Below, in pieces: positions 1 to 64,000 of a stretch of DNA of 64,000 nt. Source of the stretch: Setoptus koraiensis (lineage: Eukaryota > Animalia > Arthropoda); contig CM106586.1 of NCBI GenBank assembly GCA_048013815.1, positions 1,922,001-1,986,000 of the forward strand, given 5' to 3'. The position numbers were made by a program, and so were the translations under genes. The notes beneath the pieces were generated by a model, which saw only the letters and a program-made list of their open reading frames with translations, was not told the DNA's origin and did not search any database. The first letter of the stretch is position 1. The number at the start of each line of letters is the position of its first letter.

Positions 1-358
1 TTATGGTAATCTCATAACAGTGTTTAAGTATAAGTATATGAGTAGATGGTCATTTAATTAGTAGTAACTGCGTACATTGGTCCATAGGTTTGTGTATATG
101 TGTAACAAAAAAGTATCCTGATGACAGTTATTGTGACTCGTGTGTGTAACGGCGTCAACTAAAGTAGACTGACTGTGAAATGTTGTGTTCTTCTGTTAAC
201 ACAGTGAGATGATCTATAGTATAGTAGGTAAACATTGTAAGTCAAATCAACATTAACACTAATAATAACATGATGACATCAGCCACTAAAATGTGTGTCG
301 TAAGTATGGTGCAATTGTGTAAGCAAACAAAAAATTATTATCACGCGCAACTAATCAG

Positions 359-1211
359 TTAAGTTCCGGGCGATACCTTTTGGATAGGAATATGACGAGC
401 CTTGTCCCTTAGTGAAAGAGGAAGGGGCGCCTCGACGGTCAAAACTCCGTCGCGAGACAATGTAGATCGGATGAGTTCCGGATTGACACCCTCGGGCAAT
501 AGAAATTCTCTGTTGTATTCTCTGTATACACTACGACTATCTGACTTTTCCTCGTGCCTTGCGTGTACCTGAATAATGTTCAATTTTGTTCAATAATCAA
601 TATTAGATTATAAAGATACATTATTATTACATGTATAGTAATGGGAACAACAGAACCAATTATAACACAATGAGTGTAACTGTGCTCACCTGTAATTTGT
701 TGTCCACTGTCTTGACAATGATCTCTTCTGGCTCGTATTGCGTGACGTCAAACTTTAGTTTAAGCACTTTTCCGTCGCCGTCTGATTGCGTCTTGATTAG
801 TGGCGAATCAAAGTCATCCATCCAGGAGGTCATATCGGCGATACCCTGTCTAGAGCCGGGCCGTTGTTGGTGCGGCTGTTGACGCTGTTGTTGGTGACGA
901 TCAGACGACAATGGAGACAGGGGACGCGCTTGAAGACCGCCAATAGGCGACCCACCCAAACCGGTACGACTGTTCGACGACTGCTGTTGTCTACTGCTAG
1001 TGTAGGAGGAAGACGATGAGGAGGAGGTTGATTTCGAAACAGTTGTATCTTTTTCTTTTTCTTGCATGCGCATTCTAAATCTATTCATATCTTCTTCCAT
1101 TTTTTTCATTTCCTCATCGAAACGCTCTCTAATGCTCTTGAATTCCTTGTCAATAAAGGACTCCTCTGTCCTTGAAATATGTACCTTCCTCTCTGGAGGT
1201 GTTGATGCCAT
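359..1211 (-). CDS. Small heat shock protein, alpha-crystallin/HSP20 domain (HSPB1/HspB8-like); exons 1211-690 and 568-359
   Basis: Joining the two ORFs across a GTGAGC...TTCAG intron (689-569) gives a continuous alpha-crystallin domain (LKFDVTQYEPEEIIVKTVDNKLQ|VHARHEEK...YREYNREFLLPEGVNP..IRSTLSRDGVLTVEAPLP). First ATG is at 1211; the ORF track start at 1250 is a TTG. Confidence 0.92.
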
Positions 1212-1387
1212 TGTTTCTGTCCGTTTGATTATTTGTTTGCCTGTGATCAAGATGTTTTTTCCAAAAGATTTATTGCAAATTAGTTAACGATCAAAGCACA
1301 CACAAGTTGATGACGAAGAGAAGAAGGCTAATTAATTTGCCGCCTGTATGCTTGATCGTCCCTCTATTGGATATAACTGTGAATACT

Positions 1388-1410
1388 TGTGTGTGTGTGT
1401 GTGTGTGTGT
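1388..1410. repeat. (TG)n microsatellite
   Basis: Directly visible dinucleotide run. Confidence 0.9.
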
Positions 1411-3061
1411 CAACGTAATTGTGTAGGCGTTTTTAACAACTTTCACTAATGAACTCGATATGTGGGTTAGTAAAAATTCTTTTCTTTTTATATTTTCAGT
1501 TGCAACCTTTGATGATTGAGTGTTAGCTCAATTCGAGTCGATTTTCGAATGGCCGCTGGTCGTTTGTACGAATCGACAATTGAAAATTTGTCCAACAAAT
1601 AAGCCCCAGACCGTTGAGCTCAATCCACTGAAGATATTTAGCACGTTCGCACTGGATAATTTTTAATAAATTCTCAAGCGATGCAAAACAATGTCGGCGC
1701 TGTGTAGCCCAAAAATAGTAGTTTGAATGCAGTACGTGTAAGTGTGTCTGTGTGTGTGTGTTCGTTGCTAAGACCCCTAAACGATTCACTGTGAATTGAT
1801 GAGGCTGCTCGAATGTGGGAAGTGCAGCCAGTTTGCGTAGGCAGTTTCGCTCAAAATGCACCACCAATATAGCAGTACGTGGCAAGCGTGTTGTTGTTGT
1901 TGTTGTCGAATGTTTACGTAATGAATTTATCTTTAGCCTCTTTCTCTTTTGAACGCGCTAGTTATTTTTGTTGCGCATTTCAATTCCTAGTTAGCTATTA
2001 CGTAGTTACACACTTCTACCACTACTACAACTACTGCTACTACTATCACAATAAATATATCCAATTGACAACGCTAGTTTGAAATAGCTTGCCAAATCTA
2101 ACCGTGAGTGTGTGAGTGTGCTTGCAGCCGAGTGAGCTCAGCTAGTAGGTGGCTTTTACTTTCAAATCAAACTCTGCTCTTTCACCACAACTGTTTACAC
2201 ACAACTGTGAAGTTGGCATTTCAATAGGCTGGCTGGCTGGCGAGATCTTTTGTATGTGTGTGTATGATATCTGGGCGTTGTTACCTATTTCTTTGGTGCA
2301 ATATTGTTGCAACAATTCACTCTAGAACCACCATTTATTCATTCACGATGAATTCACATTCGGTTAATACGATAGAATCTTTTTCGCTTCTAATATATTA
2401 TATTGTTCTGTGTGGTTACTCTGTGAGCAGAAGGTCATTGCTAATATAATTATATCATATATATCTATATATATGATTTTGCTACTTTCACTCTATTATA
2501 GCAGAACAGACTTATAATTGTTCGTTGTTGATTTATAACACTATCACACGGTGCATTGTGGCTTCGTTATCTTTGTCAGTATATCAATTAGTCACTCGCA
2601 TTGTAAAAACTCTAATCTACACTCTAGGGTGATAAACTAAATGATATAACATTGTCATGTTAATGAGTAAATACCCAAATGAAACAGTCTAGTATTGAAA
2701 TACCATAGTGGTTGTGGTAGTAGTAAAAACAATTAAGATCAGCCAGATAAATCATTTGCAACATGTCATGTATGTTTATGATGACACATAATGCCTCTAT
2801 TTACAGATCGACATGCCACAAAACAACACAAGCAAGATTCAAATAACAACAAGTCTATACTAAGGAGGAAAAGAGATGCAGTATATTGTTGTGTAAGACA
2901 CCTCTAATATGCTAGCTGTTGACTGATCAAACTGATTGTGTATTTAATAGATAAAGATTGATCGATTGTTAATGAAGTATGTTTTTTATTGTATTTATTC
3001 AGTATTGTGGGGCTTATACGTGCAAAAGACACATCAAATATATTCCGGCGGTCTAATTTAC

Positions 3062-3920
3062 TCAGTAGTCGCCGCCTCCGTGACACTGATCCATTTGACG
3101 CTCATTTGGCTTTGGCTCAATCTTGATTAGATCGTCGATTCTCAATATCGTGATAGCTGCCTCAGTCGCGAATTTAAGCGATTTGATTTTTGATATCGAT
3201 GGCTCTAAAACTCCGGCCTCTTTATTGTCTCTTACTGCTCCTTCAACTAGATCAAGGCCAACCCATTTCAATTGAGCATGCTCCGCTTTTGTTTGAGAGC
3301 TGTTGTGGTAGGCGCGAAGTTTGGCCACCAAGTCGGAAGCGTCTTTAGCAGCGTTAACGGCTAAAGTTTTTGGTATAATTAAAAGACTTTTAGCGAACTC
3401 TGCAATCGCTAACTGTTCTCTCGAGCTTAGAGATGTAGCAAAGCTTTCTAGATAAATTGAGAGAGCGGCCTCAACTGCTCCACCACCAGGGACCAGTTTC
3501 TTAGATTCGAGAACTCGCTTCACAACACATATAGCATCATGTATCGATCTCTCTGTTTCATCTAAGAAATACTCATTGGGACCACGTAAGATAATAGATG
3601 CTGAGTTGTGGTTTTTGGGCTGCTTAATCAGTACTAACTCGTTATCTGAGACACGTTCTTGCACTACCTCTTCTGCTTCACCAAGTAAAGAAGGATCGAA
3701 GGATTCTTCGCCCTCCATATTGGCCAAAGACAGTAGAAGTTGACCACCTGTTGCCTTGGCAACCCTTTTCAGATCCATTTTAGGGCAAAAGTTGACTGCC
3801 ATGATGCCTTTCTCAATTAAGTATTTGTTGCATAAATCATCGATGCTGCCGGTAGTCAGGATGACATTCGCACCAGAGGCAATAATTTTTTGGATCCTTT
3901 CCTTTGGTATGAGGCTCTCT
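3062..3920 (-). CDS. TCP1: T-complex protein 1 subunit alpha (CCT1), 3' exon only; 5' half not found in the window
   Basis: KERIQKII.SGANVILTTG, ASIILRG.N....DE.ERSIHDAICVVKRVLESK.LVPGGGAVEAALSIYLE, SREQLAIAEFA, KSLKFATEAAITILRIDDLIK are CCT-alpha signatures. Acceptor TTCTAG precedes 3920. Confidence 0.92.
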
Positions 3921-4200
3921 CTAGAATGGTACAATAAAACATGAGAAGAAAAATAAAGTAGAGAGGTTAGTTCCGTGATATACGGGCATATTGCGCATAG
4001 TAGAATACATGTAACTGCGACATCCTGTCGACCAATCCATTGAATCATCAACTCTGACGATCTTGGAATGAAGATTGTTGTGTCCAGTGCCTTTATATTC
4101 CAACGTTACTGACAGCAAGTGCCAGACCAATATTACTCAGCTATATACAGCAGAGAACATTGTTTTGTTGGGAGATCAAGAGTACATGGGAGATATGCTT

Positions 4201-6191
4201 GTGAGCTGGGGATGGGGTGAGTTGGGCGCGAGTGTGAGGATGGGTTTGGTGTGAGGGGAGTGGAGGGGGTGTGGGTTGGGTGTGGGGTGGGTTGAGTGGG
4301 AGGGCGTGGGCGGGTCGCGCGGGTGTTGTGGGGTGTGTGTTGTGCGGGGAGGGCGGGGTGTGTGGGAGCGCGTGGGCGGCGAGATGTGTGTGCTGGTGTG
4401 TGGGGGGTGTGTCGCGAGAGGGTGTGGGGTCGAGGTTGGGTGGTGTGGGTGAGGGGCGTTGGCGTGCGTGGTGTGATTGTGTGAGTGTGTGTGTGTGGGT
4501 GTGTGAGTGTGTGTGGGGGGGGGTGTGGGGTGGGGGTGGGGTGTGGGGGGGGGGTGTGGGGTGTGGGGGGGGTGGGGTGGGGTGTGGGGTTGGTGGGGGG
4601 GGGGTGGGGGGGGGGGGGGGGTGGGGTGGGGTGGGGGGGGGGTGGGGTGTGGGGTTGGGTGGGGGGTGTGGGGTGTGGTGGGGGGGGGGTGGTGGGGTGG
4701 GGGTGGGGTGGGGTGGGGGTGGGTGGTGGGGGTGGGGTGGGGGGGGGGGTGTGGGGTGGGGTGGGGTGGGGTGGGGTGGTGGTGGGGTGGGGTGGGGGGG
4801 TGTGGGTGGGGTGTGGGGGGGGGTGGGGTGGGGGGGGTGGGGTGGGGTGTGTGTGGGGTGGGGTGGTGGGGTGGGGTGGGGTGTGGGGTGGGGTGGGGTG
4901 GGGGAGAGGTGGGTGGGGTGGGGTGGGGGGGTGTGGGGGTGGGGTGGGGTGTGGGGTGGGGTGGGTGGGGTGGGGGGGGTGGGGTGGGGTGGGGTGGGGT
5001 GGGGTGGGGGGGGGGTGGTGTGGGGTGTGGGTGGGGTGGGGTGGGGTGGGGTGTGGGGTGGGGTGGGGTGGGGGGGGGGTGGGGTGGGGTGTGGTGTGTG
5101 TGTGTGTGTGGGGTGGGTGGGGTGGGGGGGGGGGTGGGGGGGGGTGTGGGGTGGGGTGGGGTGGGGGGGGGTGGGGTGGGTGGGTGTGGGGTGGGGTGGG
5201 GTGGTGGGGTGTGGGGTGGGGTGGGGTGGGGGGGGGGGGTGTGTGTGTGGGGTGGGGTGGGGTGGGGTGGGGTGGGGTGGGGTGTGTGGGGTGGGGTGGG
5301 GTGTGGGGTGGGGTGGGGGGGGGGTGGGGTGGGGTGGGGGGGGGGTGGGGTGGGGTGTGGGGTGGGGTGGGGTGGGGTGGGGTGGGGTGGGGGGGGGGTG
5401 GGGTGGGGTGTGGGGTGGGGGGGTGGGGGGGGGGTGGGGGGGGGGGTGTGGGGTGGGTGGGGTGGGTGGTGGGGTGGGGTGGGGGGGGTGGGGTGTGGGG
5501 TGGGGTGTGGGGGGGGGGTGTGGGGGGGGGGTGGGGTGGGGGGGGGGGGTGGGGGGGGGGTGGGGTGGGGTGGGGGGGGGGTGGGGTGGGGTGTGGGGTG
5601 GGGTGGGGGGGGGGTGGGGTGGGGTGGTGGGGGGGGGTGGGGTGGGGTGGGGTGTGGTGGGGTGGGGGGTGGGGTGGGGTGGGTGGGGTGGGGTGGGGTG
5701 GGGTGGTGGGGTGGGGTGGGGTGTGGGGGGGGTGGGGTGGGGTGTGGGTGGGGTGGGGTGGGGGGTGGGGGGGGGGTGGGGTGGGGTGGGGTGGGGTGGG
5801 GTGGGGTGGGGTTGGGGTGTGGGGGGGGGTGGGGTGGGTGGGGTGGGGTGGTGGGGTGGGGGGGGTGGGGGGGTGGGGTGGGGTGGGGGGGGGGTGGGGT
5901 GGGGTGGGGTGTGGGGTGGGTTGGGGTGGGGGGGGGTGGGGTGTGGGGTGGGGTGGGGTGGGGGGGTGGGGTGTGGGGTGGTGGGGTGGGTGGGGTGGGG
6001 TGGGTGGGGTGGTGTGGGGGGGGTGTGGGGGGGGTGGGGGGGTGGGGTGGGGTGGGGTGTGGGGTGGGGTGGGGTGGGTGGGGGGGGGGTGGGGTGTGGG
6101 GGTGGGGTGGGGTGGGGTGGGGTGGGGTGGGGGGGGGTTGGGGTGGGGTGTGGGGGGGGGGGTGTTGGGTGGGGTGGGGTGTGGGGTGGGG
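4201..6191. repeat. G-rich low-complexity tract, mostly irregular (GGGGT)n; possibly an assembly or base-calling artefact
   Basis: A and C disappear progressively from about 4200; beyond about 4520 the tract is almost only G and T, and it ends at the N gap. Confidence 0.85.
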
Positions 6192-6691
6192 NNNNNNNNN
6201 NNNNNNNNNNNNNNNNNNNNNNNNNNNNNNNNNNNNNNNNNNNNNNNNNNNNNNNNNNNNNNNNNNNNNNNNNNNNNNNNNNNNNNNNNNNNNNNNNNNN
6301 NNNNNNNNNNNNNNNNNNNNNNNNNNNNNNNNNNNNNNNNNNNNNNNNNNNNNNNNNNNNNNNNNNNNNNNNNNNNNNNNNNNNNNNNNNNNNNNNNNNN
6401 NNNNNNNNNNNNNNNNNNNNNNNNNNNNNNNNNNNNNNNNNNNNNNNNNNNNNNNNNNNNNNNNNNNNNNNNNNNNNNNNNNNNNNNNNNNNNNNNNNNN
6501 NNNNNNNNNNNNNNNNNNNNNNNNNNNNNNNNNNNNNNNNNNNNNNNNNNNNNNNNNNNNNNNNNNNNNNNNNNNNNNNNNNNNNNNNNNNNNNNNNNNN
6601 NNNNNNNNNNNNNNNNNNNNNNNNNNNNNNNNNNNNNNNNNNNNNNNNNNNNNNNNNNNNNNNNNNNNNNNNNNNNNNNNNNNNNNNNNNN
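6192..6691. other. Assembly gap (500 N)
   Basis: Run of N characters. Confidence 1.
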
Positions 6692-9600
6692 GGAGAATAG
6701 ATGTATGGAGGTTGCTTCAGTGGCACTAGCGACCATAGCATAGATGAGAAGCCAGCCTTAAATAGAGTGCCTATTGAAACTAGACTAATCTGCTCGATTC
6801 CAAAAGTACGAAGGTAAAACAAATTCACTATATAATGATGAGGTAAATTCATCATAACAGTGTAACTAATACTTACTTGCCCTTTTTCTTCTTATCCAGT
6901 ATTCTTGCTATAAGTGTTGTTATCTAATCAATGGTATTCTTCTTTTTACTTGCAATCCATTTGATAAGTTGGTCGGACTTGGTTACTGTATGTTGCAAAT
7001 GTATATTGCTGGTACTTTTCTTTCAGTCAGATCCAAAGAATATGCTACTCAGTGAGAGAAAGAGATCGACTAAGGGAGGAGCCGTCGGAGATAGTGGTTC
7101 GTCTTAAAACTTGTCTTAGGGTTGGCTTGAGAGTTGAAAGCGGGATAGAAAAAAAACGAGAAAAATAATTGTCTCCTCTATGTCTGATGTGCGGTGCAAA
7201 TCAATGTTCTATGAGTTTGGTAACGAAACTCTCATGACAAGGTGCGAGTGAGTCATGTATATTGAACCTCAGAAAATAGTTGAATTCAGTCCTAAGATTA
7301 TATTATATCCATTACTATATTGACGATTTGAACAGAGAGGCACAAGCAGTCTTGGTGTGTCTGATAAACACATTGAGACTGTTGAACACATTCGCCTTAC
7401 AAGTCTGCCATGTTAGTATTCAATGTGCTCCTAAATGTATGTATATGTGTGTCTGTACGGTTGGTTGGTATGTGTATGTTCATGTAAAAAGATAACATCT
7501 ACAGAATGGTTTATTCGCCGTATGTACGTTAGATGATTATTATATATAGTTGGCCGGCCTGATTAGATGTTGATTACTATTCGTGTAGGCAGTGTGTTAA
7601 TAGTGTGATATCAATAATAACGCAAGTAGCAGAAGAATACAGGTGGGTGGAGGGTTATCGTCTTCTAATGAGTTGCTGCTTTCAATTGTATGTCACGGTG
7701 TTCATCGGGTGAAATCTTCTTTTCAGTTGCTTCTTCGTCCTTTTAATACGCCATTCTCTCCTATTGGATTATACCACTGGGACAACTTTTCTGGGACATA
7801 ATGTGGGAAAAAAAGTCAACTGGATCGTTTCAATCGGCGTTAACATTGCTGGTGTAGTAAAAATAGAAATGTTATTTATCCTCCTCATTGATGATGCCCT
7901 TTCGATCTTCTTGATCTTCTTCGCTTGAGACTCTCCCTCTCTCCCTGTCCCGCTTGATGATGAGAATGATACGTTTTCTGGACAAAAATAATACGATATG
8001 AGTAGTATATGGTCTAAACATACGATAGCATTGATTCTGAACGACCAGGCCTCTCTGTGGCTTTACATTGGGCAAGAATTAAGAAAGAAAAAAAAAAGAC
8101 GACCCGGATTCAAAATGAGCCACGCATGATGCGCTTTGAGCACGCCTTCGACACACATGTTTAGGATAAAATGAGCGCAAGAACGTCAGATGACACACAG
8201 ACAATAAATAAACTACACACAGTTGTTTGGGCGAAAAGTCTACAATCATTACGCATTCTTCACAGAAGTTGGCTTGCGTCAAAGGGTCAAGAAAAGATTT
8301 CTCCATACTTCTTTTTGGCGCCCAGTTGATTACATATTAGAATTACTCCACTTATTTGAAGTGAAAGCGGTTCTTGTGCGAAGCCGCAATATAAACCTGA
8401 TCAGGCAAACAACAATGTAAACAAAGTTGTTGTCACAATTGGATCACACAATCTGTGTTAGTTTCATATATATATATATATATAAATATATGATGAAAAT
8501 GGATATATAATGGTTGATCTCGCTATGAACTTGATTATACGCAGAGATAAGACGACATCACAGAGCACTTGACAATATACTCTTCCTTTCAAGACACATT
8601 CAAAAGTTAATCAATGTTACTTACAACTGTTATTAGACTTCAAACCATGACGACAAGTTGAATTAAGTCGGTACTAAACAATTGTAGCGCTGCATTCGTG
8701 TGCAGTTCTTTGTTAGGCAGTAGAATAGCGTAGTCTCCTCTCATCGAAGTAGCTGAAAAAAATTATGTTATAGGTGGCATGCTAGACAGAGAAACTTGAG
8801 AAGCGCAAGTTAATTCTCTCCCTTTCATTCCCGTATAAACTACAGTATTCAATTCATTAACTATACAGTGGCAACCTATTTTGAGTTTTACGATTGCCTT
8901 ATTCGCCTGTAGTTGTTGCTACGTGATCGTTTCATTACAGGTTCTATTACTATTGCAGTCAGCACCCCGTCCGGTGATTATCTTTGATGATTATCATTGT
9001 TATTGCGAGGTTAGGGTGAACTAATAATATACAACTCAAACTTATTATTACTATACCTCAATATTAACAAGTGCCAAAAAGTGTTCGACTTGAATCCAGA
9101 CACCAGCAACCAATTGATGAGTGAAAATTAATCTCAAGCTGTCTGGTTATAATAATAGGTGAGGTATGAAAGCGGGGGTAAAAGTTGAAGAGACTCACTC
9201 TTCCACAATCTTCAAAGGCGGTGATGTTTTCAACTGTGACGGAACTGGATCTATACCTATATCTAGTTGATTTAATAGAAACGACAACAAATCTATCCAG
9301 CTGAGAGCTAACGTAGCGAGGCTCTGAAACCTCAAAAGCTCCAATAGAAACAGAATGTGATCCGACATTCGATTGGATTCCATACTTGTACCAGAAGTTT
9401 ATTAGAGCAAAAATTGTTGAGTAGAGTGATTTTCTCTCTTCTAATCAAATATGTATCAGAGTTGCTGAGCGTCTGAACACGTTCTAACTGATCTTCCAGG
9501 AGTTGCTTCATAGCTCTACCCATTTTCACCGGGCTAGCTCATTCTCTAGCGATGTACCATCATAAGTTATTCTGATCCATCAAATACTACTTAGTAGTAA

Positions 9601-10261
9601 TTGTTCTGTAAATTGTCTGATCGAACTACTTCAAGTGCAGATCGACATAAATATATTTATATCAGTGAGGCTAGTTCAAATGAGGACCAAGTGGTTCTCT
9701 TTTTCCTATATAAGATGCTGGCATATTGGGCATGTGTCATTGTTGGACGCCGTGCATAGATTATCGCTATCCTGAGATACTTCAGTGAACTGGAGCGTGG
9801 GAGCCAATGTTCTGGCGCCAGTGTTCAAACTGGCTTTAGTGGTCGGGGAAGGAATACCTCTACTTCCGCGAAACCACCTATGGGGAGGTCTAAATTTTGA
9901 CCTCACGTAGATCAAACAATATGCACATTATACCCCTAGCTTGATAAGAAAGAGCATAAAGACGATATGTTCACACATATCAATGCGTCTATATGAAACT
10001 GATCACACTTCATCACACATATTCAATGACAATTGTTAGAGTAGAAACAAAAAGTCCAAAGAAAATGCTGAAGGAATGAAGATTCCACGTGTAGGGTTAG
10101 AAGGCTAAATTGAAAAGGCGCGAGAGAAACCAGCAGTAGTGCAACTGGATGATCCAGCATCCATATTGCCAACTTGATCTGCCAAATGCAAACTCTGGTG
10201 TGTCTTCTGTTGGAACAAATCTGTAATCAACAATTTTAGCTTTAATAAACTTCTTTTACAA

Positions 10262-11485
10262 CTAGGACTTCCCGTTAGATGTAAGGTTTGTCTGATCACA
10301 TTCTGTTCTTGTTGGGGCCTCTGTTAATTTGAGAGCCTCATTAGGTTGGTTCTCAGCACCAGCTAGATTCGTTGATATAACGTCGTTTTGATTTAACGAA
10401 TCATCTGTTTCGTAATAATATAACTCCTCGGAGTTGTCTACCTCCTGATGAGTAAAAAATAATTGTGATCTCGAGCTGGCAGGCCATAATAAGTGAGTTG
10501 TGAAAGCAAAAGCGAGAAAATTTGCAGCCGAGGTAAAACCTGTAATCGAACGGATGCATAGGATAAACGAATTATTATCTAGTCTGAACATGAGGAATAG
10601 GTCGATAAAAATCAGTTGGTTACTTGCCTGTAATCAATTTTATCTGCCATCGAATATCAACTCTTAGAGCTATGATATAAACTATTATAGAGTGCACAAA
10701 CCAAACCATTGATAAAGCTCCAAAGTGTAAGTAGAATTTGAGCTTCTTTTGCTCCTGTTCTATTATCACAGTAGATCTTAATTCTAATAAAAAGTAGATC
10801 ATAATGACCACCCTAAGCCCTAGGCTCAATCTTCTGGGCAAAGCATGAGCCTTGGCTAAAGACTCATCCTCTCTTTCTGCCAGAGTATAGAATGCTAAAT
10901 CTGAACTTAGACATGCTATCCAGAAGATAATGAAGGCGTACTTAGATGGCACTTCTTGCCTGGTGATGGGCCAACCTTTGGCGACAATCAATAAGAACAG
11001 TATGAAGAAGTTCTGGTTTTATGGAGAGGAAATTATGAGTAATCAGCGATTAGTTTTCTATTATGACATATAAGGTTGTTAATCAACAGAGTTGGGTGCT
11101 GAACTTACTATCGAAATGATGTGAATATAGTCGGCGACCACCTCTAACACCCCAGTTGTGGCCGGATATTCGAATACGATCCTAGCGATTGTTGTAAGAG
11201 ATATCGAGCAGGCTTGCGTGAATAGTGCTATTGAAAAAGGTGAGATCAATAATTTGTGATATCGACATTTGCACATTGTATAGGTATGGGCAATAATTAA
11301 GAATGTATACATGAATATTAATAAGAGATATATCATATCCCTGGTAGAGTTCATACTTTGGCCTGCTTCTTGCATTGCAGAGTTCACAGACGAGTTTGCA
11401 GACGAATTTGTAGACTCAAGAGAATTACTAGGCTCTGACGAGTTAGCGGGGCGAGTAGAATTCATTGTGATTGTGAAGATGATAT
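10262..11485 (-). CDS. TMEM145/GPR180-family (GpcrRhopsn4) multi-pass membrane protein; exons about 11485-11109, 11012-10628, 10539-10262; upstream exons probable (to about 12750) but unresolved
   Basis: Spliced product has the family motifs LIVAKGWPITR, LRVVIMIYFLLELRST..IEQ..KKL.FYLHFGA.SMVWFV, W..KLITG.TSAANFLAF....LLWP, with regularly spaced hydrophobic segments. Introns 11108-11013 (GT-AG) and 10627-10540 (GC-AG) keep the frame. Confidence 0.75.
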
Positions 11486-14400
11486 CTCAATAGAATAAAA
11501 ATTATTTATGAATCTAATTGAGTTGTTATGCCAGTAATGTTGCAACAAGGGTTGTTGTTCAAGGTTAAGTTAATACGATTCTTGCAAGTTTTTTGTTTCT
11601 TCTAATTTCTTGACTAGTAATATACGAATATGTTGCTTCTTTTTCAATAATACCAAATCATATCCATTGGCCATTCCTGTTAGTCCTAGGTAAGACAAAT
11701 TAAATAATTTAGAATGGTATTATTGAGCTTAGCATTGCCATCAATGTGAGCCTCTGGTTAAAATATGAAGCCACTAACGCTGTTTCTGATATAAACTACC
11801 TGGATGGAGGTAGCATCTTAGTGATAATAATCTAATGAAAATCTAAATGAAATAGCATATTTTTGTCATCATTGCACTTGGTTTCAGTCTAATCTTGCTT
11901 CTGAACAGTAGTATGAATTGAATGGATCCTAATAATAGCACTACGGTGGTTTTGTGAACAAATACTTTTATGTAATATCTATTATTTAATAATATATAAT
12001 AATGATATAATAATAACAAATCAAATAGTGATCCTGATACGAACTCTGCCTTACAATGTTAATATTAAATTTGGTCTGCCAATAAGAGATAAGGTGATGA
12101 TGATAGCAGAAGGTGTCCAATGTAGAAGCAATGCTATACATGCAATAATAATAATAATAACAACGGAAAGGCCATGGAGAATAATCAGCTGATGTTGTTG
12201 AATCGATATTTTCGTCGGCTAGAGATGCGCATCTGTTCCATTCTAAAGATTTCAACTCTGATACATCAAAATGTCTGAGGTGAGAGGACCCAGATATTAT
12301 CTTCCATTTAATTCCAACCAGTTATTATTATGATTAACTTGAAGAAAGTCCGTTACGACTTCAAGAGGACATTTACTCTAACTCGTCAACTCATGTTATA
12401 TTATTTAACCACGAACAAATAATTGTCACCATTATTGAAATCACCAACAATTGATTGACACAAATGGAGCACGTGAGTAATTACATTTATTCAGTTACGT
12501 AAAGTACAAATTTAAAAGAATCATCATTTGAATTGATTATCTTAGCCACTGTGTCTCTCCAAATCCCTCGTTGACAACCATGAATAAATGCGGCAAACGA
12601 ATCTTGGTGTGGGAATATTGATGATTGTGAGGAAAAGATTTCCACAGATAACCCATAGTAATAGCTATCTAGAATAACCTCACTGTAGGCAATATGAATA
12701 AGTTGGCGACGAGATTACAAGCGAAAATTAAAACCACGATCGTGATCTGTTGCATGACAATCGGCGTTTACTCTTTAGGGTAGACAGTCTGCATTTATAT
12801 TCTCGTCCATTAGCTAGTTTTGAATCACATTTTTCTGAAAAGACAGCTCAATGCTTGATTGACTTTCATGTTTGCTAGTGACCACTTAATCAATTGTGTT
12901 AATCATAGTTGTTATTAATCTTTGCTGTTGTGACCCCTTTCCAGCATCGATCTACTACATGCCAAGGAACAAAATACGTTTGCACCTGGGTCGAATACTG
13001 TGCAGGTGACAAAGTTCTTACAGCTTTTACGGTGCTTGGAAAAGCCATGCGAGCAGAAACTCCATTGTTTTTGTTTGAGCCATATAAATTGCTACAAGGC
13101 TTACCATGATTAATTTATTCAGATTGTTATTTTTTTGTTATCACTACTCGCATACTCACAAGTTGTCAGATTCATAAACAATTCAGAGCTCGCAGTGAGC
13201 AAGTATAGGGTGGCAGTTTCAAGCGGTGTAGTTCCTACAGCCAAGGCTACGCTGCCTTCCACAGTGCATTTTCTGCTCAAAGACACCGCGCGCTGCTTGA
13301 GATATTTCCTATGTGCGCCGATGTTTTATAAAAGATCCACCAGGGGCGCTGCTCAGATTTTGTTTAGCAGAGAGTGCAGTGAAGCGCAGCCCTCGTGGAC
13401 ATTTTGAAAACTAATAAAGGTGCATCAGAAAAACCTTAACCAGACTGTGCTTGTATATCGCACAGTTCGTGCATGGAGATATTTTTGAGCATGCTTAGCG
13501 CCATATCACAACACAGGCACACAATGCTACCTCGCATGTCCTGTGCTGCTCTGCTGCTCAGGTGATTTTGTACTTGCACCGCTCGCTGCTCACACCCTAC
13601 ATGTACACCCTGTATATACCAGGTAAAAAACACCAAGAGAGAGCGCACTAATGCAAGTGTTGGTTGTCAAGATAACAGTGTTAGCAACCGTGTGGTGTTT
13701 GCTCAAAAAAGAAAACAAGAATGATGACACTGGTGGCCTTGTTATTGGGATCGCCTGCAATGTCGGGCCAGAGAGACCGATTGTTTCTCGTTGCTGTAAT
13801 CATAACTCAACGCACTTCACAAGTAATGTCTATTTATGAACATTAACAACATTCGTAATAGTATCCCAATCAACAATGAAATGAATCGAGCAACCCACGA
13901 ATTTTAACAATCAGTCACACATCTACTGATTATATATAGTTGACGTTGGCAACTGTTATGGTAAGAAATACAAAACGTATACGTACAAATATTCTCCAAC
14001 TTGAATATTCATTCGAAAAATCTTTCTGGCATGTTGGCAACCTCATAGTTGAAATTCTGCAACGACATAAAGACACATGTCTTACTGTTCTCATTTGTGG
14101 TTACATTTACATCATCACTAGAGAGAGGGAGAGAGAGAGAGAGAGAGGGATAGAGGAATTTATTATTAGTGCTAACATCTGTACTCAGTTACTAGTGGAA
14201 AGAGTTGACTGGAATTGAATTTGTATTCTTATTATTGCTTGTTACGATTACACGACTTGAGCAAAAATTCTTCAGACCGTTTTACATCCCATCAGCAGTG
14301 TTCACCTGTATGACGATGGTGTGTTGTTGTATATACGACGTTACATAACGAACAACAACAGACAAGCATACAAGCGTAAAAGGTTATGCACAAACACACA

Positions 14401-14624
14401 GACGCACACATGATAAGCTAGTTTTGCTTACAATCGAGCAACCACTTTCTGCCACCAACTCACCATATAATCGTATACATACAAATCATATGCAACACTT
14501 CCTTATTCGCCGCTTGAGGCATATCTATCCATTGTAAATTTATTTATCTTACTGGATTCATTTTGTCTAACGTTTATTCGTTCATTATTCACCAATCGTT
14601 CATCAAAAGGAATCTCAATCAACT

Positions 14625-17171
14625 ATGGACACTGATATAAATGATCAACCCGATCTAAATCAACAGCAACAGAATGGTAATGAGGTCTCCATTACAACAA
14701 CAACCAACAACAAAAACTATCCTCATCAATCACCAACATCTAATGAATTTAACAGGAAGCCAGAACAAGATATTAATAACCATGATACTGGAGAGTGCAA
14801 TGTTGCAACAACCAATAACAACGATGAGAATGTGCCTGATTATGGTGGTGATGATTCTACAAAACAATCAGATCAATCCTCATTTTCCACTGCCTTTGCA
14901 ATATCGTTCGATGATAATAGCACAACCAAGAAGAAACTTAACATAAGGGATTCTATAAGAAAATTTGCTCCGCCAAAGCCACAAACAATTGAAAATCCAA
15001 ATAGAATTGCATCAGCAACACTCAAACAAAATGCAGATAATCCATTGATGAGCATTGAATCAGCCCCGCCAGAGCTCAATATAAACAAGCATCACACTCC
15101 AACTCGTGATAGGAAACAAACATCAAGCGTCTCATCCAACAATTCACATGGCCGCCGAGCGAACGGGGCATCTCCGAACCATTCCTCTCAATCAATTTTG
15201 AGCGATTCTGCTGCCTTTCTAATACATAAAATGCTAGCCGGTCCTGTCGATCATGAAGCACAGAGAGCCAGTCGTAAATCGGCCTCTCAGAAGAGCAAAT
15301 CGCCTAGTTCACACAAAAGTCGTAGCGACAAGAATGGCCAGCCAGAATTAGTGCTAGATGAGATCGATTTCCATGATGATCGCAGTGATAATGGTACCTA
15401 TGTCGTTGGAACTGATCCAGATGCTGAGGCTGCTAGGAAAAGAATTGATGAGATATTTGGAGTTTCAAAAATGGCTCCGCCCTCCCGTCAATCAAAGCAG
15501 CATAATTCAAGATCTAATAAAAGATCTGGTGACAAACCGCATACTGGACGCAAATCTGGATTGAGTAAAGAAAGGCAGCAACATATAGATCGTCTGGCAT
15601 ATAAGGATGCAAATTACAGAAGTTCATCGGTTTCGCGAAGCTCATCTTCATCTCAAAATCACGAAACTAGCACCAATGGTAGCACAAATAAGCACAACAA
15701 AAGACATCTTAGAAATCTTTCATGTGAACGCGTGTCCACAAATAACAATCTCACAAATACATCTACTAAATCATATCGGAGATCTGTATCTCAATCAAGT
15801 AGAAAATCAGGTGGCAATAGCAGTGGTCGTGAAAACAACGGCGTATCTGATGAGGACACTAGAAGCTCCAGATCGTCAATGAGTAATGTTACTAGAGAAT
15901 GTTCTGAAGGTTATGACGTGCCGCAGTTATCAAGTCATCCAAACATGAAATTCAATCGCGCCTTCGCCCTCCGACGCGCCCGTTTAGGCATAGAGACGCC
16001 GGGTGTGAAGGTTAGCTCGAATAATGGAAACAATGCTAGTCAGGCAGTTCAACCAAACCAATCTTACATTGAGCAATTAGCAAAGTTACAACAGAACAAA
16101 AATGTCTTGAGTCCAACTTGTTCTTTCAGTAGGGAAGATGGAGGTCGATTCAGTTTGCGAGTTCAACGTGCCCCACTGCCCACTCATCTTCTTGGTACTA
16201 AAAATCGTCATCAGACCAGCACACCTGATTCTACAACCAAGCAAGATAGAGCGATTAAAGACAGTAAGCAAGATAATAAGCAACAGAGATCCAATTTGCA
16301 ATGTTATAATCAGAACGTCAATATATGTCCCAACCAGGAACCATGTCGCAATTCGATGCTCAGTCCAAAATCCTCCACCGGAAGGGCTGGCTCCAACAGT
16401 GCAAACCTAATTCAACGGAGTTCTTCTTTTGACAAAAACAATCTTGTCAATCTGGATCAACAATTAAGTCCACAACAAAGGCAACGCCACCAACAGCAAC
16501 ATTCAAGTTCTAATCACACTGTTGGTCAAAATGCAACTGATAGCCGTAGTGATTGTGACACAACTTCTACTTGTGGGTACATTCGACAAGTTTATGATTC
16601 AAACAATCAGACGGCTTGGAGTTTAACGGCCGACGAAAATCACAAAACAAACCATTCCTTGCAAATGAACAGCAGTGAGCCTGCTTACTACGATAATGAA
16701 GGTTTTAGTTCATCGAATGAAACACCGGCAACATCAAGTACCGAATTGAACAATCCATCTCTAAGGAAACCTACCAACATACAATTGGGTGCCTTGGATT
16801 CGCTGGTCATCTCTGCAATAAGTAGCCTGTCGCAAAAGATTCGTCACTCAGTTTGTGATATATTGATTGATCAAGCAAAAAAACTACCCGTCGGAAATGA
16901 GACTAGATTAGTAGTAGAAGAGATACTTCCGCAGATTATGATTCGAGACAATGGTAATAAAGGTCCAGCAACCGCAGAAGAGATCGATCGTTCACTTTAC
17001 TTTGATCTAGCTAAGACCTTGAGGAATTTGAAGAAAGTGGAACAGATTGTCGATGTTATATCTATGATATCAAAACAAACATCAAGCCTTAGTTCAAGCA
17101 AATCATCCATGCAAAATTCACCAGTTCGAACAAACAGTGCGACAAATTCTAACAACGATACAATCAGTTAA
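14625..17171 (+). CDS. CEP170/CEP170B-like centrosomal protein, 848 aa, intronless, no FHA domain seen
   Basis: Ser/Asn/Gln-rich ORF. The C-terminal segments LDSLVISAISSLSQKIRHSV and LAKTLRNLKKVEQIVDVI resemble the CEP170 C-terminal domain (DNLLLSSVFQFSKKIRQSI; ISSILQELKRVEKQLQAI). Also SDNGTYVV, NRAFALRRARLG and FSREDGGRFSLR, recalled from invertebrate CEP170-like proteins. Confidence 0.65.
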   Translation: MDTDINDQPDLNQQQQNGNEVSITTTTNNKNYPHQSPTSNEFNRKPEQDINNHDTGECNVATTNNNDENVPDYGGDDSTKQSDQSSFSTAFAISFDDNSTTKKKLNIRDSIRKFAPPKPQTIENPNRIASATLKQNADNPLMSIESAPPELNINKHHTPTRDRKQTSSVSSNNSHGRRANGASPNHSSQSILSDSAAFLIHKMLAGPVDHEAQRASRKSASQKSKSPSSHKSRSDKNGQPELVLDEIDFHDDRSDNGTYVVGTDPDAEAARKRIDEIFGVSKMAPPSRQSKQHNSRSNKRSGDKPHTGRKSGLSKERQQHIDRLAYKDANYRSSSVSRSSSSSQNHETSTNGSTNKHNKRHLRNLSCERVSTNNNLTNTSTKSYRRSVSQSSRKSGGNSSGRENNGVSDEDTRSSRSSMSNVTRECSEGYDVPQLSSHPNMKFNRAFALRRARLGIETPGVKVSSNNGNNASQAVQPNQSYIEQLAKLQQNKNVLSPTCSFSREDGGRFSLRVQRAPLPTHLLGTKNRHQTSTPDSTTKQDRAIKDSKQDNKQQRSNLQCYNQNVNICPNQEPCRNSMLSPKSSTGRAGSNSANLIQRSSSFDKNNLVNLDQQLSPQQRQRHQQQHSSSNHTVGQNATDSRSDCDTTSTCGYIRQVYDSNNQTAWSLTADENHKTNHSLQMNSSEPAYYDNEGFSSSNETPATSSTELNNPSLRKPTNIQLGALDSLVISAISSLSQKIRHSVCDILIDQAKKLPVGNETRLVVEEILPQIMIRDNGNKGPATAEEIDRSLYFDLAKTLRNLKKVEQIVDVISMISKQTSSLSSSKSSMQNSPVRTNSATNSNNDTIS

Positions 17172-17885
17172 AATCTCCATTGTTCTATTCGAAAGGATTC
17201 AGCGTCCAAGAAAAATAATATCTGTGATAAGATTGATTTTTATACATTGTCAATAACTTTAGTTATCTAAAAATTTATAAAATATACGCATGTATAACAA
17301 GATTCGCAATCTATAGTATATTGGACAAGATAGTATATTTGACCAGATCATTCGATAATATTATTCAACAAATTTTAATGCAAACAACATTCGCAAAGCA
17401 AACCGTTTTAAATAAAAGCATTGTCATTGTCAAATAAATCTAGTCTCCAGTTAGACATCTTAGACGAGATATATGTTTTACTATCTAGTATCTAGGAGGG
17501 AAAAATTGTTACCCGGCGTATTGTCAGTCGCGCTAAAAAACAGCCTTGATCGTAGATTAACTTTTTGCGGATTAGACTTGAGATGTCCGAATATTTTTTC
17601 CGGGTCGATCCTGACACTGTGGTACTCGAGCAGACCAAACTCGGCATTAGAGAAAATGCGGGCCAGAAGGCACGCCCAGCAGCGCTGACCGGACCGAGCC
17701 GCCCACGCTCAAACAGATGACAATACATAAACATCTGTGATCAATGTTGGATAGATTCATGCGAAATAATTGGGATATCTAGTAGAGGATACATATATAT
17801 TAAGGATAAAAATAACCATACAACACGGCCAGTTTTGAAACAGAAATTCCACATGAATGAATTTTTGATTGTTTAGTGAACAACA

Positions 17886-18843
17886 ATGTCCTCCTATAAC
17901 TTTAAAGTTGTTCTTTTGGGCGAAGGATGTGTAGGTAAAACATCCCTAGTTTTGCGATATGTATCAAATGTGTTCAAGTAAGTAAAACTAACCATTACAA
18001 CAACAGCAGGCAGAGAAAAAATCGTCATCCTTTACAGTGAAGTAATATCTTGGTATGTTCACGTGTTTATTATTCAGCGATGCTCATCAATCCACATTAC
18101 AAGCTAGTTTTTTAAAGAAACAAATCTATCTGGAACAAGATCAGGTGAAACTATCACTATGGGACACAGTAAGTAATTGGTTTAAAATAACAGACTACAC
18201 TAACTCTTTCATTGCCAACTATTTCTATAGAAAAAATTCGATCAATTCCATTTTATTATTATCAGGCCGGTCAAGAAAGATTTCACGCCCTGGGGCCTAT
18301 ATATTATCGCGATTCACAAGGAGCCGTTCTAGTTTACGATGTCACTAATCCAGATTCCTTGCGCAAAGTCAAAGTATGGATAAAAGAGCTGTCACAAATG
18401 TTAGGTAATGAGGTTTGCTTGGCAATTGTCGGAAACAAGATCGACCTACTAACTGCGAATGAACAAAAACAACCACATACCAATTCTCTAATATCAGAAG
18501 CCATGAATTACTGCAACCAATTAGAAAATGCCAAACATTATAATACTTCAGCCAAATTAGATATTGGTATCAATGATCTATTCATTAGTTTATCGAGACG
18601 TAAGTTAAATAGCAGATTGAATGAAACAACAGACCAGATGATAGATACTAACACAACAATAATAGATTCTAATTCAACTGTATTCTTCTCTGCTATGACT
18701 GTATACCTGGATCGACAGGAATGATTGAACAAGCCAAGCGAAGTCCATCTAATGGTTCTATACAATCCATTATTGGAACAAACAAGACATTGGTTATTAC
18801 TGAGGATGAGCCCACGAGTGATAAAGACAAGTGCAATTGTTGA
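17886..18843 (+). CDS. RAB21: Rab21 small GTPase; exons 17886-17977, 18078-18168, 18266-18599, 18719-18843
   Basis: FKVVLLGEGCVGKTSLVLRY, STLQASFL.K, WDTAGQERFHALGPIYYRDS.GA.LVYD, GNKID, TSAK, and C-terminal CNC prenylation motif. All three introns are GTAAGT...CAG and preserve the frame. Confidence 0.93.
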
Positions 18844-19150
18844 TTGTTTACTTCATGAGATGGAGGATACAGTATTTATCTGGAGAGTAGCATGTCTGTT
18901 TGTTATAATATAATCAATCTTCAGACCATCCGATTCCATTAAAGAACTAAAACCAATCGAGACAAGTCTTTGTGGTCAACAAGATTTACATAACTATAGA
19001 CATCGATTCTATTACTATAGACATTTATAAGTATAGAATCTTTGTACTTCGTTGTTGCCTTATCAAAGGTGTAAAATCAAGAATTTCTTGATAATCATTG
19101 ATCTACATGTACTGATGAATGCAAATAAAACCATTTAGTCTTTCATTACT

Positions 19151-22100
19151 TCAAACCTCACTACTAGATGGTGAACGATCGTCTAAGTAGTGCATTTCCA
19201 CATTAGAAATCAATGATCTGTCTGAAGTCAAGTTCAATAGAGACGGCCCAATGTTCGACGAATGCGCTTTTTCTGTCTTGCTAGTTTCTGATTGCGCCAT
19301 AATATTACGGCCCACCGGAATGTCACGACTTTCAATTTTTGTCAATTCATCTCTTATTTGATCGACCATGGATTGGGTTCTACCACTCAGTTCTATATGT
19401 ATTATGGTGGGTCTTCTGTTGTCGTCTTCGACAATTTCTGTAGCCTTCGTCAAATCATCAATGTTGGTAGTAAGTCCCTGAATCACCTGTATAGAGCCTG
19501 AGCTAGTTGAAGGTCGATTGATTTCGCTCTGGATATAGTTATCTTCCTCTTTCGATCCGCTGATTCCGTAGCTATTAGTTTTACAAATCTCATGGATATT
19601 ACTAATCTTGTCCGATTTTGTTAAACGGCTGCTGCGAGGATGGTCCTTCTCCATGACGTTGGTGTCAACATCATCAAATGATCGAGTATTCGCACTCCTA
19701 TACCCTCCATCCAACAAATTGTCGTTTTTATAATCAAAACTATTATTCGACTTGAATGAATCATTGCCTCTTGTTACTGAGGAGCCACTTTTCAATCTAC
19801 TGACAGTTAGATTCCTCCTCTGTGGTATAATAGGCGCTTGGTTGATGTCCATTTTCTCAGATGATATCATATTCACATATTCATGGTGATTTTTGATCCG
19901 GGTGCTCGACCTGCTTGTTCGATGTGGAATAGATTCATCTATCAGATTACTTTTGTTATCTGTTTCACTAGTCGCTTGTTTAACAATTGGTACAAGTTTT
20001 TGCTTTATCATCACTAGCTCGCTAGTCTTCTGAGAGACATCCTTTGAATCAGTTTGATCATCTTCGTTGTCATCATTCTTTGTTTTGAATCCATCTTCTC
20101 TGGAAAAAGTGTTCTGGAAAACTGCTTGTTCTCTGACTAGATCTCGATATTGTATGTCATTAGCATCCTCTGCTGTCTGCTGTTGTTGTTGCATCTGCAA
20201 TAAATCTTGTGCCCATAAAATCTGTTTGGATCTTGTGTTGAATTTGCCACTAGAATCAATTTGATCTTGATAGTTAGCTGATTGTGGCTGTTTATCGTTC
20301 AACATTTCACTCGATTCTTTCGTTTGTCGTTGACTTGATTTTTTGAGAGAAGACTTCTGAACTTTTTTCACATCTGTGTTGTCGATTCTTTTACCTTCAA
20401 ATGAGTACCACTCAAATTGTGATGGAAGTTGACCAGCATCATTTTGCTTAAATGAAGAAACGTTTGTCCCCATAACTTTTGAATTTGCACCATCACTTTG
20501 TGCGAAATTATTGTCACGTTGAGATATTTTTGTCCAAATAGATTTGGCTGAGATCTGATCTGGCTTCCTGAGATCTATAATTGCGTCCTCTTTGTCGGAT
20601 GTCTCTTGACTAAAGCTAAGATAAGTTGATGATTGTTCTAGATTGCCAGGTTTAGCACGACGGTCTTGCAATCGATCACTATGAAATTGTGCTCGTTCGG
20701 TCTCGATGTCACGTTCCTTATTTGTCGCAGACCTGCAACACAATACAATCAATGATAGTATGAGCATGAGGAGTAAAATTAAGAAGATCGCACTGATTAT
20801 ATAAACCTCCCAAGAATTCCACAAAGATTGTGCCTTAGGCAAGTATGTTTGCAAGAATGACATTGAGTCATCGTCCTCATTATTCTTTGGCGATCCCTCC
20901 TTGTAAGCTATATTGGTATGGGTAAGTTGATCAAAGATCAATCTTTTTAGAATCTGTTCTCGAATAAACTACCAAGAAGAAGATAGAATTGGTTAATCAC
21001 TTACGTTCCAATAGTTTTACAACATTAAGATCAGAAAATATTTTATTCATCTCCATTTTAGATAGATTGTTTTCAATCGCTCGAATGGCTTCATCGTATG
21101 ATATGAATCTCTTGGTACCATTGCTGGCAGTATCTATCAGCCAATAAATGAAGTGAACTTGCTCTTGGAATTCATAATGGAAAACATTGAATAGCTATAG
21201 GAATGCAAATGATTAAATTATTAGATTGGACGTAAGCGTTCTCACAGAGTATATCACTAATATGAGTTTTCAATAGATTGTAAAGGGTTAGGGAAATACT
21301 GACTTTCGTTGTAATGTTCTGAAGAGAACCATTAGAAAACATCCTGCCTTGGTCATAATAAATAGCTTTTTCTTTGTTATCTTTTGATAGACTATCCAGA
21401 TTGGATGATTCATCATAATCTAGATTAGTCAATTGATGTTCTTTCAGACTCATATTGTCACCAAGCCGTTTAAAAAGTAGACCTATACGTCTCAGTCCTA
21501 TCTTTTTCAGCTCGGCAAGTTCAGATGAATTATACTTATTGGTTTTGTTCTCCCTCTTTGTGTCCAAGTCATTTGGCGATCTATAGCTACTTGATAGAAC
21601 TTAGTGAAGAAGATATTCCAATCATTAGTTACTAGTGATAGTGAAATTATTTCGAAGATTTGACATCCTGAGGATTACATACTTGTTCTCAATAGATAAC
21701 TCTTATCGAATTGTGTTAACTAGTTGAACAATGAATAGATCAAGGAGAGAATCAGAGATATTTGATTTAGTCCTATAATACCCTTATAGCCACCAATTTA
21801 CATGAAATAAATTTTTCCATACTACTTTCGCTTAACAATTCTAGAGCAATATCCCCAAGAGCTTACCTTGGATTCGTCTTGCTGAGTGTGATCAATCTCG
21901 CTGTTTAGAATGGTTGTGTTTTGCGCGGGCGGAATTGGATCTGTGGAAAGATTCTTATCAACAGTTGATTGATTGCCGGTCGAAGAACCTTCAATTTTAT
22001 TTATCAGGACATCCTTGGTGGGGCTTACTGTTGAAGTTTCTAAATACGGCGCTTTTGGGTCATAATTACTCTCTCGATCGACACTAGACAGATCTCTTAT

Positions 22101-22400
22101 GCCTATTTTAAATAGTTGTTCTTTCAATAAAACAATATCGCTCTTTTTTGGTCTTATACTATAACCAAGATAAGCCTTGTTATTACTATTGTTTTTGTCA
22201 TGTTCGTCCCAGAAACGTTGTAACAGACAATAATCTTCACCATTCAATGCAAAGTCGTATAGTATTCTTGCTTTTTGTTGTGCTGACACATTGGCTAGAT
22301 TACTATTGACAGAAATGTCTTTGTTTTCGATCAACGATTCCATAGATAAACTTGTGCTAGAAATACCCATACAATGGACCGGTAAATAGGCATTGCCCAT
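19151..22400 (-). CDS. Multi-exon single-pass membrane protein with long disordered cytoplasmic tail; tentatively KIAA1549/UPF0606-like
   Basis: The 596-aa terminal ORF carries one TM helix (VYIISAIFLILLLMLILSLIVLCC) followed by a charged, low-complexity tail. Upstream ORFs 22400-21867, about 21600-21304 and 21194-about 21020 have plausible splice sites in the same orientation. The family call rests on weak recalled similarity only. Confidence 0.55.
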
Positions 22401-23546
22401 ATGAATTCCTAGACATAAAACAAATAGTAAATATGCTACTCGGAGCAGCTAACCAACAATATAATGAAGCGAAGAGAGTAGAATAGGATTAATTAGTAGA
22501 GACTTTACTTATCCGATTAGAGTCTATAAACATTTGAAAATTTGTGAGTGATACAATTATTTGCTTTTCAGTCGACAGCGGGCCCTTTATCCGATAGCCA
22601 GTTAAAAATATTTACCATTTTTGCTCTGTCATTCAGTTTTTCCCTCTTCTTTGTTTATCTTGTGTCAAAAACTCCCGTTTTCTCTGATAGTGGGACTTTT
22701 GTTCAAACGCTGTGATATAGCTTGACGGTTTGCGATAATATCCATTATCATAAATTGGCGCGGGTAAGCTAAACTGTTTCCTTCATTGAATATTCCAAAA
22801 TGATTCAAATCAGTGAGTTATCGTTCTTTTACAAAAATGCCAACTACTGTAATATTTGATCAGTGTCACATCGAGTGCACAAATGCTCGACTAAAAATTG
22901 ATTTTGTTCAAGCAAAAAGTTAGCTGTGTTCTTTAAAGAATCAAAGTTAGTCAGGAAACACCCAACTGCAAATAGTAGCCAGTTATTAGCATAACTGGAT
23001 ATAATAAATATATGATATCGTTGTTGTTACAGGTAACAATGGATGAGCATGGGGTTACAATAGCGTTGTTATGTTGAACTGTTACTGTTGGGTGTTACCT
23101 AACTAACTTATACTATATAAATGAAACTAACTTTTTGCTCTAGCAACAACAACGACAAATATAGCACACGAGTATGCGCCATTAGATTTTTTTCTGTTCA
23201 CCTAACAACGACAACTGCAACAACGATGATAACAACGACCAAACAAAAGAAAATTTATGCATATCAATGGTCATTGTGGTTGCATAATCGCCACTAAAGC
23301 CACAATTTTATTTGCTTCAAGCAAGGGTGAAAACAGATCACCAACATCCCACGACAACTGGCATCGATTAACTTTTTTTGCAGCCGAAAAAAGAAATTCA
23401 TTGTTTGAATTGAGCGCCATTATATAAGAATATATTTTCCATTGGTGAGTTTTATACAATTGTAGCCGACCTTTACTCTTCTGACAAGATATCATTATTG
23501 CTGTTGTTTTAATTTTCATTGTAATATACTGTTAGAACATTACGCT

Positions 23547-26022
23547 ATGGCCACCTCATTGTTAGAGGACCCCAAACTGCAATCGGAGAAACTGTTTCAA
23601 TCAGGAGTAAATTTTCTCTATGGTAAAAAGAGCTCCATCAAGAAGGCGATACAATGCTTACAGAGGGCCATCACTATCGTGGACAATGATTACAGGTACT
23701 GGCAGTTCTTAGGTGAAGCCTATTACCAACGAGGAAGCCTCAATCCGGCCATCAATTCATTTAATAAATCAATACAATTGTCACAGGTTAGCCATCTTGA
23801 TGACAACTCAACAAGCAATGATGGAGCACAAGGAGATCACCATGATAACGATACCGTTAATATAAGAGATTACATTTACTCTAAACTTAGAATATCCGAT
23901 ATACGACTCGCTGTCGGCCATCTTGAGGAGGCCTTGCATGGATACAGCCAGGTAACAGATAAAGATTCGCAAAATGTGGCCGCACTGATCGGTTTGGCCA
24001 AGACGCAATTGCAGATGGGCAAGAACCACTTCTACTCTGGTCAGATTAACTTAGGCCACGCCAAGCTCCTGGAAGCGATAAAGCTGTGCCTTAAATCTAT
24101 TCAGCTTCGACCGGACTTATGTATAACTTGGAAATTGGCCTCCGATTGCTGCCTCATACTATACATTAATGGACAATCATATCAATTTGAACATACGCTA
24201 GGTGAGGGATTTTCCGCATTTGGTGGAACAACTTTCGATAGAAGCCATTGCTTGAAATTGTCACAGCGATTCTTATGTCGAGCGCTAACCATTGAAGGCT
24301 ACAGAGAATATCCATGCTTATGGCATAATCTGGGTGTAAGCTTACTACTCAAAAGCACTGATAAGAATTCAACATGTAAACAAAATGAGTCTCTCAAATT
24401 ATCACTTAAGTGTCTCTTGAAAGCCCTCAAGTATGATCCCCAAAGCAGTTCAATAAGGAACACAATAGGAGTTGTTGCTTACCATTTAGGTCAATTTAAT
24501 ACATCGCAACACTTTTTCATCAAAGCCATACAGACCAATCGATCAACAAGCGAGTTACAATTTTCCAATCTAGGCTTGAGTTATCTTTCGCGAGGAGAGT
24601 TTAACATGGCAAGTGCCGCTTTCACTCGATGCCAGGCAGAAGAACCTTTATATATTCGATCATGGATTGGTAAAGCTTTAGTTTGTGATCAATTAGGGGT
24701 GTCCAATTTGTCACTTCTTCACCACTGTAACATTCTAGGAAATCTCTATGAAGCCCAGATTCTTTATGGAACAAAAATGCTTGAACAGGTTGCATCAGAT
24801 CAGACACTGAAAGATATCTGTCTGGCTATTGATTCAGTAGAGAGAGCCACAATCAAGAATCCTCTTTCGGGGATTGCGCTCAACACTCTTGGTTTGTTAT
24901 ATGAGAGGCTAGGTTTTAAACACAAATCTCTCAGGTTACTTTCAGAAGCATGCAAGCTGGACTCTGATTCCAGAATACTAATGAATTATGTACGTCAAAT
25001 CGTCACGAAAGATATCAACATTTGTCCTGTGAATGTTACGTGTCAGCTCAACGACGATGAGAACAGATCTGAAGCAATCAAAAAGGCTGTGCAATCTGCA
25101 TCCGGTTCAAATAGTAGGTATTTGTTGAATATTATCTATTTCCTAATGAACAATCAAGACTACCAGTTAATAGAGGAGAAAGTTACTATGTTGGTGAAGT
25201 TCCTACCGGAAAATGATCTCAAAAGTAAAATATGTTCTCAATTGATACTTGGCATTGCAGCAAGAAACTTGAACGGTGACTTCAAGAGCTACCTCTTTAA
25301 GAATATCTTAGATAGCAAAGAAAGGATAGTATATGAATTGTTACCCAATTTACTCTATCTCATGGTATTTGGAATGAGATTGCGTCAGTTTGAACTAGTC
25401 TCACAAACTTCACCCGACTTAGTACAATTATGTCGAACTAAGACTTTATCTAGCCGAAAAAAATTCGACGATTTTTTCAGGTCTTATGAAGGTTTTTGGG
25501 TCAGAGCGACGATTTTTTGTACGATCTTCACAAAAGAGAATGTAAGTCATCGTGAAATCAAACTATATAAATATGCAAAAAAAAATTATCCAAGTCACTA
25601 ACTAACTATCCAAACTAATCTTCTCTCTCTCCTCCCTGGCACTTTAGACAAAGTTAGTGTGGAATATGGTCCATGCTTATCCCACTTCAGCTCAATTATG
25701 GCTCTTTTGTGGTCTGGACATTTTGTTTCGAAAAAACACTAGTAAAAGCGCCATTCTATGTTTGAAAAAGGCCAGGTCGCTAGGATCAACTATGCCTGAG
25801 ATGCTCATTATATGTGATTCATTGTTGGCTCTGCTGATTGCCAAGGACAAAATTAGGTATCTCAGTCGTGCAGCGGCACTTTCTCCACATGTTTCCACCC
25901 TAAGGCTCGCGATATTAGATAGAAATGTTTGTTTTGATGATGTGATATTCAATTTTGTGATGGATTATATTTGTAAGGAAATAATAAGTACCAACTCTAC
26001 TGTTTGTCCGCCCATTGAATAA
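23547..26022 (+). CDS. TTC37: TTC37/SKI3 (superkiller complex TPR subunit), about 790 aa; exons 23547-25541 and 25648-26022
   Basis: TPR series matching the central part of human TTC37: W..LGEAY..RG....AI.SF.KS..L, AAL.GLA, TWKLASDCC, W.NLG, FIKAIQ, F...QA.EP.Y..SWIGKAL. GTAAGT donor at 25542 and in-frame TTTAG acceptor. Confidence 0.85.
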
Positions 26023-26847
26023 AATGATCAAACCAACCAAAACTAAGGTGACTGTAAACCGAGAGTCGATTTGATCGTCGACTGTAAAACCTACGATTAC
26101 CATTACTATGTGTTGAGATTCCATCAAGAATAGGTAAGTGAAAATCTAAAATCACTTTCATTGTTCCGAGGGGCAGTTCTATTCTCACTAATTTTACATG
26201 TGAGTTACAACTAATTTCTTCCAGATGGTCTCGCAAAGACAACCTGAGATTAGTAAAGCTGTAAACTACATCAAAGTCCCATAGCTCACAACTCACTCAT
26301 GATCGACATCTGTAACATCTGTGACTTGAGTATCTCTAAATATGTCTGTGTCACCAAAAAATCTATGATCGCTCTCTTTATATCATTAGCATGCTGAATG
26401 TTGTATTGTTGAAATCTCACGAGTGTCCGATGGTGAGTCGTGGTTAGATTTCTTTTCTTTCACACGTGGTGCCTCTAATCATAGTTCGTTGAATCTTTTC
26501 AAGTTCTTTCGCTTGGATGAAATTCAATCATTGAACGATACAGCAACTCCATAAAGATTTGTACAAATGAAGATGAAAAAATAACACAGAATTGGCTGAA
26601 AATTCAACACGTATTCTTTACATGGGCAAAAGAACGGCTGAACGTTGGAAATCATTGTCCCTTTTGAGTATAATTTATTAGTTTCAGGTGTTAGACTAGA
26701 TGACTAAGGTAGGCAACTTTTCCTTCATCGATAATTCGATGACTGTGCAGAATTAAATATAAAAATATGTCTCGATATAAAAATCATATCAAAATTTGAT
26801 CGTTTTTTTCAAGTTGGAGTAATGCTCATTGGTGCGTCATTGAAACT

Positions 26848-28776
26848 TTACAATGGTCGGAAGTTAAATCTTGTTGGTCTCTTAGGTTTCTTTTTGGTTC
26901 GATTTGACTTTGGACAGTTATCCATGTTGATGCCAGGCTCTAATTGCAGTTGCTGATACTTTTGTCTGTCGTGACAATCACTGATGGGACAACTTAGAGA
27001 TGTTACTGACGCTGATTTTGTATTATCACAAGAGTTCTTAGATCTTTTTCCATAAGTATACCTGTACGCAAATGCTCCCGTGAAAAGCAGCAATGCAACA
27101 GCGGTGAAGAACAAAATGAGGGTGGTGATTGGTGTCACTAGGCCCACATATTTTTGCAAGAATTTCAATCTAGTCAAGGTGTTATCATCTAATTGGACCT
27201 TTGAGCTGAACCACATTTGAGGTATATAAAAATCACCCGTATCAGCATCATTCCGGGGAGGCAAAATATTAGTGTACTCTTGAGTGAAATTTAAAAGAGA
27301 AACCACTGACCTATAGTGTATATTAAATTGAAGAGCGACTTGCACGCGGACTGGAATATTCAGTGTTGATTCTAGATCTATAAAAAAACCATGGTCGATG
27401 AAATTTGGTTCATTTTCGTCTTCGAGTATATCCAGATAAGGTTTGAGCGATTTGTCCTTGTCTGAGTACAAGAAGTGAGGAAATGACACGGTCAATGGAC
27501 TTCCTTTACGACACGTGTACAAATCCATCATACCATTCGGTGGACATGAGGTGATTTTCGATGACTCATTGGTCAGACAATAGCACCTCTTTGAAGATTG
27601 ATCTGTTATATGGTCGATTGTTCGATAGTCAAAAGTATACTCGTTCGCTATATATCTATCAACTACTAGTCCTTCAAAATCTCGAGTTCCATTGAAAACA
27701 AGCTCAAATGAACGACAAATGTCAGGTAAAAATATGTGTATTCGCCTGGATAGTGTTTCGGTATGGTGTGTTGCTTTATCGAGAGATAGCTCCTCCACCC
27801 TTGAGATATTGATACTGTTTGTTTGTTTGTTTTCTAGCAAATGATTGTAGTTAACAGGCAATCTATACCTGTACCCAGATGATATGATTGAGTCCTCTGA
27901 TGGTGGAAACATGTCCCCGGCAGAGGAGTGATTAAATTGATTGCAAGTGCCCCCTCTTTCCCAGACTTCCAATTCATCTTTTTGGTTGAACTGTTGGACC
28001 AGACCAATTCTTTCGATGGTAGAATGACTACCAGTGAATATTCTTATTCTACCTGAGGATGTACTATTTTGATTATACATCCATCCAAATCTATCAATAT
28101 CCAGTGAATTTGAATCCTTGGCAACTTTCATAAGTTCATCTGGATATCCATCGAACAATAATTGGCTGACATTGTGTTTCAGAAACAGTTTCAGGTCATG
28201 CTCACTAACTATAGGATTTATGAACTCGGCAAATTCGGCATTCAATGTGGTTCCAGCGAGCGGTAAGTTCATGTGATATATTGGCATATCCGTGCTTGTA
28301 GTGCCAGTTTCGTTGTTAACACCACCACCATTAGCAGTGATATTGAGCGTTAGTTCAGGCAGAGGATACCATCTTTTCAGCTGGTCATAAACAACTGTGC
28401 TATTGCTTGATTCAAAAGTAATATTGACTTTCTCGCGCTCTTGCCTGAAAGTAAACGGTCCTATCGCTTTCAGTTTTATGCGCCTGGTGTGTTGATTGTC
28501 TCTATCAGATTGGGGCTTATGAGTGGAAGATGCGATACTTGAAATGATCTCTTCATAGTTTGTTATATTATAAATATAGAATCTATCTATTATTGGCACT
28601 GGATTCAGACGCCAACCATCATAGCTTCCGGAATCGGGTGAAATAATTAGTTGATTTCTTATGAATTGACCGATCATGAGAGGAAGACAAAAATATATAG
28701 CAGTTCCTGAGAATATGATTATAAATGATGCGCTAAGTAAAAGAATGAACTTGACATTATATAATAAAACAGCCAT
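26848..28776 (-). CDS. Class B scavenger receptor (CD36/SCARB1/LIMP-2 family), 642 aa, intronless
   Basis: N- and C-terminal TM helices; P.PI...FYIYNITN, GPFTFRQ.REKVNITF, GDMFPP, PDICRS, C...CP.NGMMDL..C..GSP..VSFPHFLY, DLE...N.P. Confidence 0.93.
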   Translation of the reverse strand: MAVLLYNVKFILLLSASFIIIFSGTAIYFCLPLMIGQFIRNQLIISPDSGSYDGWRLNPVPIIDRFYIYNITNYEEIISSIASSTHKPQSDRDNQHTRRIKLKAIGPFTFRQEREKVNITFESSNSTVVYDQLKRWYPLPELTLNITANGGGVNNETGTTSTDMPIYHMNLPLAGTTLNAEFAEFINPIVSEHDLKLFLKHNVSQLLFDGYPDELMKVAKDSNSLDIDRFGWMYNQNSTSSGRIRIFTGSHSTIERIGLVQQFNQKDELEVWERGGTCNQFNHSSAGDMFPPSEDSIISSGYRYRLPVNYNHLLENKQTNSINISRVEELSLDKATHHTETLSRRIHIFLPDICRSFELVFNGTRDFEGLVVDRYIANEYTFDYRTIDHITDQSSKRCYCLTNESSKITSCPPNGMMDLYTCRKGSPLTVSFPHFLYSDKDKSLKPYLDILEDENEPNFIDHGFFIDLESTLNIPVRVQVALQFNIHYRSVVSLLNFTQEYTNILPPRNDADTGDFYIPQMWFSSKVQLDDNTLTRLKFLQKYVGLVTPITTLILFFTAVALLLFTGAFAYRYTYGKRSKNSCDNTKSASVTSLSCPISDCHDRQKYQQLQLEPGINMDNCPKSNRTKKKPKRPTRFNFRPL

Positions 28777-29487
28777 TTTGTTGACTGATCGCTGAATTGA
28801 TGGGTTTAGATCAGTAAAAATTCAATATAATTATGATGAGTTTCAATGAATTCATTCCTATCACTCTGGAGAACAGTTGCTCACAAACAGAAAAATCATT
28901 GTTTTTTGTATCATCCAGTGTAACAGTGTCTAGCTACTATAAATAAAGTAAGCCTCGTCTGGATTGTGAGTTGATTGCGGCCCCTGACTAACAGAGCTGC
29001 TAGATTGAGTTTTTGTCGGAATGATCAACTGAGTCGGATATTCGGAAAGTTTCCTCTCTAACTCTATAAAATTAACTCAGATAATGATTAATGTAAATCT
29101 AATATTAGTTGCTGTATAGTGGTAATAATAGATTCTCGATGGTGATAAGATTCTAGCTGTCGTGGTAACGAACTGAAACATCGAATTGAATGGAACACGA
29201 GCTGGACTGAACAACATTAAGTTGCAATTGATTGCCGATGGATAGCTATGTGAAGTAATTGCTGTGGCGTAATCAGCTATTGATCGAATAATAATACTGA
29301 AAATACATATATAATATAAAATCTAATCTCTTTGCTCATTTGATCTAACAATTAAAATACGAGAGGTTGTCTCGACTGCTGACGATGCATTAATAATCGA
29401 TCTGTATTCTGGCTCCTCAAGTATGTATAAGAATTCCCTCTACTCTTTCTTCGTTCCCTTACTTCTATCCCTTTCTTTCTTGTTCAT

Positions 29488-29526
29488 TGTTATTGTTGTT
29501 GTTGTTGCTGTTGTTGCTGTTGCTGT

Positions 29527-29608
<82 letters not shown>

Positions 29609-29645
29609 ACTGTTGCTGTTGTTGTTGTTGTTGCTGCTGCTGTTG
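29488..29645. repeat. (GTT)n/(GTTGCT)n microsatellite
   Basis: Directly visible tri/hexanucleotide array; it produces the poly-L and poly-VA ORFs in the track. Confidence 0.95.
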
Positions 29646-31044
29646 GTTTCGTTGTTATGGCTGTTGCTTCATACTACCACTGTGCCTCTGCTTTAGCCAA
29701 CAAAATCTACTGAACAGATGTGGTCGAATGCGCACAGTTCGTTCTAAATGCAAAAATTTGTGCTTGTTCGATTAGTAGCAACCCGTTACATGTGAGTGCA
29801 CAATCCGTCCATCGAACACGTTGTGCCATATCTATGCTTTCGTCACAAAGAACCTGTTATTGTGCCATGGCAAGGCGCTAACTTTTCGCCTTCGCTACTT
29901 TAGCTCCATTTGACTAAGCGTTGCGCTGTTTGAATTGTTGACGTCTAGCCAAAATACAGGCTTATTTGCAATAATAATAACTATTTGTCATTAATATCAA
30001 TACGATTTTATCAGCTATAACTAATGTACATAAACTCATCTCATTATATATAAGAATGACTGTGTTTGCCATTTGAACATCGACACCAAACACTACTGCT
30101 GGAATACAGCTAGCTTAGAGTAGGATTTCATTTGTATGGATTCCATGCCATATAACATCTCTCAACCTATTCAACTGATCGTAATAGCAGTTCAATTCTC
30201 TCTCTCTTCCTCTTCTGCAAACCTCTCACTATTTTCCATGATGGAGTCATTTAGCCCACCTAGACTCTCACGAATATAGCTAATGTGCACTTGTTTACTC
30301 TTGGACGATTTATGTCCTCTCTTCGCATAATGATTGGAAATAAGACTAGAGCTTCGGGGATTTTACGACTGACTATACTGTGATATGCTCCGTTTGCTTT
30401 CAAGGATTGTGATGTAACAACTTAAAGTCAATGATGTTTATCAGACATGCCGTGCGATATATAACAATTCGACGACCAAGTAGAAAGATTAATTGAATGA
30501 GATAAATTGCATAACAACCACACCAAATCAATATGTTTCTGCAAAGAGCATTGGTCCCTGTAAAGGATCAGGGAAAAACTTGATTGAGGTGCAAAAAGTT
30601 TGAAAGACATTGATTGGTTAGTTAGTCATATTCTACTTTCAAGGTTCATTCCTGTGTGAGTCGTTGTTAGAGTAGTTTCACTTCATTCATAAACAGTACT
30701 GACAAGAGTAAATGAGCGGGCTTCAACTCGTACGTTTCTTTTCACATAATCATGTCTCTGACCACAATTGTTGGTATGATGGGACAACAGAATTACATAA
30801 CAGATTATTAATAAGAACACTTTTCAATTAAACTTAGTGTTAATGACTAAATTTAAACCACAATAAAATGGTATATGAGAAGCACTCTAGAAATAAGACT
30901 ACAATCCTGCAAATTCATGTACAGTATGTAGTTAAATGGCTTAATTTAGATCATGAATACAAACTAGGTACGTGCTAATGTGCAACTGTTTGACCTCAAA
31001 CTTTCCATCATGCCATCAGTCATTCATTCAGAGAAATCAACAAG

Positions 31045-31168
<124 letters not shown>

Positions 31169-31438
31169 AAAGAAACGGCTTAATATTCCTACCGAATAAT
31201 TTAAGCTATAACGATCGTCTTACTAATGGGTGGTTGGACAGGCCTTTTGGCCAGACGAGATTTATAAGTCGAAAACGATGCTACTGCACAGTACAATAGC
31301 TACATGCGGCATGTACTGGATATCCATGAACTGCAAATGTAACCTTTCGCCTGTCAACATCGAAAGCGCTGCAAGAGACTCTTGATAATTTATTTTTCAA
31401 GTTTGTTTTTATTCGTATTATTCATCATAATTATTTTA

Positions 31439-32073
31439 TCATACTCTAGCGACTCCTCTAAATGGTGTTGCTGTTGTTTGTTGTAGATTTGGTATCTTGT
31501 CAAAACCCATCTCTGCAAGCATATCTTGAGTTTCGGGGTCAACCTCAATAGGATCCACATCAATGGCTGAGACCTGTAAGATTTTTGATGAGAAATAGAG
31601 CGAGATCTCTTATTAGTATAATAATTATTTTGACTAATTGGATAATGCATTGTTTAAAATCGGTAAATGGTTTACCTCTGGCACAAAGTTATCTCGGCGC
31701 TCTCTCTCTTCTTCTTGAAGACGGATGGAGATACCACGAACTGGGCCTTTCGAGATACGCTTCATCAAATGTGTGACGAAACCGGCCACCTTGTTCCTCA
31801 ATTTCTTCGTGGGAATAGTAGCAATTTCATCGCAAATCCTTTTATTTGTGTGGAAGTCAAGTGTGAGCCTAGTGTAGTACTTTTCGATCATGATCTTCGA
31901 GGCCTTCTTTACCGTTTTTGTTCTTACTCTTCCCTGTTAATAGTGGGGCCATAATTATTGGTGAAAGGGAGAAATGTGAATTAGTTATGTTAGTTGCAAG
32001 ATATGATTCAAATAAGCTTTCAGGGGCTGTGCCAATGTGGTCAGAGGGAGCTCGGGCCAGATTCTCTTACCAT
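31439..32073 (-). CDS. RPS17: 40S ribosomal protein S17 (eS17); exons 32073-32071 (ATG only), 31933-31676, 31573-31439
   Basis: M|[86 protein letters not shown]|[19 protein letters not shown]; canonical GT-AG introns. Confidence 0.97.
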
Positions 32074-33165
32074 GATGGTATTTCGCTGGTGTTCCTAATA
32101 TAGATAGTACAAACAGAAATGTCCAACAAGACGCCGATATCTAGAATATTTCTAGGAAGATAGCTGCGGATAATAATAATTGTATACGGTTTTGTATCAA
32201 TAGTTATAATAAGGATGCTTGAGATGGTGATGTGCACGGTGCCTGCAGTGCATTAGGAGAATCAAATTATTAGCTGCCGGTCGAGTATGGAGAGAACGAG
32301 GGACTTTACAGGATGTGTTTGAGGTTGGCGTGGTGTGGGCATCTGCAAAGTATTGTGCACAGAGCGGCTACGTAAATGTTTGTGCTGCCTGTAAAATGCA
32401 TCAAACGAGCGCCATCTGTATTCTACGAAATAAACCTGAAACACATGAAGATTCGTTCTGTCTGCATCTACAACATAGATTGAATCCATCATTTACAATG
32501 AAAACTTATAACGATCCGTTTTCTGTAGAGAGCCTATTCTTCATTCTCGTTTTGCTAACTCCCATCGATCTTTCCCGTGTCTCGCTCTCATGATATTGTA
32601 AAAGGCGCGAATATTCAAACTTGTTTTTTTTTTCTTGAATTATTTGATGCGTATGAATAGTTCATGTCGATATTTAGTTCATTACAAAGATCCAGAGAGA
32701 TTCATTTCGAATGTCTGTTGGCATAGTTTTAGTTGTCTATGGGGACATTCGTAGACATTAAAATTACAATGATAAGCGATATGCAACAAAAATCATGTAA
32801 TAGTAGCAATACAATAACTAACGAGTGTATAAACTTGACCATCCGATATATAGGTTATAGAGTTGTCAATAAGGTGCGCCTTTTCTTATTTTTTCACGTT
32901 AGGTCCGAAAAATCCCGCAAGAGTGAGCCATTACCGCTTTCTTTATACAATCTGTGTTTGTATAGTTGTGTAACAATCTGCATCTTGTTAGTTGGCAACA
33001 GAAGCGCCGACAGCACCTCTAGCGAATATAGTTGAATTGAATGTAGTATTTTTGTAAATTGTTCTATTCTACTGACTGACAAGTGAATAAATGCAAATAG
33101 ATTCACTTTGAGAATGAATGTTCAGGTAACATTCACCATCATCACATTCACTGACAGAGTGTTAT

Positions 33166-33453
33166 TAGTCTATTGCAATATGTGCTCAGCCGCACGATAT
33201 TCGCTTGCGTAGCATCTACAATAGATTGAATCTTACACCACCTATTATTATTATTACTACGAATCCGATTTCATCTAGAATATCTCTTTATTTATTTAAT
33301 AGTTTATTAACCAATAACATGGCCACCAATAATGCAAACAATGTAACATCAGCAACATTCAATGCCCCTAACACACAGCAGCAACATGTAACAACTGGCG
33401 ATAATAACAATCTTTCAGGTGTCCAAAATAGAACAAATCTACCAAATGGTGAA
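33166..33453 (+). repeat. Duplicated 5' module, copy 1 (upstream DNA + codons 1-45 of the BNIP2-like gene); inverted relative to copy 2
   Basis: By-eye alignment to the reverse complement of 38637-38964, including a shared 14-mer CATCTAGAATATCT (33272-33285 vs 38817-38804) and the ATGGCCACCAATAAT start context. Confidence 0.9.
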
Positions 33454-34405
33454 CCACTTTATGAATCATATTTCGAGGATTCATTCGTAAACGAGCTTGA
33501 GGAATGCACCGAAGAAGATGTTGCTGATATCGCACCAGATGAGATTGATGAGGATTGTCAAGATGAGGGGCTCAATCCCTCTACATTGGAATTCGATTTT
33601 GATTCATTTGGTCCAGAATCATTCATATTCACTCCAGGGCCTCGTTATTCCAGCATGAGAAAGAAAGTCTTACCAAATCGTGAGTTACTGTCACAAGAGC
33701 CAGTCACGCCGACCGAAAGTAACGGCCCTGTTAAGCAGATTGACTTAAAAGTTATCGAGCCATATAAAAAGGTTATATCACATGCGGGTTATTGTCATCA
33801 TCACAACAATCCTGCTCTACATAGTTTATCCCCAAGTGAAGGTGGTGAGTTTTCGATTCCAATGATTATTTTCTAGTTACAATATCTTGAACAATTTCAT
33901 CTAACAACATATAATTATTTCTTTTAATTATATTCACTTTTCTATTTTCCATATGATTTTTTATTTCAATCGAATAACAACAGAACCAGCCCCTGCAATA
34001 ATAGTATTCTCGGCGTGCTATCTCCCTGACCGATCTCGAAGGGATTACAGCTATGTGATGGATCATTTGTTTCTTTATGTTTTAACATCACTGCATGAGC
34101 TTGTAGCCGATGATTATATTTTGATATATCTCCATAATTCACGTCCACAGGAAAATAATCTACCAACGTTCAGTTGCTTAAAGAGATGTTATCACATGAT
34201 AGATAGACGTTTGAGGAAGAACCTCAAAGCTCTCTATCTAGTCCAGCCCACTTTTTGGTTGAAAACAATAGTTGTTATGTGCAAACCATTTATTAGTTCC
34301 AAATTCAGTAGGAAGCTGCGCTTTATCGAATCTATTGAGGACCTGAAACAATATTTACCTATCGATCAACTGGTATTTCCACAGAGTACAAGTAGTACGA
34401 CATAG
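33319..34405 (+). CDS. BNIP2/caytaxin/PRUNE2-like BCH (CRAL-TRIO) domain protein; exons 33319-33844 and 33984-34405
   Basis: IDLKVIEPYKKVISHAGY, AIIVFSACYLPD.SR.DY.YVMDHLFLYVLTSL.ELVADDY.LIYLH, LKRCY.MIDRRLRKNLK.LY.V.PTFW, PFISSKFSRKLRFI; acidic N-terminal region; GTGAGT...CAG intron in frame. Confidence 0.92.
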
Positions 34406-36470
34406 TTGGCTGAAAATTCTGCAAATGTGCATTCATAAATAACTCACGATGATATCATTGATAAGATAATAAAATATCATTCAAGGAGAATTTACAAACA
34501 AACAATTTAAATCTCACGTGTTACGCCGAAAATTTCCCTAGAGTGTAATTTGGTTGCTTTAATTGTTGGCCTTACATTTGGCCTTTATGTTTAAACTATG
34601 GCCATTCGGACAGTTTTCGAATACACTACACTACCCTGAAGTATTCAACATTATGATTTTTGTGGCACTGTCTGATTATGGCCAATGCCAATGAAATTTA
34701 AAAGAAGACCAGACCACTTCTGTATCAAAGATGAGAGCCAGACGAACTATCAACATTAAGTGATATAGTAAATATACTGACGGATGGAGTTAGACATGCA
34801 TTGACAGCTCGTTTGCAAATCGAAATTCTCCTAAAAAGGGAGACGTTCAAAGAGAATAAAAGAATAACAATAATAAATCCATATAACTATTCTATATAAA
34901 TACAGCTGCTAACGAATCAACGCGTGCAATTGAGATTGATAAGTTTCAAGTTGAGCTGATTGTAGAAGAGATTGTCGCTTTTTGTTTGCTTATTGTTAAG
35001 TACTTGTGGCAGGTGATACTAGTTAGTTGTTCTAAGCTTGTCACCAAGGCGCAGTAACAATTCTGCAGCAGTGTCTGCCGAGATCGCTATTTCATAATTG
35101 TGAGAAGATCATGTATTGATGATAGCCTGATATTTATTATGAGCAGTATGAAACAGTTCGAAAAAACTGGCAAATCTTTAGATGAAGTAGGCTATTCAAC
35201 TCATGGGTTCAACTCTTTATTTGTATTTCAGTGCTCCGAGCGATAGGTGAATCTTGTAGCTGACCCCAGTCACAATGACCTCTTGTTTGATTGGGGACAT
35301 CTCTTTCTCTCATTTGTTGCAAAGTATTCACTGGTTATTGAACAATCGCGATGCCTTTGATTATACGCGGAATGATGCTTCAAACAATAATCGTCAGAAA
35401 CACCATGATCATCAGGTATGATATAGCATGTCATCAGAGAACAAAAAATAACTCCATCTACAAAGCAAATATTTTCTTAAGCTCCATGGTAGCGCAATCA
35501 ACAAGCAAGGGCCTTCCGCATTTTGGTCTAAATACAAAGAAAATCACTAAACAACCAATTAGTTGCTATTAATTTTATTTTTATCATCCTGATGACCGTA
35601 CATAATTGGTTGTTGCAAAGCTCATCATCACACGCCAAGTCCTCATGTTTATCTCAAACATTTCTGATCGCGATTTAACGTCAATGGTCATTACTTGTTT
35701 TTAGCTTGTCAGTCTAGCTCGTCGGCAGAGTGGCTTATCATCGGCAGAGGATGTGCCATCCTATTCACTCTTACTCTCTTTTTTCTATAATTGCAATAAC
35801 AATACTTGTATACTTGTTTAATCATAATGTTTCTTTGTTATTATTGTTTTTCCCTCCCACTGTCTACAACTCTCAAGATATCACGACACTACTATGTGAC
35901 AGTATACATGTAGTGGCTAGATAGAGGAAGCGGGCCACAACAACAACGACGACGATTAACAACAACTGTGATTAACAGGATTGATTGACTGAGTACTGAA
36001 CACTAAAGTCAATCAAAACATGGAGATATTTATTGCAGTTGTGTATAGTCAAATGTAATCAAAACTAACTATTGGATGAGAAAATGGATGTAGACAATGG
36101 ATTCTTGCAAGTAGACGCCAATTGTTATGCAACAGACCCTACATAATCTTGTTGTCATTGCCATTGGATTGACTATAGTGATCGGTCTCTCCACATTTTG
36201 GCACATATATATAAATACTTGTGACAAACATGAACACAATCTTTTTTTGATGCTTCGCATATCATCATCCTACACACACATACAAATACATAAATGATTG
36301 AGGAAAGATCTATCGAGGGAAGTAGTATCTTCACACTTCCTCAGAATCAACATCAAATTTGCTATTGTGAAGTAGTTGGAAGCAATATGAAAAAAACTAG
36401 TTAACAACAGTTAATTAATAATATGAAACAACAATTCTACAGCATCTCAAGTCATCGGTATATGAGATAC

Positions 36471-36478
36471 TATATAAA
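36471..36478 (+). promoter_or_regulatory. Candidate TATA box for the SIFamide gene
   Basis: TATATAAA about 100 nt upstream of the ATG; the AT-rich background makes this weak. Confidence 0.3.
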
Positions 36479-36575
36479 CATCTATAGAAGAGATAAAGCA
36501 GCACTTGATACTAGCAACATCAACCCAATTAAGGGAAAATCCAAACCCGAAGAGACCTATTACAAAGCTCATTAA

Positions 36576-36827
36576 ATGGCTTTTGTAAGGAGCGGCTTCA
36601 GAAACCACCTACTTATAATCTCATCATTAATTATCATAACTAACTTATTTATGTCAACCTCGCAAGAGAATGCAATGCATACTATCGTATCACCAATCAT
36701 GTTTGCCCACGCAAATCCACTTCCGGAGCCTCGCCCTGCGCCTGCTAGCTCTTCACACAGGAAACCACCATTCAATGGTAGCATATTTGGAAAAAGATCC
36801 GTCGATACTAAAGATTATTATGCCTAG
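36576..36827 (+). CDS. SIFa: SIFamide neuropeptide precursor, 83 aa
   Basis: Hydrophobic signal segment followed by the invariant RKPPFNGSIF, then G (amide donor) and the KR cleavage site. Confidence 0.95.
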   Translation: MAFVRSGFRNHLLIISSLIIITNLFMSTSQENAMHTIVSPIMFAHANPLPEPRPAPASSSHRKPPFNGSIFGKRSVDTKDYYA

Positions 36828-36983
36828 AACTTTGTTTTTATCAGATTGTATTAAATTAATATTTAAACAGTTGCAAACAGTTCAAAATAGCGTCTTTATC
36901 TGAGATGTTATCTTGTTACGATTAGAATCATCTTTGACTACAGTTTAAATTTATTCTTTCTGATTTGAAACGAAGCAACGCTA

Positions 36984-38771
36984 TCACCAACACTTACAAT
37001 CCAAATGAGTCGAAGCAACTCCATCTTTACGCGATCCAATGCAGCTATCATTATTGCGGACATTGTTATTGTTACTGATTACATAATTCACGTCTATATC
37101 AACAGGATCTTCTTTTGAAACGGATATCTTACAAACTATATCATTTAATATAGCCTCGATTGCTCCCTGTTCACACCTATAACATACAAATCCTATAAGT
37201 AGTATGAGCGAGAAGATAAATGACGATCCGAGCCACATGACTACTAATGTTGTAAGGGATAAGATCTCACCCGATAACGCGTAGTAACTAGATGCTGGCA
37301 ACGTGATGATAAACATTACCAACGCTAAAATAAATAATCTTGTCTTAGACGCTTTGTTGAATTGATGATAATGGATAAGTATTTTTTGTGTTTGTTCCAT
37401 AACATGTATATTGCAAAGATGATCTTTCGAGGGTGATATGTCTTTTTCCGGCAACCACTGATTGATTGTTTCACGAAGATCACCATTTGGACCTAGAGAT
37501 TCCAGCGTCGATAAATCTCGATGTCTTCGAAGTGTTGGATGCTGATGTAACATATCATGACTAACATCGATGATTTTTAATTCAACTGCTACTGGCTCGT
37601 GATCACTCAAGGAGCATTCAGAATCTACGTCCTTACTTTTGCTTGATATTCGGTCAACAAGACAATGTCCATGAGTTAATAATCTACATAAAATAAAATC
37701 TATCCGTTTTTTCGGTGTATCATGTGCATTCTTCGAGTATAACTTTTTACTTTTATTACTAACGACAGTGTTGCTATTTTGATCTAAGCTTGCTATGTCT
37801 TTGCCAGCCTTTTTTGAGTAGGAATTTTGCATTGGTGTGAATGAGTTTCTAGGGTGACAAAATGTTATGTCTTCTTCCTCGGTATCACTTGAAGCTGAAT
37901 AATAGCTAGTGCTTGACAATGCTGAAGCCCTAGTGTCTCCCCTCTGATCTATTATAGATGTTAATTTGTGTCCATGGACAACATTTGCATGAAAATTTCT
38001 AGTGCGCGTCTTGTAACAATCGGCCAATCCAGCCATAGAGGTTAGAATTTTGTATGGTAGACCGGAAGAGGTAGAGTTCATGTCACCTGCAACTATTATC
38101 AAATCTTTTCCATGTATTTTCCTATTGCTGGCTGTATCGGTTATGAAATTTATGAACCTAGCTAATTGATATGACTGACACATTCTGTGCACTGAATATT
38201 GATCGTATATGCTCTCATTTTCACTGTAGTAGGCATGCATATGTGTGGAGAATAGATGCAGCGACAAGCCATCGAAATCGACCCGCGAATAAGCAATTCC
38301 TTTGCCAGCAAACCAGTCTCCATGCCATGGATAGAAAGGCGAACCATTCAGTGAGAACGGTTCAAAGTGTACAACCTTTGGTACCCATCGGCACAATATC
38401 ACTATACCACTGGAGCCTAAGACTGAGCCCGAGCGGTACAAATGGGCAAATTTGTATTTCTTCCTAGTTCCTTCTTTAATGCTTTCAAAATCTGAGCCGA
38501 CCCAAACCTCCTGCAAGAAAACAATATCGTAATTGTTTTCATTTAGATGACGAACAATTGCCGGCATACGCTCCTTCCTCTTCTCTGAGCCAAACCACAG
38601 ACCCCAGCAGTTGAGAGTTAGTATTTTCAATGTGAATTCTCCATCGGGCGTTGAAAGATTTGTATCATTTTGGACTCCTGAAAGATTGTTATTATCGCCA
38701 GTAGGTACATGTTGCTGTTGTATGTTGAGGGTATTAAATGTTGCTGATGTTGTATTATTATTGGTGGCCAT
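36984..38771 (-). CDS. SMPD2: Neutral sphingomyelinase (SMPD2/nSMase1-like, EEP fold), 595 aa, intronless, with a 45-aa N-terminal extension
   Basis: LKILTLNCWG, DIVFLQEVW, GSSG, GDWFAGKG, THMHA, AGDMN, KRIDFI, SDHEPV, and two C-terminal TM helices. Confidence 0.9.
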   Translation of the reverse strand: MATNNNTTSATFNTLNIQQQHVPTGDNNNLSGVQNDTNLSTPDGEFTLKILTLNCWGLWFGSEKRKERMPAIVRHLNENNYDIVFLQEVWVGSDFESIKEGTRKKYKFAHLYRSGSVLGSSGIVILCRWVPKVVHFEPFSLNGSPFYPWHGDWFAGKGIAYSRVDFDGLSLHLFSTHMHAYYSENESIYDQYSVHRMCQSYQLARFINFITDTASNRKIHGKDLIIVAGDMNSTSSGLPYKILTSMAGLADCYKTRTRNFHANVVHGHKLTSIIDQRGDTRASALSSTSYYSASSDTEEEDITFCHPRNSFTPMQNSYSKKAGKDIASLDQNSNTVVSNKSKKLYSKNAHDTPKKRIDFILCRLLTHGHCLVDRISSKSKDVDSECSLSDHEPVAVELKIIDVSHDMLHQHPTLRRHRDLSTLESLGPNGDLRETINQWLPEKDISPSKDHLCNIHVMEQTQKILIHYHQFNKASKTRLFILALVMFIITLPASSYYALSGEILSLTTLVVMWLGSSFIFSLILLIGFVCYRCEQGAIEAILNDIVCKISVSKEDPVDIDVNYVISNNNNVRNNDSCIGSRKDGVASTHLDCKCW

Positions 38772-38964
38772 ATTAGTGACTGATAAACTGTTTAATATGT
38801 AATAGATATTCTAGATGTAACCAGATTTGTAATAGTAATATATTGATAACAATATTAAAAATAATAATTGTGATTAACTAGAAAAATGTGTATCGTTTAT
38901 TTAATACATTTTGGATGCTACGCTATCTAATGTCGTGCGGTTGAGCACTTATTGCAACAGATTA
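38637..38964 (-). repeat. Duplicated 5' module, copy 2 (upstream DNA + codons 1-45 of the sphingomyelinase gene)
   Basis: Reverse complement aligns with 33166-33453; contains extra AT-rich sequence in the non-coding part. Confidence 0.9.
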
Positions 38965-41096
38965 TGGTATAATAAGTTTAATTAATGTATATATTCATCC
39001 TAGAGTGAATCCATTAGACTTTATACATTTGTCGGTGGAATAAAACAATTCGCAGAGATCCTACATTCAATTCGGAAATATTCGCTAGGGGTGCTGTTGG
39101 CGCTTTTGTTACAGATTGTTACACAACAAAACAATCAGCAATAGTATGAGAAAGGCAGTATTAGCTCACTCTTGCGGAATATCCTGGACCTAATGTGAAA
39201 AATAAGAAAAGACGCACGTTATCGACATTTTTATATAACCTATATATCAGATGGACAGGTTGATACCATCTTCAGTTACTACCCAGAGCGTCACTTTCTG
39301 TGCTTTGTGCAGCGCAGAATTCCATGTCGCTGTTCAAAAGTGAAGTAGAATCTGCGCGCTAATTCCTCAGACGCACAGACTCATTGTGCCTTTTTCGCAA
39401 AATATCCATCTCTCGCTAGCCGAGCCCTCTACCCAACCGGGTATCTCGCCTTGAAGCAACAACAAATGACCAAGGTTCCATACAAAGATAATTTTAGGAC
39501 ATTTCACAACTTTCCTGTCGTATGAAATTATTTTTCGTTGTTCGCACACTGAAAATATGCCCCCAATCAATCCTGGTCTACGGACGCTGGATAGCATGAA
39601 GCCATTACTGTGTGCCATCTCTGCGAGCTTATCGAAAGTAAGATTAATTAAGTTCAGAAGTACCCAAATAAATATTTTGTCGAATGAGAATGCCGGGAAA
39701 CAATTTCCATTGGCCAGCGGACTACTCCACCGCCGCACAGTTCACGCCACAGAATTCGGGCGATTTGATGCCGTGGGCGTTCTCAAAGACCGCTAATACC
39801 CGTTACACTATGCCGCTCGACTTGACGCATGTAAATATATACCGTATGCGCTTTTCCCGATGGCTCCCGCGTAGTTTTTTTTTATACCACCAGGAGCGCG
39901 CAGAGCGTGTCTGGATGCACACACAAGCACAAGGTGCTGCGTTAAATATTTATTTATTTTGATTCAATTCAGAATGCATTCATGACGATGAGCGTACATG
40001 TTTTTGACGCGAGGTGGCGAATCGGCTGTTCATATCGTTACGCTAACATTACCTCTTATAAGTTCACATGTTCATATTCACTGATGAACATATTCACATA
40101 TATTCATTATATGTTGACAGTGGTGTTCTCGTTGGAACACTTCGCCTATGCTCTTGATCTCATACAATTCTGTACAATAAACCATAAATCTACATGTATT
40201 TAAATCAATAGGAAATATCTTACCCAGCGTCTAGTCTATCATCTGTTTGTATGGATCAACTGTTCACACTGGATATGAAAATGCAAGTGCGCCGTCCTGG
40301 CGGATCAAGATAAAACCATGCGAGTGCTACTAGGAAAAGCACACACAGCACACATGCAGTCGTAGTTACATAATCAGGCCACGCAACAATTGAGGTGGCA
40401 CCATTAGGCAGTATCCACTACAGGTTGCGTACACACTTGAAATTCAAAGTCTGCATACTTTAGTTGAGTCGCTCTCCACGAGGTGGTTTCAGTTGATAGT
40501 GTGCTAGGCATGCCATATGCTTTTTTATTTGTTTTGATCTATCATCAACAGGCAACCATTATACAGTTCGAATCTGCAATTAATTTTTGTTTTGTATATA
40601 TAATTTTAATATATTTTTTTTATTTAATCATGCGCTTTATCGTCGATCAACATGAAACTCATATGATTTTGGGAAGGTATTGTTCTCTTCTTTTTGTCAA
40701 AGAAACAATTGCTGCGAGTAAACAATGACCACGATCATGATCAGGGGATAATTGGAAGCGCGAGCAGACGAGCGGTGTAGATATAATTGATTAAATATAG
40801 AGTAAACAAACAACAATCATAGATACAATTATAATTGGCATACATACACGATAGATGCTGATATTTGTTTGACTAAAAGCACTGTAGATCCAAGTAATCA
40901 AGTTGTAAGTGACATCTGTTGTTATATAAATATCTGTTTCGATAGATATAGACTATGAAGGTATAAGTAAGATTTCAATTGGTCTCCTTATTACAAAAAT
41001 TTAATAGATGATGTTGAGCCTTAATTGAGCATAGATAAAATAATAATACTAAGTGTCGGCGACGACAATGACAACCATATGCATCGTACGACGAGA

Positions 41097-44078
41097 CTAA
41101 GAGGAAAGACTATCGCCTTGAGACTGCGAAGTTGTCATCTCATCGGCTATAGCGGCGGCCAGCGCTCCCCCTCTACCACTGCCGTCATCGACGCCAATAA
41201 TTTTAAATGTGTGATTCGGGGCAAGTTGTTTGGTGAAGTCAGTTAACAGCTTGTGAAATTTGGGATGTTTCTTATAAACCGAACCATCAACAGCAATCAC
41301 CGTGTAGCTTCTGTTCATCCGTTTCAATAGGGCAGATAAACCTAGAGGCGCATTTAAATCAAACATAAGAAAAGCATTAATATCACCATGACTGGGCCTG
41401 GTAGCAACAAGAATGGCGACAAATGAAACATATAATTGCCAGCGCCTGTCTCTATGTGTAAGCTCACATCGATATGAGCCATATTGACATTAAACAGGTG
41501 TTTATACTTACAAGCAGCCAAGATAAGTGCGTTTCGCACAAATAAGCTAGCAACAATGAACTTGACAATCTTGACATCTTGGTTGTTGACGTCGCTATCT
41601 TCCAATTCGAAAGCAGTGCGCAAAATAAGTGACACTTGTGCCATTGAACATGATGGACTATGCATGCATATATGTATGCATGTGTATGTATGTATATATG
41701 AATGCATGTATAGAATGTTGTAGTTTTTATAAAGAGCAATAATAGAATGATGATAATAGACCGATTATAATTTCCATATAATTTCTAGAAGATGATCATT
41801 TCTATAGCTAATCTAACTAACTACAAGAGTGGGTCGTTGTCGTGTCATTCCTATGAGGACCAAACAGATCAACGTAAAGAGAGGAGAACAACAACATGTA
41901 TATCAGAAAGGTCAATTATGTTGTGACATCAACTGTCACAATGTCATTTCTATCTATCTATTTAGAGAGGCTGATAAGCATTCTTATATATGAATGACTT
42001 TTGATGTATGCGTACCTCTCTATAGCGGACGTCACGGGAGATAATAGCGAATGTTTCGTGGACATCTTTGAGGTGACTTTACCATTAAACAATATAGACT
42101 GTTGGGCAAAGTCTAGGATAACGTAACGACATATTTCCCCTAAGAAGTTTCCACCATAAAGCTTCTCGAAGCTGGCATATGACGAATGATTTAGTGGTTG
42201 TCACACATTATTATCATACGATGAGAGATTGTGAAGATAAAATAGATTAGTAAGATTAGTCAGATTAGTTACAATGGTCGTAGATAGATGTAGCAGGCGG
42301 GCCGACAACACGCTACTCATTGTGACTGTAAGTCATGTAGACAAGTGGATTTAAAATTTCATCCTTGAGATTTGAGCAGCTAAATCTATAAAGTCACAAC
42401 CTATTAGTCATGTGACAGCCAGAAGGAGCCAATAGAATGAACTCTTGTGCACGATGGAAGCTACGATAAGGTTATCGTGACTAATCACCAGCACTCGTCC
42501 AAGTTGGCGCCGTTTACTAATGACTATCGCCGCTGCCTGTTGAGTTTCAACAACGCTTGTGCAGAGATACATGGGAGTATCGTTGCAGTGAGGGTAGTAT
42601 TCCTATAATCAAGGGCCATACTAAAGGCGGTTTAACGAAAGTTAAAAAACGCCTGCGACAGGAAAACCTGTTGATATGAAACCTGTTGTTGCCGCTACCT
42701 GCAGTATAGGTGAGAAAGAGCTACGATTGATTGGTTGTTGGCCTATAGCATACTAACGTAAATGAATTAGTAAAAAGTGAATTCTTATCAACGGTCTCAT
42801 CGTATTTCGTGTGGATAAAATTGATTTTCCCATCATCGCCAAACGCTCCACATTCAATGTCAATAGCGACTTCTGGTTCGGCGACAGTATTTGCTCCCGC
42901 AGCTAAACAGCTTCCAGCTCCGCCGTTGCAATTGGGCGGCATAGTTTGTGTTTTATCACTATTATCGCCATTTCTACCACCGAATGGTTCCAAATGTGTT
43001 TGATCTGCTAGCCTAGACACCGTGGAAACTTTTTCTAGATAGCATATATTTCCACCGCTGCCAACAATCATTCCAATTGCACAATCCCTGTCGACAAATC
43101 TACCTTGCAACAATGTTCCTGTTGTATCATTCAGTATGGCTATCACTTTGATCCTCAGATGCTGTTGTACAGTAGTGTAGTCGGGGATGATGCAGTTTGT
43201 CGGTCGATGAGTATAGATTTGGAAGAAATACGCAAACAATATAGGTATGATGAGTGGATAAGTAATTTGTGTATACGGTAGATTAGTTGTGAGTTCAATA
43301 TTTGTTTGTCGAACTTGAACACTCACAAAAACAAACAGATCATTGTTACCTAGACTAACAGGTAGTTGTGTGTGTTTGTGTGCGAGTGTGTTGCATAACA
43401 ATATTAAATAATAATAAACGATTTACACACCTGAAGCCTATCAATGGCATCCTGGAGCAATTTCACCACATCCTGGCCTATAGCGTCGGGACAATCGAAA
43501 CTTTTTGTCCAGGTCAATAATATTGCCTTATCTATTGCTGTTTGATCAGTTGGAAAGGAGAAGGTAAATCCCAGCTTCAGTGGTTCGCCCGCAGAATTGA
43601 CAACAGCCAAATGGCGATCCTTTAACTTGTCGAATGATTGCACAAAATCGGATATGCATGAGGCTATAAAATCAAATAATTTTTTACATTCGCCACATCT
43701 CAATTGTTGCGGAACATCATAGAATCTGACATGGGTCTCACAATTGTCTGAATCACCATTAAATGTTGACCATAGGACACGAAAGTTGGTACTGCCTAAA
43801 TCCAATGATAGATAATCGCCGCGTTCCAATCCGTTCGGATATTGGCCAGGTATGTAGGTGTTTGCCATTAAAAATGTCGATTTGCTTGGGATGTTCTTGT
43901 TTTTGCCTAATAAACCTAGATCACATTCACGATCGAAAATTCTCTCTAGACATTCTAATTTCTCTTGATTGACCATGAATCCTTGTAGTTCGGCCTCAAC
44001 TCTTGTTTTGAGTTCCTCATCGTCGATTTTTAATTGTGGATAATGAAATTCAGAATCGGCAAGTAAATGATGTTCCAT
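41097..44078 (-). CDS. Hexokinase (single ~50 kDa domain); exons 44078-43431, 43161-42758, 42171-42016, 41657-41512, 41341-41097
   Basis: LSLDLGSTNFRV, LGFTFSFP, WTKSF, AILNDTTGTL, GMIVGSG.N.CYLE, E.GAFGD, FEKLYGG..LGE, AVDGSVYKKHP, DDGSGRGGAL. Four GT-AG introns, all phase-consistent. A further upstream exon is possible. Confidence 0.94.
41777..41980 (+). ncRNA. Weak candidate U3-like snoRNA, antisense within hexokinase intron 4 (the 42015-41658 intron, third in transcript order)
   Basis: GATCATTTCTATAG (41794-41807) equals U3 box A as recalled; ATGAGGA (41853-41859) sits at box C' spacing; GGCTGA ends at 41974. There is no clean box C, the box B match is poor, and the terminal stem is weak. 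Confidence 0.2.
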
Positions 44079-44892
44079 GATGTTGTTACTTCTGATGGTA
44101 GTTGTGGTGGTTGAAGTTTTAAAAGGTTCAAGCGGGAGCGGGTAAAAAGTAGTGAGGTAAGATAGTTGTTGTTGCTGACTGTGATATAATTATGATAATA
44201 TAGAGAGGATGTATCTAAAATAATTGTCAATATATGGTTGTTGTTGTCTATAAAGGCAAGTAAATGTGTGTGCGTGTGTGGCTTAACTAGTGATTGAGAT
44301 ATAGAGAGTGAGTGTGTGTTCAAGTGTAGCGATAATTTGTGATACACAAATGCTTGAATTAAACAGAACTGATCTAGATTACGGTTGATCGTCTTGTATA
44401 TGTTATATATATATATACGAATACACAAACATATTCATTCTACATAGATATTGGATATATATATATATGTATATAATGAGTATGAGATCCAAATAAAAAT
44501 TTATCACCGATGGTTGTTATTGTCTCACAACTCATTTGTTGAGCGGCAGCAGCAACAACAACAACAACAACAACAATGGCAGGGTGTTTTATTTTTGATG
44601 AACTAGAGTATAGCGATACCCTGGGTAAGACGATAAGAAAGGCTCATTTTTCGTATATAAAAGAAGTGTCAGAAATTTTTGCTCTTTTTTGTTATTGTTG
44701 TTCTGTGCAATTGCACAAACATCTCCAATAAATTTATTGATAATTATAACAAAATATACTTGGTATATTAATGGCAATAATAATAATAATAATAGTAGTA
44801 CTAATAGATTAGTAGTAATAATTGTTATCAATAATAATAATAAAGGTGTGTTACTAATATTTGTGTGTATATGTGTGTGTGTGAGTGTGTGG

Positions 44893-45333
44893 TTATCGAG
44901 TTAAGATCTCATCGCCTCTTTTACCAACAGGTTTACAGTATGAGTATCTATGATTCATATGCTGAGAATAGGATCCTGAATGTGAAAATCTTTTTAAGCA
45001 TTTGTTGCATTGAAAAGGTTTCTCGCCACTATGTAATCGTTTGTGTTCCTTTAGGTGATGCTTATGTTTAAATGCCTTGCCACACACATCACATTTATGG
45101 GGCCGATTGTTTGTCGCGGTGATGGTGTTGGTGTTTTTGTTATTGATGGTAGTGGTGGTGTTTTTGTTGTTAGTAATGGTGGTGGTATTTCTGTTGTTGC
45201 TGATGGTTGTGGTGATGGTCGTGCTTTTGCTGTTGGTGATGGTGGAGCCGGTTGTCGTGGTGATATTATCTAGGCGCTTTAGCGATAAATCAAGCGGCTG
45301 ATCCATGTTTAAAATGATATAATTAAATTTCAT
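44893..45333 (-). CDS. ZEB/zfh1-like C2H2 zinc-finger protein, about 146 aa: PLDLS CtBP motif + C-terminal finger cluster only
   Basis: [59 protein letters not shown] is the ZEB/zfh1 C-terminal cluster; QPLDLSLK lies upstream. A possible acceptor (CACCAG) precedes the ORF, so more 5' exons cannot be excluded. Confidence 0.85.
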
Positions 45334-48300
45334 TGTCGTTGTCTTATTGTTGTTGCTGTTGCTGTTGTCGTTGTTGACGATGTTGATGCAATGCGTTGTC
45401 TGGTGTATCGACAAAGAATCGACAAAGAATCGACAATTAAGAACAACAATATAGAGTTGTTGTGCAGTATAGTAGTAGTTGTAGAGTCGTCACAAGCGAA
45501 CTATACTGATAATTTGCGCGACAACGACGGCGACGACGACGACAACGAAAGACGACGACGACGAAAGACGCCAACTGCCTGCTACTACCAATACTCACTC
45601 ACGGTGACGGTAACTAGTGATGATGACTAACAAGATGACAAAGATGATGATGAAGATGATCGTAAAGATGGATCGCGATGATGATGGTGAAGAAGAAAGT
45701 GAGAACGATAGGTTACGCATGCGCACTAGCAAACTCACCGTTGAGGTAATGTTTTGTGTGTGTGTGTGTGTGTGTGTGCGTGTGTATAGCCTGAGAGTCT
45801 CTCAGTGTGAGAGAGTAACTACACCAAGTTATGCTAACTTGGTAGTACCAATACTAATAAATATAGTTATACCAATAGTATATATAGTTATACCGATAGA
45901 AGTGTGTGCTGCATTGGCTGGGTTCATGGAAAGGTTCGTCGTCGTCGTCGTCGTCGTCGTCGCCAAATGCGATGTGATTGCGCACAGACAGCGTTGGCGT
46001 CAGCAACAGCACACACCACGCAATCTAACGCGCTCTCTGTGCCTGTGCGCTGCTCAATGGTGCTCAATGGTGCTCAATGGCGATCAATCTGATATAATCA
46101 ACAGTGCCCAGTTTATACCAGTTATATGGCAGTTTCAGGCAGTGTATGGCGGTGTATGGCAGCGTATGCCAGTGTTAAAGATGGCACACGAACAAAAGTG
46201 GAGCACACACACATTTAGGCGTAAGAGTAACCGGGCTGGAGCAACACGAGCACAAGAGCAAGATTAGCGCACACATTGGATCGGGGGGCTCTTCCGATTG
46301 ACGGCGCGCGCGATGTGCGTCATCATCATCATCCCCCATCTCACCTTATATCATACCTTTATGTGTCGCCCAATGAACCACTACACGACACACACACGCA
46401 CACGCACACACAATCAATACCTAGGGCCGTATTGTCGTACGCCAACGACAATTGTCGCTCGAAATGGTCGCTATTGTCTCCTGTTTGCCACACACCTAAC
46501 TTTACGTTTGTACGCTCTGCTGTTGTGTGCGTGTGCCAAATAGTGTCAAACTGTTTGGCCAACGGTGACGGTGTCGGTGAACTAGTTTGCCCGTTTGCAG
46601 CCGGCACCAATCGTTCTGCAACCACCACGAGGCCGGGGCCCCCAACTTAACCGGTCGCCGTCATCAGCTGTACGGGGTCCAGGTAAGCAATAAAGCACCG
46701 GCGACGGTTACAGGAGCAAACGCGCGTTGCGGCGCGATTAACATTGTGTGTAAAGTAAAAGTGCCAGGCAAAGTAAGAGTAAAAGTGCCGAGTAAAAGTG
46801 AGTAAAGCACCATGTAAGTTTCATATGCGCGCTCTCTATTGGTGCACATGGTATACGTAGCAGTGTGCGCCGGTATAAAGAGCGTCCACAATCTAATCAC
46901 AATCAATGGTTTGCGGCTCTTACTGTTGCTGGCCAGAGAATGAACCATATCTGGCGTCACTGATAGGCACAAATTTTCGTTGGTCGCAAGCCACAAGTAT
47001 AAGCCATTTCTACCGGAACACCATACACTATGCTCGACTGTGTATACGGTAGACAGAGGAAAGGAATTGTACAGGGGCTCTCTGTGTGCTCTATCAAAAG
47101 GGCTGTGTGTGGCTGTCGCTTTCGGGTAGCGCTGGCTGCATGGCCCGTGAAGAATAGAAATAAAATAAAATAAAATAGAATAAAATAAAATAAAATAAAT
47201 TACGCTCAAAGATCGCAGCTAATGCATACTAGTGAGTGCGTTTTTATTTTGGCTGGCTCACTGGCTTGCTCGCTCGCCCGCTCGCCCGCTCGCTCAGCAG
47301 AACTATGCGACCAGCCTATATATGGCTGACTTTGAGCAATGAGCAATCAACAGCACACAGAACAAGAAGGATCAGAAGAACAAGCGAGAGAAGTAAAACA
47401 AAAGCAAGCGGTCACCATGTGTCAATGTTTAAATTGTTGATGTTAATCACAAACAAAACACTTCTTCTTGGACACACAATGAACGCCAGCAAAATGAAGC
47501 AACGCACCATGATAATATGGCACATGGTGTACACATGGTCGGCATCTGGATCGCACTTTGGCTCTCGCTCTCTCTCTTGATGAGCTCAAAGATGATGAGG
47601 AGGGGGCATTTGCGTCGGAGCTTGTTCATTAGCTGCTGTTGCCGCTTTTAGCAGTTTGCTGCTTTTAAACGACTACTATGAGCCGACACCACCAACACCA
47701 AATGCAAGCAGTTATGCGCCAGTTGCTTATGGTGGCGCTAGTGTGTCGCGCAGCATCACTTTGCAATGGATATCACTGCCATACTCTGCTCATATATACC
47801 ACCACATATCAATCTCTCCACTTTCGGTGTGTTGCTCATGTTGTTGTCGTTGTTGCCGTTGTTGTTGCTCATGTTGTTGCTGATGCCGGTGCTGCTGTTG
47901 GTGGTGGCGGTGTTGTTGCTGAGAGGCACTCATACGCGAATGTGCAATGCGGTGCAGTGTGAGAGTGAGTGAACTATATGGCAACAACAACATCAGCAGC
48001 ATCATTGGCCAATTGCAAGATAAAAATATGTCTTCATATGTCTGTGTGTGCCTGTCCATCGCCACTCTTTTTTGCACTCCGATGTGCCACAGCCATTATA
48101 TATAAACATATATATATATATATTTTATATGGCCAATGCTATGCACTTGCCGCTTCGAGTTAGCATTGGCATAGGTACTAATGCAGTACTATATAGACAA
48201 GTGCATGGTCGGCCGGTTGATATTTATTTGCTTTCCAGTTTGTTTGTACTGTAAGTTCACTTTATACTGCAGCAGCGGTGTACCTGTGGCGCCTTTATAG

Positions 48301-48544
48301 GTGCCACAGGCAAAAGTCCACTAGCGCCACCTGTCATAGACTACAGCTAGAAAAGAAAAAAATCATTTTCAAATACCGCGCCATCACTACTAAAGCCAGT
48401 TGTGCGCCACTTGTTGTTATTGAAAAGAAAACACGCACCGGCCCAATATTGGCCGCCTAAATCTAACCCAATTCGCTAGTCAACAGCTTTATTGAAACAA
48501 TTATCGGTGCAAATTCATCTCACACCACACACTAAACACTCTTG

Positions 48545-49609
48545 ATGACTACGGCCAAATTTGATTGCATTAATTTGCCCCATCCGGACTACAGGATGCA
48601 ATGTAGCCAGTTGGAATTGGACGAGAAACAATGGCAAAGAACCATGTCCAAACTGGCCATGGTGCGCTCGGTCAGAGTGATCACTATTGCGAAAAATCTC
48701 ATCCAACAGAAGAGTTCACGATTGAAGCAACACTCCAATTTCAACTATCACATCATCACAGACGTCCATCCTTTCCTATTTCTTCGTCAGGACTTTCTCA
48801 GACATTACATACACAATGGCCAGGGCATTATAGCCACCACTAGCCATTCATGCGACAATCCCTATAAGCTTACCATTTCAGCTGATGGTATTCTAACTTT
48901 GAAATTAAAAGAAGAACAGTACCACAGATGTGGCATAACCACCTCTATTAAACATAAATCTCATATCACCGGTCGCACACTGTACACCATAAACTTGGAT
49001 TTGAAAAACAAAAAAATGCTATTACCAGACATGAAACACTATCAATCTATCTTGAGCGCTCTCAAGAGACTGCCAATACTAAAAGAGATTGTGATAAGAC
49101 AAATAGACATAATTAAGCAAAATGTTGTTGATTGCTTAGGCAACTTTTTCAGGTCGGTTATTGATGAATATAATCAAGATGGATGTCTACCTAGGCCTTT
49201 ATCACAATGTGATACTTATGAGTCGGAAGTACATGATAGTATCTTGAACAGAATGCAACCTCATCCAAATATCAATCTCACTTTACATGATGAGATCTCA
49301 AATGAAATATTAGATGTCATTGATTGGATAGGTTATCAGCTACATTCTTTAGATTGCAGTAAAGAAGAAATAGGCGAAAGCTACATAGAGAACGATTTTG
49401 TTGATGTAAGCTGTGATCATCTTTCAGGATATTTCACACCGTACGATACTTGGTTTTTGTTGAGAGAAGAGCTCAAACTTCCTCCCAATGTTGACATGAA
49501 AATTGTAATATTCCAATGTGATAAGTTACTTTTTTTCCTTACTTCATCTACTTCACTATCTCTAAGATGTATATCATGGCAGGAGAATAAAGAAGAATTA
49601 GTTGACTAA
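48545..49609 (+). CDS. Unidentified intronless protein, about 354 aa
   Basis: Stop-free 1065-nt ORF of complex (non-repetitive) composition in AT-rich DNA, with AATAAA at 49671. No family recognised. Confidence 0.65.
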   Translation: MTTAKFDCINLPHPDYRMQCSQLELDEKQWQRTMSKLAMVRSVRVITIAKNLIQQKSSRLKQHSNFNYHIITDVHPFLFLRQDFLRHYIHNGQGIIATTSHSCDNPYKLTISADGILTLKLKEEQYHRCGITTSIKHKSHITGRTLYTINLDLKNKKMLLPDMKHYQSILSALKRLPILKEIVIRQIDIIKQNVVDCLGNFFRSVIDEYNQDGCLPRPLSQCDTYESEVHDSILNRMQPHPNINLTLHDEISNEILDVIDWIGYQLHSLDCSKEEIGESYIENDFVDVSCDHLSGYFTPYDTWFLLREELKLPPNVDMKIVIFQCDKLLFFLTSSTSLSLRCISWQENKEELVD

Positions 49610-50725
49610 GCATAAAATGCAGTTTACATTAATCTAATGGCACTCATTAGTTATATTATACTTCGCAGCTAATAAATAACAAATAGGGGAAAAGCGAAAC
49701 CTTAGTCGTAGTGGCTGGAATAGCCGCTTGCGGATCTTTTCTCGCAGTTGTTTCGCGAAGAAACACACTCGTAAACAACGTTTAGACGGGATCTGATTAC
49801 ACTGCGTCTTGGCGGCTGGTCAAACGAAGCGCAAAGCGACACGACTAGACGATAACAAAACAAATCATCGTTCGTTTCAAGACATGACATGTGTGAGCAA
49901 TAATCAATGTCGATATTTGAAATTGTGGCCAGGAATGGCAATTGTGGTGGTTATAAATAGCACGCCAATGCTTGCTATTGTAGGCGCTCACTATTCATGG
50001 GCCATTATTATTATTATTATTATCATTATTATTACTATTCACAGACCAGAGAAAAAACAGTGAGATATAACACAATTAGCAGCTACAACAATGTATGTTG
50101 TGTAGTATAGTCTCAATTGAATTGACTTATCTAGACATCTTTCTACACGCCCATCTAGTTGATAAATCAGACAGGTAGAACAGACTGACTAGGTAGATCG
50201 GCTCGTTTGGTTCGTGCTAACTCAAGACAGGTGGAGGTGCCATATGCGAAGGGAATTGAATGAAAGGAAACTTGTTTGGATACCCTCGTTGTCCCTCATG
50301 GACGTGATGCCGCTCGGGCTAGACCCGCCCCCGCGACCCGAGTATCTCCAGTGAGTGCCGCAAAAAAATGGAACTAGTCAGTTGCGCAACAAAATCAGCA
50401 ACAACAACAGTCAACAAGTGGGACAACATGTATCTTCGCGTCCATTGTAGTCCTTTGCTGTTGATGTTACCTAACTTATTTTGTGAGACGCGTCTGCAGT
50501 ATGTGGCTTTTGGAGCTGCATTATGACTTCATCATAGTATTAGCAACTATTTGTAATGCAGTTGACATTTGTTTATTTTTAGTACATGCCAACAACAATA
50601 ATAGATAGACTATAAAGATAAGTACTGCTATTACATTGATATCATCGTTAGAATCATTATTGACAAGGGGAACTCAGAGGACAGATTGCAAAAAACGCAC
50701 TTCACAAGATTGATACCCGGACAAC

Positions 50726-52029
50726 ATGGAGCTGGTAGACTATGTGGCCATCGCGGCCCTCATTTGTACATACGGCAGTTTTCTATCCGGGGCGTGAGTA
50801 ATCTTACCTATGGACACAAATTAACTACATTTAAATCACCTGGAGTGTCGCTTTTTGGCACCACATTCTGAGAGAGAGAGAGAGAAAAGAGAGTTTCAAA
50901 ATATAGCTCGATGTTGGTGAATTCATTACAGATAAAGAAGGATAATTTGTCAGGAAATATCTGTTGGCCGGATTTTATTGTAGATAATGGGATGATAATG
51001 GGAGCGAAGCCGAGCATTACGACATTTTGAAGCAGCGACATTCCAGGATTTTTTACTGTATGCGATACATTTAAACTAATTACTAACCTAATTCTCTGAA
51101 ATTTATCATCGCTTCTCTATTCAGACAAATCTGCGCCAGGATCTATAAGCAAAAATCCTCCGACAAAATATCACATGTTCCTTTCTTCGCTGGCCTCATT
51201 TGGTAAGCCTCCACTCAATTAATTTAATACAATCAATATGTATTTTTCACATTTATATTGCAATCATAGTAACCCGTTCTGTATTTCATGTCACATCCCT
51301 GGGTGTCCTTGCAAATAGTTTGACAATGTGGCTCCGATATGGTTTCCTCTTTATGGACTGGACCATGATCACAGTGAACTCAGTAGGACTAGTCTGCCAA
51401 CTTGTCTACATCATATTCTTTCTTGTATATTCCAGCAGACAGGTGGGCATTCTATGAACAAGATTCTTCATTCGGCTTCACACTAGTTGATTCGATCATT
51501 AACCTCCACTACCAATTTTCAATCTATTACAGGCCTCCCTGGCTAAGCAACTAGCATTTGTGCTGATATTTACCTCAAGTTTACTCTGGATCATTGACCA
51601 TTACAATGATCCAGTTTTCATCAACGGAATCTTTGCGTATGTGAACTGTCAATATATTTAGTACTTTTACAACTCAAACAATCGACCGACGAAACTCACT
51701 GATCTAATACCGATTTCTTATATCTATATTTACATATATATATATGTAGTACCACGTTCAGCTTGATAGCTTGTGCATCACCACTCGCCGCCATTCAGGA
51801 CGTCATCAGGACGAGAACCGTTGCCGCATTGCCATTTCCAATTATCGTATCATCTTTTATTGTTTCATCTCTTTGGCTTGCCTACGGTTATCTCGTCGAG
51901 GATTCCTTTTTACAATTCTCCAATGCAGTAGCGACTTGTATCTCTGGATCGCAATTACTATTATTTGCCATATACCCCTCAGCACCTTCTTATACGAAGC
52001 TCAAAACAAAACGCACAGTAAGTATCTAG
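50726..52029 (+). CDS. SLC50A1: SWEET/MtN3 sugar transporter (SLC50A1); exons 50726-50793, 51125-51202, 51319-51442, 51533-51636, 51750-52029
   Basis: Seven hydrophobic segments; FLSG..IC..I, PFF.G, W..YG, ITVNSVG, ASPLAAI..VIRT......LPFPII, LWL.YG.L..D. Four in-phase GT-AG introns. A GTAAGT at 52018 may add a tiny last exon. Confidence 0.92.
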
Positions 52030-55000
52030 ATTGACAGTATGAGGCTCGCAAACTCATTTAGATGAATCATTCGCTTTCAATTTTTATCACCACTGATTGT
52101 ACAAATCAGTTCGCATAGAAAAAATCAGTTCAAGTGTATATAGAAGCATGAATATCCAACCAATCTCACAAACGAATCTTTCACTATCACAAATGCCTGC
52201 CAATCGCAATCTTGATCTCAAACAAACAAAAAATAGCCAGCTAAATCAAAGAATGATTAACCTTTGGACTGTCACTATTCGATCCAGGATCAAACAATTT
52301 TATCATACCTGCACCATCAACCATACCCAAACATTTCTTACGGAAATGTCAGGGTACAGTGCCCCCGCTCAATTTACTCTTACTTAAGTGGCCAAATATT
52401 GTTGAAAAGAAAAAAAAATGCGAAAAACAAAACTGTATTCTTTTCAATGAGACTGTTGCAACAGTTAATAAACACACTTTCTTAATTGAATGTTTGATCA
52501 TGCAGTTAAAATACTAACTCTATTTTATACACTAGTAACAACTAACCACCCATTAACTGAACTAAATTGTTCATTTACATACATCTAACTTGGTGTGCAA
52601 GCACCACCACTAATCTAACTATTAAATATTAACTGCATGTTAAACTATCATTACAATCATCTTTATCGATTGATCTCAAAATCAACGAAAACAAATCAAT
52701 GAAAGGATCTCACCAACTTGGTCTCAGAAAAAAGGTTCAATCAAACATATAAGATTGATCAAAAGTACAAACCATCCAGCATATTATTACTATTTATGAA
52801 TATTTTAGATTATTGTTATTAGGATTTTTAATTGAAGAGGAACTTCACGCCTAGGCCTAAAAAAAAACAAATTGTGTTAGCTTTTAAATTGTTACATCCG
52901 ACCAAAAGATAAATCAACTAGAGACGAGGTGGATTACTATTTTATTGGTGGTATAGTACCATAGTCACCCCTTTCGTTGATGTTACAAAGCTCAAATTAC
53001 ATTCGTTTGGAAAGAATCAAATTTGAGAGTATGTTACAGATTGCTAACTCTCTAGTCCGCCAATGAAGGGAATTAACCGAAATAGTAATCGGAATAACTC
53101 TCAATAGATATTGGCAACAACGACAACAACTTTTACTAGCCGTGTTTAGTCACGTAGCATTTGTACTATTTGCACAGCACAGATATTCCTATACAACTAG
53201 TCAGAACCCTGGACAAGGCTTGTTTGTTCTTTCGTCACAAGGGTTTCATCGCAACATTGAAAGCTATGACTGAATTTTAAAGGAAAAAAAAATATTAAAT
53301 TAATTACCAATATGGATTACTTTCTTTGTCGTCAGGTTGTAATTGAGATCGTTGACTGTAATTCTAATTGTAGTTTCAATTGTTTTGTTACATGAATGAG
53401 TCGGGAATCCTTCAGCAGGTGACCACTATTGTTAAATTGTGTAAGCATGCTGATGGCATTAAAATGATAAAAATCTCATTTAACGCCTAGTGTTTGCTGT
53501 ATCCGAATTCCAGGGCATCGCGACTAGTTGCCAAGATGATAAACAGTTAGAAGATATGAGAAGTATCTACTTTTGTTCTTTCTACTTTTCTCTCTTCTAC
53601 GCTTGTGAACGTTGCCATCATTATTGCTCATCACAGTTAGACCGATTCACGATTGATCAAGTAATGGTGATCGGCCGCCATTTAGATAATGTTTTCCGTA
53701 TGTGTTTGGTAGGTATTTTTGCCACGGTAAAGGAAATTTGTGTCTGGGGAACAACTCCTCCAACTCGCTTCAGCTCTATTTATTCCCTATACATTGGCAG
53801 TTTTGCCAGGAATGTAACGTATTTTGACGAATTAAAACTAATCGATGTGGTCATAGTTGAGAGCGTTACATCTAGATGAGATCTCCATCATTTTGAATCA
53901 TCATCGTCGACTTGATCAGCTCTCATTTAGTTTGCGTTTTAGCAGCAACAGTTTTCTGTTGCTGTGAGAAACGAGTGAGCGATGTTATATTCACAAGTAA
54001 ACTTTTATTTTCCACTGTAGCTACCCACTCTTTGGTAATCGATTGATGGTTGAGCCATGAAGCTTGGTGCTAATAATGTTCCATTGGTCAGTCGGTCAAC
54101 TTATGATCGATGCCAAGAATTCATGGATAGAGGCGATGCTCGATGAATATAAATGAGACTGAAAGAAAGAAGATTACTGCTGAAAAATAATTCTATTATT
54201 ATTACAACCACTAATATCACATTAGTGCATTAGACAGCAGCAACGCAAAAGATTGAGATAAAATAAATGCATTCGTCACCAATCAGCTTGACGCTTTATC
54301 AAGGCAGGTCGTTGTCAGTTGTGCATGTAATTATGACAAGTCATGTCTAATAATGGGACAGGTCCGTTATAATTTATTTTTTCTGTGCTAGTATCAGGCA
54401 GGTTATGATAAGCAGATACAGATGTTCTAACTCTATCGTCCGGTGATCTAATAAGATCCACATTGTCAGGTTTGATGTTTGGTTGGTGCAAATGTGACCT
54501 GATGCCGCTCTCCGGGACCTCTTTTGATGGTATTTCGCCTCTGCCACGACCAGTCATTGTTGGATATTATCGGGGTTTGTATCGGTTGTTGTTGCCTATT
54601 TTAATGTTGCTTATTTTGATGTTGCTTATATTACGGCTATTTGCACATTTATTTTCTTCTAGTAACTTTATTTTATTTCTAGCTACTTGATTGAGATGTT
54701 GCTTCTTGCTAGTGTGAATTACGACCGACTTGTGGCTGAAAACAATTCAAGTCTCGTCAAAAAAATATTTGCTACGTATTGTTGCATCTCTTCTTGAATA
54801 TCAACGGCCACCTGCTCATCTCGTATTAGTTGCAGTTGCAAACTACATTGAAAGAACCCACGACTGTAGGGAGGACAAGTATTACGAATGGTGCACGAAA
54901 CTGTAGTGACAGTTTCAACATCCACAAAGAGGGAAGAGCTTTTTTTATGATTGTCACTGATTTTACTGGCATCAAAACATCAAGAAACGGTGTCTTGTTT

Positions 55001-56064
55001 AGGTATCAAACTTGACAATTCGGTCAGTCTAGTGGACACATGTTTACAACAAGTAACCTCAATAGTAGCCAAGCATTGGAAACTGGACGACGGAAACTCA
55101 TACACAACTGATAGTTTAGTGGTCAGATAACTGACAACAACATGACAACATAGAGAGATTATTGTGTTTGGTAGTTTGTGTTAAAGCCTTGCGGCCATTG
55201 CACACACCAAAAGTAGCTCATGTGGCTAGAAAAAGTCTGGCTGGATATGGTGGTGACGATGAAGAGAGAACTAGATCATCATATTATGATTATACTTTGC
55301 TTATGTAATGTTGTCTTGTTGATCGGCTCTGATGGTGTTGTCATTAGAAAAGCGTTCAGCTTCAATTTGCAAGTTGAGTAGGGTCGTCATTTGAGCGAAG
55401 CATTAATAGAGGCAAAATATGAAGTTAGCGCACCACGCTAATATACATAAATGTACAGTTATGGCAAATACAAACAACCACTATATGTATGCGTAGCGTA
55501 TAAATATAGCCCGCACTAAGTTAACGGCACCTAGACAGTGGAAATTAGTGGCCAACTAAAACACGACGACAAATCAATTATCCTCATTGTGGTGCGCTAA
55601 TGATTCAGGCATGGCTGGCACCTACACAAAAACAATTGCCAACCAACGAGGCTGCTCGATGGTAACTAAAGACAGACAGTCTAGAGACAGAGGCAGAGAG
55701 ACGGTCATAATTCTTGTAATTATCGTTGTTACAAGTGAGTGTTTAGTCTTAGAGAAAGGCGCCATGATTCATTTCATCCCTCACCAACAATTATTTACTT
55801 GGACGAATGCTTAGCTGGCGAACATTGAGAATAGAGCAAAACCAGTGAGTTACATCATTGTGAGACTGTGTGTAAATTTGGTCTCATCTTCCTCTCACTC
55901 TCGTTCACTCGTGTAATGTCTGACAGGTTCCTGGGACCTCATCGTTGGTATCAGATAAACTGAACGTGGAAACACAAGGTGAGCTAACCACTGTCTACCA
56001 TATATCATACAGATTACCAAGTTTTCATACTGATTCATGATTCTGAAACTCGTATCGATTATCT

Positions 56065-56676
56065 GTGCATTTCGATCCACCTGCATTCAAACCTAAATTC
56101 TTGCGGACTATCCCACAACTGGTCGTAAGAACTCTAGCCCAATATATTCAGAATGGAAAGATTGTCTCTTTAAAGTTTGGATGCATTTTCCGGTCCTCTT
56201 GTCATTCTCATATGACAGAGGTGTTTCCGGTGTCCAGAGGTTCTGGAACAACGTATATTCGAAGGATGCGTAAGAAATTTAGACGACGTGAAAAATGTAT
56301 CGTGGATCAATACAACAACCATATTAAGCCAACGACAAAATGAAGATCAAACGATAATAGAACTATGAAAGAAGACGTTGCAGACTATGGCAGTTACAAG
56401 ACCGCTTATGCTGCATACAATCTGTGGAGAAAAGATCACGGTGACGAACCCTTATTACCTGGCTCGAATTATACTGTCGATCAGCGTTATTGGTAGTTAA
56501 TGAAAGGTGCGGCAAATGTTGGTTGTGATTTACATGATCAGATCATGAGTGACCGACATAGTCCACTTAAATGCAAAATCAACATTGGCCTATCTAACAT
56601 TCCCGAATTGAGAGCGGCACACAACTGCCCGGCCAATTCAAGGATGAATCTCGCGCTCAAATGTTCAGTCTGGTGA
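56065..56676 (+). pseudogene. Decayed neprilysin (peptidase M13) C-terminal fragment
   Basis: One frame reads KCIVDQY...*...TMKEDVADYGSYKTAYAAY.LW....G.EP.LPG.NYT.DQ.YW*...DRHSP.......LSN.PE...A.NCP.NS.MN...KCSVW*, the M13 C-terminus. In-frame TGA (56341) and TAG (56494); HEXXH not recognisable. Confidence 0.8.
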
Positions 56677-57797
56677 TTCTCATCAAGATTAAATCATTAA
56701 CAAATTTAGCTATTTGTTATTAAGAAATTTTGGAATAAATAATAGTGAACAACAACTTACAGTTTTAAATTCTAAAGATGACTGAATGCTACGATAAAAA
56801 ATTGTTGAGTGTGCTCGCTGAGTTGTTGAAAACTTCAATTCGTCAAATGTATGATATCATCTATCAATCAGTCGATTGAGTGACTCGTCTGATTAAATTT
56901 GAAAATTTTTCATCATTAGAGTTAGTGAATGTTGTCTGTCTGACGCCTCTCTACTGACTCCTTGGTATCGAGTCTCACTCATTGACTTGAGCTAAAATAA
57001 ACAGGTGCTGTCCTCGATAGTCGACTGTAACTTTTGCTCTTCATTATGACTTTGTTAAAAAAATGAGTAATGTGTCAGTAGAGTCGCAATTGATCTGTTC
57101 AATTGAAGATAATTAATCGGTCTGTTGCGGAAACTGGCCTGATTATTGTGCAGTATATTTCAGATTGATCAAACTTATCTTGTATCTTATCGATTACATT
57201 TTATAGATTGGATTGAACTTGTGAAAAATAACTGCTGCTAATAGACTAGACTGTTCCAACAAAGCTCCAACAAACTGAGGAATCAATATGTATCTACAAG
57301 TACTCATTAGTTAAAAAAACCTTATTATTTTTTCTTATCTAGTATCTTTTCTATAACAGCAAAGCCAATTGCATATTTAAGGTACAGTAAAGTGTCCCTA
57401 AACGCCATGATGATGATATTTAGTTAATTTGTATGTGCCAAATAATTAGAAAAATTATAATTGAATAATCAACCATTGTTTTTCCAATTGATTGACGCCA
57501 TACAAGTTGGACACTTTGTTATTAGTCGCTAACCATCAAGTTAGTCTTGGTTGATTTATCAATCTCGAAGTACATCTTATAGTATAAAAGGGTCAGTAGT
57601 TAACGAAATCTTTTCACAATGCTAGTTATATTGATCACATGAAAACCTACTGCCATGCTGATTGTTTGAATTTTGCTGAGAATCCACGAAGAAAGAATAC
57701 TAATTAATCAACAAGTATTCAATCTCTTCAAAATAGGATTTTTATTGATTCAACTCAATAAATTAACCAGGATTAACAGAACACACCACGAGATAAA

Positions 57798-60700
57798 ATG
57801 GTTAAAATATTGCCAAGCAAATATTTGTTCACATTGATCGCATCGAGCCTATTGATTCAATTGAGCTTTACTGATGCCCATCTCGGTTTAGCTTTAGGAG
57901 CCTTAGGAGGAGGAGTATATGGTAGGCGAACATAAACTAAATTTACTTGATGAAATTTTTAATTTTGTCCTTCCTCTGTGACGTTTCAATCGGTTTTAAT
58001 CGATTGAGCTCACAGAATCGAAATGATATTGGAATTCTACTACTTAGAGAAATAATTTGCATAGAACCCGAATGGGTTCCACCATTCATTTGGGTTACTG
58101 TATATATATGAACATATATATATATATTCATATAGGAATGCAAATTATCACGATGATGGTTGTTAATACAAACAGACAAATAACTACACACACTACATAC
58201 ACACACACACATATACGCACGCACACCTCATCAAACTATCACTATTACTACTCTCCACTAAATTTCTACTTCCTGTTGCTAACTTAATTCAAACCAAAAA
58301 CCTGATACTGTAACAACGACCTAGGCCAAGCAGCCCATACAGAGAATGTACCAGATATAGTACCTCTATCACCCTATAACAATTTATTATACTACAAGTA
58401 TTACATGCTAGATGATAGGACAATGCAGATGAATTATAATAATGAAGATAATAGTCGAAATAGTCAAAAATATAATAGTTATAATGATGATGATAATAGG
58501 GCGAAAATCAATAATAATCATCGTCCAGCTAGTCAGCAGCATAATGATAGCGGCAAAAGTAGTAGTGGTAATAGTGTGTCTATCAGACAAGATCAACCAC
58601 CATCACCATTATTTGATCGACAACAAGTTAATGGGGCCAATTCTAGTGGTGCTAATATCTCTGAAACCTTAAACGGCCCAAGTGATAGACGAAGTTATTT
58701 GGTCGATCATGGTAGTCAAATGGACAATAATGACACTACCATTCATGATAAGTCAGTGTCGTTGTTCAACGACAACAAGAGTGATATAAAATTGAAAGAA
58801 AAATTGTATCTATCATCATCTGTCACTACCATCATTGGAGGTGCCGCTGCTGCCGCCACGCCCCCGCTATCACCGACTACCATTGCGCAACCAAATAAAT
58901 TATCAATTAGTTCAATTGACAATCATGAAACTGATGACGGCAACAATGCTCAACATCAACAACAACAGCAACTACAACAACAACAACAGAATAGGAATTT
59001 GTATTATACTGTTAACGACGACAACAAACAATTGGAACAAACAGCGAAGAATGCTGCACGATCCTCTTCCTATAGAAGAGGCAAAAGATCAATCAGTAGT
59101 AGTACCAGTAGTAGTAGTAGTAGTAGTAGTAGCACCAGTAGTAGCAATAGCAACAACGACAACAATCAACAACCGACAAGGCGAAACAACAGATTGTTGC
59201 GCAATAATAAATCACCGTTGTCACCAATTAACCTATTGAATGATCAACAACAATCGTCAATCTATCAACGGATGGGCATAATCAATAGTAATCCGTATAG
59301 TGATTTTGTGGCCGATTTAACAGCAGCATCACCAATGGCGGCTACACAGGCAACTATAAGGGCAGCGGTATTAGCATCTAGAAAGGCACCTAAAACTGTC
59401 GATATCAAAATTAGGCCTGGTCATATGATTAACAATCATCAACCATTTATAACTGCCAGCCATTCTTCCGGTAGCAGCAATAGTAATAATGGTGGTGATA
59501 ACGGTGATAACAACAACAATCCCGTTTCCGGTCACTACTACTTAAATAAGCCAAAAAACAATAATAACAGATTTAGTAGATTAGATACACCACAACAAGC
59601 CTTAATTAATCGTCGTTATAAACATAATCGTCAACAGTATTCATTACCGATCTTGAATCGGTTTTGGCCATTCAAAAACTACGATCATATTAGCAGATAC
59701 TTATTGCCAGCAAAATTTATTAATCAACAACAGCAACAGCAACAACCAACAAACAACAACAACAACAATATTATGATGATGGCGGGTAGTCGGGGGGTAC
59801 CTACAAGGTTGGGAGGCGTGGTAAGCGGCGGCGGCAGTCATAAGCTACCTCCGTCAATAATGCGGGTTGCAGCGACGCCGTTGCCATTGCCGTTGCACGT
59901 ACCCTTACCACAGCAGCAAATACCCACCAACACCCTTGACAATAGTGGACCATCTAATAATGTTGTTGTTGTTGAGTCACTCTCACGCCCACCACTTTCA
60001 CAAATACCACAATATACACCAATACCTCTATCACCCGCCTATCGATTTTTCACTTCCGTTCCACCTGCTACTAACAATGCGATCAAACCGCAACCTTTAC
60101 CACTAACAAATACGGGCCCCGTGAGGCCAAGCTATCTATCTACAAATGACAACCCATTGCAAGACACAATTTTAGCTAATCAGTTACCAGTTTATCAACC
60201 TTTAAATTATTATCCTAGCAGTGAAACAATCAATATTAACAATGTTAATAGTATAGATTTAGAAGGCTTGCCGCAAGCTAAACAAAAGCAATATACTTCA
60301 CCGGAGCGCACTCTGACATCGAATGCTCCATCCGGAGTTAATGTGCTGCCACTAGAGCAGAATAGTCCTATAATTAGCTTCGAAACTAATGATTTAGCCC
60401 CAGATTTATCGAGTTTGCCGATTGAGACACCTGCGTCACAGCCACTGATTGGTCCACTGCCGCCACAATATTGGCGATGGTGGGCACCGGAAACAGCTCC
60501 TTTAATGCCATCAGTGACACCATTGTTGGCCGCATCAAGGATGCTTGATGAGCTTCCGGAAGTACCCCATCTTGCAGCGACAAACGTGGAGCCCAGTGGG
60601 TCACTTAGTGGGCAGGCCAATTCAGCCATTAAGCCATTGACTGTGGCTAGTGATCTGAATATGGCCAAGTCGAACGTGATTGAGCCTGTGGCCCGACCAT

Positions 60701-63700
60701 TGTTGGCAGCCAGTGAACCAGTCGCAGAGACAGTCGGTTCAACTGCGCCATCGGAACCTCTAGTAATTCCCCCATTATCACCCCTGGCACCAGTTTTACT
60801 TGGACCTGACAATCGTGCTCATGTTGCGTCTAGAATGAGCCAATCTGCGCCCTCAGCTAATGTATTTAGCGAGATGGATAATGCGCCTAAAATCGCATCA
60901 TTAACGCAATCATTACAATCGTCACCGATTGTTCCTTTATTCAGCAACCAATGGATCGGCCCATCAGCTCAAGTACCTTTAACAACTCCCGATTCATCGG
61001 GACAATTCATGCCAGCGCTTGAGTTGAATCCATTTGGATTTGCATTCAATCCAATGCAACCAACCCCCCTACCGCCTGTATCTATGCTTAGTAATGCTAA
61101 CAATAACATACCTACGTCGATACCAACTACCGGCGACAGTGCCCAGCTACCCACGATACCTCCGACAAGCCCGATATCAGCGTACGAGCCAGCCTTATCA
61201 CAATCTGAGCCAGCTTCTTACGGACCCCAAGTACCAATGCCAGGTAGAAATGCCCAATCAGGGCCGCTAATTCAGCCATTGTTGCCATCTTACAATGGGG
61301 AGCCAGCATTGTTAGCACCTGACATGGTAACAGATGAGCCACGGTTTGTACCAGATTGGCGAGGCCTATTCACGAATATTGACCCAATGAATCAATATCA
61401 ACTATCAAACAATTTCATGCCAATGCCGCTGTCGCCGATAGCGCCCTTGTTGTCGATAGAGCCAAGAACTCAAGCGACCGCAAAAGCGATGGCACCAGTG
61501 CTACCTGATCTGCCGATGAGGGCAATTGAAGGTATTGATAGGTCTCCGCCGGACTCAACGCCAATGTTGAGCCCGTCATCCCAAGCTCTTACACCGTTGT
61601 TGACATTCGTGCCCCCCACGTCTGTAGATAATAGTTTGAGATTTGCGGTGAATCCCACTAACGGCGATTGGAACAGTTTCGCAACAATTCCTTCAGTGTC
61701 GACAGCAGTTGACAATGAAGAAATTGGAAAATCCGTTCCTCCAGCAATGCAGTCTCCATTGGCATCATCACTCGATGACCGGGTGCCCAGTATTGCATTA
61801 GACGAAATGCAGAGATCTCAGACAATGAGTGGAGGTGGATTGGCAATGAATGTCGACATGGCTCACATCAGTTCCGTTCCGTTATCTCCGTTGGCGCCTT
61901 TGTTGGCCAACTTTGAGCAGTTGAGAAGCAGTTCAGTATTATCGCACAGTGATTTAGACAGTCCTCCAATGTTGGCCGAATCTAGCAACCATCGACCGGG
62001 CGCCACAGGCTCACTAGATGGCGATCTACTGAATGCACAAAATGCGGCGGCTTACACAAACTACAGACCAATTCAACAAGATGTTGTTTCCGGTGAGTTT
62101 GGAGGAGAGCTAGCAGCAAACCGATTCGAGTCACAAACAGCATCTAGTGCACATGACAGCAGTGGCGCATTTTCACCAAATTTTCATGTCGGATTATCGT
62201 TGGATCGAGCTACACGACCCCGAGCCAGTTTCATGAGCGCTCCAGAATTAGAATTTATGAGTTCTGTGTCGCAGCAAGAACAAATGGGCAACAACTTAGA
62301 GGGAGCTACTGGTGCACGAGAGACACTTTCACAACCTTTCGCCACTGAACATTTTGCAGCAATCAACAAGTTTGACAAGCTGAACGATGCTGACAAGATG
62401 AGCGATCTAGCTGGGTCTGCATTTTCATTTGGTCACGAGGCACAACTCAATGCCATGCCATCCATGGCCGTAGATTATCAACAACAGCAGCAGATGCAGC
62501 AAAATGAGTATCTCAATGGTGGCTATTGGCCAACAATTGATGGCAAGTCGTTTGAAGAACAGCAGCCATCTACAGTGAGAGAATTGAATCTAGCTAATTT
62601 GAAACAGATACAAAACACAGAAACAGTCGCGATACTAGCAGCGCCGCAAAGTACCCCTATCGGGCAACCAACTGGCAGTATGCAAATACCGTTAGATGGA
62701 AAAGATGAGCAAACACAATTGTCATCTCAACCTATTCCAACAAACCTGTCACCTCTGACTGCTGCCAGTCAGACGGTCAGTATTGATGCATCGAAGGAGT
62801 CGCAAAGTGCCGATAATATGATCGCTTCATCTGTGTCAGCTTCGACTGACTTGCCACAACCAACAGTTGCTAGTGCATCAGTAGCTACAACAGCTACTTC
62901 AGCTGCCGAAAACTCGTCGAATGCAGTAGCTTCGAATGATGTCCGAGCGGCAACATCCGGGCCCAGCATTGTTGCAAGTGGCAACAGTAGTGCAATAAGT
63001 GCGACAAATGAACTTTCAACTATTGCGCAATCATCGACAGCTAACGACATCACGAATCCTTCCTCAATTGTTGACAGTTCAGCAACACTCCTGAAGGAGC
63101 GGATAGTTGATCCGTTGACAACTGTGGAAAAAGGTATCCTAGACAGCGTTTCGAATGCCTTCCAAATACTTGGCTCAACTGCTCAAACAGTGACTAGTGA
63201 AGCATCAACTGCATCAGTAGTGACTGACAATGTTGCCAATAGCCAATCTAGTAGTTCCAGATCAGGCCTAGAAGTATCACAGACTTCCAATACAAATGGT
63301 GCGACTGCATCAGTCGAAGTGACTTCCGGTGGCAACTCGAATACGACAGTAAGCTCAATTGTTGCTGATGAAACAATTTCTCAAACTAATTCGAGCCAAT
63401 CATCAGTTTCAACCAGCGACACGAGTGATGTAACCAGATCTTCCGTTTCTACGTCTTCGTCGGCAACCGTTGACAATGGCCAGACGCAAAATACTTCGGA
63501 GAGTGCTTCATCGGCCACAACGACGGCTTCCTCAGCGAGCTCGTCAGCAGTCGCAAGCAACACTGACCAGTTGATAGGCGATAGCAGAAGCGCACTGCCA
63601 GATTCTGTTCCAGCGAGTAATCAACAACTTTCGATGAAAAATCAATCTTCGCAGGCATTGAATGAGAACGTGCAAACTGACCAGAAGCAATTATCTCAAA

Positions 63701-64000
63701 CAATCGTTACCAGTGGCAATCCATCTGTGAATACTGGCAGCAATCAACTAAAAATAGATGCAAACTCTCAGGCTCTTGCCGAGAGCATTGGATTGAGCTC
63801 CACTGGAACGTTGTCACCTGCAAAAGTCGTTGATTCGAACAATTTTGCTCAAACGTCTTCTATAAGCCCCTCGATAGGTAACACAGACATAGAATCCAGC
63901 TCTGATGAAAATGCACAGAGCAAAATCAATGAATTGCAGCCCGTTGATCAGGTTGCTGGTCAACAAGACATGTCGGGATTTTTTCAAAAAGGTCTTCAAC
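57798..64000 (+). CDS. Very large secreted low-complexity (Ser/Pro/Thr/Asn/Gln-rich, mucin-like) protein, incomplete at the window end; exon 1 57798-57921, exon 2 from 58325 (or 58412) to beyond 64000
   Basis: Exon 1 encodes a signal peptide (MVKILPSKYLFTLIASSLLIQLSFTDA). The frame starting at positions 1 mod 3 showed no stop in the lines I translated from 58306 to the window end (about 1,890 codons; absent from the ORF track because it has no stop). Phase-1 donor GTAGGC matches acceptor CCTAG at 58324, with a CTAAC branch motif at 58279. Confidence 0.8.

What the first reader, a model, noticed from the sequence alone, without database searches (positions are those of the whole stretch)
33166..38964. 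Two unrelated genes share a duplicated, in-frame 5' module (upstream DNA + first 45 codons)
Seen: the BNIP2-like BCH gene (+, ATG 33319) starts MATNNANNVTSATFNAPNTQQQHVTTGDNNNLSGVQNRTNLPNGE and the neutral sphingomyelinase (-, ATG 38771) starts MATNNNTTSATFNTLNIQQQHVPTGDNNNLSGVQNDTNLSTPDGE. By hand, 35 of 43 aligned residues are identical. Both indels in the coding part are 6 nt, several differences are synonymous (TTC/TTT, CAG/CAA, GGT/GGA, CTA/CTT), and similarity continues about 150-190 nt upstream of both ATGs. Established: SMPD2-type enzymes normally begin right at the (F.L)LRIFNLNCWG strand, which here starts immediately after the shared segment. Inference: the enzyme acquired a copy of its neighbour's promoter/5'UTR and N-terminal peptide, making a chimeric gene that may be co-regulated or co-targeted with the BCH scaffold, and the peptide may be under selection in both.
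Basis: partly seen in the sequence, partly recalled or inferred. Interest (0 to 1): 0.82.

Follow-up and report, generated by a model that had tools for sequence, protein, structure and literature searches.

The report
Sphingomyelinase gene with neighbour's borrowed front
In a tiny plant-feeding (eriophyoid) mite, a conserved neutral sphingomyelinase gene lost its own front end and now starts with a mirror-image copy of the upstream DNA, start codon and first 40 codons of its neighbour, a BNIP2/BCH-domain gene. This is a real, transcribed example of a known kind of gene fusion, and earlier unchecked scan notes describe similar cases elsewhere in this genome.

Summary
A ~630-nt inverted repeat, A 32815-33445 (+) and B 39278-38651 (-), is the only long repeat in the window. 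Each copy holds ~504 nt of upstream DNA, the ATG and 42 or 40 codons.

- **Direction of transfer.** In the closest sequenced relative (Logan SRR33593474) the BCH gene has the module. Its sphingomyelinase (92% identical) has an unrelated 26-codon start. Homology to our gene begins exactly at the junction (38651). So BCH is the donor and the enzyme is the recipient, whose native 5' end was replaced.
- **Not an artefact.** Independent assemblies span both junctions.
- **Expression.** A cDNA-like run has a contig running from the enzyme body through the borrowed codons, the ATG and 113 nt of leader.
- **Start codon.** The borrowed ATG is the first start codon after the upstream in-frame stop. The next Met lies beyond the conserved LNCWG strand.
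- **Age.** The event is about as old as the split from the relative.
- **Constraint.** Copy B evolves ~3x faster than A, and its peptide is weakly constrained (ratio ~0.56). The peptide is polar, without a hydrophobic stretch or Lys/Arg. I read it as a passenger and the promoter, leader and ATG as the useful part. Co-targeting is unsupported.
- **Mechanism.** An inversion with staggered breaks is rejected here.

The scan has noted at least 9 similar "re-headed" genes elsewhere in this genome. I did not test those.

The parts
32815..33318 (+). Copy A, non-coding part: upstream region and 5'UTR of the BCH/BNIP2-like gene (the donor).
   Evidence: Aligns with B and with the relative's L002:487-978 at 86%. 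L002 stays collinear beyond the module on both sides.
33319..33444 (+). Copy A, coding part: ATG and the first 42 codons of the BCH gene.
   Evidence: The relative's P0121 has the same N-terminus (93% identity).
33319..34405 (+). BCH/BNIP2-like gene. Exon 1 is 33319-33844, the intron is 33845-33983, and exon 2 is 33984-34405 including the stop. The product is 315 aa.
   Evidence: Pfam CRAL_TRIO_2 E=4.5e-27. P0121 carries the BNIP2 family. A contig of run X7 skips 139 nt with GT..AG ends. The exon joint matches P0122.
36984..38771 (-). Chimeric neutral sphingomyelinase (SMPD2 type), a single 595-codon ORF.
   Evidence: Pfam Exo_endo_phos. Orthologues are named sphingomyelin phosphodiesterase 2. 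Human SMPD2 8J2F matches at E=8e-34. Omega is 0.066 against the relative.
38652..38771 (-). Copy B, coding part: the borrowed ATG and 40 codons. The junction with the enzyme's own sequence lies at 38652|38651.
   Evidence: This ATG is the first start codon after the upstream in-frame stop. The next Met is residue 69, beyond the LNCWG strand.
38772..38884 (-). Transcribed leader of the chimeric gene (at least 113 nt), within copy B and partly B-specific insertion.
   Evidence: X7 record 22 covers 38304-38884 with 0 differences.
38885..39278 (-). Copy B, distal part: a copy of the BCH upstream region and the presumed promoter of the chimeric gene.
   Evidence: Aligned to A at about 75-80% throughout, with a decayed patch at 39019-38962. 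X7 gave no RNA contigs from 39028 to the end of the stretch laid, 39400. The promoter role is inferred.
39279..40353 (.). 1,075 nt of unexplained lineage-specific DNA between copy B and the conserved far-upstream region.
   Evidence: No counterpart in the relative's L001, no repeat in the window, and no Pfam hit in its ORFs.
40353..40855 (-). Far-upstream region shared with the relative's sphingomyelinase locus.
   Evidence: L001:567-1053 aligns at 69.5%. This shows the enzyme's outer flank did not move.

Best explanation
A ~630-nt piece of the BCH/BNIP2-like gene was copied in inverted orientation. It held about 390 nt of promoter, about 110 nt of leader, the ATG and the first 40-42 codons. 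The copy was joined in frame to codon 'T-P' of the convergent neighbour 5.2 kb away, an SMPD2-type neutral sphingomyelinase. It replaced that gene's own upstream DNA, start codon and roughly 26-residue N-terminal extension.

Shown: the repeat, its borders, the donor/recipient polarity, the intact and strongly constrained enzyme body, transcription across the junction, and the borrowed ATG being the first start codon after the upstream in-frame stop.

Inferred: the copy now supplies the promoter, transcription start and initiation codon of the enzyme. The 40-residue polar peptide is mostly a tolerated passenger on a region that is variable in this clade anyway.

The event dates to about the split from the closest sequenced relative. 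How it arose is not resolved. A local templated insertion seems most plausible, for example a replication template switch or ectopic repair of a break with 0-1 nt of microhomology.
For: - **Repeat.**. It is the only repeat in the window.
- **Polarity.** The relative's BCH has the module and L002 is collinear over 32394-35965. The relative's enzyme has an unrelated start, and L001 homology begins at 38651.
- **Assembly.** A 13.4-kb contig of X2 covers 33420-39400 with 0 differences. Independent X3 contigs cross 38651 and 39278.
- **Transcription.** X7 has the BCH intron spliced out and a contig over 38304-38884.
- **Function retained.** Enzyme body dN/dS is 0.066 over 552 codons. It aligns to human SMPD2 from residue 3, right at the junction.
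- **Age.** Branch lengths are B=89, A=29 and A'=35 changes over 577 sites. dS between A and B is 0.33, against a species dS of 0.25-0.52.
- **No further copies.** No other contig of X2 or X3 lay on B at 85% or more. Only P0121 carries the peptide.
Against: - Only one outgroup species is available, and it is known from two short contigs.
- Copy B is as far from A as from the relative's A'. The copy could therefore predate the split.
- The transcription start is not mapped. The X7 contigs are low depth and have no direction.
- B's upstream part has diverged at about the neutral rate, so its promoter function is not shown by conservation.
- The extra 1,075 nt at 39279-40353 is unexplained.
Confidence: 0.85

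Rival explanations
1. The same chimeric gene, but older. The copy arose before the split from the relative, which kept or re-fixed the unfused allele by lineage sorting of a polymorphism.
For: The A and A' branches are equal (29 vs 35, p=0.53). B's branch (0.15-0.17 per site) equals or exceeds half the neutral species divergence.
Against: A replaced 5' end cannot be regained, so this rival works only if both alleles were still segregating at the split. One event soon after the split, with relaxed constraint on B, fits equally well.
Confidence: 0.2
2. The borrowed peptide is the selected part. It gives the enzyme the same localisation or partner binding as the BCH scaffold.
For: The reading frame and 35 of 42 alignment columns are kept. 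A-B omega is 0.35.
Against: Omega is not significantly below 1 (p=0.06). The B-branch ratio is 0.56 with 7.8 non-synonymous changes. The peptide is N/T/Q-rich, with no hydrophobic stretch and no Lys or Arg. It is not conserved in a more distant eriophyoid BCH orthologue (P0122). Frame maintenance is forced by the enzyme downstream.
Confidence: 0.1
3. The inverted duplication is a by-product of an inversion with staggered breaks, as at Drosophila breakpoints.
For: The two copies are inverted and flank a 5.2-kb segment. Their size is in the range reported by Ranz et al. 2007 (PMC1885836).
Against: The segment is not inverted relative to the outgroup. L002 runs collinearly from the left flank through A into the BCH body. 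L001 runs from the enzyme's far-upstream region into its body.
Confidence: 0.03
4. Misassembly, or a dispersed repeat or transposon remnant.
For: None found.
Against: Independent assemblies span both junctions. There are two copies only, with no transposase ORF, no Rfam family and no tRNA. No further look-alikes appeared in whole-run contigs or in 1.84 billion proteins.
Confidence: 0.02

Closest known systems
Chimeric genes formed by partial DNA duplication (Drosophila Sdic, jingwei and Hun; C. elegans chimeric and partial duplicates; review PMC3449122; Hun in PMC1463047)
   Same: A partial copy of one gene's 5' end (regulatory DNA plus first codons) is joined in frame to another gene. Polarity is established with a single-copy orthologue in a related species.
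   Different: In the classical cases an extra, new gene appears and both parents stay intact. Here the recipient is a conserved enzyme whose own 5' end was replaced, so the fusion is the copy in use at this locus. The copy is short, inverted, local (5.2 kb away) and not tandem.
Inverted duplications at inversion breakpoints (staggered-break model, Ranz et al. 2007, PMC1885836)
   Same: Short inverted duplicates of unique genic sequence, a few hundred nt long, lying at the two ends of a segment.
   Different: No inversion of the enclosed segment relative to the outgroup.
SMPD2 (neutral sphingomyelinase 1; human structure 8J2F)
   Same: An Exo_endo_phos catalytic core aligning from human residue 3, followed by a hydrophobic C-terminal region.
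   Different: A long insertion-rich middle part typical of the eriophyoid orthologues, and an N-terminal 40 residues derived from an unrelated gene.

Membership tests
Chimeric gene by partial duplication of a neighbour's 5' end | Two paralogous segments with similarity far above chance, ending inside both ORFs. | tested here: met
   About 630 nt, E=7e-82. The borders are 33445 and 38651 inside the ORFs.
Chimeric gene by partial duplication of a neighbour's 5' end | Donor and recipient identified with an orthologue in another species. | tested here: met
   The relative's BCH has the module and its sphingomyelinase lacks it.
Chimeric gene by partial duplication of a neighbour's 5' end | In-frame junction, intact ORF, and transcript across the junction. 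| tested here: met
   595-codon ORF. X7 contig 38304-38884. Body omega 0.066.
Chimeric gene by partial duplication of a neighbour's 5' end | Both parental genes persist intact beside the new gene (classical 'chimeric duplicate'). | tested here: not met
   The donor is intact. The recipient's native 5' end, as seen in the relative, has no trace in the window. Whether another sphingomyelinase copy exists elsewhere in the genome was not testable.
SMPD2-type neutral sphingomyelinase | Endonuclease/exonuclease/phosphatase fold with SMPD2 as closest solved relative. | tested here: met
   PF03372 E=3.7e-12. 8J2F E=8e-34, covering residues 3-209 of the chain. Named orthologues.
SMPD2-type neutral sphingomyelinase | Catalytic and metal-binding residues and enzyme activity. 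| not tested
   Residues were not checked one by one. Strong purifying selection is only indirect support.
BNIP-2 / BCH (CRAL_TRIO_2) domain proteins | C-terminal BCH domain and a BNIP2 motif region. | tested here: met
   PF13716 E=4.5e-27 on exon 2. PF12496 on P0121-P0126.
Inversion-coupled inverted duplication (staggered breaks) | The segment between the duplicates is inverted relative to the outgroup. | tested here: not met
   L001 and L002 are each collinear with the window across the inner borders.
Transposable element or dispersed repeat | Many copies, or element-encoded features. | tested here: not met
   Two copies in the window. No further contigs of X2 or X3 lay on B. No Pfam or Rfam hits. 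A whole-genome search was not possible.

The most novel reading that the evidence does not exclude
This locus is one instance of a genome-wide, recurrent process in eriophyoid mites. Conserved, often essential genes have their promoter, leader and start codon replaced by short, mostly inverted copies of a neighbour's 5' end.

Earlier notes of this scan describe at least 9 further cases in the same genome: URM1, AsnRS, DAD1, SAP130, PPCS, TAF6, NOP2 with SLC30A9, mitochondrial IleRS, and clathrin. I tested none of them.

If the rate is truly elevated, it would point to one of two causes. One is a lineage-specific repair or replication habit. The other is rescue of genes whose promoters were eroded during extreme genome streamlining. 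The eriophyoid genome papers I checked by term search show no mention of such an event.
Probability: 0.45. Interest if true: 0.75.

Novelty: new member of a known kind. Interest (0 to 1): 0.45.

Why it matters
- **As a case study.** It is a clean, polarised and transcribed example of a conserved lipid-signalling enzyme continuing to work after its whole front end was swapped for a neighbour's. The swap covered the promoter, leader, start codon and N-terminal extension. It shows how tolerant such regions are, and how regulatory DNA can be transplanted together with a coding stub.
- **For annotation.** The two genes share 40 codons without being related, so automated tools could mis-cluster them or mis-call the start.
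- **The larger point, if the other scan notes hold.** Such "re-heading" may be unusually common in ultra-compact mite genomes. That would be a new aspect of genome streamlining.

Tried and rejected
- **Structured RNA or tRNA in the shared DNA.** Rfam (E up to 1) and tRNA scans of 30-42 kb found nothing.
- **Inversion with staggered breaks.** Rejected by collinearity with L001 and L002.
- **Microhomology at the inner junction.** Only 1 nt (A) is shared. A nearby 10-of-12 match (CCAAATGGTGAA against CCCAATAGTGAA) lies 6 nt off the junction and cannot be the joint, because B keeps the enzyme's ACGCCC.
- **Remnant of the native enzyme start in the window.** BLASTN and TBLASTN with the relative's 364 nt and 26 codons gave only chance hits.
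- **Origin of 39279-40353.** No repeat, no Pfam ORF, no counterpart in the relative.
- **Extra species from JGI metagenomes.** The coding pattern found nothing. The promoter pattern gave 11 loci that BLAST showed to be chance matches.
- **Other carriers of the peptide.** A profile search of 1.84 billion representatives found only the relative's BCH. Chimeras hidden inside 50% clusters would be missed.
- **Findings search by sequence.** Blank, which means nothing here.
- **Co-regulation.** Only one reads call was allowed and contig depths are not expression measures, so it was not tested.
- **Third protein-database search.** Not used, because the length window would have excluded the relevant hits.
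Full report
**1. Observation**

The sequence at the given coordinates is as described. MAFFT and seed-extension searches show the similarity is an inverted repeat. Copy A is 32815-33445 on the + strand and copy B is 39278-38651 on the - strand.

BLASTN gives one alignment of 669 columns, with E about 7e-82. Identity over ungapped columns is 78%: 76% upstream and 87% in the coding part. A self-comparison of the whole 64-kb window finds no other repeat of 100 nt or more.

It holds about 504 nt upstream of each ATG, plus 42 codons in A and 40 in B. The peptides match in 35 of 42 alignment columns.

**2. The two genes**

*Copy A heads a BNIP2/BCH-domain gene.*
- Exon 1 is 33319-33844, followed by a 139-nt GT..AG intron. 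Exon 2 is 33984-34405, giving 315 residues.
- Exon 2 carries CRAL_TRIO_2 (E=4.5e-27).
- Relatives carry the BNIP2 family.
- The intron is removed in a contig of run X7.

*Copy B heads an intronless 595-codon ORF (36984-38771, - strand).*
- It has the Exo_endo_phos domain.
- Its orthologues are named sphingomyelin phosphodiesterase 2 or neutral sphingomyelinase in other mites. The best named hit is from the eriophyoid Aceria tosichella.
- Human SMPD2 (PDB 8J2F) aligns from its residue 3 to residue 42 of the mite protein, immediately after the borrowed part.

The genes are convergent, so the two copies lie on the outer sides of a 5.2-kb segment.

**3. Polarity**

The closest relative in public data is one Logan assembly, SRR33593474.

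- Its sphingomyelinase P0001 is 92% identical, but begins with an unrelated 26 residues (MADTQVNG...), then TPNSEFTLKIL.
- At the DNA level its contig L001 is 87% identical to the window from L001:1417 onward. That point corresponds exactly to 38651, the inner border of copy B.
- Further upstream, L001:567-1053 matches 40855-40353.
- Between these points the relative has 364 nt and our genome has 1,702 nt. The 1,702 nt are copy B plus 1,075 nt of unexplained DNA. The relative's 364 nt have no counterpart in the window.

The relative's BCH orthologue P0121 starts with the module (93% identity to A). Its contig L002 is collinear with 32394-35965, straight through both borders of copy A.

BCH is therefore the donor, and the enzyme is the recipient whose own 5' end was replaced. 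The junction is S40|T41.

**4. Not an artefact, not a dispersed repeat**

- In run X2, one 13.4-kb contig covers 33420-39400 without a difference and also contains copy A.
- In run X3, from a different sample and study, contigs with no differences cross 38651 (38104-38996) and 39278 (39153-39379).
- No other contig of these whole-run assemblies lay on copy B at 85% likeness or more.
- A profile of the three peptides found only P0121 among 1.84 billion representative proteins.
- Rfam, tRNA and Pfam searches of the region gave nothing.

**5. Expression and start codon**

Run X7 behaves like cDNA. Its contigs cover the exons, and one lacks the BCH intron. Another X7 contig covers 38304-38884 without a difference. 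That span is enzyme body, junction, borrowed codons, ATG and 113 nt of leader. Nothing was laid from 39028 to 39400.

The ORF table shows ATG 38771 is the first possible start after the upstream in-frame stop. The next Met is residue 69, beyond the conserved LNCWG strand. Translation of the borrowed 40 codons is therefore very likely, though not shown by protein data.

**6. Age and constraint**

*Branch lengths.* In the three-way alignment (A, the relative's A', B) the branches are 29, 35 and 89 changes over 577 sites. A and A' are equal (p=0.53), and B is about 3 times longer.

*Synonymous divergence.* dS between A and B is 0.33. Between species it is 0.25-0.36 for BCH and 0.52 for the enzyme.

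*Timing.* The copy is about as old as the species split. It arose either just after the split or just before, with sorting of a polymorphism.

*Constraint.*
- The enzyme body is strongly constrained (omega 0.066 over 552 codons).
- The module peptide is only weakly constrained. A-B omega is 0.35 (p=0.06 against neutrality). The B-branch ratio is 0.56, from 4.2 synonymous and 7.8 non-synonymous changes.
- B's upstream part has changed at roughly the neutral rate, and similarity is spread evenly at about 80%, with one decayed patch.

**7. Interpretation**

The N-terminal extension of this enzyme is hypervariable among eriophyoids, ranging from none to about 75 residues. The borrowed peptide is polar and N/T/Q-rich, has no hydrophobic stretch and no Lys or Arg, and is absent from a more distant BCH orthologue (P0122).

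I therefore read the peptide as a tolerated passenger. The promoter, leader and ATG are what the enzyme now depends on. Preservation of the frame is explained by selection on the enzyme itself. Co-targeting is unsupported, and co-regulation is untested.

**8. Mechanism of origin**

Inverted duplicates flanking a segment are the signature of inversions with staggered breaks (Ranz et al. 2007, PMC1885836). The enclosed segment is not inverted relative to the relative, and both outer flanks are where they were. That model fails at this locus.

The inner junction shares only 1 nt. A local templated insertion fits best, for example a replication template switch or ectopic repair of a break in the enzyme's 5' end. 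This remains inference.

**9. Comparison with known cases**

This belongs to the known class of chimeric genes made by partial DNA duplication (review PMC3449122; Hun, PMC1463047, listed). It differs in that no extra gene was made. A conserved enzyme had its front replaced, and the copy is short, inverted and local.

Of the eriophyoid genome papers found, I searched two by term.
- The 2020 Aculops paper uses "chimeric" only for merged transcript contigs.
- The 2026 Floracarus preprint holds none of the terms I searched.

Neither describes such an event.

**10. Context from the scan**

Earlier notes on this same genome describe at least 9 further genes "re-headed" by copies of a neighbour's 5' end, most of them inverted. 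I could not test them. If they hold, the phenomenon is recurrent, and that is the most interesting reading.

Noticed in passing
window 39279-40353: 1,075 nt between copy B and the conserved far-upstream region. It has no counterpart in the relative's contig, no repeat in the window and no recognisable ORF. It is slightly GC-richer (up to 48%). It may have been co-inserted with the module, or deleted in the relative.
   Followed up: partly
window 34558-34808 and 35194-35411: cDNA-like contigs of run X7 lie in the space between the two convergent genes, where no ORF exceeds 75 codons. They may be a long BCH 3'UTR or an unannotated small or non-coding transcript.
   Followed up: no
window 31634-31891 (-): An exon encoding the conserved core of ribosomal protein S17e (identified by eye). 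It is divergent from the BCH gene, so BCH may share a two-way upstream region, of which only the proximal ~500 nt were copied.
   Followed up: no
window 42721-44078 (-): Two adjacent ORFs that look like halves of a hexokinase-like gene, upstream of the sphingomyelinase locus.
   Followed up: no
window 30972-31199 and 35937-35965: Long (GA)n / Arg-Glu-coding simple repeat at the first place. At the second, a short low-complexity stretch where both contigs of the relative end. Similar stretches recur at 29486-29523, 44550-44577 and 58951-58987.
   Followed up: no
window 6192-6691: A 500-N assembly gap.
   Followed up: no
same genome, other windows (scan notes): At least 9 other notes describe genes whose 5' end is a copy of a neighbour's upstream DNA plus first codons. 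This suggests a recurrent process in this genome.
   Followed up: no
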